In this document: positions 1 to 64,000 of the stretch, in pieces | Position numbering within the stretch: the first letter of the stretch is position 1 | Layout: every line of letters starts with the position of its first letter | Origin: Ruditapes philippinarum | Lineage: Eukaryota | Assembly: GCF_026571515.1 (NCBI RefSeq) | Contig: NW_026857252.1 | Span: 62,001 to 126,000, forward strand | Length of the DNA: 64,000 nt | Direction: 5' to 3' | Notes under the pieces: model-generated | The model's input: the letters and a program-made list of their open reading frames with translations, nothing else | Told to the model about the DNA's origin: nothing | The model's database searches: none | Program-made: the position numbers and the translations under genes

Positions 1-1212
1 TAACCTTTTCTCAATTTTTAATGATATAGAGTTACCTATTTCTCAAAAGTGTAAGCTGTTTGACTCGCTTGTCGGATCTATTTTAAATTTTGGTGCAGAA
101 ATTTGGGGAAACCATGACGCTACAGCTGTTGAAGCAATTCATACAAAATTTCTGCGTAGGGTCTTAGGGGTGAAAAAATCAACAAATTTATTAGCACTTT
201 ATGGGGAATTAGGACGTTACCCTTTATCTATATATCGCAAAATAACAATGATTAAATATTGGGTTAAAATAGTTAAACAAGAAGATGCGTCTCTAGTGAA
301 GAAAACTTATTTACTATTAAAAGCAGACGCTGATTCCAATATAACGTATAGAGGAAATAACTGGGCGTTTCAAATCAAAAAGTTCCTATCAGAACTTGGA
401 TTTCTATATGTTTGGCAAAATCAAAATCAAAATGAAAATGATATTCCCCTTTCTGCTATCAAACAAAGAATCTTAGATAACTATTTACAAAAATGGTATG
501 CAGATATTAATAATTCCAGTCGACTCCAGTCATATTGCATTTTTAAACATAATTTTGACCGTGAAAAATATCTTTCGGTGATTTCTGATTACAAGTTAAG
601 AAATACATTATCCAGATTTCGCATGTCCTCTCATAATCTATATATCGAAACCGGTAGATACTATAATATCCCAAGGGAACAAAGACTTTGTAAATCATGT
701 AATATGTCAATGGTCGAAAATGAATACCATTTTTTTGATGGTCTGTCCACATTTTAGAGATTTGAGAAATAAATATTTTAAACGCTATTACTGCCAGTGG
801 CCGACTTTGAATAAATTTAGGGCTCTCATGTCAACAAACTCTACAAAAGATTTATTGAATTTAGCTAAATTTGTTTACTTTGCAAATAAAAGAAGAATTG
901 TGTAAATTTTTTTTTCATTAGAATCACGTAAATATTGTTAATATTTCAATAGGGTTATATATATGTAATGATACATTTACATGTTTATTCGACATTACAT
1001 AATCATGATACTTTTTTCAGAATAATGTTTCATTAAACAATCTCTTCTGATAACTGTATAATTTATTATGTAAAAAAATGCATTTTGTTGTTTGCTTTTC
1101 TTTCTTCTATGTTTTTGTTCACACTGTACAATAGAATTTGTATAGGCTATAAACATTGTTAAAACATGTTTAATGCTGAATAAAATTTTCGTATTCGTAT
1201 TCGTATTCGTAT
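1..1212 (+). mobile_element. 3' end of a non-LTR retrotransposon (CR1/L2-type LINE): ORF2 C-terminus, 3' UTR, AATAAA and (TTCGTA)n tail
   Basis: Frame from base 2 reads NLFSIFND...KCKLFD...LYGELGRYPL...SHNLYIETGRY...RLCKSC...ENEYHF, then after a frameshift LMVCPHF. This is the typical LINE ORF2 C-terminus with a CCHC-like motif. AATAAA at 1179-1184; microsatellite tail at 1188-1212. Confidence 0.9.
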
Positions 1213-1484
1213 AGATGTAAGGGATAGGACATGTTTTCTTTTGATAATCTTGTCGTACAGACATCCCGCAATGACAATTAAGTAACAGATTGCCAAATTA
1301 TCTCCTGATAATGGGTGTAATAATTGAAATTCCAGAACAATTAGGACTAAAAGGTAAACATAGTAGTAAGATGGGGTAAAAATGATGTTGAAAACTCTTC
1401 AGGAGACCCAAAGTTGTGGTATGTTCGAATCCCAAACTTTTCCGAAAATGATTATGTCACGGTATTGAACTGTTCTCTTATCAG

Positions 1485-1580
1485 GGGAGGTAGTTTGTAG
1501 GCGGCGGATACTCTACTGTCAGTAGAGCCGCAGTACGATATTCCGAGGGCCTAAGGTTTGAGTCTCGGTCAGGCTGCACC
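1485..1580 (+). mobile_element. Degenerate tRNA-related SINE head
   Basis: CAGTAGAGC (A-box-like) and GGTTTGAGTCTCGGTCAGGCTGCAC (B-box-like) at tRNA-like spacing; degraded. Confidence 0.3.
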
Positions 1581-2079
1581 ACGGAGTTGAATAGACATAT
1601 ATAGTGTATGTATATCTGTGGCTGCACATTATAAAAATGGAGGTGTTTCAACCATTACTCATGGAGAGAAAAAATAATTTTGTGAGTAATGTATGTAAGG
1701 GTTCAATTGGGACGGAACTTTTTTTAGGGAAATCTCAGATGATTCCTACAAATTAATGCAGAATTACGTTCTGAATGCAAGTGTTGTACTGCTTTGAAAA
1801 TTGTACATCTTATCTCTAATTAGTGTTGTACAACTAAATCCAACCGTCTGTTGAGGCCTTAACAACCGTTCGCCAGAGGCTTTTTCATACATACTTCTTT
1901 AGAAAGAGCAAACATGATTTTTATAATGTTAAAATAAGATCTTAAGATCACGTGACATGGGGTGTAGACACGAAATTTCGAGCAGTAAAATTTTGGAATA
2001 AAACTTGATTTAAAGCATAGTTAAATTTAAAAATAAGTGACAGGAATATTATTTGAGTGACATATAGGATTAATACTTG

Positions 2080-3191
2080 ATGCCTCCGAAGATAAATAGT
2101 GATAAAGCGAACTCAGAGTCGAAGAAAAAGCGAGGAAAAAGGAAAGTTATTTCACCGATAAACTTAGATAACACAGACTTTACACACATAACGGGGGAAA
2201 CCGGTTTGACCAGTGGTCAGGAAACGGACAGTACACAAAGTGTGAGTAAACAAAACAAACGACTTAATACTTCTTCGCCGGACTATTTCAAATTTGGCGC
2301 AAAGACTTATGAAATGGATAACAATATACCATCCAGTATGGCATACACCCCTCCCATTCCGAACCCTTTAAACATGACATTCATGCCACCACAGTCATAC
2401 ATGCCTTTCAATGCTGCCGGTATACAGAGTATCAGCCCGCCACCTTGGGCTGCTGATTTGATAAACGATATGAAACAAATTAAAAAGTCAATGTCTAAAA
2501 TTGATAGTATTGAAAAAGCTGTAAATAGGGTATGTTTGAAAGTTGATACATTAGAAACTAAAGTCAAAGACATTGACATACGAGTTGAACAAACTGAAGC
2601 ATCATGTACATTCATAAATCAGGAAACTGAGGAAAGTAAGAAGAAGTTAGAGTCGGCAAAGCAAGAAATTAAAAGGCTAGGTGAAAAATGTAAAAATTTC
2701 CAGGAAATGGTGAACAATCTTGAAGCCAAAAACCAACAACTCGAATCAAAAGTTAATGATGTGGAATTTCATGGATTAAGAGAAAATCTTATGTTTTATG
2801 GATTAAAAGAAGAAGTTGACGAGGACTGTGAGCTAACGATTAAAAGGTTCATTAAAGACAATCTGAATATAACGGATGATATACAAATTGATTTCGTAAA
2901 TAGAATTGGTTCAAAAGAAGGAAAGGGAGTCCCAGGCCTATTTTGGTAAAATTTAATCGGCTAAAGGATAGGGAATTGATCCGAAAAACATCTTTTGAAC
3001 GAAAAGAGCATTTAAAATCTTTGAAAACTGGTGTAGGAGTACAACTCACTAAATCAACTCTAGAAAAAAGGCAAGCGTTAAATCATATTATGCGGAGAGA
3101 AAAAGCAGCCGGAAATAAGATTAAGTGGATTGGTGATAGACTTTTTGTTCAACATAAAGACAGTGAGGAATTTAAACAAATTACAAACTAG
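2080..3191 (+). pseudogene. LINE ORF1 (coiled coil plus RRM-like domain), one frameshift near 2925-2943
   Basis: Heptad-rich coiled coil, then RENLMFYGLKE...IDFVNRIG and, in the next frame, PRPILVKFNRLKDRELI; stop TAG at 3189-3191. Confidence 0.85.
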
Positions 3192-5790
3192 GGATGTCGA
3201 GAGGAGCTAAAGTGTATCTCATGGAATGTTAATGGCTTATTGAGAAAGATAACTGATGACGAATTTATTAAATACATAAATTCGTTTGACCTAATTTTGT
3301 TAAGCGAAACATGGATTAGTAAAACACATACATACAATATAGATATCGAAGGATATAGCAGTGTTCATATTTTTGGTAATAAAAGCATAGGAACTAAGAA
3401 AGGTCGATATAGTGGAGGACTCTCAATATATTTTCGTAATAAGTTAAAAAGTAAAATATCTGTTATTGAAAAGAACAATGATGGACTTATATGGCTTAAA
3501 ATTTCTCATGATGTTTTTGATTTCAATGAAGATATATTTTCATGTAATTTGTACATACCGCCGAAAGGTTCAAATGTATTACATCATAAAGAAGTAGATT
3601 TTTTTTGAAGAAATTGGAAAAGGTATTAATAATAGAAAAATATAGTAAAAAAGGAAAAGTCTATGTAATAGGAGACTTCGATTCAAGAACGTCTGATTTA
3701 AATGATATTTTAGAGTATGATAGATACCTTGATATTGATAATGATGATGATTTAATGGTTGAAATTAATAATATACCAATACGTATAAATCAAGATAATT
3801 GTATTGATAATAATGGAAAAAAAAATAATTTCTATGTGTAAAAGTACAGGATATATCATACTTAATGGTCGAATACATGGAGATCAAGGTAAAGGTGACT
3901 TTACCTTCTGCTCAGCACGTGGACTTAGTGTAACTGATTATCTTTTATCACATTTTTTGAATTATAGTTTTATTTCTGATTTTGATATTCTAGAATGGAA
4001 TGAATTTTCGGATCATGCACCTTTATATTTTACCTTTAATAGAAAATGTCGTCTATTTAATGATCAGACATATAGCAGGGTTAAAGAAAATGTTACTGAA
4101 AACAAAATAATTTGGGATAATGACAAAGTAAAAGATTTTTTAGAACTTCTACTTGCAAATAAAACTGATATAGATTCCTGCGTTGGGGATAACTATACTG
4201 TTGAAATACAGACCGAGACACTTTCAAACTATTTGTATTCAAATGCTATGAAAATATTCGGAAAGGATGTCCCTGTTTCGGATATACAAATTCGGACACA
4301 TAAAAAGTCGAAATGGTTTGATAAATCATGCTTCTTGGCTAAAAAAGAATTTAAAATAGCTAGGAATTTATTTCTGAGAAATAAAACTGATGAAAATAGA
4401 ATAAAATTCACCAAAAGTAGAACTAAATACAATCTAATAAAGAAAAAAGCAAAAACAAATTTTAAAATTAATGAAGCGAAACGTTTAGAAGAAATTGCAA
4501 AAACACAACCGCGTACATTCTGGAAGTCAATAAAAAAAATGCTATAAAAGTAAAAACAGATGTGAAGAAAAAATAGAAATAGATGAACTTTACGATCACT
4601 TTAATAATCTGTTTGGGGAAATACCTGAAACTAATGATCAAGAATCAGAATTTAGACAAGAAACCAATATTTATGAAAATTTAGATAAAGATATTACCGA
4701 GAATGAAATTCGGAACGCAGTATATGGACAAAAAAGTTTTAAGGCATGTGGTCCCGATTGTATATCCGCAGAAATTATTAAGTCGTCGTATGATATCATT
4801 TCTCCATGCTTACTTAATATATTTAATAGATTATTCTTAAATTCTGATTACCCTGAAGCTTGGGGAGATGGATATATTATACCAATATTTAAAGGCGGAG
4901 ACGAAACTGACGCAAAAAACTATCGTGGTGTAACTTTAAATAATATAATAGCCAAAATATATTCTCAGGTACTTTTAAATAGGTTAACTAAATGGACTAT
5001 ACAATATGAGAAAATTGCTAATAATCAATTCGGATTTCAAAAAGGGAAAAGTACAGTCGATTGTGTTTTCATTTTGCATTCTGTTATTTCAAAATTATTA
5101 AATTCTGGTAAAAAAGTATATAGTGTATTCATTGATTATGAAAAATGTTTTGATAAGATAAATAGATCATTTCTCTGGCAAAAGTTATTAAGTGAAAACG
5201 TTAGCTCTAGAATGGTAAACGCAATAAAATCTATGTATAGAACTGTTCGATTACGTATTAGGTTTAATAATAGACTCTCTGAGCCAATTCTCTCACACTT
5301 GGGCGTGAAACAGGGAGACCCGAGTTCTTCTTTGATGTTTATGATGTTCGTAAATGATATTGTTGACAATATAAATACTAATCTAGATGGGTTATTCACA
5401 TATGAAGATTTAATTTTATTTTTAATTTTATACGCAGATGATCAGGTGTTATTTGCAACATCACCAGAATCCTTACAATCAATGATAAATGATATTGAAA
5501 TATATTGTAATACATGGGGTCTAAAAATAAATACTTCAAAGACTAAGGTTATGATTTTTGAAAAAGGCAGTAGACATACAAATTATGATTTTTACCTTTA
5601 TAATACTCTACTAGAAATTGTTACTTCTTTTAAATATTTAGGCGTATATTTTTTCAAAAATGCAAATTGGAATAGAACCCAAAAATGTATTGCAGAACAT
5701 GCATCTAAATCTTTACAAAGAAAGACAATTGTTAAACTTATCAAAATATATATTTTTTTCAAATAAATTAAGGAATAGTTTAGAAATTTG
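3192..5790 (+). pseudogene. LINE ORF2 (apurinic endonuclease plus reverse transcriptase), frameshifted and internally deleted
   Basis: APE motifs SWNVNGL, LSETW, LYIPP, GDFDSR and SDHAP; RT motifs QFGFQKGKSTVD, FIDYEKCFD, GVKQGDPSS, LYADD and FKYLG. After HASKSL (5715) the sequence jumps to the extreme ORF2 C-terminus. Confidence 0.92.
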
Positions 5791-6023
5791 ATAATTATTA
5801 TATTGGTATCGATTTAAATTTACCTATGTCAAACTAGTTTATTTATTGTGTAAGCTTCTCTATGCAGAAAATATTTGATTGCTAATGATTTCTCGTGTCA
5901 TTTGTCACCTTATGTCAAATGTATATTATGGCTAAAAGCATTGTAATGCTTAATTGCTAAATAAATGTTGTTGTTGTTGTTGTTGTTGTTGTTAAAATAA
6001 TGTTATCAGAGAAATGTAAGATG

Positions 6024-6639
6024 ATCCGCTCTTAATGTGCGACTACTTAAATAGTTTATGATGTTTTTAGTACTGTCTGTACGGACTTCTACTTAAAGCC
6101 GCATCTACACCTAGTCAAGTTTCTTACATAAATAAATGGTTCTTTAAACATATTATCACGCACATCTTTTACTGAAATGTCTTACTAAGATTTCCTAGAA
6201 TTTATACCTTTGTCTATGCTAAATCTATCATATTTCTATAAAATGTTTAAAAAAATGCAATTAGCTAAAAACAACGGAGTTAATGAAAGGTGTACATTCT
6301 TTTAAAATAAATGGAAAATTTGAGAAAAATATATTTTGAGCTTAATTATTGATACAAATTCTTCATTTGCTGAAAGTTCTTCACATACTGATCAAGACCA
6401 TTTAAATCGATATTGATTCTACTATAATTCAGAGCACATGTTTTGCGTCTATTTAATACCTTAAATGTTGTTAACCATTGGATTTGACTACAATATATAA
6501 TTTAAAACATAATGAAAATTAATTTTTATGACCCCAAAGTGCGGTCGTTTGTCTGATGTTAAAAAAGGCACAAGTACCTGTTTAACGCACTTTGGGGTCG
6601 GACCCCAATGTGCGTTTGACCCCAAAGTGCGGTGTTATG
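6024..6639 (-). mobile_element. Partial inverted copy of the left end of the 42199-45034 DNA transposon family
   Basis: Reverse complement matches 42199-42908, for example AGCCGCATCTACACCTAGTCAAGTTTC and the repeated CCCCAAAGTGCG motifs ending in GGTGTTA. Confidence 0.8.
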
Positions 6640-9556
6640 CTGGTCTCTAATTTCAACCTTGGTGTAGGTTATTTTCACGATTTCGAGAACAAACATGACG
6701 TTGTCAATATAACCGACAGGTGAACTGGCAAGCAATCTTGCCCATTAAAATTGACTCTATTATTTTATTAATCACGTAAATTACTTCAAAGATTTTTTTG
6801 TTAACAAAAAATTAACCATTTCTTTAACTTCCACTGGTAACGGTATTTCGATACGTCTTGTGACGATTATGTAAAAACCGGTTTGATTGCACGGCTCAAA
6901 ATAGCTTTCGCGTGAAATCCGACGAAACATATACGGTCATCATCAGATCTACATGAAAACATAAGTAGATCTGAACTTTAGTCAGATGGAGACGCAACTG
7001 GATTGAAAATAAATGTTACCTAAATAATTGTTCTAATTAAAACGGTTAACGTTTGAAAATACTTTTTTGTAGTTTCATTAGGTAACGTTTTCATTAGGAT
7101 TTTTATGATCTGTTTTCTATCTGGTAATCTTGACATAAATGATTATGTCTATTTCTAACACGATCGCACGATCGTTTTTTTATTCTACAAAACTATTTAT
7201 AATTTTGTTTCAGTGTGAATTATGAAAGCAGCAAATTAAAATGATTTTTTTTCCGCGCTGATTTTAAAAGTGGTTGTATATTAAGTCAAACGACACAGTA
7301 AAGGTCAAACGGCGGCTTAATTGGTGACGAAATACCACAGACACCTGTACATAATGTACTTCAGGGCTCACCGCCTACAAGCGCTCAAAAGTGATTCAAG
7401 TGAACTGATCAAACGTCCCTGATAAATAGATAAGAAATTTAAAGACCTACGCTTTGATTTATGTCAAAAATTTGATTTCTTCGTCTTTTTTTTCGTCTTC
7501 TGCTCCTCCTTCTTCTTTTACATTATTTACTTTTATTTTAATTATTACTTTGCAAACTATGCTTTGATTTTTAATGTAAATTACTGACATTATTCAAAAT
7601 GTGACTTTTGAAAATCGTTTCAACTTAAATCAGCGAATAATGTTAAATACCGCTTTTTAATATCAAATCATCTACCTTTAATTAAAACATTATCAAATAC
7701 AATATACATGTTTTTTTTTAAAAAGTCACAGGAATATTTGCAAATCACTTTGGAAACAATTAATTTATAACAATCTATTCCACAAAGTTTTCAACCTTCA
7801 GCGTAATAACATAGTGTGATTTAAGAAGATTAACATGTGATTGATAAAAAACCAGCAAACTCCTTGATAATGTAGGGTTTTGAGGGGTTTTAACCGGAGG
7901 TTGAAAACTTTGTGGAATAGATAGTTTCGAATCATTGCAGTTTTTAAAATCAGATTTGGGTGCACCTTCTGCGTATTTTAGATTTGACATATTTATAAAA
8001 AAAAAAACGTTTTACATGTTACATAACCGAGAAAAATGCAAGACATGTAATTATTTAATTTTACCCATGAAATATGGTGCTATATCAGTCAATTATATTT
8101 CATATTTTTTTTAATTTTCTAAAAAAGAAAGTGGGCGAAGTCAAAACTAATATTTATTTTAAGGGACTTCTTCCGCCATTTTGTTTGAAAAATCTGATAA
8201 ATACAAAACAACTTTTGTTGAATTTTGCTTTGAAAACTATCTAGAATGATAGAAAATGGTCTAAATAAGAAAATAAATCCGAACACCAATATCTTTAATT
8301 CAGTTATTAACTCTGTACAGACGTTTAAACAGTTGTTTACGTGACGTCACAAGGTAGCGCAAAACAAGACGCAATAATATATTACTGCGCGCTGTTAAAT
8401 TTCAGTTGCGTAGCCAAACTCCTCACAGTGATTACCTCCCTTGGCAGAATTGTAATCACTGCCTTCACAGACGTCACATGATGATGGAAGTCACATGACG
8501 TAACGTCGAAATTCAAATGTAAATATCGATTGTTGCATAGAAATCTAACGTCATTTTTCTCTTTCTGTTTTATTTTTAACTTTTTGTACCAACGTCTGTT
8601 ATATTTTATCAAAAAATCATCAAAAATATACAAAATAATGAAAAATAAATTAAAAAGCTAAAAAATATAAATATCCAAATATTGATATTTCAATGTTTGT
8701 GATGGCAGAGATCTCTGTACTGATAAGGGGAGATCACTGCGTAGGAGATTGTTGCGTAGCAAGCAATAGGGTTCGTAACCATTTTTCTTTGATAATGAAA
8801 TTAAATACAAAGGTTACTTTTTCGTTTTTCATGAAATATATATTTTCACTCAACATCCCGGCTCGTGAAAATATGTGGCTTTTTATCATGTTTCGTGAAA
8901 ATATATTCCATAATTCACTCAAACGAAAAAATATCCTCTTATTATTTACATAGCGATGTTTAACCTTACCATTATGGGATACGTTCGAATCTTCCGCTAT
9001 TGTGTTGCACAATCGATTTTGCAACACCTAGCATCGTAATCGTAAAATCAATTATAAAATTAAATTATAAAACTGTTTAGATTATCTAAACAAAAGATAA
9101 ACCCAAGATATTTCATTGAGAGAAAGTATTGTTATTTTGTCACGTACACATAATATTTACAAATTCACTATCACTCGCTTTATATTTCATTAGGTTGTCT
9201 ATTTTTTTAAAATAGATAATTGAATTATTTACGTTTATTTTTATCACAAGGAAACAATCGATTATATATCAAATTTCTTGTTTTGATATTCAAGCAAAAA
9301 TAGTGATGAAAATAAAAATAATTATGATTCATAATTACAATTCAAGCCATCAATAAATAAGGCAATACAATTAAGAAATGGTTATGCAATCTGTTAGTTG
9401 TCAGTTAAGATAGATATCTGCATTCCGAATACTGGCACTGTCATTTTAGTCAGTTGTAGTGTATTTCTATGCACATTTAATTTAAGTAACAAAGGTTTAT
9501 TTTTCATTCCCACTTTCCCTTTTTTCCAAATATAACTGTGTTTATTCTTTCACCAA

Positions 9557-9883
9557 TTACACAGTTATCTCCCCGTAGTCCCATTCATCATGAATACTAC
9601 ACTGAGCGGTGGCGTTAAGAATCGTCGGGAAAATTTCGCATATGGATATATCTTCATCAAACGCAAAAGCCTGGCAATTACTTGTTTCCATGCATACTAT
9701 TCCACACATACTTTTTGCACGAATTCTCGTGTACATCCAAATCGGTTGTTGTGCCATCACATCCTCCCAGCATATCTTTGAAAACACGATTTCTTGTACA
9801 GGAATAGAGACGGAATTTATCCCATGTAATGTTTTTATTGAAGCCATGATGGCGAAAAGACAAACGACGTGGAAGTGCTGCAT
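9557..9883 (-). CDS. Small secreted PAN/apple-domain protein (108 aa, intronless CDS)
   Basis: ATG at 9881-9883; hydrophobic N-terminus; six mature-region Cys with the PAN core CGIVC-x5-CQAFAF-x6-C; AATAAA on the minus strand at 9541-9546; paralogous pseudogene at 62985-63287. Confidence 0.75.
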   Translation of the reverse strand: MQHFHVVCLFAIMASIKTLHGINSVSIPVQEIVFSKICWEDVMAQQPIWMYTRIRAKSMCGIVCMETSNCQAFAFDEDISICEIFPTILNATAQCSIHDEWDYGEITV

Positions 9884-10779
9884 AATATTATTGCATGTGC
9901 GACAATTTTTCGTTCTTACAAGGTCCTGCTCTAGTTATAAACTAAGTGCAATACAACCACTGCTACCCGCAATATACTAGAACATTAAGTAAGACATTTT
10001 ATTACTCCGCCGGTTGTTATTTGTATACTTTGGATAGGTGTAATATTTGCAAAGTATTGAGCGATTATTTGATGAAATATTTAAAAACCAAACATAACAT
10101 ATTTACGTTTCCTCTACCCATTGTACTTTGACTTAGATCTCTTAATTTAATGAAAACCTTTAAAACTGCATGCCTCCAGACTAGTGAAAATATTTCTTAG
10201 ATTTGAAACAATAAAAAGATTTAAGATTCAGGTAACAATGTACATGTACGATTAATAACTTTTCATGAACATTAACATGTATATGACGGCATGCTGCTTC
10301 AAAAGAATTCCTTTGAATATTATGGTTAAAACATGAACACACTTGTGCAATATTTTCCTTATTGTATATTATTTTGTGATTTAATCATGTGTAACAGCAC
10401 ATTAAAATACGTGTCACTCAATAATCATTTACAACCAAACGCTCGTTTATTGTATCATATGAGCGGCCAATATCTTCCCATATTGGACAATGAAGTATCC
10501 AATTTGATTTTGCAATTTTGTAAAGTTGAGTGGAGTGCACATTTTCCGTGTCACGTCACTCGGTGAAATAAAATTTCATCTTACACAAAAACAAATAAAC
10601 AAGTAACCTCTATTCATTTTTTGGCCTTACTTTGCATTTCCTCAATATATATTGGATTCATAACAAACAGATATTTAACATTTTTTGAACAATTCGGACT
10701 ATATTTAGATTTGTATTAGCTGTGTACACGTGCAAAATACTCCAATATTGTACAATTTAACGTCAAATAACATAATTAT

Positions 10780-11014
10780 GAGCCGTGTCACGACAAAACC
10801 AACATAATGCATTTGCGACCAGCATGGATCCAGACCAGCCTGCGCATCCGCGCAGTCTGATCAGGATCCATGCTGTTCGCTTACAAACCCTATTACAAGT
10901 AGAGAAACTGATAGCGAACAGCATGGATCCTGATCAGTCTGCGTGGATGCGCAGGCTGGTCTGGATCCATGCTGGTCGCAAACGCATTATGTTGGTTTTG
11001 TCGTGACACGGCTC
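10780..11014. mobile_element. ~235-bp palindromic MITE, copy 1 (possibly Sola-like)
   Basis: GAGCC...GGCTC termini, ~100-bp inverted arms, A/T-rich 4-bp flanks; 8 copies in this window. Confidence 0.9.
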
Positions 11015-11461
11015 ATATAAATCAGCCATTTTGGTCTTAAGGATGGTAATATCACAAAGTATTTCATTTCTTAGAAATAAATTTAATAAACAACATACAA
11101 TTAAGTTAATCAGAAGCATTTTAATATACAATGCAAATTATAACATGTATGACAAAACAGATAATTTATGGCAAGATTATCAAAGATTATGTCCACGATG
11201 CTGGACTTGTAAATTGTGCAAATAGTATGTATCGCTACAAACATATCTCGGATATGAAATCCAAGGGTTGCTGGAGAGGTGAAATTTCAACGTGATAATT
11301 GACTTCGGACAATGAGTCTAATGGTAATTTGTCTCTGACCACTAGTTAAGAAATCGTGTGGTATAAGCATTTGGTCACTTGCAAAGAGATTTGTTATTAT
11401 TTCTTTGTTATCTGGAAAAGCCGGTAAGGTGGATTGACCGCCAAGATATGATGAAAATATT

Positions 11462-11696
11462 GAGCCGTGTAATGACAAAACCAACATAGTGCGTTTGCGA
11501 CCAGCATGGATCCAGACCAGCCTGCTCATCCGTGCAATCTGATCAGGATCCATGCTGTTCGCTATCAGTTTCTCTACTTGAAATAGGGTTTGTAAGCGAA
11601 CAGCATGGATCCTGATCAGACTGCGCGGATGCGCAGTCTGGTCTGGATCCATGCTGGTCGCAAACCCATTATGTTGGTTTTGTCGTGACGCGGCTC
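11462..11696. mobile_element. Palindromic MITE, copy 2 (inverted relative to copy 1)
   Basis: Same family; central spacer is reversed. Confidence 0.9.
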
Positions 11697-11985
11697 AAAT
11701 ATTGAAATCGTCGTAAAAACCAAACAAGTAAACAACAGACATATCTAACATTGTTAAAATGTGAATTGTATAAATTGTTTCATAGGTATAATTGTTCTTG
11801 CTAACACTTATAGTGACGTAAAAACTTATACAAAATATAAAAGATACTTTCCTGTATTAAACAAAAGAAAAGCAACATAACAAGAAAATATCACAGCATT
11901 GTGCGCACCAAGTTATCAACTATAACAATTTCCATGGTAAACATGAAAGTAAATTGATTATTTTTAGATATAAAGAATACGTTTT

Positions 11986-12034
11986 CATGACACGCGATAA
12001 CATGACACGTGATAACATGACACGTGATAACATG
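11986..12034. repeat. 15-bp tandem repeat (CATGACACGTGATAA) x3 in the FRRS1-like 3' UTR
   Basis: Three units seen directly. Confidence 0.85.
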
Positions 12035-12065
12035 TCATTTTATAACATCAAGTTATCTTATAACA

Positions 12066-12185
12066 TCACTTCTTAAGATGAAAATGAGTGGGATCGCAAA
12101 TCATTAGAATTAAAAGAGTCGCAGCTACAACCATGCAAACACCATGTAGAAATAGAACTATAGTGGAGAACATACTGACACCCTC
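12066..12185 (-). CDS. FRRS1: FRRS1-like last coding exon (final TM helix and stop)
   Basis: CAG acceptor, phase 0; EGVSMFSTIVLFLHGVCMVVAATLLILMICDPTHFHLKK*. Confidence 0.75.
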   Translation of the reverse strand, partial: EGVSMFSTIVLFLHGVCMVVAATLLILMICDPTHFHLKK

Positions 12186-15100
12186 CTGTAAATAGAGCAA
12201 NNNNNNNNNNNNNNNNNNNNNNNNNNNNNNNNNNNNNNNNNNNNNNNNNNNNNNNNNNNNNNNNNNNNNNNNNNNNNNNNNNNNNNNNNNNNNNNNNNNN
12301 NNNNNNNNNNNNNNNNNNNNNNNNNNNNNNNNNNNNNNNNNNNNTTGGCTCATTTCTAAAATTAATAAAGTATTTGTTCTTTTCTGTTCTGTTCTATACA
12401 TATATTTTTTACTAATGCTAATTACGCAAAACAATAACGGAGTATCAACAAATGCACATTTTATACATGTTGTGAAAAGTGTAAAAAACAACACAAGAAA
12501 TACTTACAATTTTTCAATTCAGAAAACAAATAGCGTTGATAAAAGAAAGAAAAAACAACTACGTGCTTGGCTATTTTAATTTTTATCATTGACCCAAAAA
12601 GAAACAAAAGCTAGATTTAGTGGATGTCAAGTTAGTGTTATGATTAAAATAGTGATAGTTAGTTAAGCTAATACGAGTACAAAAGTTTTAGTATGGTGAA
12701 ACAACTACTCAATTTTATATCTTAAATTAAGAAGATGTCTTGCAGATTTTTTTCTTTGAAAAAAGTTAATGTGAACTTATACTGGTGTTTCTTCAAGCAG
12801 CAATAATAAGAAAAATTGATAACATTGATATGTTCTCAGGGATACGAGATATACATGTGCACCTAAACTTTGTTACAAACCTTCTTATTCCCCGAAACAC
12901 CGAGAGATGTTGTTTTGTAAGTGGTCAATGAATTACTCTGTAAAACACTCACGCGTTAGAAAAATTGTTTTGGAAAAATTTAATACCAAAATGACGGTTA
13001 AACAGCATTGGCCGCATTGAAATTTTTGTATGAACTTAACAATGATGTGGCTCCGTATAATACATCATATTCCATTGATATGTTTTTTTTTAAATACTAT
13101 TAAACTTAATTCATAGTAATATATTATTATCCAATAACTGATTCTGTTGTTTTGTAACTTGTCAAATTAAAGGCACATTATGCATCAGAAATAAACGAAT
13201 TGTTCATTCTTTAGGAAAGGCAAATATGAGTTTTATAATATTTGAGTAATGGCTCAAAAGCATTTAAGATGCTTATCTCTTGAAGAAGCTGCGTTGAGTG
13301 TGAAACTATTTGTTATAACAGTAACAAAATGTAAACAAAAGCACTATCTTTACTTCCTTTCAAATACTTAATTACTTTATTTTTACTTATTGCCAAAATG
13401 CAACAGATGCAAAAGATGGTTCAGGTATTTGGACACTGAATAACTGTTTAGACACAAAATCAAATGCTTTGAGAGATGTAAATAAAAGCTTTTCTGGAGC
13501 ATAATGGGCCTTTAAACGATTAAAATTTTAGCAGTTAACACTTTGCGTCAAGAATTTTAAAAAGCCAAACAGTATCGAATTATTTATTATTGAAAGGCTC
13601 ATGTTTGAAAGATAAACAGACGGAAAGTTGAAATCTTTGGCATGATGCATTTTTTTAAATTTCATTTCGTTTATTTTACTTGTTCAAAGAAAATATTCTT
13701 AGACATCACAAATTTCTTATGACTTTCTATAAAGTTCAGGGAACCTTGGTCAGGGATCTCTACAATACTGTTTAATTCATACAAACAAAGTTCAACTTTT
13801 ATAAATATCTTGAAATGGCAATCATTATGGAATTTCAATTTAAAAAGGACTCCACCAGGTTTTTTATAACAGGAATGAAGTTTTTCCCCAGATTTATATT
13901 TCATTTAATTCTTGTCTGGGCCAATATCTTGTGTGAATTCAGATAACTTGCTCACCCCGTATTTCCCGAATAATATTTTCATTGCGCCAAATGACACAAA
14001 ATTCAAAAGCGTTTAACCGCACAGAATTGATTTTGATTTTCATTTTGGATGTATTTCTTATTTGCTTTTGCACAATTTTCGTGTTTTTAGAGTTTCGGAC
14101 CTCAGCGGAGTCTCTTTAACGTATAAAAAAAGAATATAAATCAACATGGCAAAAGCAATTCTGTTTGTACTACTTACTGTTGTCGTCAATAGACGCTGCT
14201 TTACACTGTTCGAGTTTAATTTTCCATATGTTATAGAATCTAAAACAAAGATCACAGATGATAACACAACAACATTTATGATTTAACCATTATATACATT
14301 ACTGACATTTGATTGAAATAAGATAAAAAATAAGTTATATGGAATACGTATAATTTTTATGATGATGTTTATTGCATTTTTACAAACTTGTGAATTGGCA
14401 ATACAAACTAGTTGGGAAAGAAGACATTTGTAGTAAGCATTGATAATATTACAGTTGAAAACAACTTTGTTACTGACATATTCACCAAGCATATCTTGCA
14501 TTTAAATTTTATTAAAGATATGGAAAGCACGTTAGGGGATTCATAAAAAATATCATCAAATTATGGAGCAGAAATGAATGTTTTAATTATATTTCATTTT
14601 TGAGCTTTTATGTTATAAATTAGTATCTTTGCAAAGTATGAAGTACTTTTACAAGGGCACTAAGGTCTTTCTCCACCACAAAAGCTGAAAAGTCGTCCTA
14701 AGACATTCGTTTTATGTACTTGTTCGGAACCAAAAATAAGACCAAAGCTCGCTTTTTAAAGATATTGTTTGACTTTTTCGGACAATTTTTAACTTGAATA
14801 ATTAAAGCTTTTACCTTTCGGCACATCTCTTTTCTTTTGTATTTCTAGAACTGATTGTGCTACCACGAATATTACGGAGTATGCTATCATCACGTCCTTG
14901 GCATACTCATCCACTTTCGCTTTACTAAGATTAATACCAAAGAATATTGTGACAACTGAAAAATATTTAGAAAACGTATCTAATAAAAGCTTTGTTGTTG
15001 TTGTTGTTGTTTTGTAATGACGTGTAAAATTATATCACTTAGCATTTCTTATCAGTATTGTTTTATGGTTTTGGTCAAACAGGATCAATTATTTACAATA

Positions 15101-18100
15101 AATGCAAAAGACAGTTCTATAAGCGTGAGAGGTGGTGCTCTTTTTCGTAACTTTCACTTTTCATAAATATGCTTGATAAAAAACCATATGTTCATAAATC
15201 TATTTTATTCTTGTTCTCGTTGCACTCGAGAGATTTTTTGTTTGTGTGTTTGTTTGTTTGTTTGTTTGTTTGTTTGTTTGTATTATTAACATGGACACAT
15301 AATCCAATTTGACACATACTGGCAGACAATTTCATTTCGGATTTAATGAAAAAGAATATCATTTGTCCGTAAGACGTTTATCAATATTCTACTCTAAAAA
15401 TTATGGTTTCTGATTAAATATACAATCATTTTAAATGGTAATGAATAACTCTTAACAAAATGATATACAAAAACATTGTTTGACTAATTTATTGTGTAAT
15501 ATTTGCTTAAGAGTCAACTGGTCACTAATGTATCATAAATTGCTATATTTTGTTCCTAATTACAATTTAGTAACTTTGATATTTTTACATGTCATAATAC
15601 TTCTATTGTATTATGACGTTGTTGCATTTGTTTATTTAGGTCTGAAGATTGTAAACGTTATTTTTGTTTAAGAAGAGAGACATGTTATTATGTTTTGTCC
15701 TTAATAAAGTCTTTAAATCTCTAGAAAAAAATCTTCTCTATTACACGTGTCAAGATTTTACTTTCGTAGTTTAATGTAAAGGATTATTTTCTGTTTTCTT
15801 CAGTTTTTACAATACTGCCATTTGTATGTTATTAAATAGACTATCTGAAAGAAACCATTATTCAAAAATGAAACAATATAAATCAACAAAGAGTATTCAG
15901 ACATTGAAAATAATTTTCATTATTTTTCCGATCTTAAAGCCTTAGAAATGAAACTAATTAATTATTTTCAAATTGAAACAACGCTTTAGAAACGGCTTTG
16001 TAACTAGTATCTTTAAGCACATGAAAAGTTTTGTAACGGTTTTGTTAATGACAAATTATAGTTCATTGTTATAAATCAATTTATTTGTTCTGTTGAACAA
16101 AAGTAATATCTACACGCAAATGATATCGTTTTGATAGTCGTCGTTCCAGTTTTTTTAATGTCTTTGCGTGCCTGTAGATTATGATTCAAGTTCTTAGATA
16201 AAATAGAAGCACTATTAATGAACGCCAAACATAGAAAGGTTAAGAAAATAGGTCCACTATGAAAGAACGCGAGACATATATGAGTTGAAAATGTTGCAGA
16301 CTCAGTTAAAGTCCTGCATGACAAGAAATGATGTCTTCTTCTTAACCATATACTAACATTAAAACTTATCATTTTGATGACACGTTGCATGACAAGAAAT
16401 GATGTATTCTTCTTAACCTTATACTAACATTAAAACTTATCATTTTGATGACACGTTGCATGACAAGAAATGATGTATTCTTCTTAACTATATACTAACA
16501 TTTAAACTTATCATTTTGATGACACGTTGCATGACAAGAAATGATGTATTCTTCTTAACCATATACTAACATTTAAACTTATCATTTTGATGACACGTTG
16601 CATGACAAGAAATGATGTATTCTTCTTAACCATATACTAACATTTAAACTTATCATTTTGATGACACGTTGCATGACAAGAAATGATGTATTCTTCTTAA
16701 CCATATTATAAACTTATCATTTTGATGACACGTTTGTATGAGCATGTGTGTTATAATTATTAACATAACATACGCGTATGTATGTAGGGAGGTAGGTAGG
16801 TAGGAAGGTACGTACGTACGTACGCAGGTAGACGAAACACACCACCTCAACGGATCAAACTATGACTAAAAACTTTGAATATATAAGGGATACAAATAAA
16901 TATGGAGGTCCCTACAATGGTGAAACGATATTCATCCCTTGTTATATAATTTAAGATTATTTGCTCGTATGTATGTACATGAATGCGTTGACAATATATT
17001 GTCACCTATTAATGAATTTCATCCTCAATTGACTAATTGTACAAATACGACATAGTCTTTGTACCGGGTGTCACCTATTAATGAATTTCATCCTCAATTG
17101 ACTAATTGTACAAATACGACATATATATATAGTCTTTGTACCGGGCTTTCTCAAAGATAACTTTGATATAAAATTATTCAAACTTTCTTCTTTAGATATC
17201 AGAAATGTTAGATTTCTTAACTAATTCGCCTCTGTTTTCAAAAGGTTTCCATATATTTACCTGCAATTATATGCGCTGCTGTTCCGACGCTAAAATGTGC
17301 CCAGTTAAAAATAGGTCTATGTTGATGGTCGACCGGCGGACGAAATAGTGCCATAATCGGCTGAAATTAAATAATAATAAGATATTTGGGACGCATAACA
17401 CTACAAAGTTATCTAAACAAGTCAATTTCCGGAACACCTCATCGAATTAAAATGAAAATATTGAATTTGATTAAATATTCAAAAATTGTATCATAATACA
17501 TGTAAAATGATGCCCTGCAAGCAAACATACATATCCATCACGACCTCCCCTATTTGGCTATTTTTCGTCTATCTGTACCCACACTCCACCATGGTGGATT
17601 GGGCAGTGTTACTCTTGACATATACACACCAGGTCAACGGTTTTAAGTCCCAATGAATCATATGTTTTACAAAGTGAATCAGCGATTGAATTAGCGAAAG
17701 GACAACCTTGTATCGTACCTTGTAATATTTCTTTCATACTGTTACTTACATTTAAAAGAGTAAGGCATGTGACAATTATCCCTAGGTATGGATGGGCTTT
17801 TGTATATTCTTTACCAGGATCAGCTGATATCTGTAAATACATCATAAATGTTGTATTATTCATTGAAGTTCAAAGCCTAACAGATAAAAACACTTATGAT
17901 GAGCATCTATACTCTTTACCAGGCTAATAATTCTTTTCCTAATAACTAAACTGTAATTACCAGTTTCTCTACAAATGAGCAACAATTAAACCTACATTAT
18001 TTCTGAATCAGCCGTCGGAGACAAATAAGCATTTGTCTCAATGTCCGAGAAATATTATCACAGAGAAAATTTTGCCTCGCACCAGCATCCTCCGGATTAC

Positions 18101-21100
18101 AAATTCGATATTGCATTCTCAGAGCAGTGTTAAATTTATTTAGAAAGTTTGTGTTGATCCTAGATATAATAACACTTGAGTGATCTCCATTATACAATAA
18201 TAATTGTGCCGAAGTTTCAACGAGAATAAGTGTGACAATGTGACATATGATTGTGCTTAACATAAAATAAACGCTAAATCTTACTTGGCTGAATCCACCA
18301 ATCTCGTAAAATATAGCAACGAATGCAATAATCACACACAGAAGTACAACAAACATTAAAGTTCTATGAATCTGAAAAAGAAAAAAATGTTCCAATCATA
18401 CACGTAACTGAACGCCTTTTATATCTTAGATACACATTAAAACAGGCTCTGAAAATTCAAATAAACTAGAGTTGTAAAAGAACACATACACGTAACTGAA
18501 CGCCTTATATATTTTAGATACATCTTAAAACAAGCATCTATGTTGTCTCTAAAGAATACAAAATAAACACTGTATCAATTTATATGCATATAATAGTGTT
18601 TCAGGTAAGTTGCAAGTATGATGAATATTGGAATAAATAATTAAGCTTCTGTAACTGTTTCGTATTGCACTGTAGCGTACAATATCCCTCATGAACAAAT
18701 TCAATGAAACCGAATCTTCATATCATATTGTTATTTTCATTGCTTTCGCTTACAGGGGATCTCCTCTTTTTACAGAATTTCAAGAAGATTTTGAACATAA
18801 GAGATGTCAGATTTTGGGCTGAATGAAAATATTCTTTGCTAACAAAAATCAATTTGAGACACAAAGAAATGACTGAACTAGCTTACGAAAAGCCCTTTAG
18901 ATACGTACACCAACTGGAAAGTATGTTAAATAATTTGTACCCAACACATATTGTGAAAATATATTCTATACTTACAGCAAACCAGTATCGTACGTTACAC
19001 ATCATTTTACCATGGGCCATAGATTTGAAATGTCTGGCTATCACAACCCCAATGCTCGAGCACAGCACCCATGCAACGACCATAAGAGATCCTGTATGTA
19101 AATACACATATTTTCAAATGAAATGAAATAAACAAATGTAAAAAGGACATAAAAACTTCTTAATCCTCATTATGCTTAACATCTTATGCAAATCCTTGAG
19201 TACATATCTTAATCAATGAAATTTATTTTATCTATGAAATTCTTACTGACTTTGTCTAATTTAATTTTATTTTAATGAATAAAATGTGTGGGAAGCTTCG
19301 TTCCCTATTACATCAAGTGCAGTTTGTATCTTTCTTTAAAAAATGCCATTTTTAAAGACAAAATATATACTCATATTGTGACCACCTATAGTGTGTAGAA
19401 TTCTAAACATAACATATCTACTTTTTGAGCAGTCAAAACATATTTATTCTATATTTTCAAAGAGACTGTGTAGCAATTATCAATATTTTCTTATATCAAT
19501 TTTGAGCATAGTATATCTTTTAATTATCATTAATGGACTTCACTGAGCTTGTTTTCAAGTTATTTGCCCATGATTTGTTCTCCTTTTTTGTAGCTGACAC
19601 CCTTTTGAATGATTGTTCAATTTTTTAAGTAAAGTTGTCTTTGGTTTTTGGATTCAACAGCAGATAATTCGAAAAGGTTCTCTTTTCGGTTTTTCTATCA
19701 TCAGGTAAAAATCCTAGATGTTTAAATATCCCTGAAATAGAAATAAAATAATTTTAGAGAATTACTTTTAGAAAAGATTGAAACATAATTCACAAACCGT
19801 GCAGTTTGATAAGAGGTGATGCCGAATCAGATTCTTTTGAAACTTTGTGGGACAGGAAGTCGACTTTTCCAGAGCTTCTTACTGGAATTTTTGTGTGTTG
19901 TTGTTTAATACCTGAAATGAGATGTAAACATTTCATCATATATTTTCGGTTAATCTATTTCTGTCTTATTAACCTTTATCACAATATTTTATTTGGTGCT
20001 TTTTAACTTGTTTTTTATTGAAGGCAAACATAATTTTGATTTTGCTTAAACTTTGCATGCACGTGTCTTTTAATGCATATATCTAATCTTTGTTGTCAAT
20101 TATGTGGTCATACCTTAAGTATCAATTTAAAACTTCATAGGTGGATAGTTCTTAATGAGGAGTGCAATACGACGTATGTATGATTCATATTTCTATCAAT
20201 ATTTGTTTTCATTCTAATGTTTGGACAGAGGACGATAACTCAAAAAGTACAAAAGGTATCATTTTGAAACTTAATACGTAGTAACATATTCTTAAGGAGA
20301 ATTGCACTGTACAATGATGATAATTCTACCTTTCACTGCTTTAAGGAGTAAATATTGCCCTTTCTTATTCGTCATGCTTAATTTTTGTTCGAAGCATGTC
20401 TCGATAACTACAATTACATATATTTAGTTATTGCTCTTTGGTTTAAACAATAATTATTTCTTCTTCAATATTTACAAACATAATTACAATTCATAAATTA
20501 CATCCAGGATGATACTCTCTCCTGAGTTATTGCTCTTTGTTAGTTGCATGCTTAATGTTTGTGTTGGACATAATTTAACAGGTGTGTGGATTATTAACTT
20601 CAATTTTTTTTAACTAGACAGATCTTAATGAGTAGGAGCGATCGACAAGTATAATAGCTCTTCACTTCTTTATTTTTAAGTTAATGCTCTTAATGTCTTT
20701 TCTTTCATATTATTTTCCGGTCCATAATACATAAAGCTTTAAAGATGTAACATGTAAACGTCATCCATTTGGAAGATTGATCACAGTAAGATGAAATGCA
20801 GTCGAGTTATTGCCATTTATTTTATTGCATTGTTTTTGTGTTTTGTTTTTTTAATTTGCACAGATTATAACTTAAAAAATTTAAAAAGATATCAGCATGA
20901 AACTTCATTGGTGAATAGGTCTTAAATACCAGCTTTGTGAACTTTTTGTTTTATTGTTCTTTGATTTTTGTTTTATCTGTCAGTCAGTGCGTGCAATTTG
21001 CGCTATCCTCTTTTTATAATTTTTCTCTTAACTTGCGGGGGGAATTGAAATTATGCGAATGCGTCATGATATGTAATGTACTTTCTGAGAAGATATACAT

Positions 21101-24100
21101 TAATATCTTTAAAAAAAAACTGAAAATTGAAAGTAAGGGATCAGCTGGCCCATGCCATTTGCATGCAATCCAATAGATGATTGATAATGCCACATCAGTT
21201 GATATAAAAGCAAAAACAGAGCAATATTTTACAAATCTTCCTAAAACGTATGACCAAATGCGTCAAAAATGATTGTCTTAATATATTGATTTCACTGCAG
21301 CTGACAAATTCTAATGTCACCATTCTCATTGGCCAAGCCTTCTTATGTGACTTTGGTACGGTCATAAAGTACACTTATATTCCCCCCCCCCCCCCCCCCC
21401 CCCCGCTATTGTTTCGTAAAAAAATTGCGGTAAATGATAGAAAAAGTAAGAAATGATGGAATAAGATTGAATTCGAGGTATGAAAAATGGCATAGATGTC
21501 TTGCAAGGTTTACAATTTGTCGGTATGCATTCAGGGAAATAGTATGATTTTATAAAATGACGTCATCGATATATCAACCAATCAAAAGTACCGTTTACAA
21601 CTGGTCCATGTCCAACAAGAAGATATGCTTCGTCCTTCAGATTCATGAAATCAGTAACATTCATCGACATTTTTCGCGTGAACGAACATTCTATTTTCTT
21701 GCCTTTGACTGATCCTTGCATATTTGATAGGCCTAACGTTTTCTGAAAGTAAGTAGATGTACATATGAGAACAAAGACCAACACAATACAGGAGACAGAA
21801 CACTTTGGAACACCTTAGAGTGCAGAAAAAATACGCAAGTACCTTACGATGAAAATATCTTTTTTATCTTTAATCTGCTCCATTTCTTAAATGGATTTGA
21901 AATGCTTCTATTTTTGGAGTCTGTAATCCACCAGTATAGTTCCTGGTAAGATAACACAGATGCAAAGGCTGGATTGGCACTATACTAATGACAAAAGCCA
22001 ATCATGTTCCTTTCCAACATACTATTGGTTAAAGATATTCGCAACAAGTTGCAGAGGTACTTTATACATGCTAACTTTAGTTAGTTTGTGTTAATCATCA
22101 TCATTTATCTGAAGTTTAATCAGTAACAAAACATGTTCAACGTAAAAAGGGAACTTTACATAGAAACTTAATAGAAAGAAAATTAATTGATAAGAAAATG
22201 AATTATAGAAACAACATAAAGAGAAATAATTAAATTGAAAATAATTATACAAAACTTAAGGATGGAGAAATCATAGCAAGAAAAGGAATATATAGGGATA
22301 TTTAAGTGATAAAGAAATATATGATATATTAAAAGTTACTGAGATACTCAAATATGAATTTGACAAAGATACTTATTATCTACACACTACCCTATGATTC
22401 AGAAATAAAGTTGATTTTCATTAATAAAACTTATTAAAAGCTGCGTGTTCTAAAATTATTTATCAACATACCAACATATCTAAGATCATCAGGTACCTCT
22501 ATATTAACGGATATTGTTGGCCTTAACAAACTTTATAGGTATATAACACCAGTATGCTGACTTGAGATGATTGAGATGCATTGTAGTATATAATCAATTA
22601 GAAATATATTATGATTCGATTGCTCGCATGTAAAACGAAAAAGGCAACTATTATAATACAGCGTGATCTTTTACATGAAGGAGCAAGCTACACCAGGTAC
22701 CAATTGAAAGATGGACATAAAGAAAAAACACTTCTCTCTTTTATGTTTCCTACGTAGCATTATTGTGCATAATTGTAATATCAGTTCTTCTTATTAATAA
22801 TATGTTACTTTGACTACTCTGATATTTTTACATTCCATTGTCAGTACATGTATGAATGTTAGTACCGAAATAATAGATATAATTATTCAACGAGAACAAG
22901 AAAATAGACAATAAAACCTTGCTGTACATAACGTTTGTATAACCCTCATTGTGTGAGGACTCGACGCTAACATTGTTTCTTCCTGTAAGACACGCAATAA
23001 CATTGGTGTCATCCTGAAAAAAAAGATGTTTAAACTAATTAAATTTCAAGGTGACATTGTTAGACTCATATATTGTCATTTTTAATGAAAATTAAAAAGA
23101 AAATAATGTAAGAAGGAAATGGTTTTGATAAAGTGTTTCTACTTATGTTGTGGTAATAATTAGATACGTTTATTTTTCTTTCGAAAAGGTGGATTTTGAA
23201 TGATTACTTTATTTTTATCTCCAAGGCAATACCACAAATGCCCTATATAATCTGTAATATAACACATCTTTTATAACAGTCCTTAAAACTTATTCAATCA
23301 AATTATTTATATTCAAATCTATAAGATTTACAAAAATGTAGTTTGAAGAACTAATAATAAGTTAATATCATTAAAAAAACAAAAATGTTCAATAGAACTA
23401 CAATCTCATTTTAAAACTAATACAAAAGGCAGTTAACCATTTTGCCAGTCGGTGAAAACCCTATTGCAATCCAAACATTGTCTGTTTCCTCCAACACCAT
23501 TTTAAACTCAAAATGTACCCCATCAGTATCAGCAGCAGCATTGTTGATATTGTCCATACTGTTAGAATCTACCTGCCACGTGACGAGATATTCACAGCCG
23601 TTGGAGCAGTCTGGGAAACAGCCTTTGCTTACTCCACATTCAGGATCATTTGGTATATTATTCTGTGGAGCCTTGCAAAGGATCAAAGATATAAAAAGGT
23701 GAATGGATAGTCCTCAAGGTACCAGTAAATAAAAACGATAACATTGTAAACATTTTCAATAAGAAATATAAAATTGGAATCCCCAAAGAACGCCAAAAAA
23801 TGATAAAATATACAAATTTAAAATGTTGCAGGCTCGGTTTGATTGAATCTGTTCATGGACGATACTGGAAGGTGCAAATTATCGACCACACGCCCTAACA
23901 CAGGCTTTAGCATAATTCAACATTTAATCATGGTAATGGTAAACAAATTTGAATTTAGAAACATTCCCAGATAAAAACATTAAACAGCTTTGTAGAAAGA
24001 AACTGTTTAGCTTGACAAGGCGTGTTATTGTCATGTGACCTAGTGAAATTACTTCATGTAGCAAGCTTTCCAGGTCTTGTTCAGAATACAGATGTACTTC

Positions 24101-27100
24101 CGTTTAGAATCAATGAAAGTGTTCAATAAGAAAACTTCTGCGGAATGCTTTCTGAAGATGGGAGATATAACAAATGTCTCCAAAAAGACTTAATAAATAA
24201 TAAATAATCCTATTCAAGTATGACATTTCTTAAATTAAATGTTTATGTTATGTTCTAAAATACAGTTATAAATATAAAACATTTTGTGATGATGTTGGGA
24301 TATGTGGATATGTTTTTTTTTAAAAATACATTTTGAATGAGTAAAAAGGTATAAAATGGTAAAGTTTACACCAAAATTGACTTCAGATAAGATTGTGTGC
24401 CTTGAACCTTCTTTTGTTGCGCTTTATATCAATAATCATTTATTATAAAATAATTTGAAGATAAGATTACATTTTAAGTGTCTGAAAAAGCAATCACTTA
24501 TCTAACGTTAAACGAAATGTTAATTTTATCATGACAATCGCTTTAGTAACAACCGTCAATTTTAGATTCTTCTGTTATAAGTATAACAACACTGTTTTAT
24601 ACAAGTATGAGCTTCAAACAAAATGCCATAATAGATTAGACGTATGCCGGGTCGGTAAGTCAATTACGTACTGCAAAATAGAGAAAAACAGAATCCCTTA
24701 AGAAAGCCAAACAAGGCAATATTGAAAATGTTGCAGTCTCGGTTTGTCTGTTCATGGACGATACTGGAAATACTGTACTGTCGATATGAAAATAAACCAT
24801 CTGGGTAACTAACAAATGTCATTGTGAGCTCTAATTCGTCTTCATTGTACATCAAATTTCTCACATTGGGCAAGATTGTAAAGAGAAAAATTTTTGGCTA
24901 GAAACGTGGCGGTAAAACAACATATTGTCTTGAACTTAAAGACATATTTACCGGGCTGGTGGTAAGTGGTTGTACTGTAGTTATGTTAGCATTTCTCGAC
25001 AGGATATTAACTTTTCCAGGGCTTCTGATTGGTATTTTTGTGTGCTGGTATTTAATACCTGAAATGAGATGCAAATTCTGTTCAATATTGATAATGTAGA
25101 AACATTTCAACGGACGAAAGTTTAAGGACACAGTGCACAAAGAAAACGTTGGTCATGCATGACTGTGTTTATGTCAGTCGGACGCATTTCATCCTCATGA
25201 TAACTTCGTGTGATAAGTACATTGAATAAAATCCACTGTTAACTTCAACACAGATACCTGCTACATAAATTACAAACATTGATTGCAATTGAATATACCA
25301 ATGTATTTAACTGACAACATTACGCATATGCATCTAATTACGAACGCAGCTGTGTTATGCTTACCTGTATGCTATTCAGTAGCTAATTGATATTGTTATA
25401 CCTCCCATGTTAAATCTACACGTGATTTGTCTAATATTTTGTCTTGCAAGGTCATGCATTAAGGAAACCGTATGATTTCTAAAAAATAACATAATTGATG
25501 ACAATTAACAATAAAAATTACCTTTTACAACTGGTCCATGTCCAACAAGAAGATACACCTCGTTCTTTAGATTCAAGAAATCAGATACATTCATTGCAAT
25601 GTGTCGCGTAAACGAACATTCTATTAAATTTCCATGAACTGAACCTGACATAGCTAATAGGCCTAACGTTTTCTGAAAGAAGAAATGCATTTTAGTAAAA
25701 AAGCAATCAAAGTAGATAAATTGAAAATGATGCTGATTGCCGACAAAGCCTGAATACTTTAATACCTACAACACTCTCTTATGTTAGTAAGAAAATATAA
25801 TATTCTGTTACATAATCGAAAAATAAATATAATGATTTTGTCACATTCCCAACGTTCTATAGCTAATGCAATGGCTTTTGACGGTCATGTTTTGATAACG
25901 AAACTCCAGGGCCGTCATTACTGTAAGCTTACTCTACAAGGGGCCCTAAGTCACGCATATTAAAAATGGAAATCAGCGGCTCCTTTTCATGTGACTTTAT
26001 CCATTTGTATGCGTTAACAGTTTTCATTCAGGAATTCATGTTATTCATATTGATCTGTTACTTTGAATTCTGAGACATCTACATTTAATTGTCATTTCAA
26101 GTATGATGATATTTCAGAAGAAATGAACATGAATATATCTATTTCAAATTTCATACCGTGCTGTACATAACGTTTTTATAACCCTTATTGTGTGACGACT
26201 CGACGCTTACAGTGTTTCTTCCTGTTAGACACGCAATAACATTGGTACCATCCTGCAATAGATGTTTCAGCATGTGAGGTTATTAAACGTTTATATTTTC
26301 ATTTTTTAACAAAATATCTATTAAATAGAAATATATCAAGGAAATGGTTCACAAAAGATTCGCCTTCTGAATATGTGATATTAACTAATATAACATCTAA
26401 CCGATTTCAAAGCTAAATTTTCAAAAAGAACGTTATTCTACTTTAAAAAATAATACAAGAAATTAACCATTATGCCAGTCGGTGCAATAAATAAAATAGA
26501 AATATAAATCTAAATAGAAATATATCCAGGAAATGGTTCACAAAAGAATCACCTTCTGAATATGTGATATTAACTAATATAACATCCAACCGTTTTCATA
26601 AGCTTAATTTTCAAAAAAAACGTTTATCTACTTTAAAAAATAATACAAGCAATTAACCATTAGGCCAGTTGGTGAAAGCCCTACTGCAATCCACACATTG
26701 TCTGTTTCCTCCAATACCATTCTAAGCTCAAAGTGTACCCACTCAGCATAATAATCATCTTCATCATCATCCCCAGCAGCAGCAGCATGTGTGTCATTAC
26801 TTTTAAAAACAGTATGCCACGTGACGAGATATTCACAGCCGTTGGAGCAATCTGGGAAGCAGCCTTTGCTTACTCCACACTCAGGATCATTTGGTATATT
26901 ATTCCGTGGAACCTTGTAAAGGGAAAGAAACACGAGAAGGTGAATAAACCTCAAGAAAACAGTTCAAGTTCAAAGGATAAAATTCTAACGATGACATTCT
27001 TAAATGATGTACTTCAAAAATCCAAGTGAAATGCAACCAAAATTTTTGCAGAAAAAAATATTTTATTAATTTTGGTTTTTTCTTTATTATTTCATGATAA

Positions 27101-30100
27101 TAGTTTACGAACCTCTTTTAATAGACCTCGTAGATTTATATAGCAGTTGTCAAGGTAATTAGTAGGTGTCTTAATATTGACGATATTGTGAAAATTTCAG
27201 AGACAGCAAATGTAAGAAAATACTTCTATTTGAAATCAACGTGCATGAAAGTGTCTAGTGAGCAGATTTTCATGTAACGCTTAAGCCTTTCTGAAGCTTG
27301 AAGATATTGATATTACGTCTTACCTAAGCGATACACTTACAAAAAGACTCAATTAATCGTCACTTAAAGGGAGACACAGGCAAAATTTTCATTTTCTTAG
27401 TTTTGAATTTTTCATTCATTATTCTGTAAATGCGCTCAAAATAAATATATTAGGCAGTCAAAGGAACAACACTTTTCTCCATATAAAGAATAAAATGGTG
27501 GTTTCCTAACTTGACCCGCGTGGGTCAGGTTAGAGCGCTAGCATTTCACAATAGTTGTCAAAGTGAACTCTGGAAACGTTAAAGGACATGTCAAATGAAT
27601 AACTTAGGCTTGTTTCAATCGTACAATATCCACAATATTTGTAATTGTAACTTCAAGGGCTTGTTTAAGTCATCTGACTTGTTTTAAAACTATTTGGTGA
27701 TTTTATTGGCGTCTAAATTTTGTTCAGCATATATAAATATATTTACGCTTCAAACCCAAAATATATAGAATTTAAACAGAAATTCATGCTGAAACTTCAT
27801 GAAAAGTTATTTTAGAGTGATTTGAGTACATAAGATCATTTTAATATTTTTGTCATTGTTTTGCCTGAATATCCCTTTAAGTGCAGTAACAGGTTTACTC
27901 CATATAATTTAATTGTAGTTAACCCGTTACTGCGATAAGAAAAAGAAATCTGATTTATATTTTGTGTTCCAATATAAAAGAACAGATATTTTTAACATTT
28001 TGTTGATGATGTTAGTGTTTGGTCATAAAGATTTTGAAAGTCTAAAGGCTAGGTGGTATATAAATTAAGTCAATGTCAAATTTTGAATGAGTGTAAAGTT
28101 AAAAAAAAAGTAAAATGTGCAATGAAATTGGCTAGAGACAAGGTTTTCAAGATCACTCCCTTTTGTTGTACTATATTTTAATAACAAGCAAATTTAAAAT
28201 GAAATATAAATATAGTATTTTATGTGTCTGTAAAACATTTATAAATTTAACATTTGAAAGAACATAAAAAACCTGCCGACGTTTATGCAACAGCTAGGTG
28301 CAAGTGCCTTTTTATGTAACGATTCAAAACTTTGCATATATAGACAAATATACTTTCAATTACAATGGCACACGTGACTGATCTTGGTCGGTTATTACGC
28401 AGTGCTCGAGTACTGAGGCTGGCTGTAGTAGTTGAATAACGTTCCTGAAGGGTGAATATTTAATTATATTTGTGACTTTTCATTCGTCATCATCTGACGT
28501 TAAAAATAAAAATAAATGCTGGAAGTTGGAAAACAATCGTCGTGTAATAAACAGGACAGAAGTCAATATCTACTTGTACTTAGTAAATTAGACATATTTA
28601 CCGTTGACGGTAATGGTATGGCTGGTGAAGTTGATGCTGGTGTCGAAATTGTTTCATCAGAGGTTGTCTCTGGTCCCGGGCTGATGGTGGCTGGCTGTTC
28701 TGTGGGTATATCGGCACATTCATTTGACGGGTGTAAACTACAGTCTTTAACAACGGATGAATATATACCTAACCAGAAACGACTTACATTATATGACTCT
28801 ACAATCGTCAACCTATAAAACAAAGCATATGCATTGGAAGGGATTAAGAATGCACTACCAATACAATACTATAAACAAATGGAGGGTAAAAGCAAAGTGT
28901 AGGCAAAAAATAATCAACAATGTGCCTTCTTGTTATTTTTGTACAAGCATGTTTTATGCACTTTGTTTTCCTTTAAAATGCATTGATGTAAAATTATATA
29001 AACCGTCTATGTACTCATTCATACCATGCACAATTATATTGTTACGTGTGCATTTTGTATTAACAGTTACTGGTTGTATAATACTAGGACGTTACATAAG
29101 CACGCAAACCGCAATTGTTACATAAACAAGTTTTATAATAAAGCAAAAACGTTTAATAAAATCCGCCTTTGCGTATACACGTGCAAAACTTGTTATTCTT
29201 TAGAAGTTGTTTAAAGTTTTAAGTAGCATCAACAACTTGAATAATACATGGCTATTTAGCATTACAACTTAAAGGGGGCCTCAGATAACTAATAGTAAAT
29301 AAGAGCATTTACAAATTAAGATACCTGCGTCGAATTATCGACCTTTTTCATTAACCAAATGTAAGGCTTCACGTAAAAGAATCTAAAGTCCATTGAGATG
29401 TTCTACATTTTAAATGACGATACGCACTCACAAGTAACATTTGTCTTTAAACTCTAGGCTCCATGTTCACAAATATTTAAGAATCAGGATCAAGATCAGG
29501 ATCAAATTTAAACACTCAGATATCACCGTTTTTATCCAAGTAGATTAAATATTTAATATTAACTTAATGATGGACTTAAAATAGCATGTTCGTGAAATTT
29601 TTAGAATAAAATTAATGTTATTTTGCATGATATGGGCATTTTACAGTTGATCCAAATATTGATCTTAAAAAAATGATCATTAATTTTGATATGATGTTTT
29701 TCGTATTAGTTTTGTTATTGGTCGATTTTATCACAAAATAGTTGCTTCTTTGTAGATTATTTTACATTTTGAATATGCACCATCTAATTCTAGCAAAATA
29801 CGATCAATTCTTGTTATATAAAATAACGAAAATAAAATCAGGATCAGACTAGTCCTCATCCAATGTAATGATTTTATGTTTTATATTATTGGGCGGCGAC
29901 CGTCGGGATCTAAACTCCAAGTGTCTGTGATCCTGAACTTTTCTTAAATGAATCTGATCAGGAAATATAAAAAAAAAAGTTTCATACTTGAAATGCAGAT
30001 CGCCCTGAAAGGTCATTGGTGCTTTCCATGTGAAGTCTATTTCTGTTTTATTGCTGTTTGATGTATGTGTCAATCCTTGTTTATTGGCCTGAAAAATATA

Positions 30101-33100
30101 AACAGATATTAAAATTGTCATTAAATTAAGAAGAAAGAGACATACAAATGATATTTAATATATTGCATCGAACTTGTCAGATCATATTAAGAAGATATTC
30201 GTTATTTTGAAATTGCTATTACAACACTATAAACGCACTTAAGTTAGTGGAATTTTTTTCGTCTCATGTATTGCCCATTGTGTTAGAGCTTGTTGTTAAC
30301 ATTATAACTCTTGATTTTTTATAAACCCTTACCCCGTTGAATTTGTGTCACGTATATGCCCTACTTTGATCCTTAAGTTTAAGGGATTTCAATATAAGCT
30401 TTAAAACAAGAATTGATCTGCCTACAGTTTTGTTTGCTTGTTTGTTTCATTTTACGCCTTTTCCCAACAGTATTTCAGTCATATAGGCGGGTAGTTTCCT
30501 AACCATCGTTCCTGGAGAGTATAGAGTTTGTTGGACTAGTAGTGACTATATGGCAAAGTAAAGTGTTTCACTTTAGGTTTTAACATATTAAAGGTCAAAA
30601 TATAGTGATCTTCAAGTGATTGACAAGCTGTTCAATGATAACTTATTTGAATCTAGAGAAAGTAGACATGATTGTATATTGGAACCAAATGCTGTCCGTT
30701 GGACTCGAACACACAAACGATCCGAACTCACATTGAAATTGATATAACACGTGATCAACATGTTTTTGCAGATACTTTTGCAATCATTTCTTTGGTTGTT
30801 TGTTAACTTGTTTCAAATGACATCGTCTTATTATACTTACATTACCACAGTTCGTGTGCGTGTCTGATCCTGACACTATGAACTCCCCAAATGGTGTCAT
30901 TTCAGAGTTATCCGCCTTTCTAGCTTGTATCAAGAATCCGCGAAATAGAAAGCCCTTTGGTGAGTATATTGTTCCTAAAATATTTTATTTAGAATTAACC
31001 AGTTAAACGGATTTTAAAACGTGATATGGTCGGAAATGATTTTCAAAACAAGCTCTTAAACAATTCAAAATACTGTTTCCACTCAAAAAAGGCAACGAAA
31101 CAACCATTTGTTTGCTATTTTATTACCTTAACATTTCATATATCTGAATGTATGCATTATATCTAATAAATGAGCTCATGGAACATGCCTTGAAATAAAT
31201 TATATGTATTATAAGTAGTATGGAACGAAATATGACAGTTGCTCTAAAAACTATTTTACGTTTTAACTTTTTTCAGCGCTAGCATCGATGGCAGACAAAG
31301 CTATACAATCAGTACTGGATACTCTACATATTCGTACAATTTGACACGGCCCTGTACCGTTGGCCTTTTGATGTCGATGTTGATATACCTACAATTTCTA
31401 TTAAACTATTCTTAAACCACAACTGAAAATATCGATTAAATGAAATTAAAAAGCAAAATGAGGATCAATAGATAAGAACATAAGCTAAAAGTGTATACCT
31501 TTGATTTCAGATCCAGGTTTGTAAACAGTTTCTGTGAGATTAATGGCAAAGGGTGGTGTTCCTGACGTAGTCGTTGGAGGGTGATATGGCCTCATTTCCT
31601 GACATGCTACAAGTGGGGCGCCCGTGGGGTAGGATGAACAATGGTGGAGGATACATAACAAAGCGTATATAATTATTGTGGAGAGATGCACTGATTTCTG
31701 TGAAAGATAGAAATATATGTATGAAACATCATTTTCCCTGTGTATTTAGGTGACAATTTACTGATTTTGTTGTTGTTTTTTTGGTGAGTTTTTTGTGTTT
31801 ATTGACGTGGAGGGTGTCAGTCACAAAATTTTGAAAGATGACAATGTCTTTTACGTTATTGTAGGTAATTTTTTAATGTAGGTATTTTAAGTCAGAGAGT
31901 GTAGTAAATGTTATAACTGGACCTTATTTTATTGTTGGGAACTAATGTTTTTATTAGGTTTTTATAAGGTTTTTTTTTGTTATAACATCAGACTAGTGAA
32001 TTGCATTATATATAGACATTTAGACACATAAGTAGAATATGAAAGCTTAGATAAAATGATAGATTCACAAGATTCCGCATACATTTAATGTAATGTGTTT
32101 AGTCTATATTATCATATAAGCAAGAAAATCTGATTTTTATTATATTTACCTACGTAAGCTTTGCTTACACGTCCCATATAATTCTGTATTGAATGGCATA
32201 TGTACTTTAATCAGTTTTATTCATTTTGGTAGGTTGTACATGTGATGAGACGAAAATAAACTATTTGAACTGAATTGAATATATAGTTTTATATACCATA
32301 TCACATCGAGAAAATTTTATCATTATTAATTATTTGCGTCTTCTAGATATCTGTAAAAATATTAACAAAGGATGGACAAACGGGTAGACCACATCAAATG
32401 ACGCAGGTTATGACTGTAGTCAAAGTTCGATATTTGAATGGCTTTGAAAGAACTCTGGTGTCTAAAACAATATTCATTATCTGCGTAATGTTCTATATAT
32501 AAGAAATGACAAGTCTAATAGAAATTCAACGAGGTAATACGTTGTGTTTTTGTTTAAAGTTTACGTTTTTCATTACAGTTAAAAATTTTGACTTATTGAA
32601 AAGTAAAAAGTTTCAAGATTCAAGTAATATTCTACATATTATGTGCGATTAATGACTGATTCTTTAGTATTTACAATTAAATTTCTATATTTCTACTGCG
32701 TTACTAACGTAGTAAAGGCTATTTATGCATACCTTGACCACATTTTGGTAATTTACGTGATTTGTAAGTGCCATTGATTGATAATGTGTAAATTGCTTTT
32801 TTCTGGTTGCTTCACAATATTACACATTCAAATATATTTCAATTTTTTTATGAAAATTAGCATGAATCTGGAGGCGTGCTGCTTTAACTCTGCATATGAA
32901 TTTTTTTTGCTTGAAGATATTTCTTAATGTTATATTTTTTACTATCAAAATGCACAACAGAAAAAAAACGCGCATGATTTCTTACATTAAAATGTATTTG
33001 CGTTCCCAAAAACAGGTCAGTAAAGTTGATCCTTTCTTTAAAAAATATCTGCCAGTATTTAGTGACACTATATTTATATTGTGACCACCTATAGTATGGA

Positions 33101-33612
33101 GTTTTAAACATAAAATATCAACTTCGTGTTAAGTCCAAATATGTTTATTTTATATTGACAAAGAGACTGTGTAAAAATTTATCAATATTTCTAATATCAA
33201 ATTTGAGCATAGTATATCTTTAAGTATATGAAAATGTCTGCGAAATGATTTTGTTTTGTTGAAAAATCATCATAATTTGTCATATTTTTACAGTATGTAG
33301 CATATATAGTAATTTTCATTGTTTTGTCTTATTTTACCTTAAATGATGAAGACATGGGTTAATCATAAAAAGTAATTTGATCAATTATTAATCGATCTAT
33401 ATTTTCGATTAATGTTTCTCTCATTATTTCAGTCATAATTTAATCATAACATTACATCATGTTAATATGTTATGTTATATTTTCTTAATAAAGCTTAAAA
33501 GTTCTTTAACTACAGGTTATCATGCTAATATATTATGATATATTTCCTGAAAAAATATCAAAGAATAAATAGTACTGATTAAATAAAAGAAAGAAAAAAA
33601 CATAGTTACCAT
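12066..33612 (-). CDS. FRRS1: Ferric-chelate reductase 1-like protein (signal peptide, Reeler, DOMON, DOMON, cytochrome b561), ~852 aa, 20 coding exons
   Basis: Phase-consistent GT-AG exons: 33610-33612, 31499-31697, 30841-30974, 29988-30088, 28602-28812, 26658-26912, 26157-26252, 25522-25672, 24952-25058, 23438-23671, 22918-23013, 21592-21742, 19798-19911, 18976-19091, 18285-18371, 17750-17830, 17261-17360, 14815-14955, 14178-14239, 12066-12185 (2559 nt, no internal stop). Reeler motifs YPTGAP, FRGFLIQAR, LTHTS and FTWKAP. Four b561 His in KLHG, IHR, AHPYLG and WAHF. Confidence 0.92.
12201..12344. other. Assembly gap
   Basis: Run of N. Confidence 1.
13171..13511. mobile_element. Kolobok-like MITE
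   Basis: TTAA|AGGCACATTATGC ... GCATAATGGGCCT|TTAA; a related inverted partial copy lies near 42995-43290. Confidence 0.75.
14178..14239 (-). CDS. FRRS1: FRRS1-like exon (cytoplasmic loop)
   Basis: TTTTAG acceptor, GTAAGT donor, phase 1 to 0, which bridges the flanking exons; DSITYGKLNSNSVKQRLLTTT. Confidence 0.7.
14815..14955 (-). CDS. FRRS1: FRRS1-like cytochrome b561 exon (TM region)
   Basis: VVTIFFGINLSKAKVDEYAKDVMIAYSVIFVVAQSVLEIQKK; AG/GT boundaries, phase 1 to 1. Confidence 0.85.
16316..16734. repeat. 71-bp intronic minisatellite, 6 copies
   Basis: Units start at 16316, 16387, 16458, 16529, 16600 and 16671 (GCATGACAAGAAATGATG...GATGACACGTT). Confidence 0.95.
17000..17146. repeat. 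~69-bp tandem duplication
   Basis: TGTCACCTATTAATGAATTTC...GTACCGGG occurs twice; the second copy has a (TA)n expansion. Confidence 0.85.
17261..17360 (-). CDS. FRRS1: FRRS1-like cytochrome b561 exon
   Basis: PIMALFRPPVDHQHRPIFNWAHFSVGTAAHIIA; conserved FRP...RxxFNWxH motif. Confidence 0.92.
17750..17830 (-). CDS. FRRS1: FRRS1-like cytochrome b561 exon
   Basis: ISADPGKEYTKAHPYLGIIVTCLTLLN; heme His in HPYLG. Confidence 0.92.
18285..18371 (-). CDS. FRRS1: FRRS1-like cytochrome b561 exon
   Basis: IHRTLMFVVLLCVIIAFVAIFYEIGGFSQ. Confidence 0.92.
18976..19091 (-). CDS. FRRS1: FRRS1-like cytochrome b561 exon
   Basis: GSLMVVAWVLCSSIGVVIARHFK...YWFA. Confidence 0.92.
19798..19911 (-). CDS. FRRS1: FRRS1-like exon (end of DOMON2, start of b561)
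   Basis: IKQQHTKIPVRSSGKVDF...SPLIKLH(G). Confidence 0.9.
21592..21742 (-). CDS. FRRS1: FRRS1-like DOMON2 exon C
   Basis: KTLGLSNMQGSVKGKKIECSFTR...YLLVGHGPVVN; 151 nt, same length as 25522-25672. Confidence 0.9.
22918..23013 (-). CDS. FRRS1: FRRS1-like DOMON2 exon B
   Basis: DDTNVIACLTGRNNVSVESSHNEGYTNVMYSK; 96 nt. Confidence 0.88.
23438..23671 (-). CDS. FRRS1: FRRS1-like DOMON2 exon A
   Basis: CGVSKGCF...WIAIGFSPTGKM. Confidence 0.9.
24952..25058 (-). CDS. FRRS1: FRRS1-like exon (end of DOMON1 plus Thr/Pro linker)
   Basis: IKYQHTKIPIRSPGKVNIL...VQPLTTSP. Confidence 0.85.
25522..25672 (-). CDS. FRRS1: FRRS1-like DOMON1 exon C
   Basis: KTLGLLAMSGSVHGNLIECSFTR...YLLVGHGPVVK. Confidence 0.9.
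26157..26252 (-). CDS. FRRS1: FRRS1-like DOMON1 exon B
   Basis: DGTNVIACLTGRNTVSVESSHNKGYKNVMYST; 96 nt. Confidence 0.88.
26658..26912 (-). CDS. FRRS1: FRRS1-like DOMON1 exon A
   Basis: CGVSKGCF...WIAVGLSPTGLM. Confidence 0.9.
27368..27876. mobile_element. Kolobok-like MITE (intronic)
   Basis: TTAA|AGGGAGACACAGGCAAAA ... TTTTGCCTGAATATCCCT|TTAA; TIR matches at 15 of 18 positions. Confidence 0.7.
28602..28812 (-). CDS. FRRS1: FRRS1-like exon (end of Reeler plus Ser/Thr/Pro linker)
   Basis: LTIVESYNVSRFWLGIYS...TEQPATISPGPETTS. Confidence 0.88.
29988..30088 (-). CDS. FRRS1: FRRS1-like Reeler exon
   Basis: ANKQGLTHTSNSNKTEIDFTWKAP. Confidence 0.92.
30841..30974 (-). CDS. FRRS1: FRRS1-like Reeler exon
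   Basis: GTIYSPKGFLFRGFLIQARKAD...PFGEF...CGN. Confidence 0.92.
31499..31697 (-). CDS. FRRS1: FRRS1-like signal peptide and Reeler start exon
   Basis: KSVHLSTIIIYALLCILHHCSSYPTGAPLVACQEMRPYH. Confidence 0.9.
32600..32883 (-). mobile_element. Kolobok-like MITE, partial; same family as 33858-34208, inverted
   Basis: Ends in TCTGGAGGCGTGCTGCT|TTAA; internal sequence matches the reverse complement of 33858-34130. Confidence 0.65.
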
Positions 33613-33690
33613 CTTTGGAAGTTATGGACTGTGTAGCCGTTTAACTATAAAATCTTTCTATCACACAGCCTATGTATCACTTTATAATTC
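33610..33690 (-). promoter_or_regulatory. Putative first exon (5' UTR plus ATG only) and TATA box of the FRRS1-like gene
   Basis: Minus strand reads AAGATG|GTAACT (ATG at 33610-33612, phase 0, matching exon 31499-31697, which has no upstream in-frame ATG); TATAAA at 33681-33686. Confidence 0.55.
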
Positions 33691-33857
33691 CATTAAGTCC
33701 TACACGAATTTTAACACAATTGTGTAATGTGAATCACGTGCTGCTGTGAACAAACTCGTGTGTTCTAAATCCTGTACCGATAATTACGACGTTTATTACT
33801 ATTGATGATAATTTGTTATCAAATAGGACATAGCGTCTGATAAATTGACTGATTTAA

Positions 33858-34208
33858 AGCAGCATGCCTCGAGATTCATGCCAATTTTCATGAAAATTTT
33901 AAAAATGTATTGATAAGTTAATTAATGTGAAGTGAACAAAGAAAAACGTACACGTTCTAGACAGCACTTGTAATCCATGTAAATGACCAAAATAATGTCA
34001 AAATAAGCAGAACAAAGAGCCCTTACTGCGTAAGTAATTTAACGCAGTAGAAATATGATGATAAATACTGTAAATTCAGTCCTTATTTACACATAACATG
34101 TAAATCATTCCTTGAATCAAATTTTCTTTACTTTTCATGAAAACGTAGAATATTTTACTCAAGTTTGATTTTCTTGAAACATTTTGGCTCATCTTGATGC
34201 ATGAAGCT
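33858..34208 (+). mobile_element. Kolobok-like MITE
   Basis: TTAA|AGCAGCATGCCTC ... GATGCATGAAGCT|TTAA; family ends also seen near 10164 and 53751. Confidence 0.65.
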
Positions 34209-36358
34209 TTAATTTTAAAATAAATTTATGTTGGTATAAAATTTAGTTTCTTTTGATATCAATATAATATACTCTGACGCATTGTTTGATATTTCCCCAA
34301 TCGGATTTTGAATTATACATGTGTTCATACTCTGCATTAAACATTAGGGGATGGCAATTAAAATTGAAAGTGTGTAAACACTTTTTCTTCTTTTAGATTT
34401 TTTTATTATTTCTTATTGATTTTTATTTTGTTGTTGTTTTTGTGTTTTTATAACGATTTAGTGGATTACTGATTTATCCGTGAATAATATATTTGATAAT
34501 TTCACAGTGAAAATTATCAAAATATAATTTCACACTTTCAATGACGAAACTAGTTTTTTCAGAATTTCCCCATGTGTTACCTCAATTTTTTTTGCTGACA
34601 ATTCTGTCAATGTCAGGCTGTTTAAAGAAAAGCAAAGCTGAAATTGATAAATAACTAAAATGTCAAAAGTAATAAAAAGAAGAAAACTTACTTCTATTCA
34701 TTCAAATTACCAATCACCAAATATTGTCTCTTAATTTTTTTGTTTCATTTTTACAGTCTGAAAAATACATTCCTTCCACATGCAAAACTGCTCTTGATGA
34801 TATTTGGGCATATTTAAGTATCCTACGAACAATAACTGTCGTATGCTTTATGAAAACTTGAAAAGCAATTACAGCCATCAGCCCGAAGAATAAGTAAACA
34901 ACCCAGCGTTCGTAAGGCAGTTTTCAACAATTCCAAGTTTTCCAATTTCCTAGCCACTTTTTGAATGTTTACACATTTGTCAACACTTATTTATTGTCTG
35001 TTATTACAATCCTCAAATAAGTTTTCTTTCTTTTAAAAAGGTGTATGACTAATAAATGATATCCCTCTGAATAAAACACAATTATTTTCCTCCCGTGAAA
35101 TACACAACTTTTAAAAATGTCGGCCGCTTACATTTAACAAAGCGAGGTCTAATATAAATTCGCAGTAAGTAACAGAAATAATGATGAATGGTTGGACTTT
35201 TTGTTCTACTTGAATTGTTTGTTTTCATTATTTAAACAAGCGATCATTCACATTTTTTCAAAAAAAAAAAAAGAATAATATCACAGCCATTTAACGTTGA
35301 TTGTCGAACTTATTTTCAGCCCAAGACGTCTTGTATTTAATAACAAAATCGACTAAATGGGGCTCTCAATGGGGAAACAGATTTTAATATTAACGTTAAT
35401 ATTAAGGAAATTTCGTTTTAATTTGTTTTTAAGCATAAGATAAAAAGAAAACTTGTATGTTTGTTGTGTAAGATGTAATTTTATTTCATCTCGTTAACTT
35501 TAAAAAACAGTATTCTCTGCTCTCTGTAAAACTGTTTTTAAAGCCCACTCGATGAAATAAAATTTCACCTTACACACAAACAAATAAATAGTCTGTATAT
35601 AATCAAAAAAATAGATTGATTTGTTTATACATTTTCTATTAAGCCTCTATTGCACTAAAACCTATTTGGGTCTCAACATTCTAAAATATGAAAATATATA
35701 GACGGTGTCAAGATGTTTGACCGTTTTATTTTCGGTGAAACTCGCCCTAATTTACATTATTTTCTAACATTATTTATCAAAGATGTTTGACTGTTGTTGT
35801 TATTTTTTCCTATATAAAATACATATTTGTTGTTTATTTAATTTTTAACAGGTTTTTGCATGTATATGTGAAATAAGATATAGTCTGGGATAGAAAGAAA
35901 TGTATGACTGATAAAAGTCCTAATATTTGACATTTGACAATGCGGTATTACGTATATTTGGTTGACCTAATGGACCCTTTATCAATTTTGTTTTGATCAT
36001 ACTTTTTGATAATTTCATAATCTTAATTTACCTTACTTATTTCATTATTTTCAAAAAAGGGTTTGAGTGCGAGAAATTATCGTCAAATGTCATTTGTTTC
36101 ATGCCTTGTTCGTGTGTGCGTGTGTGAGTGCATGTCTGTGGTTACTTGGTTTGTTTTTTATGTTATTATTAAGACTAGAAAAATTACTGACTAATACACA
36201 AATATCGTACAAAAACTTAAAACTTACATGTAGGGTAAATAGAATGTAAACAAATTACACGGATTCCTCTGAATGGCATGATGTAATTTAGAGGCGAAAC
36301 TAGAGATAGATTAATGTTTCAGTGTAAAAAATAACAATGTACATCTTTATAATCATAT

Positions 36359-36597
36359 GAGCTGCGTCACGACAAAACCAACGTAATGCGTTTGCGACCA
36401 GCATGGATCCAGACCAGCCTGCGCATCCGCGCAGTCTGATCAGGACCCATGCTGTTCGCTTACGACCCGTATAACAAGTAGAGAAACTGATAGCGAGCGA
36501 ACAGCATGGCTCCTGATCAGACTGCGCGGATGCGCAGACTGGTCTGGATCCATGCTGGTCGAAAACGCATTACGTTGGTTTTGTCGTGACGCGGCTC
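36359..36597. mobile_element. Palindromic MITE, copy 3
   Basis: Same family as 10780-11014. Confidence 0.9.
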
Positions 36598-38717
36598 AAT
36601 TATATGTCTGCAAGAAACCTAAGCCTATCCATCATATCTCATTTATATGTGTTTTGTATTTTTATGTTTGTATTTATTTCCTTATTTTGTACATAAATAA
36701 TCTACATAATTTGTATTAATAAAACATGACATTTTAATCACAGTTAACGGACTAGTAGATAAGCTCAAGTCGGAAGTAAAACGAATCGTCTGCTTCAGTT
36801 AAGGCCATAAAGCAGACGAAATGAATACCGTCTTTATCATTTATAATAGATAGAATACAGGAAGTTAAATTGAAAGGAAAACCTGAAAGATGTTTACCTC
36901 CGTTTTATATTAAATTTTATATAATATATTGTATTAAACAATTGCCAAAAGATTTGTCCGCCTTTGAATTTGGAAGTTCATTCCAACTTTGACACACCCT
37001 TATCACTTTCTGTTTCAGAAGGTTGAAGGTTAGTATTTAAAAATAAATCGTTCCAGCAGAAAGAATTAAAACTATTGAAACATGACCTATAAGAGTATAT
37101 GTGAAAATATGTCATACGTTATAAACATATGATTATTTATTCAACGCAAAATGTACTTATATGTGTGGAATATTAAATAGATCGAATACAACGCTACAAT
37201 AGTTGAGACTTCTTTCAAACAAGTTTTAAAATAACAATGAATAAGGGACAAAAAATGTTTTTGCATAAAATACACAACATACTTTTGTCAGTGCATGCGA
37301 TCAAATGTGAAATGTGTGTTTTTAGTTGATACTATTTATAGAAAAAAAATATTTCCTTGTTTTTAAAACGACAATTCTTCAAAAAAAAAAACTTCCGGTT
37401 TATACAACATTATCGTTATCAAGCATTTACTTACAGTGTTATATGCTGGAAATATATCCATTGTCCGACTAATATCAACAAATAACTTATAAACCTTGTG
37501 ATAAACTTCAATTTTCCATTATTTCACCCTACCCAACACCGATAAACAAGAAAGGCAATGGTTAGTAAACAAGTTTATCTGTTAAGCCGACTTTGATCAA
37601 TAATTGCATATAGCCCGGGATAGTTTAAAATTGCATAAATGATTTCCGCCCTTTTATCTCAACTTTAGATACTTCACAGATAGATGATTCATTTATGATT
37701 ATGCAGCCATTTATATATTTCGATTTAATGAGGCTCTGAAGTATAAGGCGTTAAAGGCACACCACCACTTATTATTTTTAACCCTTACAAAACACGCTTA
37801 CTATCTTAATATATAGACGTGTCCATCTTTCAATGTGCACGAAACCATTCGTCATTTTTCGGGAACATTAAGAGATAACTACCGACTGAATAGCAAGAAT
37901 TGCAGACGATGGTCAGACGATACAGATGTGCCGGTTGATCTTCGTCTGCTGTCGTTTTTCATCTGACTTAGCGTTAAAAATATATATTCTCAGTCGGGAC
38001 GCTAGCGTGCCAACCTTTTAAATTACTTTTTTGATGATCAGTGTAATGTAAGCCGCAATATCTTTAATACACCACACTTTCTTTAACAGTGTTCAATTTT
38101 CACTGTAGAAAATATTAAAATCATTCAACCCAAAGAAAAATATATATTTAACAACATAAAAATCAAGAACGAGGCAACTGTTTACAGTCATCTGCCTTAT
38201 TAGACTTTGTCACTAAGTTATGGACTTAATTCGTTATATTACCCGCTAAGTATCGAATGCATACTTTTTAATATTATACTTCCATTATAATTATATGTTA
38301 AACATAAAGAAAACTATTCGTATGGTGCGAGGCAGAATGAAACGTAGATACAATATATTTTCTGTATTTATAAAAATGAGTTTACCTATTTTATAATTGT
38401 AAAGTCGTGACGGGTCTTTAACGTTCAGCGAAATATTATATAAGCAAAACATTTTTTATATTTCAGAACATTGGTTATATAAGAACCCTTTTTTCAATCA
38501 TTTATCCACTTTAAGAGCAATAAATAAGAATATATTGTTCACGCCTATATTCAACAGTACAATAAAATCTGAATAAATATTACAGTTTTATGAAACTTTA
38601 CCCAAATAAACTTAAATAAACTTGGATGCTTGATAAATTCGATTATTGATTAAAATTCAAATTAGTGTTCTTCTTTAAACCTCACTAAAACCGAATGATG
38701 CATCTTACAAAACATTT

Positions 38718-38931
38718 GAGCTGCGTCATGACAAAACCAACATAATGGGTTTGCGACCAGCATGGATACAGACCAGCCTGCGCATCCGCGCAGTTTGATC
38801 AGGATCCAGGCTGTTCGTTTACCAACCCTATTACAAGTAGAGAATTTGATAGCGAACAGTAGGGATCCTGATCAGACTGCGCGGATGCGCTGGCTGGTCT
38901 GGATCCATGCTGGTCCCAAACCCATTATGTT
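38718..38931. mobile_element. Palindromic MITE, copy 4 (right end truncated)
   Basis: Same family; right terminus missing. Confidence 0.88.
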
Positions 38932-39089
38932 TGTATTTCTTGCGTGTTACAGTAATTTTGTAACCTTTGATGGTTTTCATCATCTAACCCGGCTACAAGA
39001 ATAGACAAGTTCGTTGTACTAAGATGGTTATGTACCTATATAAATTCACTGACATAATTGTTAATTTAATATCATAAAATACTATTATT

Positions 39090-39600
39090 TGATAAAATAT
39101 ACTTATTATGTCAACAAGACATCACAGATAATTCCTCAATTCATTTTACATTGTGTGCACACTTGGTTTTAATGAAGTTTAATGGCTTTTCCAAACCATT
39201 GGTGATTGTCGAATGTTATGCAATGGCTTAAAGATCAGTTTTTACAAAATTGGTCTGGTAGATGAAATGACTCTAGCAGAGAAATCTTTCACAGGTCACA
39301 GGTATATATCAAACAACAAATTTCAATCATATCTTGATATTATATGTGTAAGAAAAATTCGCTTGTGTATGTGTCGCCGCATAGGCTTTTTATTGAAACT
39401 GGTCAGTGGGTGCACCAATAAATGAAAGGAAATGTATTCTTTGTGATAAGTCAGAAGATGAATATCATTCAGTTTTGTAATGTACACAATAATTTGAGGA
39501 ATTTTTTTATACAAAATTATTTTGTAAATCGCCATAAAAGATGCAAATATTTATCGATTTAATGAACTAATTGAGGAAAGTTTGAACGAGTACATTAAAA
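39090..39600 (+). mobile_element. Old, degraded LINE ORF2 3' fragment
   Basis: Residual motifs across frames: LKDQFLQNWS, HRLFIETG, ERKCILCDKSEDEYH; homologous to the element at 1-905. Confidence 0.75.
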
Positions 39601-41749
39601 AAATAATGTGATATGTCATATTTGAGAAATATATATTTATAAGTACAAGTTATGGTACTCTATGATTTTTTCATGCACTGTTTTAAAACGCTAAGATGCT
39701 GCTATTCATGTCACAGTGAAATGGTAATGCATATGATACTATATATTAATTTCTAAAAGAAAAAAATAATATCTTAATGTAACGTTTTACATTTGGTAAT
39801 TTCAGTTTTCGAACTACTATCAATGTTGAAAATAGCAAGACATTTTTGTCATGCACAATATTCCAAATCCTAATGGAATTTTTAATCCTTGTTTTTATCA
39901 CAAATAACCAAATCATGTTTAAATTTAACACTTGTATTTGGGATGCACGTAGCTTGACTTGCCGCAATATTTGTATTCATATATGTTTTCATCACGTGGG
40001 TCTAAGACCTTCAGGGAATAAGCAATGGATTGAAATAAATGTATACAGATTTGTCAAAATTGTTGAACATGCGGCATGTCAGATTCAGAGTTTCAAAAAT
40101 ACTTCAAATCTGACCTTTGTTAATTTAACTTTTCTTCTGTGTAAAACGTCACATTGTATAAAAACAAAACTATGTTATGATAATACGCTAATAAATGAGA
40201 AAATGAACGATCATGTGGCAAGCTATAAAATATTGGGGAAGTAAACATAACACCCAAAAAATTTGCCCCACCCCTTTGCAGATTTGAACTCGAAACAGCA
40301 TATCATATCTTGAACGCTCTAACCATAAGCTCTTCGAACTTATATGTCCATACCCACTTTTCTTGTATTGTTTTGCAATAAAGATGCATAATATAATAAT
40401 TATATTACTTGCAAACCCTATTATGTCACAATGGAACGATATAATGAAAAGGTCATTGAGTTCGGCTTATAAAAAAGGGCAAACACTTTATTGTTACATA
40501 TTCACAGGTCTTTCACACTTTTCCTCCGTTTGTGCGATTATATCTATAAATAAACACATGTCGCTTTGTCGACAAAAGTAGACAATATGCATTCTAAATG
40601 TATTCTATTGTCCCGATTTCAAAGTCGTGATCATGACGCTTTCACAGTCATATTACAGTATATACATTTTAATGTCGACATCGTGTTTCAGTTTTTTTTT
40701 TTACTTGTATTAGTATCCAAAAAAGTCTTTTAGAACATAAGTGATGAAGGTAAATTTCACAATTAATGATACTTTAACATTTAAATCTATTTCAACACCT
40801 TTTACATATTTAGGCATAGTGATGTAAACATATCTGCTCGTGTGCATGCGTGCTTGCGTGCGTGCGTGGGTGCGCGTGGGTGTGTGTGTGTAAGTCAAAT
40901 TATTTTTTTTTCTTTTACAGATAATGTACTTTTATGAAGGTGAGATGTTAATCAGAATCAAAATTGTAATATGTGCAAATGAGGGAAATATTAAAAGAAT
41001 TGAATTAACAAATTTTGGATTTCTTTATCATACTTCATTCATACTACATGTTGTCAGTTTTTTTTTCTTTTAAACATCGTAAAAATCCCAATTCTGGGGT
41101 CCGGGTCGTATTCCCAAAGTACTGAGAAAAAACAAATATTTATATATATAAACGACCAAAATACAGATAGATAAACAGACACATTAAACTGTTAAATTGT
41201 CTGCTTGTGAAATACTTTTTCGATTTTACTCATTTTGTACACGTCAGTCGCCATAACCTAAAATGTTCGCACGTTCCATTTTCAGAAATGCATCATTATC
41301 ATCAACTTTGGGGATATGAAGATGAACATCTGAAAATTATCAGTCAAATGTACAGACCTTTATACGACGTGGTCTGTTGCTATGGAAAAAAAACAACCAC
41401 AGGAAGTCGTATTTTATCGCGCATGCGCAATCTGCGTAGGGCAAAAACAGCATCGAGCCTGGCCAGACTGCACAAACATAGGTGTCAAAGGCTCTTCAGT
41501 GAGGATAAGGTTTCAGCTTTGTGATGTTATACGATTAATACTTGAAATGATTTGTGAACGATAGGTTAATTATAGATATAAATCTGATATGACGTCACAA
41601 TTTTTATTTTAAATGTCACTTATGTTTTTGTCTATTATTATCAGTATTTAGCAGAGAGATAAGGAGTGCGACTTATTTTAACTGCCATTGGATAGACGGG
41701 TAAGTCATAATAGTAGTTGTTAAACTGAATGTTTACAATTATTCTGCGA

Positions 41750-41789
41750 AAGAGAGAGAGAGAGAGTGCGAGAGAGAGAGAGAGAGAGA
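41750..41789. repeat. (GA)n microsatellite
   Basis: Seen directly. Confidence 0.9.
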
Positions 41790-42198
41790 TAACATTTGTA
41801 ATCCATTTATGGGAGATAACGAAGTTGGCAACATCTATAATTCTTCATTGTACTAGTATATTTCTAATGATTTACAAAGGGCTAGAAAAAAATGTTTCAA
41901 CACAGGGAGAAAAGACAAAGTTATAGCATCAAAACTGATTTGAATTAAGCGAAAAGAACGAGTTATGTTATATGCTTATTGTCATCAATTGTTGAGTCGA
42001 TATGAGCCAATTTATTTATACAATTCGATGGTTAGTTTACAAGTTTAAAGTGACATTATGCTCATATTTTCATTGTCAAAATTAGCTGAATTGACTTTAA
42101 ACTTCAAATGATTGGCTGTTTAAATGATTGATCAACAGTTGATATTGGACAATGTTAACGATGAAATAGAAATTTGCCTAAAATGTAAAATTTTGCCC

Positions 42199-45034
42199 TG
42201 TAACACCGCACTTTGGGGTCAAACGCACTTTGGGGTCCGACCCCAAAGTGCGTTACGTACTTTGGGGTCCTACCCCAGAGTGCGTTACGCACTTTGGGGT
42301 CCAATTTCGACCTCAAAGTGCGTTAAACAGGTACATATGTATTTTTTAACATCAGGCAAACGACCGCACTTTGGGGTCATAGAAAATTAATGTTTTAAAT
42401 AATATATTGTAGTCAAAGCCAATGATAAACATAAAATCAAGATATTAAATAGACACAAACATGTGCCCTGAATAATAGTAGAATCAATAGGGATTTAAAT
42501 GGTCTTGATTAGTAAGTGAAGAACTTTCACCAAATAAATCACCAAATAAAGAATTTGTATCAATTATTAAGCTTAAAATATTTTTCTCAAATTTTCCATT
42601 TATTTTAAAAGAATGTACACCTTTCATTAAATCCATTGTTTTTAGCTAAATGCATTATTTTCCGGTTTTTATTTACACATTTTATAGAAATATGATAGTC
42701 TTAGCATAGACAAAGGTATAAATTCTGGGAAATCTTAGTAAGACATGTCAGTAAAAAATGTTGAAATAGCCATTAATTCAGCTAAAATTAATGTGACATA
42801 TAAGAAACTTGACTAGGTGTAGATGCGGCTTTTAGTAGTAGTCCGTAGGCCGGCAGTAGGCAGTACTAAAAATATCAACTATTTAAGTAGTGGCACATTA
42901 AGAGCGGAGCTTCAGAATAATGTAAAATTCTCACTGGGGGTAAAGAGGGGATTGTGGGGTATCGATCCCCCCAAGTGTTAAAAATAACGTTTTAAAGGCC
43001 CATTATGCTTTTATTTGATTTTCTTAAAAGCTTTTTTATTTTGATGTTCTTCTATATTATCCAAAAAATACACATTGGCCAATTACCTGAACCATCTTTT
43101 TCATCTGTTGCTTTTTGGCAATGATGAGTACAGTTATAGTGAATTAGTATTTTATATGGAAGTTAAATACTACAGTGTATGACAAATAATTTCACATTTA
43201 ACGCTACTTTATTCAGGTGACAAGCATCTTACATTTCTCAGATACCATTATTTTAACATTATAAAATTCATGTTTGCTCTTTCTAAAGAAGTATATAAGA
43301 TTTCCCATAAAAAAGCCTCTGGCGAACGGTTATTACGGAGCTTACAAAAACCCTTAAGTTTGTTGATAAGCTTAATAATGTTTTTGTAAAAATCACTATT
43401 TATAGTCCGATCGAAAAACTTGATGTTTCACCAGAGCATTGCAATAGAGTATATTTATAGTTCTTTGGGAAAAAAATATTAACTGCATTTCCCAACATAT
43501 TTTAAATTGGGCTCAATATGGCACCAAAAGTTATCAAGTAAATGACCGACAGAAAGGGATATTTTTCGCAGCATCTTTTATTTCTAGGAATACACAATTT
43601 CTGTACTAGAGTATTTTGAACGGTGGCATAAAAGTGACATTTGTATTTTTTTTTGATACTTTTTTTTTGTTTTTCGTACATATTTTTTGTTTGTTTGTCG
43701 TACATATTTTTTTTTAGTTTTGAATACATACTTTTTTTAGTTTTGCATACATATTCTTTTTTAGTTTGCATACATATTTTATTTTAGTTTTGCATACATA
43801 TTCTTTTTTAGTTTGCATACATATTTTATTTTAGTTTTTTGTACATATTTTATTTTTGTTTTTTCGTACATATTTTTACATGACGCCATTTGCAAAGTAG
43901 AGGTTTGGATAATTACACCATTTGTAAAACACCATTTTCAAACACTTCGCCATCTGTAAATTACAGTACCCCATTTGCAAATGCCATTTGCAAATACCAA
44001 CATTTTCATTTTTGGAGGTATCAAAAAATAACAACACTTTAGTGTATATATATATAAATATATAGTCCGCGGTAACCCAAAGAAAGGTTCTGCATATGGT
44101 CAGGATGTGGTTAACATTTGTCACAAGGTGCCTTAAAATCCTTCATGGGGTTTCGGAGATAAGGAGCGGACATGAAACCCAAGTCTTTATCCTTTGACCT
44201 GAAGGTGTGACCCCGACCTTGAGCCGGCACACCTGGCATATAAGTTCTGCACATTATCTGGATGTGCTAAAGAATTGACCTAAGTTTCATAATTCTCAGT
44301 TCTCAGGGGGTGGGGTTGAGTGGTGCATATTCATGGAATAATAACTGATCACCAATCAACAGCCCTTTCCAAAAATACACTTATATAATAGTATATAATA
44401 ATAAAAAACAATAATTATATAAAATCAAATAATATAAAAAAATGGGCCGAAAAGGGTCGGCCGAAACCAGACTTGCACGGTTGAAAACGACTGGGCCGAT
44501 TCCAAAAAATGGGCCGAAATGTGACCAAACCTCTGCGCTAGTTTTATACTCACCTATGAGATTTGAAGGCTGTTTTGATTGGCTAAAATATGTATGAAAA
44601 ACAAAAATAAAATATGTACGAAAAACAAAAATAAAATATGAATGCAAAACTAAAAAAATATGTATGCAAAACTGAAAAAATATGTATGCAAAACTAAAAT
44701 AAAATATGTATACAAAACTAAAAACAAAAAAATGCAAATGTCACTTTTATGCCACCGTAATTTTGTTATAATTTTTAGATATTTTAAGTGGTAAAATTAA
44801 TGAAACTTTTTTCACTTAAGCATCATAAAGTATTGACCGCCATCTTGAAACTCAGATGACACCTTTAGACCTCTTGAACCCAAGGTGCGTTGATATGTAG
44901 CATATTCACGCACTTTGGGGTAAATTTTTCGATTTTAACCCCAAAGTGCGTTGGACCCCAAAGTGCGGTGCGAAGTTTAACGCACTTTGGGGTTGGACCC
45001 CAAAGTGCGTTTGACCCCAAAGTGCGGTGTTACA
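42199..45034. mobile_element. Non-autonomous DNA transposon with TGT...ACA termini and a 6-bp TSD (TTGCCC)
   Basis: TIR TGTAACACCGCACTTTGGGGTCAAACGCACTTTGGGG at both ends; TSD at 42193-42198 and 45035-45040; multiple subterminal GCACTTTGGGG repeats; no transposase ORF. Confidence 0.88.
43619..44759. mobile_element. Nested non-autonomous DNA transposon (IS3EU-like TAYGG-type termini), 6-bp TSD ATTTTG
   Basis: Left end AACGGTGGCATAAAAGTGACATTTG, right end CAAATGTCACTTTTATGCCACCGTA; TSD at 43613-43618 and 44760-44765; arms carry ~21-bp tandem repeats. Confidence 0.82.
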
Positions 45035-48000
45035 TTGCCCTATTCTTTTTATAAAGTGAACGTTACAGTTCAATTCCGATGAACATTTACAGAAATTTCG
45101 TTGGAGTTATTTATTGTTTATGCGAAGTTAATTGTTTTATTGAAAGTAATTATAATAAAAAGGAATCATGTACTTATTTTGACTTGCGTCTATTCACTCA
45201 CTATATACCCTTAAATAGGTATAATGTCACTTTGAGCATTACTCTGTGATTATTCCTTTTCAATTAAAAAAGTGATTCGCCAAATATACAGTTTCTTTAG
45301 ACCTTTTAAGTTGTCTTCTGTTATGTCCTCTTTTTACTTTTTTCAATATTTTCTTTCTGTCTTTTCCTTTTTCTTAATCTTTGTCTGACTTTTTTGTATT
45401 TCATTCATTTATTCTTAAATTCACAAATTTCTGTTTGTTTTGCTAATGCATGTGTATTAATTGTGGCTATGCAAAGGTCTGGAGTACCTGCATCTTTGGT
45501 GCAGAAGTACCGGGGTTTTTTTCTTTCCAGGTATTTTAACATAATATGTGAGTTATACGAGGATTTGACTTCTTGAAACATTAACATGTCTAGCAGATTC
45601 TTTCCAAAGGAAAATTCCTTCGACATTTATAGAAATAATACTGTATTGAGCTTTGATTACAATCAGTACAAATAGACCTAAGGAATGCATCAGTTTAATA
45701 TGTTCAGTTAATTTTAATTGCCATAAACATTTCTATCGTGTCAATTTATTACAAAATACCGTTGTAGAATAGTATTCTTTAGCCGTGTCTGTAATTTCAT
45801 CGGATAGTCTTTCTGTATATATTTTTCTCACTTAACTAATATAAGCAATGTTTTTAATGATATAAAATAGATCACTTCCAGTTGAATTACTTAACAGACA
45901 GATATGTTATGTGAGATTTGCGTTGAAATATAATAACATCGTTTTACATTTTTCACTGTCACGCAAAAAGTGATATCAGCGCCTAAAATAGTAAATGCAA
46001 AATGAAAATAAAAGTGTATTTAAATCGATTATCCAAAAGGGGACATACATTTTTATATTCTTTGATTAATTTTTGTCATTATTTGTATATCTTTTTTATC
46101 CAAAGTGTCATAAACCTTAATCCTGAAAAAATAGTTTGCTCATTTTTAATATTTTGGAAAAAAACGCCCTGAATATTGATATTATAAGATCTCTTTTAAA
46201 ATGTATAATAACCAGCTTTTGGGCAGACACAAAGAAAATTTGTACCTTTAAAACTCTGCACACCATACTTTAGGTAGACACAGTACATGGTGTCATTTAA
46301 ATTGTTGGCAGATTTGTTCTAAAAGAAAGGACGTAATTAATAAACTTGACTACTAATAGGCTTATTTTTTAAGACTACCGCTTACATAGAGACGTGTATC
46401 GTGAAAATTCCAAGTGGGAATAGATTGAAGACTTATTAGTGCAGATGTTAAAAATGTCATAAAAATGGATATAACATTGCATCTCCTTGTGAAATATCGT
46501 TTCTGGTAATATATTATTTCCTGTAATGAAATTCATAGGAATCAGGAAATAATCATGAACAAGGGACGAGTTATTATATGTCTTAATTGATTGTCTTCTT
46601 GCTTATGTTGTCTTGCACCTTGCCCACGCCTTTATACATATTTGTTTTTTGAAATATCAAATAGAAACTCTTGTCTGGATGAAAAGCATTCATGAAGATA
46701 AGGTTAGACTTTTACATAAGAGGTTTGATGCTAACATGCGAAGCATAGACAACGTTTTATCAGTCTCCTAAAAACTTACATTGTTTTCAATTATATCGAG
46801 TGTGCTTTCACCAAAACATTTGCGGCGGCTAGACAGTGAATTTTGTAGAATACATATTATTCCTCCAAATTGAAATTCTCATGTCTCAATCTTAACATTC
46901 CCTAATATTTGCTGACAAATTTTCGAAGTAAGCTCTCTTTTTTAACAATGCACAATGCACAATAAGCTATTTCGGTAAAGTCGTTCTAACGGTATTTATC
47001 ACCAATAATAAAGTGTGTGCGGTAAAGACATAGAAACATTATTAGAATGTTTTTAAAATCATAAACTTGCGTTTTTTTTTGCATTCAAAGTTTCTAACAG
47101 ACACTGTTTAAGACTTTATTATCCTATAAGCTATTTTTATTGACACTCGACACTCTTACAATTGAATGATTGAATGTCTTGTATTAGTCTGAGACAGACT
47201 CTAAGGCTCATTGAAAAAAAAACTTTGTTTCATTATTTTCTCTTTTTGATTAAATGGATAAAATAAGAATCCCTTAAGAAAGTAAAAAAAAACACAACAA
47301 AATTGTAAAATATTGCAGGCTTGGTTTGATTGAGTCTGTTTTTGAACGGCACTGTTAAGTGCAAACTACTGCCGACGCCCCCTATCACCGGCTTTAGCAG
47401 AATTCAACATTTAAACATGAAAATGGTAAAATTTTATATTAAGAAACATCCACAGATGTGTTCATACGACGATCATTATGAAACATTCAATGTGACACTT
47501 TCGTGCCATTCTAGGAAAAGCTGTGTATGGCCCCTAAGTAAAAATAAGCCATCATTGATTATTAACTATTTTCAAAAATATAACATGCATTCATTTTCAT
47601 ATTTTTAAATGATGCTTTTGAATTCTAATGTTGAAACAAGTAAGATTTTTTTTATATCGCTTTGCAATATTGCAATGGGAGAAGATGTATATATAACAAT
47701 TCAATTTGACGTTTTTGTCATTTTATTATTTGACATTTTGCTTTTATTATATGATAATAAAACTAGGGGTTGATTTTTTTATATATAAATAATAAGATAT
47801 TATTAAGAATTATCATTTCATAGAGGTAAAAGCATAAAAAAATGAATCAAGTTACTGCCAACAAATGTCTCGTTTATTCCTTCTTTCATTCATCCATCAG
47901 AGACACACCAATCCTTACCCTTCATAATTTCCAAGGAAACCGCACAGAAAAATAAAGCAATTTAAACGCCGCCTTTAATTGAAGTTATTTATAGAACATA

Positions 48001-50724
48001 ATTCAAAACGAGGCCATACGTGGGGGAAGCCTCATCGTACAAATCAAAGCACAGCTGGATTGTCGTAATCAAATGAATTTTATTTGATTGACAGTGTATT
48101 ATTATATATGTTTTTGGTACTATAACGCGTAATTGTGAAGAGTCAATTGTATTGGAAAAAAACATGAGATAGTCGTCATGATAGTGGTGACCTTTTAAGA
48201 AAATAATGGACATAAAAGGAACAGAAGTAGATGGAAGTCTTTCATTTCATTTTGAATCGCCTTGCCTGACTGCTCAACTATGCATGTATTTGGACTGTCG
48301 ATAGTTGTTTTAATTTTTTGTAGTTTAAATGTTTATGTGAAAGCAATACTTAAATTTTCAAAAAACGACAATATAGGGAAAAGAGACAGAAAATTTAGAA
48401 TGGAAGACTTGTTAAAAGAAAGTAAGTACTAAATGTAAAAATAAGATGTAAATCCATTGCATTTGCAGGAATATGATGTCTATAAGTTTGTGTTTATTAT
48501 TTTATAATTATAATTTTATTGGAAGTAAATTACATTAATTTGTAAAATTAAAGTAAGGTATTAAGACTGTTTATACATGTACATGTTAATTGTGTATCAA
48601 TGTTGTGTTTTAGAAAAATTATATGTATTTTTTTTATCGTTTACTTACTCTTTTAGCATTAAAATATGCAAGTGTATGTGGAGAGTGGGGGTAGTTTGTT
48701 TCAAGTTTGTTTTTTAGTTTCTGTTTTTGTTTTTGTTATTTTTTGTAAAAAAAACCAACAAACTTTAATGCAGTACAACGAAAAGAAAAACCTCTCTGTT
48801 CAAATTTGAAGGAAAAATAAAACATTAGTGATCGTTACATAGTTCAAATACTACTTATGTAATATAACATATTATTCATAATATTATATTATTCATAATA
48901 CCCCACAATGAAAGGAAAAAAAATAGTTTCAGAGCTATGTGATATTATTTGTTTAAGATGATTTAAATGATAAAAGATGATTGAATATTTTTCTTGAAGA
49001 CTTGAAGGCCAAATCCAGACCATAAATTCTTGTATAATTCTATCTTAAAGGTATATGTTTTACTCATTAACATTTATCTTATGTTGTTAATGACAAAGCA
49101 TTCACGTGCACATAAATTGTTAAAACAGTTCTCAATTATTACCATAATTTAAAATAATCAAATTTAATGTTACAATAATTAATTCCATCAGAAAAAATGA
49201 AACAAATCTAGCTTTTGTTGATTCTGATACAATTTAAAATACAGACATGTTTGGAAATAAAATAATAGTTTCCTACAAAACAATATATTTAATACTTTTA
49301 TTAAGTTTTAACAATATCAACTGAAATAGATGGCTTTAAATAGCTCGAATTAGCATTTCTAACGAAGGAATAAAAACTATATTCGTGATATTGTGCACTA
49401 AGTATATGTATTTCAAATTTGAAAAGGAAACACACTTTTCAATTTAAAACAAAGAAATTTTTTTTTAAAAAAAGGTTAAAAGTTATTGAACAGAAATTGT
49501 ATTACGCTATTTAATTCTTCTTATGTTAATATTTTTTATCAAATTATGTTCTGTTGAATATTTAAATGTTTACTAAATCATATTATTATACATTTTAAAA
49601 ATATTGATGAAATGCGTATTATCATTTTCCATATTTTCACCGTAAAAGATTATTTTTTTCTGCAGTGAATCATAGATAAACTTGAATATCCTCTATTTAT
49701 TGTAATTCACTGTATATATCAAGTGACATACAATTTGTAAAAGAAATATATATATATTCAAATATTTTGTTTTTTCTCTTTAAAATGCACATTTTTAGTT
49801 ATTATTGTTATTACTCAAATTGTGAAAATATGTTCGAATCGTAGCCTAGAACAGTTAGTTGTCCAGCTGTCGTTTATTAGGGCTTATCAAAAAAAGGAAA
49901 ACATCATAATATTAGAAACATTATATAGCGGCAAACGTAATGGTATTCATATATACCATGTAAAAATGTTTATATAGAATACGACCACGTAATTGAAAGT
50001 AAAGACTGATTAACTCTTCAGGCTTTTTAACTTTACTTCGTGAAATGGTAATATAAAATAGTAACAAAAATGTCAGTTCAAAAACATGTTTCAATTAATA
50101 TTGCATTGCCATTTGATGTCGATTCAAAATGATAAATGCAGGCAAAATGTGCGGAGTATATTTTATTATTTTGAATTGTATAAAGGGATACTTTGATGTA
50201 TTGTTCATTACGTTAAGTGGCTATTAAAATGTTTCTCTGGAAATTTGAATATATATGATCTTTAAAGAGGGTTTCTTTACCATGAATATTTTTTGTACAG
50301 TATTCCCTTGTCTATGATTCTATATTGTATAAAAAATATAATACTGCTGAAAAAGTCATAAAAGACATCTATAAATATAAAATATTATAAATATAAGCCG
50401 TCTGAACTTTTTTCATGCACGATTGAAATGTATCAATTTAACAAGAAAACAACTGGATATGTTAGTATATTCTTTGCATTTACATTCATATAATGATATT
50501 ATGTGAGGTTATTAATATACTGAATTCTAGTGGACGAGTACACTGCGGTCAGAGCTATATTAGACAAGACACAAGTCTGATGTAGGAATCTACAAGAACC
50601 AATATTTTAACAGAACTTTATTGTTTCAAGTACAGAGTTAATAAAGATTTTTGACTTTAAAAATTAAAAATGCGGTTCGATTAAGTAGGATATGTATTTC
50701 GCTTGACCCTAAAATGAAAACAAG

Positions 50725-50987
50725 GCTATATGGAGTACGAAATGCATTTGTTGTTTGCTATTTGTGACTCTGAAAATGAAAAACGAGCTTTTGGGTATGA
50801 TATGCATTTGTTGTGTGCTATTTGTGAGTCTGGAAATGAAAACGAGCTTTTGGGTACGATATGCATTTGTTGTGTGCTATTTGTGAGTCTGGAAATGAAA
50901 AAGGAGCTTTTGGGTACGGTATACATTTGGTGTGTGCTATTTGTGAGTCTGGAAATGAAAACGAGTCTTTGGGTACGATATGCATCT
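50725..50987. repeat. ~59-bp minisatellite, ~4.5 copies
   Basis: Repeated unit TGCATTTGTTGTGTGCTATTTGTGAGTCTGGAAATGAAAACGAGCTTTTGGGTACGATA. Confidence 0.9.
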
Positions 50988-51833
50988 GAACTATTTAGGC
51001 ATTGAAAATAAAAATATCATAAATCATACAAAAAAGGAATTAATTGTTTGTACATTCAATATTAGCTGTTATGCAATTATGCTGAACTGTAAAAAATATC
51101 AAATCCAAACGGTAATATTTTTCGCTTTATATTTACACGTTTCCAAATTGATGGATAAATTCTGTTATGTTCTATAAATATCATATGAACGCAACATTTC
51201 TAACTTTTTCTAGTCTACATAACACTTATAACTTACAGTATTAATTCTTTTATTTACTTATAATTAAAATAAGGACATCAAATACCTGCGAAATGTTCAT
51301 CTATAGATGTGAAAAAGCTGCACGTTTTGAAGATAATTACATTGCCTTTACGCAGAACGTATCAATTTACATTATACCAGTGTCTCACATACGAATTAAT
51401 TCCAGGTGTAATTTGATTTATTTAGTGATGTTTTTCAGAAGAAGATGTGTTATTATTATTATATCTATTATCAATTTTTATTTCTCATAAGCTTTTTATT
51501 TTCAGTGTAATTTTAGAATTTGTTGCTCATTTGCCAATTACGTGAACAATCTGTTTCTACTGTAGCTTTTGGCATTTAGTAGAATAATAGTGATTTAGTA
51601 TGTGTATGGAAATCAAAATAATTACTACCTGTTTACAGTTTTACAATAAGAGCTACTTTACTCTAAAATGCTCTCAAGCCATATATAAATGTTTTAAAAC
51701 TCATGTTTGCCCTTTTTAAAGTAGAAACAAATTAATCGTTTCTCAGATATAATGAGGCTTAAATAGACAGCAAGGCAAATATTGTCTCATGCACTTTTCT
51801 CTCATTCCCCCCTTCTTCGTCATGCAAAGATAT

Positions 51834-52068
51834 GAGCCGCGCCATGACAAAACCAACATTATGGGTTTGCGACCAGCAGGGATCCAGACCAGCCTGCGCA
51901 TCCGCGCAGTCTGATCAGGATCCATGCTGTTCGCTTACCAACCCTTCTACAAGGTGAGAAACTGATAGCGAACAGCATGGATCCTGATCAGACTGCGCGG
52001 ATGCGTTGGCTGTTCTGGATCCATGCTGGTCGCAAACGCACTATGTTGGTTTTGTCGTGACGCGGCTC
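51834..52068. mobile_element. Palindromic MITE, copy 5
   Basis: Same family. Confidence 0.9.
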
Positions 52069-52794
52069 AATTATGACGATATAAAACTCTAAAAAAACGA
52101 ACAAATGAATTCTACCAGTAACATCTTTTTAATTTATTGTTTTTCGTATAAACATTATTCATTTTAATTTTAACCAATCATTTTTGATATTCGAAGTCCG
52201 ACTTATTTTTAATTTAAAGTTACATAATGTTCATTTTTTGTTGTGAAATTGACTTGAGCTGACTATATATTTCAAAATATTGACTGTTTTAATGTTGAAT
52301 GACCAATAGCTGCTTTTTGAAAAAAAAAAATAAATAATTTTGCTTGAAATACAAAAAGTTCTGCCTACTCTTTTCGATGGATACTAACAGAGATTTCCTT
52401 TGGTCACATGATTTATCTATTGGTCATGCAAAGTAAACTATAAATTTGAAAGGAATTATGGCAAAATGTTAACTTATTTTCACTTTCACTCACTATATTC
52501 CCTTAGATGGGCAAAAAAAACACTTTAAAGATGCGTTAGTGTTTTGTGAAATAAGTCGGTATTTGAATTGATTGAGTTCAGTTCATTGTTAACTTTAGTT
52601 TCTTCGCTTTTCTTTCGCTTCTAAATAATATACAATCATGTGAAATGTATTGCGGGTTTATTAAATAGATTTCTAACCGTTTTCATAGTTATATAAAGAA
52701 ATTTGAATTTTGATATAAGACTATTTTCCTCAACTACTTCAGAGAACGTAAAATTTAAATCATTTAATTAGAAACTTTAAAATTATATTAAAAA

Positions 52795-53005
52795 GGTAGG
52801 TCACTTGCTTCTCAACGCTACTGGTTCAAAATACCATGGACTTAAGATGAAGCTATCCAGCTAGCTTATGGAAAGTCGTTAATTCTACTTAGGTGCCCGC
52901 TCGTCTTATAAAAGAGCACGGACGGACACCCCTGATGACTTTTTCTTTCAGTAAAGCCGGAAAGTCGCCATATTACCTTGACAGTGTGTGTGGAGATTAA
53001 AATAT
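52795..53005 (+). mobile_element. Degenerate SINE-like repeat (related copy at ~55838-56005)
   Basis: Shared GAAGCTATC...AAAGTCGCCATATTACCTT; GGTTCAAA B-box-like motif near the 5' end. Confidence 0.5.
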
Positions 53006-54362
53006 TGAATGGTAGGAAAAAAGATATTCAATTTGAAGCAATGAAATTTCAGACGTTAATGTAAGGTTGCAAAGCTTCAAATCATCTCACTTTATTAACT
53101 ACTCAATAAATCCAAGGCAAAGACAAGTTCATGTCATATAATACATATAATACGCCTTTAGGCATTCAACATACTCATTAACTAGAGGTGAAGAAAGTTT
53201 AGAGTGGATAATTTTACTGGCAAAGTGCTATGATAAAATGTCAAATGTTCAGTTGATTTAATAATTACATTAGATATAAACCTTCCCTCGTTCTTTGGTC
53301 ATTTCTTTAAACTATTCCGCTAATCTGCTTTGTCTTGAAGCGAAACGGTCACGATATAGGCATGAATGATAATAATTTGTTGCAATCTTACGGCACACAC
53401 CTATTTATATATATGTACATCTATATAAAGTCCATGCAATTACTATAATCATGTTGTTTACTTAAAGGATAGGGTTAAACAGTGCATATGTGTGGAGATA
53501 CTAATAGTACTTTTATGCTTTATCTTTTATCCGTTTGAGCTGTTAATTTAGATGAAATTTCCTTACCTATTTTGTCTAGAACTGAATGATACGAAATATT
53601 TGAATTCTAAAAAGATAAAGCTGAATTTATCTTACTTGCTATATGTCTGAAGGTATCATTTTAAACCTTTAACATATTTATCCCCTGATAGCTCTATAAA
53701 TTTATGATACATTTCTATTAAAAACAGCTACAATTTTTACGCATTTTTAAAGATGCATGCCTCCAGATGAGCCAAGATATTTCAAGGAAACATGTACTAT
53801 GATTTTAAAGAAAGTAAAAATATGCAAGTAATAAAATGCATCTTATGTGCAATGAATGACTGATTTTGCAGTATTTATTTCCATATTTTCCTCTGCGTGA
53901 CTAACGCAGTTAAGGTTTTTTTCTTCATATTTTGACTCATTTCTGTTCATGTGTAAATTACTTTCTTTTGTTTAATTCACGACATTTTACCTTTAATATA
54001 CATTTTGTTACTTGACACTGACAATTCTGTACTTTCTACTCTTATACAAACAAACTGTCCCTGATTGATGCTATGGTCATTATTTTCTAGAGCACTTGCT
54101 GTACACTATATAAGACATATCGTTATTCCCTAGTGGGCAAAAAATAGAGGTTTTTATATCTAATAAAATGACAGTTAATGTGTAATAAGGTGATTCCTGA
54201 AATAATATTACAGAAACACCTTGATATGATATATCTCAAATAATAATAAAAGTACTGTATTTACAACTTTATATATAATTATGACCGCTCGAGCAAACGC
54301 ATCTTGCTTTCAAGAAACATTGTACAAATAAAAGGACATAAAACTCATTGTTGTTGTTATCA

Positions 54363-54571
54363 NNNNNNNNNNNNNNNNNNNNNNNNNNNNNNNNNNNNNN
54401 NNNNNNNNNNNNNNNNNNNNNNNNNNNNNNNNNNNNNNNNNNNNNNNNNNNNNNNNNNNNNNNNNNNNNNNNNNNNNNNNNNNNNNNNNNNNNNNNNNNN
54501 NNNNNNNNNNNNNNNNNNNNNNNNNNNNNNNNNNNNNNNNNNNNNNNNNNNNNNNNNNNNNNNNNNNNNNN
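54363..54571. other. Assembly gap (probably hides the neurotrophin start codon and signal peptide)
   Basis: Run of N; the reading frame is open from the right edge of the gap. Confidence 1.
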
Positions 54572-56602
54572 CTGAACAATCACTCAATACTTACACAGAT
54601 AGACAAAAGAACACAGCAAATGCAATAGATCCTAGCATTGATTTAAGAGGGTTATATTCTACCCTAAAGGAGCATCCGGCATTGATGGACAGGCGTCTCA
54701 AAATAGGAGGGAGAGTACCACCGCCGATCCCCGAGAGTGATTTAGCCAGAGGTGTACAATCGAGAAGTGTAAGTATAAGATTTCCAAAATACTTTCAATT
54801 AAATAGTGTAAAAAGCTATATCTGATAAAATATGTAACGTGCTTTCATAACCTAGCGGTCGCTTCTTAAAACATTTGTCACATGCATATATACACCAACA
54901 CATTGCTAATTGATGACAGCGTGATCTCGTAAAGTTCTGGAATTAAAATACATTGCTGGTATATGATTATATATTTTAGATACATTATATGCAGAAACAA
55001 ACTTTCCTGAAACTCAACCCCATTAGCTTATTTTAAACATAAAGTTGAAAAGGCATGAAAATGTTAAACTAAACACTTTTAGATAGTCAGAGCAATTTTC
55101 CGTATTATGAATATAGCAATTTCAAAACCTGCTTTTGTAAAGTCGTCTTCGACTTAAAATTTTACCTGATACATAAAACATTTTACTAGTAATCTAGGGA
55201 TTGCTGACCGTGTTGGTGGGTCAAGCTGTTGTTTCTTTTAGCAAGAAACTTTACATTCATTGCGTAGTACTGGTTGGTTCCGGGAACGGTTTCGAGAGTG
55301 TTTCAATAGCTTCTAATTGAATCGAATTAAAATAAATTCAATCAACTTAACTAAAACATTTTATACATATGCTATATAGGCCTTTGTCTCTCTTCCTCAA
55401 ATTTTTTTTATTATATAATCATTTTATTACAGAAAAGATCGATATTTGACATCGGCGTTGCCCAACCGATTTGTCCATTCACAACAGAATGGGTACAAAT
55501 ACGAAATGCAAGAGACCTAAACAATACTGAAGTGGTCGTGTTTCAACCTAGTGATGACAACCCAAATAGTTTTCAATGGTTTTACACCGTTACCTGTGAT
55601 TATGAGAGTCTTTTATCTGAAAACGACGACTGTCCTCTCTGTTGCAGAGCTGTAAATCATAGACGGTTTGTTATTCTTGTCTAATTAGTCATTAACCTTT
55701 ACCCCGCTTGACTTGTCCATCTCTTTTTCCTGTACAAGACCAGTTGTCATTTTTGGGAGATTTTTATGTTAAGTACTGATTGACTAGCGAATAGTGCAAA
55801 CCACGGTCATACGGAACATGTGCGTTCCTTCTCGAGAGGAAGCTATCGATCTAGTTTGCAAAGTATCGGTGGTTTTACTCACATGCCGGATCATACCTGA
55901 TTTAATCCACGGAGGGGAACCTGAGGTGTTGATTTACCATTAAAGCTGTAAAGTCGCCATATTACCTTTGAAAGTGCCTGTGTGATTTAAAAACAAACCA
56001 AAAATAAACATAGACAAAGTGTTTTAAATAAATCTTAGGATGCTGATATATGTAAAAGTAATATTTTTAAACTAGACACTACAGTGTATATATGTATATG
56101 ACTAATGCACTTCGTTGTTCAGACAATGCAAAGATGATCGTGGTAATTGTTTTGTCCTCGTCAAGGATAGCCAGTATCCAGACTCCCATATGAAAGTGTA
56201 TTCTTTTCATATAGTTCAGACTCTGACTCTTTGTGTCATAGAAGTATATATCTACGTATTTGTGGTTATTGGCTGTCTGCAGAGATTTTTATAGTCTTTG
56301 CTAGTCTTTGCTTTATGTTCCTTTTATAACTTTATTCTGTATGCAACGTCACCATTTCTATTCTAAGGTTTTGCATGGTGTATTGCAAATACATTTGGTT
56401 AACATGATAAAAATGCCAGACGTATTCATGGTATTTATTAGATTATTTCTTTCGTTTCAGATATTCTTCCCAATGTATACCACGAAAGACCTCCGTCATG
56501 GCATATATAAGTAAGCAATTGGACTCTAATGGCGAGTTTGACTGGGGATACATACAGGTGGATTCAAGCTGTAACTGTGCTGTTACACGAAGACCGTTTT
56601 AA
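54572..56602 (+). CDS. Neurotrophin (NGF/BDNF-family cystine-knot) precursor, 5' incomplete
   Basis: Exons (54572 or 54599)-54768, 55433-55665 and 56461-56602 join in phase with GT-AG boundaries. Product: ...VQSRSKR/SIFDIGVAQPICPFTTEWVQIRNARDLNNTEVVVFQ...FQWFYTVTC...CPLCCRAVNHRRYSSQCIPRKTSVMAY...FDWGYIQVDSSCNCAVTRRPF*. This follows the NGF pattern C-x5-WV, AxD...EVxV, QxFxxxxC, CRxI/V, SxC, WxxIxxDxxCxC. Confidence 0.88.
54599..54768 (+). CDS. Neurotrophin pro-domain exon (may extend 5' into the gap)
   Basis: Open frame DRQKNTANAIDPSIDLRGLYSTLKEHPALMDRRLKIGGRVPPPIPESDLARGVQSRS ending at a GTAAGT donor, phase 0. Confidence 0.72.
55433..55665 (+). CDS. Neurotrophin mature-domain exon 1
   Basis: TTACAG acceptor; 77 codons plus 2 nt with no stop; GTTTGT donor. 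Confidence 0.9.
56461..56602 (+). CDS. Neurotrophin mature-domain exon 2 (last coding exon)
   Basis: TTTCAG acceptor, phase 2; YSSQC...WGYIQVDSSCNC; TAA at 56600-56602. Confidence 0.9.
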
Positions 56603-56745
56603 TAACAATAGATTCCAAACCAATAACATGGCCCATCGCATTAAGCATCGAAAATATATTTGTGATCCAGAAATTAAGATCGAATAATAATGCCCTTATC
56701 CACTGTAACGTCTTACTTTAACGAATCCTTCTTTCTTTCAATATC

Positions 56746-56751
56746 AATAAA
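56746..56751 (+). terminator. Candidate polyadenylation signal of the neurotrophin gene
   Basis: First AATAAA downstream of the stop codon. Confidence 0.45.
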
Positions 56752-57190
56752 GCAAATCGTGTCTAAGAAAATGAACATTTTATATAAAAAAATTAGCTTT
56801 TAAATTAGTTTGTTAGTTTGCGGATTATACATGTACAATAAAAATTTGAATATTTGCTCAGTTTTAAAAAGTGCTTTCTTCTTTGTAAGCTGAAAGGTTA
56901 TAAAAAAATGTTGTGAATTAAACAAATCGGAAAGAAAGGGTGTCCTTGTTACTGATTTAGTTTTTGGCGTAACTCTTATGCTCATAGAAACTTTAAAGCA
57001 CCCTGTTAAAAAAATTAAGTAGTGCTCTTCCTTTTAGGTATAATTCATGATGTCTTGTTTCTTTTTTTATTTTTCTTTTGCTAACTCGTGTGATTAAAGT
57101 GATTAAGTACTTTAGTATTTAGTTTGTATGAAAGTCTAAATACTTTTTGATTTCACATTTTTGCTATATTTACGATTATTACTGCAATTT

Positions 57191-57343
57191 CAGGATCCAT
57201 GCTGTTCGCTATCAGTTTCTCTACTTGTTATAGGGTCTGTAAGCGAACAGCATGGATCCTGATCAGACTGCGCGGATGCGCAGGCTGGTCTGGATCCATG
57301 CTGGTCGCAAACGCACTGTGTTGGTTTTGTCGTGACGCGGCTC
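57191..57343. mobile_element. Palindromic MITE, copy 6 (left end truncated)
   Basis: Same family. Confidence 0.88.
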
Positions 57344-57809
57344 TAATGATTTCTGATGCGCAATGTGCCTTTAGAAAAAAAGCAAATGAAACGTAATAGT
57401 ACTGTCCTCAGACGGACTGCAATTATCACTTGCAATTTCTTTATAGTGAGTATTTGAGTGAATTCTGACATCTTTAAAAGACAAATCTGTAATCTTAACG
57501 AAGTGGATGCAGATACCTTCCTATACATATTCTTAAACATTCCATTTATTTCAAAATAAAATGTTAAAGCTATTTGAGAATTTTCTTTTTGTTGTTGTTG
57601 TTGTTGTTGTTGTTGATGTTGCATATAACATGCATATAATAGCACTACATTCCCTTTAAGGGCTGACACACGATAATATGTTTATTGTGACAATGTGGTG
57701 ACATCGCAAAAATGTAAAGCAACAGTCGACAATGCGCTATGGCATTTTGGTAATGTGGCAGTACCAAATACGGTATCTCGTAAGTGCCATTGCGATATAC
57801 ACATAGCTC

Positions 57810-58555
57810 GCAACAACGAAAACACGAAACAACGATGGTGAAAAGTCTAAATTATAGTGAAATCACTACGGTGAAAAATCGATAATTCGATGATGAAAGG
57901 TCGAAAGTAGCAAGGTGAAAATCGAAATAACGCAACCAAGATTATGGAAAATCCATATAATTGCGTGTTCTTACCATCGTGTTTTTGACCTTTCACCATC
58001 TAAGTTGCGTTATTTCGATTTTTCATTTTAATTTCAATCATCGTATAGCTAACTTTTTACCATTGTGGTTTCGTTATTTTTAAATTTCATCATTGAACTT
58101 TTTATTGTGGTGGTTACGACTATCACCATCGTTTTTTCGAATTTTCATCATCATTGTTTTCACCATCGTAGTTTCGCCTTCATGTCTGGCATGCGCACAG
58201 AGATAATAACAATGGATGACGATATAAGAAAATATTTGTACCAACTGAAGGATTGAGTTACAAAGAAACAATAATTTTAATGGCTTTGTATTATGTTGTG
58301 AGCATATGGTGAAAATACAAAAGTTTGTTACTTCTAAAAACCGAAACCGATGATAAAAAGGCAGGTTGACGATGGTTAAAAGTCGAAATTACGATGATGA
58401 AGAATCAAAAGTACGATGGTGAAAAGCCGAAATAACAAAACAACACAACGTCGAAAGTACGATGGTGGAAACACGTAATTATATCGAGTTTTCACCAAGG
58501 TGGTTTCGTTATTTCGACTTTTCATCATCGGTCTTCTGACTTTTCGCCATCATAC
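57810..58555. repeat. Degenerate ~20-bp minisatellite arrays in alternating orientation (fold-back-like element)
   Basis: ACGATGGTGAAAAGTCGAAAT-like units arranged in +, -, +, - blocks. Confidence 0.7.
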
Positions 58556-59984
58556 CTATATTCATATTTTATCACAACTTATTGATAAAGATACTAAATA
58601 TATTTTAATTCCAACATAACATTTCTATCTATGGTGCAATTTAGGATAAAGACTATGCTAAATTAACCTTATACATCGTAATACATTGTTTCTTAAAACA
58701 CTTGTAGCCCTCGCGGTACTCTACTGCGCATCGGTCGAATGTTTAACTGTCGCTCACTTTCTTTCCTCGCGGATCCTTTGGACCCGTTAGGGCTTTCCGA
58801 TTTTTAACATTCATCTGAGTATCTCAAGACCTTTATGTACCGTATTTTATGCATCCTCTATCATAAATTAAATTGGGTCTTTTTCTGAAGATGCATGTCA
58901 CGTTATTTCCCGCTAAATACACTCATAAAGAAAATTAATGACATTTCTGGCTAATAAACATATAAATATATATGTCTAAAAATAAAAAGGTCTTAAATTT
59001 TCCCATGAATGTATATCTGGCGCTTTTAATTTTAATTTTCACACAAGTATTATCATCTTTCATTTTTGTTAGAAGAATTAATAGACGACAGCATGATTCA
59101 CATTTTAATATTGTTAAATCGATAAACACTTTTGTTGAGAAACTATTCAGGCCAATAAGATTTGTGTGTACTGCGCTCCTAACTCGAATCAAATAGATAC
59201 TATACACCATTTACTCACACAAATCATCTACTCCCTAATATATGCTTATTCCTCAGTAATAATACACAGTTATTTGATAGATTAAACAAGGTTTCGCATT
59301 AGAAAATCACCTGAAGTAAAATAAGTATCGCAGTTATTTACAACAATCTATTTGACATGTCTATATCGTTTTAGTGTCATTCTTTGTTATCAAAACCACG
59401 TAAATTTGGAGTGACAAATCAGCAAGTTCCATTTCAAGTTATGTGATTCATTAATTCTTACTACGAGTTCTGATGTTGGGCCGAAGGTCACATGCACACT
59501 ATTTTCATTACGTTTTTTTTTTAAATCAGTCCAAATATACGAACCTTCCATTAGGCTGCAAGTGTGTCAACAATGAAATAGCAAATGCTGTCATAAATTG
59601 GCGTGATTGAAGTAACAGTTTTAAAACAACGAAGGAAATTTTGTAAGAAATTACATAATACTTTCAGTTACATGCTAGAACCTTTTATTTAAGCTGCCCA
59701 TTTGAAACTTTGTCTATACAGTCATGATGAAAATCAACGGTTGTCAGCAAAGACGTGCGCAGATCATTCTGAATGAGAAATCAAAAAGTTGTCAGTATTG
59801 ACTCGCGCAGATCAGTGATGACCAGTTAAATAAACGGTTGCCATCCTCAACATGCACATATCAATCATGATTATAATATTCAAACTTTGGTCAACATTGA
59901 CATGTAAAGATAAGGTTATTAGTTCGCTTTTCATAACAATAATTTCTATAACAAATTAAGTAGTCAACAGATTTTGTGCAGTTA

Positions 59985-60412
59985 GGATTCCAAACAGAGT
60001 TCAAACCAGGCGATTCAACGGTCAATCAAGAAGTGTCCATATACGCTACTGCAACTTTGAAAATGATCTAGAAATACGAGTTACTCTATAACATTAGCAA
60101 AAGTTTCAAAAAGGTTTGATAATGCTTAATTTCTCAACTGAATCATCCTGAAATATTCGTTTTCATACCTGTTTTCTCATTTATTTATCAGACGTCAAAA
60201 CGTGTTGATCTTTTTTGCAAATTTTAATTCTTATGATTATTTTGTTTTTCTTGTTCTCCTCAAGGGTCCATTCTTTGTCACTTTACTTTATCGTATTTAT
60301 TAATGAAATTTTTGAAGATCTGCAGTCGTATATCACTCAATACACTGATGATATTGGTCTTTATCTTGTTGTAGAAACTCTGCAAATACCTGCTATTGCT
60401 TTACAATTAAAT
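59985..60412 (+). mobile_element. Old LINE reverse-transcriptase relic, ending at MITE copy 7
   Basis: Residual motifs across frames: FKPGDSTVNQ, SKRFD, PQGSIL and FIVFINEI...YTDD. Confidence 0.75.
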
Positions 60413-60647
60413 GAGCCGCGTCATGACAAAACCAACATAATTGGTTTGCGACCAGCATGGATCCAGACCAGCCTGCGCATCCGCGCAGTCTGATCAGGAT
60501 CCATGCTGTTTGATATCAGTTTCACTACTTGCTATAGGGTTTGTAAGCGAACAGCATGGGTCCTGATCAGACTGCGCGGATGCGCAGGCTTTTCTGGATC
60601 CATGCTTGTCGCAAACCCATTAAGTTGGTTTTGTCATGACGCGGTTC
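60413..60647. mobile_element. Palindromic MITE, copy 7
   Basis: Same family. Confidence 0.9.
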
Positions 60648-60777
60648 ACGGACTGATATGTTTATAAAGAACATGTCAATCAGAGGGGCAGTGTTGTATG
60701 CAGAGTTTAGGCTTCAGTTACATTAGAATTTTTAAAAGGTTATAAATTATTTTTTATATTATTTTTAAGAAAACATA

Positions 60778-60910
60778 NNNNNNNNNNNNNNNNNNNNNNN
60801 NNNNNNNNNNNNNNNNNNNNNNNNNNNNNNNNNNNNNNNNNNNNNNNNNNNNNNNNNNNNNNNNNNNNNNNNNNNNNNNNNNNNNNNNNNNNNNNNNNNN
60901 NNNNNNNNNN
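60778..60910. other. Assembly gap
   Basis: Run of N. Confidence 1.
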
Positions 60911-62984
60911 TTACTGTGTCAGAGTTCTTTGTTACGTCGGTATATGAAAAGCACACGGAGGAACAACAAATCTAATGCATGTGCTGGTTTTAATAACAGT
61001 TTTATTTATTTATCAATTTATTTATTCATTCATTTATCTATTTATATTTATTTATTTATTTATTTCCTTTAAAAATGATTAAATTGGTCAATTTGCATAA
61101 TAACAGGAATTTTGTTTAAATAAATTAAATATATAAAATGCATAAGTGTTTGTATTATGTATATGTGTGTTTTAATCTAAATAAATGTCTATCTAAGATT
61201 CCTTTAGCAAAAGGTACAGTTAAAATAATGTCGTAAAATAGCATTAGAATTCAAACATTTCCTGAACAATACAAAGTTTATATTCCTGTTTTATTCATGA
61301 TACAATTCAAAAGTTAAGTTATTGACTGACCTAGGTATTATACGGGTGCCGTAAGCTATTCAACATTGTAACAAAAAAGAAAGTAACAATTCTTTTATAG
61401 GTTATAAAACATTTTTAATTCACTTATAACGCACTTTTGATCAATAATGCAATAGCAAGTGTTCGTATTTCAATAAAGTATGTTCGTCATCCGATAGGTT
61501 GATATTAATTAACAGTTTTGTATGCAAACTTCGGCCAGCCTTTTTGTACAAATCAATAACAGTTGCCGAACAACTTAAAGATATTCTTGAAATAGAAGAC
61601 GTACATGATGTGCACAAAAGTGAATTTCGAGGACTTTTCACGTGGCAAACAACTTTGAAAGAAACCAGTAATAATTTGCAATTGTTAAAAAGAAATCATT
61701 GTTCAAACATACATGGTCTCTTCGTGTGTTTATTTGTTTTATACAATTCTGTCCGAAGTTAATTTATCATGTCTACAGATAACATGAAAATATTATATTT
61801 TTTTCTCTCCCGAAATAAACATTTGATATGTTGTTCCATTGTTTCTATATCATTCTAATAATATTATGTTCATTAAGAACTCAACTGTGGTATTTTGACA
61901 TGACATGACTTGAAATAGTTTACCATATGATGGAGTTCTGAACCAAACTTGTGATTATTCGCTCTCTACTTTTTTTCAGAATATTTTATTGTGCAAAATG
62001 ACATAAGAATGAGAAGCGTTTAAACATTTTTAACACAAACCTGTTTAAGAATCACAGATTTCTTTTATGTGTTTAGTCTTATGGAGCTCCGTGGAGATAA
62101 AATCCTTCCTTTAGTCTGTCTATGTCTCGACTTTGATGTCTTCCGAAGGTTTTGTTGGAATTTTTACTTCTAAATCAAATGGCGAGTAATCATCTTACTC
62201 CATTCATAACATGGTTTAACTAAGTAAAATGGTACTGCACTTCGAGGGTTTAGAGCGAAACTGGTCTACCTGCTTCTATTTCTATATATAAAGGTGGACC
62301 AATTTCGCTCTAAGCCATCGATTTTTGAAGGTTGCTGAGCTTGTGAAAACTGCAGCAAATACTTGAGCTGGAGGCTGTTATAACATTTATAAACTAATTT
62401 CTCCATGATAATAATTACCTTCAGCAGATTGTGTCTCCAGATATATCTGTTGTGTCTTAAAAGTGTAATTTCTAAATTTTGTTCTGATAATTATATGTAT
62501 TTTATGTCATATTTTGTGTTTTTAAACAAACCATCTTTAAATTTATACATGTACTTCAAGCTCTAAAATATAACTAATCCGGAATGACTTCATTTCTTAT
62601 GAAGCCCAATGATTGAAGAATATATTTACAACCTCAAAATGGTATGCGAACCTTAAGGATTTAGATACTTGGTCAGACTGATTAGATATCATATTGTAAA
62701 GTAAAATATGTAACAAGTTCATATGTAAGCCCTTTCTATCTTACTAAAGCAAGACACAACAACACTGTTCTACTATTTATAGTACATGTTATTTTGATGT
62801 GTGTCCACGTATAATACTTCACATTTTCCTTTTAGATATATTTGTGATATAAGTTTATCCATAGTCCTGGGATTTAAAAGTAGCTCGGCTTCAACTGGCA
62901 TACAACCACTCTTTATTTAAGAAAATAAATTTTAAATTCGAAGAGTAACCAAATATTCATGTATAAAGGTAAACCCAAAGGGTG

Positions 62985-63287
62985 ATGGCTGAAAGAAAAT
63001 ACTTTGTTCATTTCTTTATCATTATGCAAATAATGGTTTTAACTAGGGTCGTCGAAGGCAAACCAGCCACATATGCAAAACATGTGTCGTTCAGACGTTC
63101 TGACAAATCTACATTTATTCATTACAGCGGCATATAAAATACGAGGAAGGGCTGTTTGTGCAGTACAATGCTTGGAAAGAGACAACTGTGTCTCATTCGA
63201 ACAAGCCAATGTTTGTTGTTTTCTGAGAGGATAGTAAATGCGACAAATGCATGTTCAGTGAAATACTGTGATTATGGTGAAGTGTAA
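62985..63287 (+). pseudogene. Frameshifted paralog of the small secreted PAN/apple-domain gene
   Basis: Three segments: MAERKYFVHFFIIMQIMVLTRVVEG / QNMCRSDVL...KIRGRAVCAVQCLERDNCVSFEQANVCCFLR / IVNATNACSVKYCDYGEV*. These align with 9557-9883 (C-xx-DV, IR-x4-C-x3-C-xE-xxNC-xxF, NAT-xx-CS, DYGE). Two frameshifts, near 63070 and 63230. Confidence 0.75.
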
Positions 63288-63577
63288 AGATGAGGGCTGC
63301 AATGATCAAATGGATATCTATTTACCTTGTAGCTTATTTTTTATGGAAGATTGCTGTAGTGACTTCATATGTCTACTTTTATGTCTGTTTCCTTTGCCAT
63401 TCACTATAATTTCTTTACACACAAAAAGATTCTCGGTCGCTGTAGCAATACTTTGGTCGTTGCAAATATAAATACTGAAAAATCACCAATGCTTTGAAAT
63501 AACATATCAAACGGATAAGTCCAGCCAGTCAAGTTATTGCCCAGTTATTGATCATCTGCTGCTGGCTATTCATATTT

Positions 63578-63814
63578 GAGCCGCGTCACGACAAAACCAA
63601 CATAGTGCGTTTGCGACCAGCATGAATCCAGACCAGCCTGCGCATCCGCGCAGTCTGATCAGGATACATGCTGTTCGCCATCAGTTTCTCTACTTCTAAT
63701 AGGGTTGGTAAGCGAACAGCATGGATCCTGATCAGACTGCGCCAATGCGCAGGCTGGTCTGGATCATCCATGCTGGTCGCAAACCCTTATGTTGGTTTTG
63801 TCATGGCACGGCCC
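63578..63814. mobile_element. Palindromic MITE, copy 8
   Basis: Same family; ATTT on both flanks (4-bp TSD). Confidence 0.9.
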
Positions 63815-64000
63815 ATTTAATTTATGAACTGTCAGGTTGGCTTTTGTTTGACCAGATTCGGAACACATTACTATTGCGTAAGATATTCGGAAAATTACAG
63901 ATAACTATAAGTAATAAAACGAGAAAAGAAATGAATAAACGTTGCAACAAATACCATTAAATTGATGGAAAATACGCCACAAATTTACTGGAAGCCATGT

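Follow-up and report, generated by a model that had tools for sequence, protein, structure and literature searches.

Introduction

ApNT of Aplysia californica (ACZ37087-9) is a neurotrophin precursor of 291-294 aa. Its pro-region is long and acidic, and an insertion precedes the last strand pair. As far as the account of Kassabov et al. (2013) given in PMC3966541 goes, both a pro-form and a mature form of ApNT are secreted, and the protein activates MAPK, AKT and PLC-gamma via ApTrk and contributes to long-term facilitation. The vertebrate neurotrophins NGF, BDNF, NT-3 and NT-4 have a pro-region with a furin-type site, and their precursor lies in one exon (PMC2772990). Multi-exon neurotrophin genes have been published for other invertebrates: the Daphnia pulex NT gene has 6 exons, with the knot distributed over 4 of them, and the sea urchin gene Sp-NT2 is also multi-exon (Wilson 2009, PMC2772990). 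The neurotrophin of Platynereis has an RSKR site (PMC4812194).

We analysed a locus of the Manila clam, Ruditapes philippinarum, within a stretch of 64,000 nucleotides, here called the window. An earlier note on this DNA had described a hidden, intron-split invertebrate neurotrophin gene with three in-phase GT-AG exons that encode a pro-region, an RSKR site and a 122-aa mature domain with six cystine-knot cysteines. As checks it had named the Pfam NGF and Spaetzle models, an AlphaFold comparison with NGF, reads across the two junctions, a phylogeny with ApNT and other lophotrochozoan neurotrophins, and a search for Trk and p75 partners.

Comparison with described neurotrophins

The clam protein and ApNT share the dibasic site, the motifs C-x2-CC, QWF.TVTC and DW.WIQ...SC.C, and a Pfam NGF score above the cut-off. 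They fall into the same tree clade, and the exon 2 peptide finds ApNT at an E value of 2.8e-12. Over exon 2 the two proteins are about 45% identical (45% by BLASTP, 44% by phmmer). ApNT differs in its greater length, its acidic pro-region, its insertion and its long branch.

The clam protein resembles the vertebrate neurotrophins in the context of the six knot cysteines, in its predicted fold (TM 0.62-0.85) and in having a pro-region with a furin-type site, and its RSKR is the same as that of Platynereis NT. However, its identity to the vertebrate proteins is about 22-26%, and it has C-x2-CC where they have G-C-R-G. The gene layout differs as well: in the clam, the mature domain and the cleavage site are each split by an intron, whereas the vertebrate precursor is encoded in one exon. 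Compared by their published layouts, Daphnia NT and Sp-NT2 are like the clam gene in that the precursor, including the cystine knot, extends over several exons, but the exon numbers and positions are not the same. With these two genes on record, an intron-split layout is not new among invertebrate neurotrophins.

Exon-intron structure of the clam neurotrophin gene

Reading and translating positions 54100-56900 gave three exons on the forward strand that join in phase (Table 1). The visible part of exon 1 supplies 65 residues of the pro-region and closes with ...TCG AGA AGT (R-S), followed by GTAAGT. Exon 2 begins with AAA AGA (K-R) and covers 77 residues; its last two letters, CG, stand before GTTTGT, which makes this a phase 2 end. 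It contains ICP...WV, a conserved N-x-T sequon, QWFYTVTC and C-x2-CC. Because RS ends exon 1 and KR opens exon 2, with a phase 0 intron between them, the RSKR site is made only in the spliced message. Exon 3 completes the split Arg codon, adds 46 residues, and ends with a TAA stop codon at 56600-56602. The mature domain after KR therefore has 75 + 1 (split codon) + 46 = 122 aa. Thus, the exons, the pro-region, the cleavage site and the length of the mature domain were all as the earlier note had read them. Its cysteine assignment held in part: the six cysteines align with the knot cysteines of BDNF, but the mature domain has eight in total, the other two being in the C-x2-CC motif.

Table 1. 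Features of the clam neurotrophin gene. Positions are those of the window. P0060 is the RefSeq protein discussed in the text; X1 and X2 denote the sources of the intron-less contigs.
Feature	Position	Strand	Basis
Exon 1, visible part: pro-region with conserved family motif DLRGLYSTLKEHPALMDRRLKIGG and the RS half of RSKR	54574-54768	+	100% identity to P0060 aa 14-78; alignment to mollusc, annelid and nemertean pro-regions
Intron 1, 664 nt, GT..AG, phase 0, ends TTACAG	54769-55432	+	Joint of 54768 to 55433 in X1 record 2
Exon 2: KR of the cleavage site and N-terminal two thirds of the mature domain	55433-55665	+	100% identity to P0060 aa 79-155
Intron 2, 795 nt, GT..AG, phase 2, splits an Arg codon, ends TTTCAG	55666-56460	+	X2 record 14, X1 record 7
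Exon 3: C-terminal third of the mature domain (SQC ... DWGYIQVDSSCNC)	56461-56602	+	100% identity to P0060 aa 157-202
3' untranslated region, minimum extent	56603-56950	+	X2 record 14 to 56950; X1 record 7 to 56791

A genome search with exon 2 showed that this exon is present in a single copy. Neither strand near the gene has further convincing coding ORFs, and a search of 53000-58000 against Rfam gave no match.

Existing annotation

NCBI RefSeq contains a protein of 202 aa named 'venom nerve growth factor 3-like [Ruditapes philippinarum]' (P0060), which we found by searching with the Mercenaria mercenaria homologue of exon 2. The three exon peptides are identical to it over the residues listed in Table 1, residue 156 corresponds to the split codon, and the junctions are the same. 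P0060 is the product of the clam neurotrophin gene. The exons were searched singly, and tests of the whole product were done on P0060.

The gene is therefore not hidden, as had been claimed: RefSeq already has the exact exon model, and the gene is missing only from the prokaryote-style ORF track. Gene, family and the intron-split invertebrate layout are all on record and already known, and the reading is a correct rediscovery. An exon model derived from the raw sequence alone matches RefSeq to the residue, which means that a spliced eukaryotic gene was correctly reconstructed. The protein was called 'venom nerve growth factor 3-like' automatically, after its best hit and by similarity only, and a venom role is without support. 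The label hides the orthology of the clam protein to ApNT.

Transcription and splicing

Four runs were mapped on 54572-57200, and the intron-less contigs come from one 2015 sample of one study. X1 record 2 (258 nt) joins exon 1 to exon 2 and skips intron 1 between its GT and AG. In X2 record 14 (562 nt), 55664/5 is followed directly by 56460/1, again with a GT..AG piece skipped, and the contig continues into the 3' untranslated region. In X1 record 7, the last 10 letters of exon 2 sit before 56460. Both proposed joints, 54768-55433 and 55665-56461, are thus present in intron-less contigs of the 2015 run set. The RNA support consists of two low-depth contigs (depth 3-6) of one sample, and the RNA label of the runs is a guess. 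Since exon 2 is single-copy in the genome, the junction contigs do not derive from an intron-less DNA copy in this assembly. We conclude that the clam neurotrophin gene is transcribed and spliced as read. X1 record 1 spans 54575-54745 and runs 180 letters further upstream, indicating that the transcript continues beyond the visible edge of exon 1.

The run X21, which is labelled RNA-seq, was dropped as expression evidence. It behaves like a restriction-ligation library: 85% of its mapped reads continue into unrelated sequence, and its loose ends all lie at GATC sites (54628, 55437, 56667). One of these ends maps to contig C1101, which has no similarity to the clam neurotrophin gene. An alternative acceptor at 54628, hinted at by X21, was dropped with it.

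Membership in the neurotrophin family

The Pfam NGF model (PF00243) matched P0060 with 45.6 bits (cut-off 27, E 8.7e-12), the match spanning positions 8-110 of its 112, and the Pfam Spaetzle model (PF16077) gave no match to P0060 at E <= 0.01. In a sequence search of the PDB with P0060, all 18 matches were neurotrophins; BDNF came first at 1.8e-6, in an alignment that pairs up the six knot cysteines. A profile built from 37 homologues, with the clam protein left out, likewise matched neurotrophins only, NT-3 among them at 1.9e-16.

We also compared the exons one at a time. Exon 3 alone scored 23 bits against Pfam NGF (cut-off 27, E 9.1e-5), and its best PDB matches were NT-3, BDNF, NT-4 and NGF, with two weak unrelated chains lower down. 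Exon 2 alone had no match in Pfam or the PDB. Therefore, the family is visible from exon 2 only via its homologues or via the whole protein.

The AlphaFold model of P0060 has a pLDDT of 83.6, with 86-96 in the mature domain. In Foldseek, the 36 best PDB matches of this model were all NT-4, NT-3, NGF or BDNF, with TM scores by target of 0.62-0.85. The model of the Mercenaria orthologue (pLDDT 81) gave the same outcome for its own 36 best matches. An NGF-type fold is thus predicted for P0060, in line with the earlier note. By sequence profile and by predicted fold, the clam protein belongs to the NGF family. Family profile, PDB matches, predicted fold and the identity to P0060 agree on a bivalve neurotrophin-like ligand, as the note had proposed.

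Orthologues, phylogeny and intron positions

HMMER with the exon 2 peptide against 1.84 billion representatives returned 52 homologues. The best of these was the Mercenaria mercenaria protein 'venom nerve growth factor-like', which is 79% identical over exon 2. Homologues from this and further searches include Aplysia ApNT, a Patella 'neurotrophin-3', and proteins of Haliotis, Pomacea, Babylonia, scallop, pearl oyster, Saccostrea, Solemya, Mya, Mactra, a chiton and a nemertean, together with those of the annelids Owenia, Ridgeia and Paralvinella. The homologues share the pro-region motif L.GLY..LK..P.LM.RRL.VG, the K/R-R site, the N-x-T sequon, QWFYTVTC, C-x2-CC and DW.WIQ...SC.C. Their K/R-R stands in the same alignment column as the RSKR of the clam gene, and the six knot cysteines are conserved in 38 homologues. 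Conservation across molluscs, annelids and one nemertean extends to all eight cysteines and to the pro-region motif. Both the motif and C-x2-CC occur in the clam gene and in most homologues; as group features they were derived from the alignment made here and are not a published definition.

In the maximum-likelihood tree, the clam gene and Mercenaria form a pair (99/97), which belongs with Mactra and Mya to a clade of heterodont clams (98/97). This clade is nested, with moderate support (88/76), in the clade that contains ApNT. The ApNT-containing clade is apart from two other NGF-domain gene groups of the same genome. ApNT and Tubulanus are on long branches, and their exact placement is unsure.

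One residue past the exon 2 end, about 20 of the database homologues of this exon break off or run into unrelated sequence, and several others open with text that looks like intron right ahead of K/R-R. Among these are P0008, which is gastropod-like, and a Paralvinella protein that is annotated. Taken from mis-called fragments and not from mapped loci, this pattern suggests that both intron positions may be old and common to molluscs and annelids. Besides these intron positions, which seem to be old, the family has a conserved fourth pair of cysteines.

The 5' end of the gene

A run of N (54363-54571) lies just 5' of the visible exon 1, and exon 1 or the transcript extends 5' into or over this masked stretch. 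The earlier note had proposed that the signal peptide lies in this gap. P0060 has only 13 residues before the visible exon 1 peptide. The orthologues of gastropods, chiton and scallop have a hydrophobic N-terminus and 60-100 further residues in the corresponding region. By length alone, the 13 residues are too short for such an N-terminus. The annotated models of Mya and Mactra start hydrophilic, and the Mercenaria model starts within the pro-region. A 5' exon is most likely missing from all the heterodont clam models; alternatively, secretion is unusual in these clams. A tblastn search of the window with 11 homologues for an upstream N-terminal exon gave nothing beyond chance. The TATATAA at ~54272, which the earlier note had read as in keeping with its signal-peptide proposal, is present but uninformative, as the window has 63 copies of this motif (~1 per kb).

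Receptor genes in the same genome

A p75NTR-type gene was found on the minus strand of contig C9546. One of its exons encodes four TNFR cysteine-rich domains, for which the best PDB match is p75NTR at 1.5e-27 and the next receptor follows at 6.5e-13. Another exon scores 38 bits (cut-off 25.6) for the p75NTR transmembrane domain, and the gene also has a death domain. The partner search proposed in the earlier note thus succeeded for p75; for Trk it identified no gene in the clam genome, in an exon-by-exon search made without a mollusc Trk query, which is a weak search.

Several Trk candidates were rejected. PF16920, which was tried as a Trk-specific model but has become a general LRRCT model, had a single weak match in a 1080-aa open frame. 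The DNA pattern for DYYRVGG gave one chance match between stop codons. The two best single-exon tyrosine kinases have activation loops that resemble those of ROR and of MuSK/Nrk. Beside the p75NTR-type receptor, the genome holds a sizeable set of other NGF-domain genes, on which no comparison seems to exist so far.

Proposed function and alternative explanations

We regard it as very probable that the clam gene is the single-copy, spliced R. philippinarum orthologue of the ApNT-type lophotrochozoan neurotrophin. Judging from the family, the precursor would be secreted and cut after RSKR by a furin-type convertase, and the 122-aa mature chain would form a three-disulfide cystine knot. The extra cysteines of C-x2-CC may form a fourth, family-specific disulfide. 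The mature protein would then dimerise and, by analogy with ApNT and ApTrk, may signal via a Trk-type receptor tyrosine kinase, a p75NTR-type receptor, or both.

A first alternative concerns the receptor. The protein could have a neurotrophin fold and yet not be a Trk ligand in clams, acting instead on the p75NTR-type or another receptor, perhaps in an immune or developmental role. The clear presence of the p75NTR-type gene, beside a search that found no Trk, fits this idea, and cystine-knot ligands are known to be able to switch receptor classes (PMC11087794). However, the failure of so weak a search says little, Trk genes have been reported in Lottia, Aplysia, Lymnaea and annelids (PMC2772990, PMC4812194, PMC3966541), and the orthologue ApNT acts through ApTrk. 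We consider a ligand that bypasses Trk unlikely. Another concern is that the locus is a decaying or non-secreted copy, that is, a transcribed pseudogene without a working 5' end. The low RNA depth, the short annotated N-terminus and the lack of a visible signal peptide would agree with decay. Against this, the three exons are open and their canonical splice sites are in use, and every family-conserved residue is intact, including the eight cysteines, the sequon and the cleavage site. In addition, the gene is the sole copy of its type in the genome, sits on a short branch beside the Mercenaria orthologue, and has a transcript contig that extends at least 180 nt further 5'. A pseudogene is very unlikely.

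Spaetzle, coagulogen and NGF have a common cystine-knot fold, and a Toll ligand of the Spaetzle type was weighed for this reason. In Foldseek, the P0060 model matched horseshoe-crab coagulogen at E 7e-3 and Spaetzle at E 2e-2 (rank 38), both behind the neurotrophins. This distant match and the common fold are what speaks for Spaetzle, whereas the Pfam results point the other way, all significant sequence and fold matches are neurotrophins, and it is another gene group of the genome, described below, that passes the Spaetzle cut-off. Of the three alternatives, a Spaetzle-type ligand is the least credible, and an ApNT-type neurotrophin is the reading we retain.

Other NGF-domain genes of the genome

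Beyond the clam neurotrophin gene, the genome contains at least 12 NGF-domain genes, and in each of them a single open frame covers the domain. Among the single-exon genes is P0063, 'nerve growth factor-like [R. philippinarum]', whose genome locus (L002) is 100% identical to the RefSeq protein, which confirms the genome as that of the Manila clam. Like the clam neurotrophin gene, the single-exon genes match Pfam NGF and have the knot, with their own signal peptide and a basic pro-region. In contrast, they form a separate clade (92/87), have the whole precursor in one frame with seven cysteines, and occur in tandem arrays. They are also more BDNF-like (3.5e-14, vs. 1.8e-6 for P0060), and the exon 2 search did not find them at E <= 0.01. 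The copies on C4951 form a second further group, which passes the Pfam Spaetzle cut-off.

Wilson (2009) suggested that sea urchin NT and NT2 are ancient bilaterian types (PMC2772990). A tentative proposal, which we think has a small chance of being right, is that the clam genes represent three deeply separated lineages with the NGF fold: an intron-split ApNT type, a tandem single-exon BDNF-like type, and a Spaetzle/NGF intermediate, the first two being ancestral to bilaterians. If this were true, molluscs would keep both ancestral neurotrophin types, and 'the' mollusc neurotrophin would be of the NT2 type and not the counterpart of vertebrate NGF/BDNF. Another possibility is that the single-exon genes are a retrogene-derived venerid expansion.

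Repeat in intron 1

Intron 1 of the clam neurotrophin gene contains an interspersed repeat at ~55188-55363. A first look at the genome gave 1542 candidates for this repeat, and 39 scored copies elsewhere are 77-85% identical. The read depth over the repeat is 400-900.

Orthologue models and their 5' ends

We compared the annotated orthologues of the window gene from heterodont clams (n = 4; P0004, P0061, P0001 and P0060). The Mya and Mactra models have a hydrophilic start, and in the Mercenaria model the first residue already lies within the pro-region. Judged by its length, the Ruditapes model (P0060) has only 13 residues before the visible exon-1 peptide. In the orthologues from gastropods, chiton and scallop, the N-terminus is hydrophobic. 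A 5' exon is probably missing from the clam orthologue models.

The homologue search with the exon-2 peptide also returned five long database proteins (P0026, P0043, P0052, P0048 and P0033), which have lengths of 700-2455 aa and match the peptide separately at up to 11 places. They represent either tandem arrays whose genes were fused into one model or genuine multi-domain proteins.

The N run, intron 1 and run X21

The N run at window positions 54363-54571 reflects masking and not a gap in the assembly, because the copy of this region in the searched R. philippinarum genome (L001, equivalent to window 53933-57163) has letters there. An interspersed repeat, roughly 150-170 nt long, lies in intron 1 (window 55188-55363). 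A first look at the genome gave 1542 candidates for this repeat; the scored copies were 77-85% identical, and the repeat reached very high depth in run contigs. No match to it was found in Rfam.

When sequencing run X21, which is labelled RNA-seq, was compared with window 54572-57200, the reads ended at GATC sites and continued into unrelated DNA, with one read end leading to another contig (C1101, L051). X21 looks like a restriction-ligation (Hi-C-like) library; therefore, its coverage is not evidence of expression.

Other NGF-domain genes of the genome

At least eight further NGF-domain genes were found (L002-L008; contigs C1078, C7532, C4626 and C12899), four or five of them in tandem on C1078. 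Each encodes a signal peptide, a basic pro-region and the entire domain in a single open frame. They scored 57-71 bits against Pfam NGF, resemble BDNF more closely (3.5e-14) than the window gene does, have seven cysteines, carry the RefSeq label 'nerve growth factor-like' and form a separate clade in the tree.

On contig C4951, a shorter cystine-knot gene is present in five copies arranged in tandem (L009-L011 and two other places). The copies passed both the Pfam NGF (42.5 bits) and the Spaetzle model (34 bits; cut-off 27), and their branch in the tree was very long.

Receptor genes

The genome also holds a p75NTR-type receptor gene. A single exon of this gene contains four TNFR cysteine-rich domains, for which p75NTR is the top PDB match (1.5e-27); after these come a transmembrane domain of the p75NTR type and a death domain.

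Location of the parts of the p75NTR-type receptor gene
Locus	Positions	Strand	Contig
L018	8451-9188	minus	C9546
L013	1357-1659	minus	C9546
L019	3039-3305	minus	C9546

Two receptor tyrosine kinase domains, L021 (C8340) and L022 (C5773), are each complete in a single open frame (PF07714, 335 and 314 bits). Their activation loops suggest ROR-like and MuSK/Nrk-like kinases.
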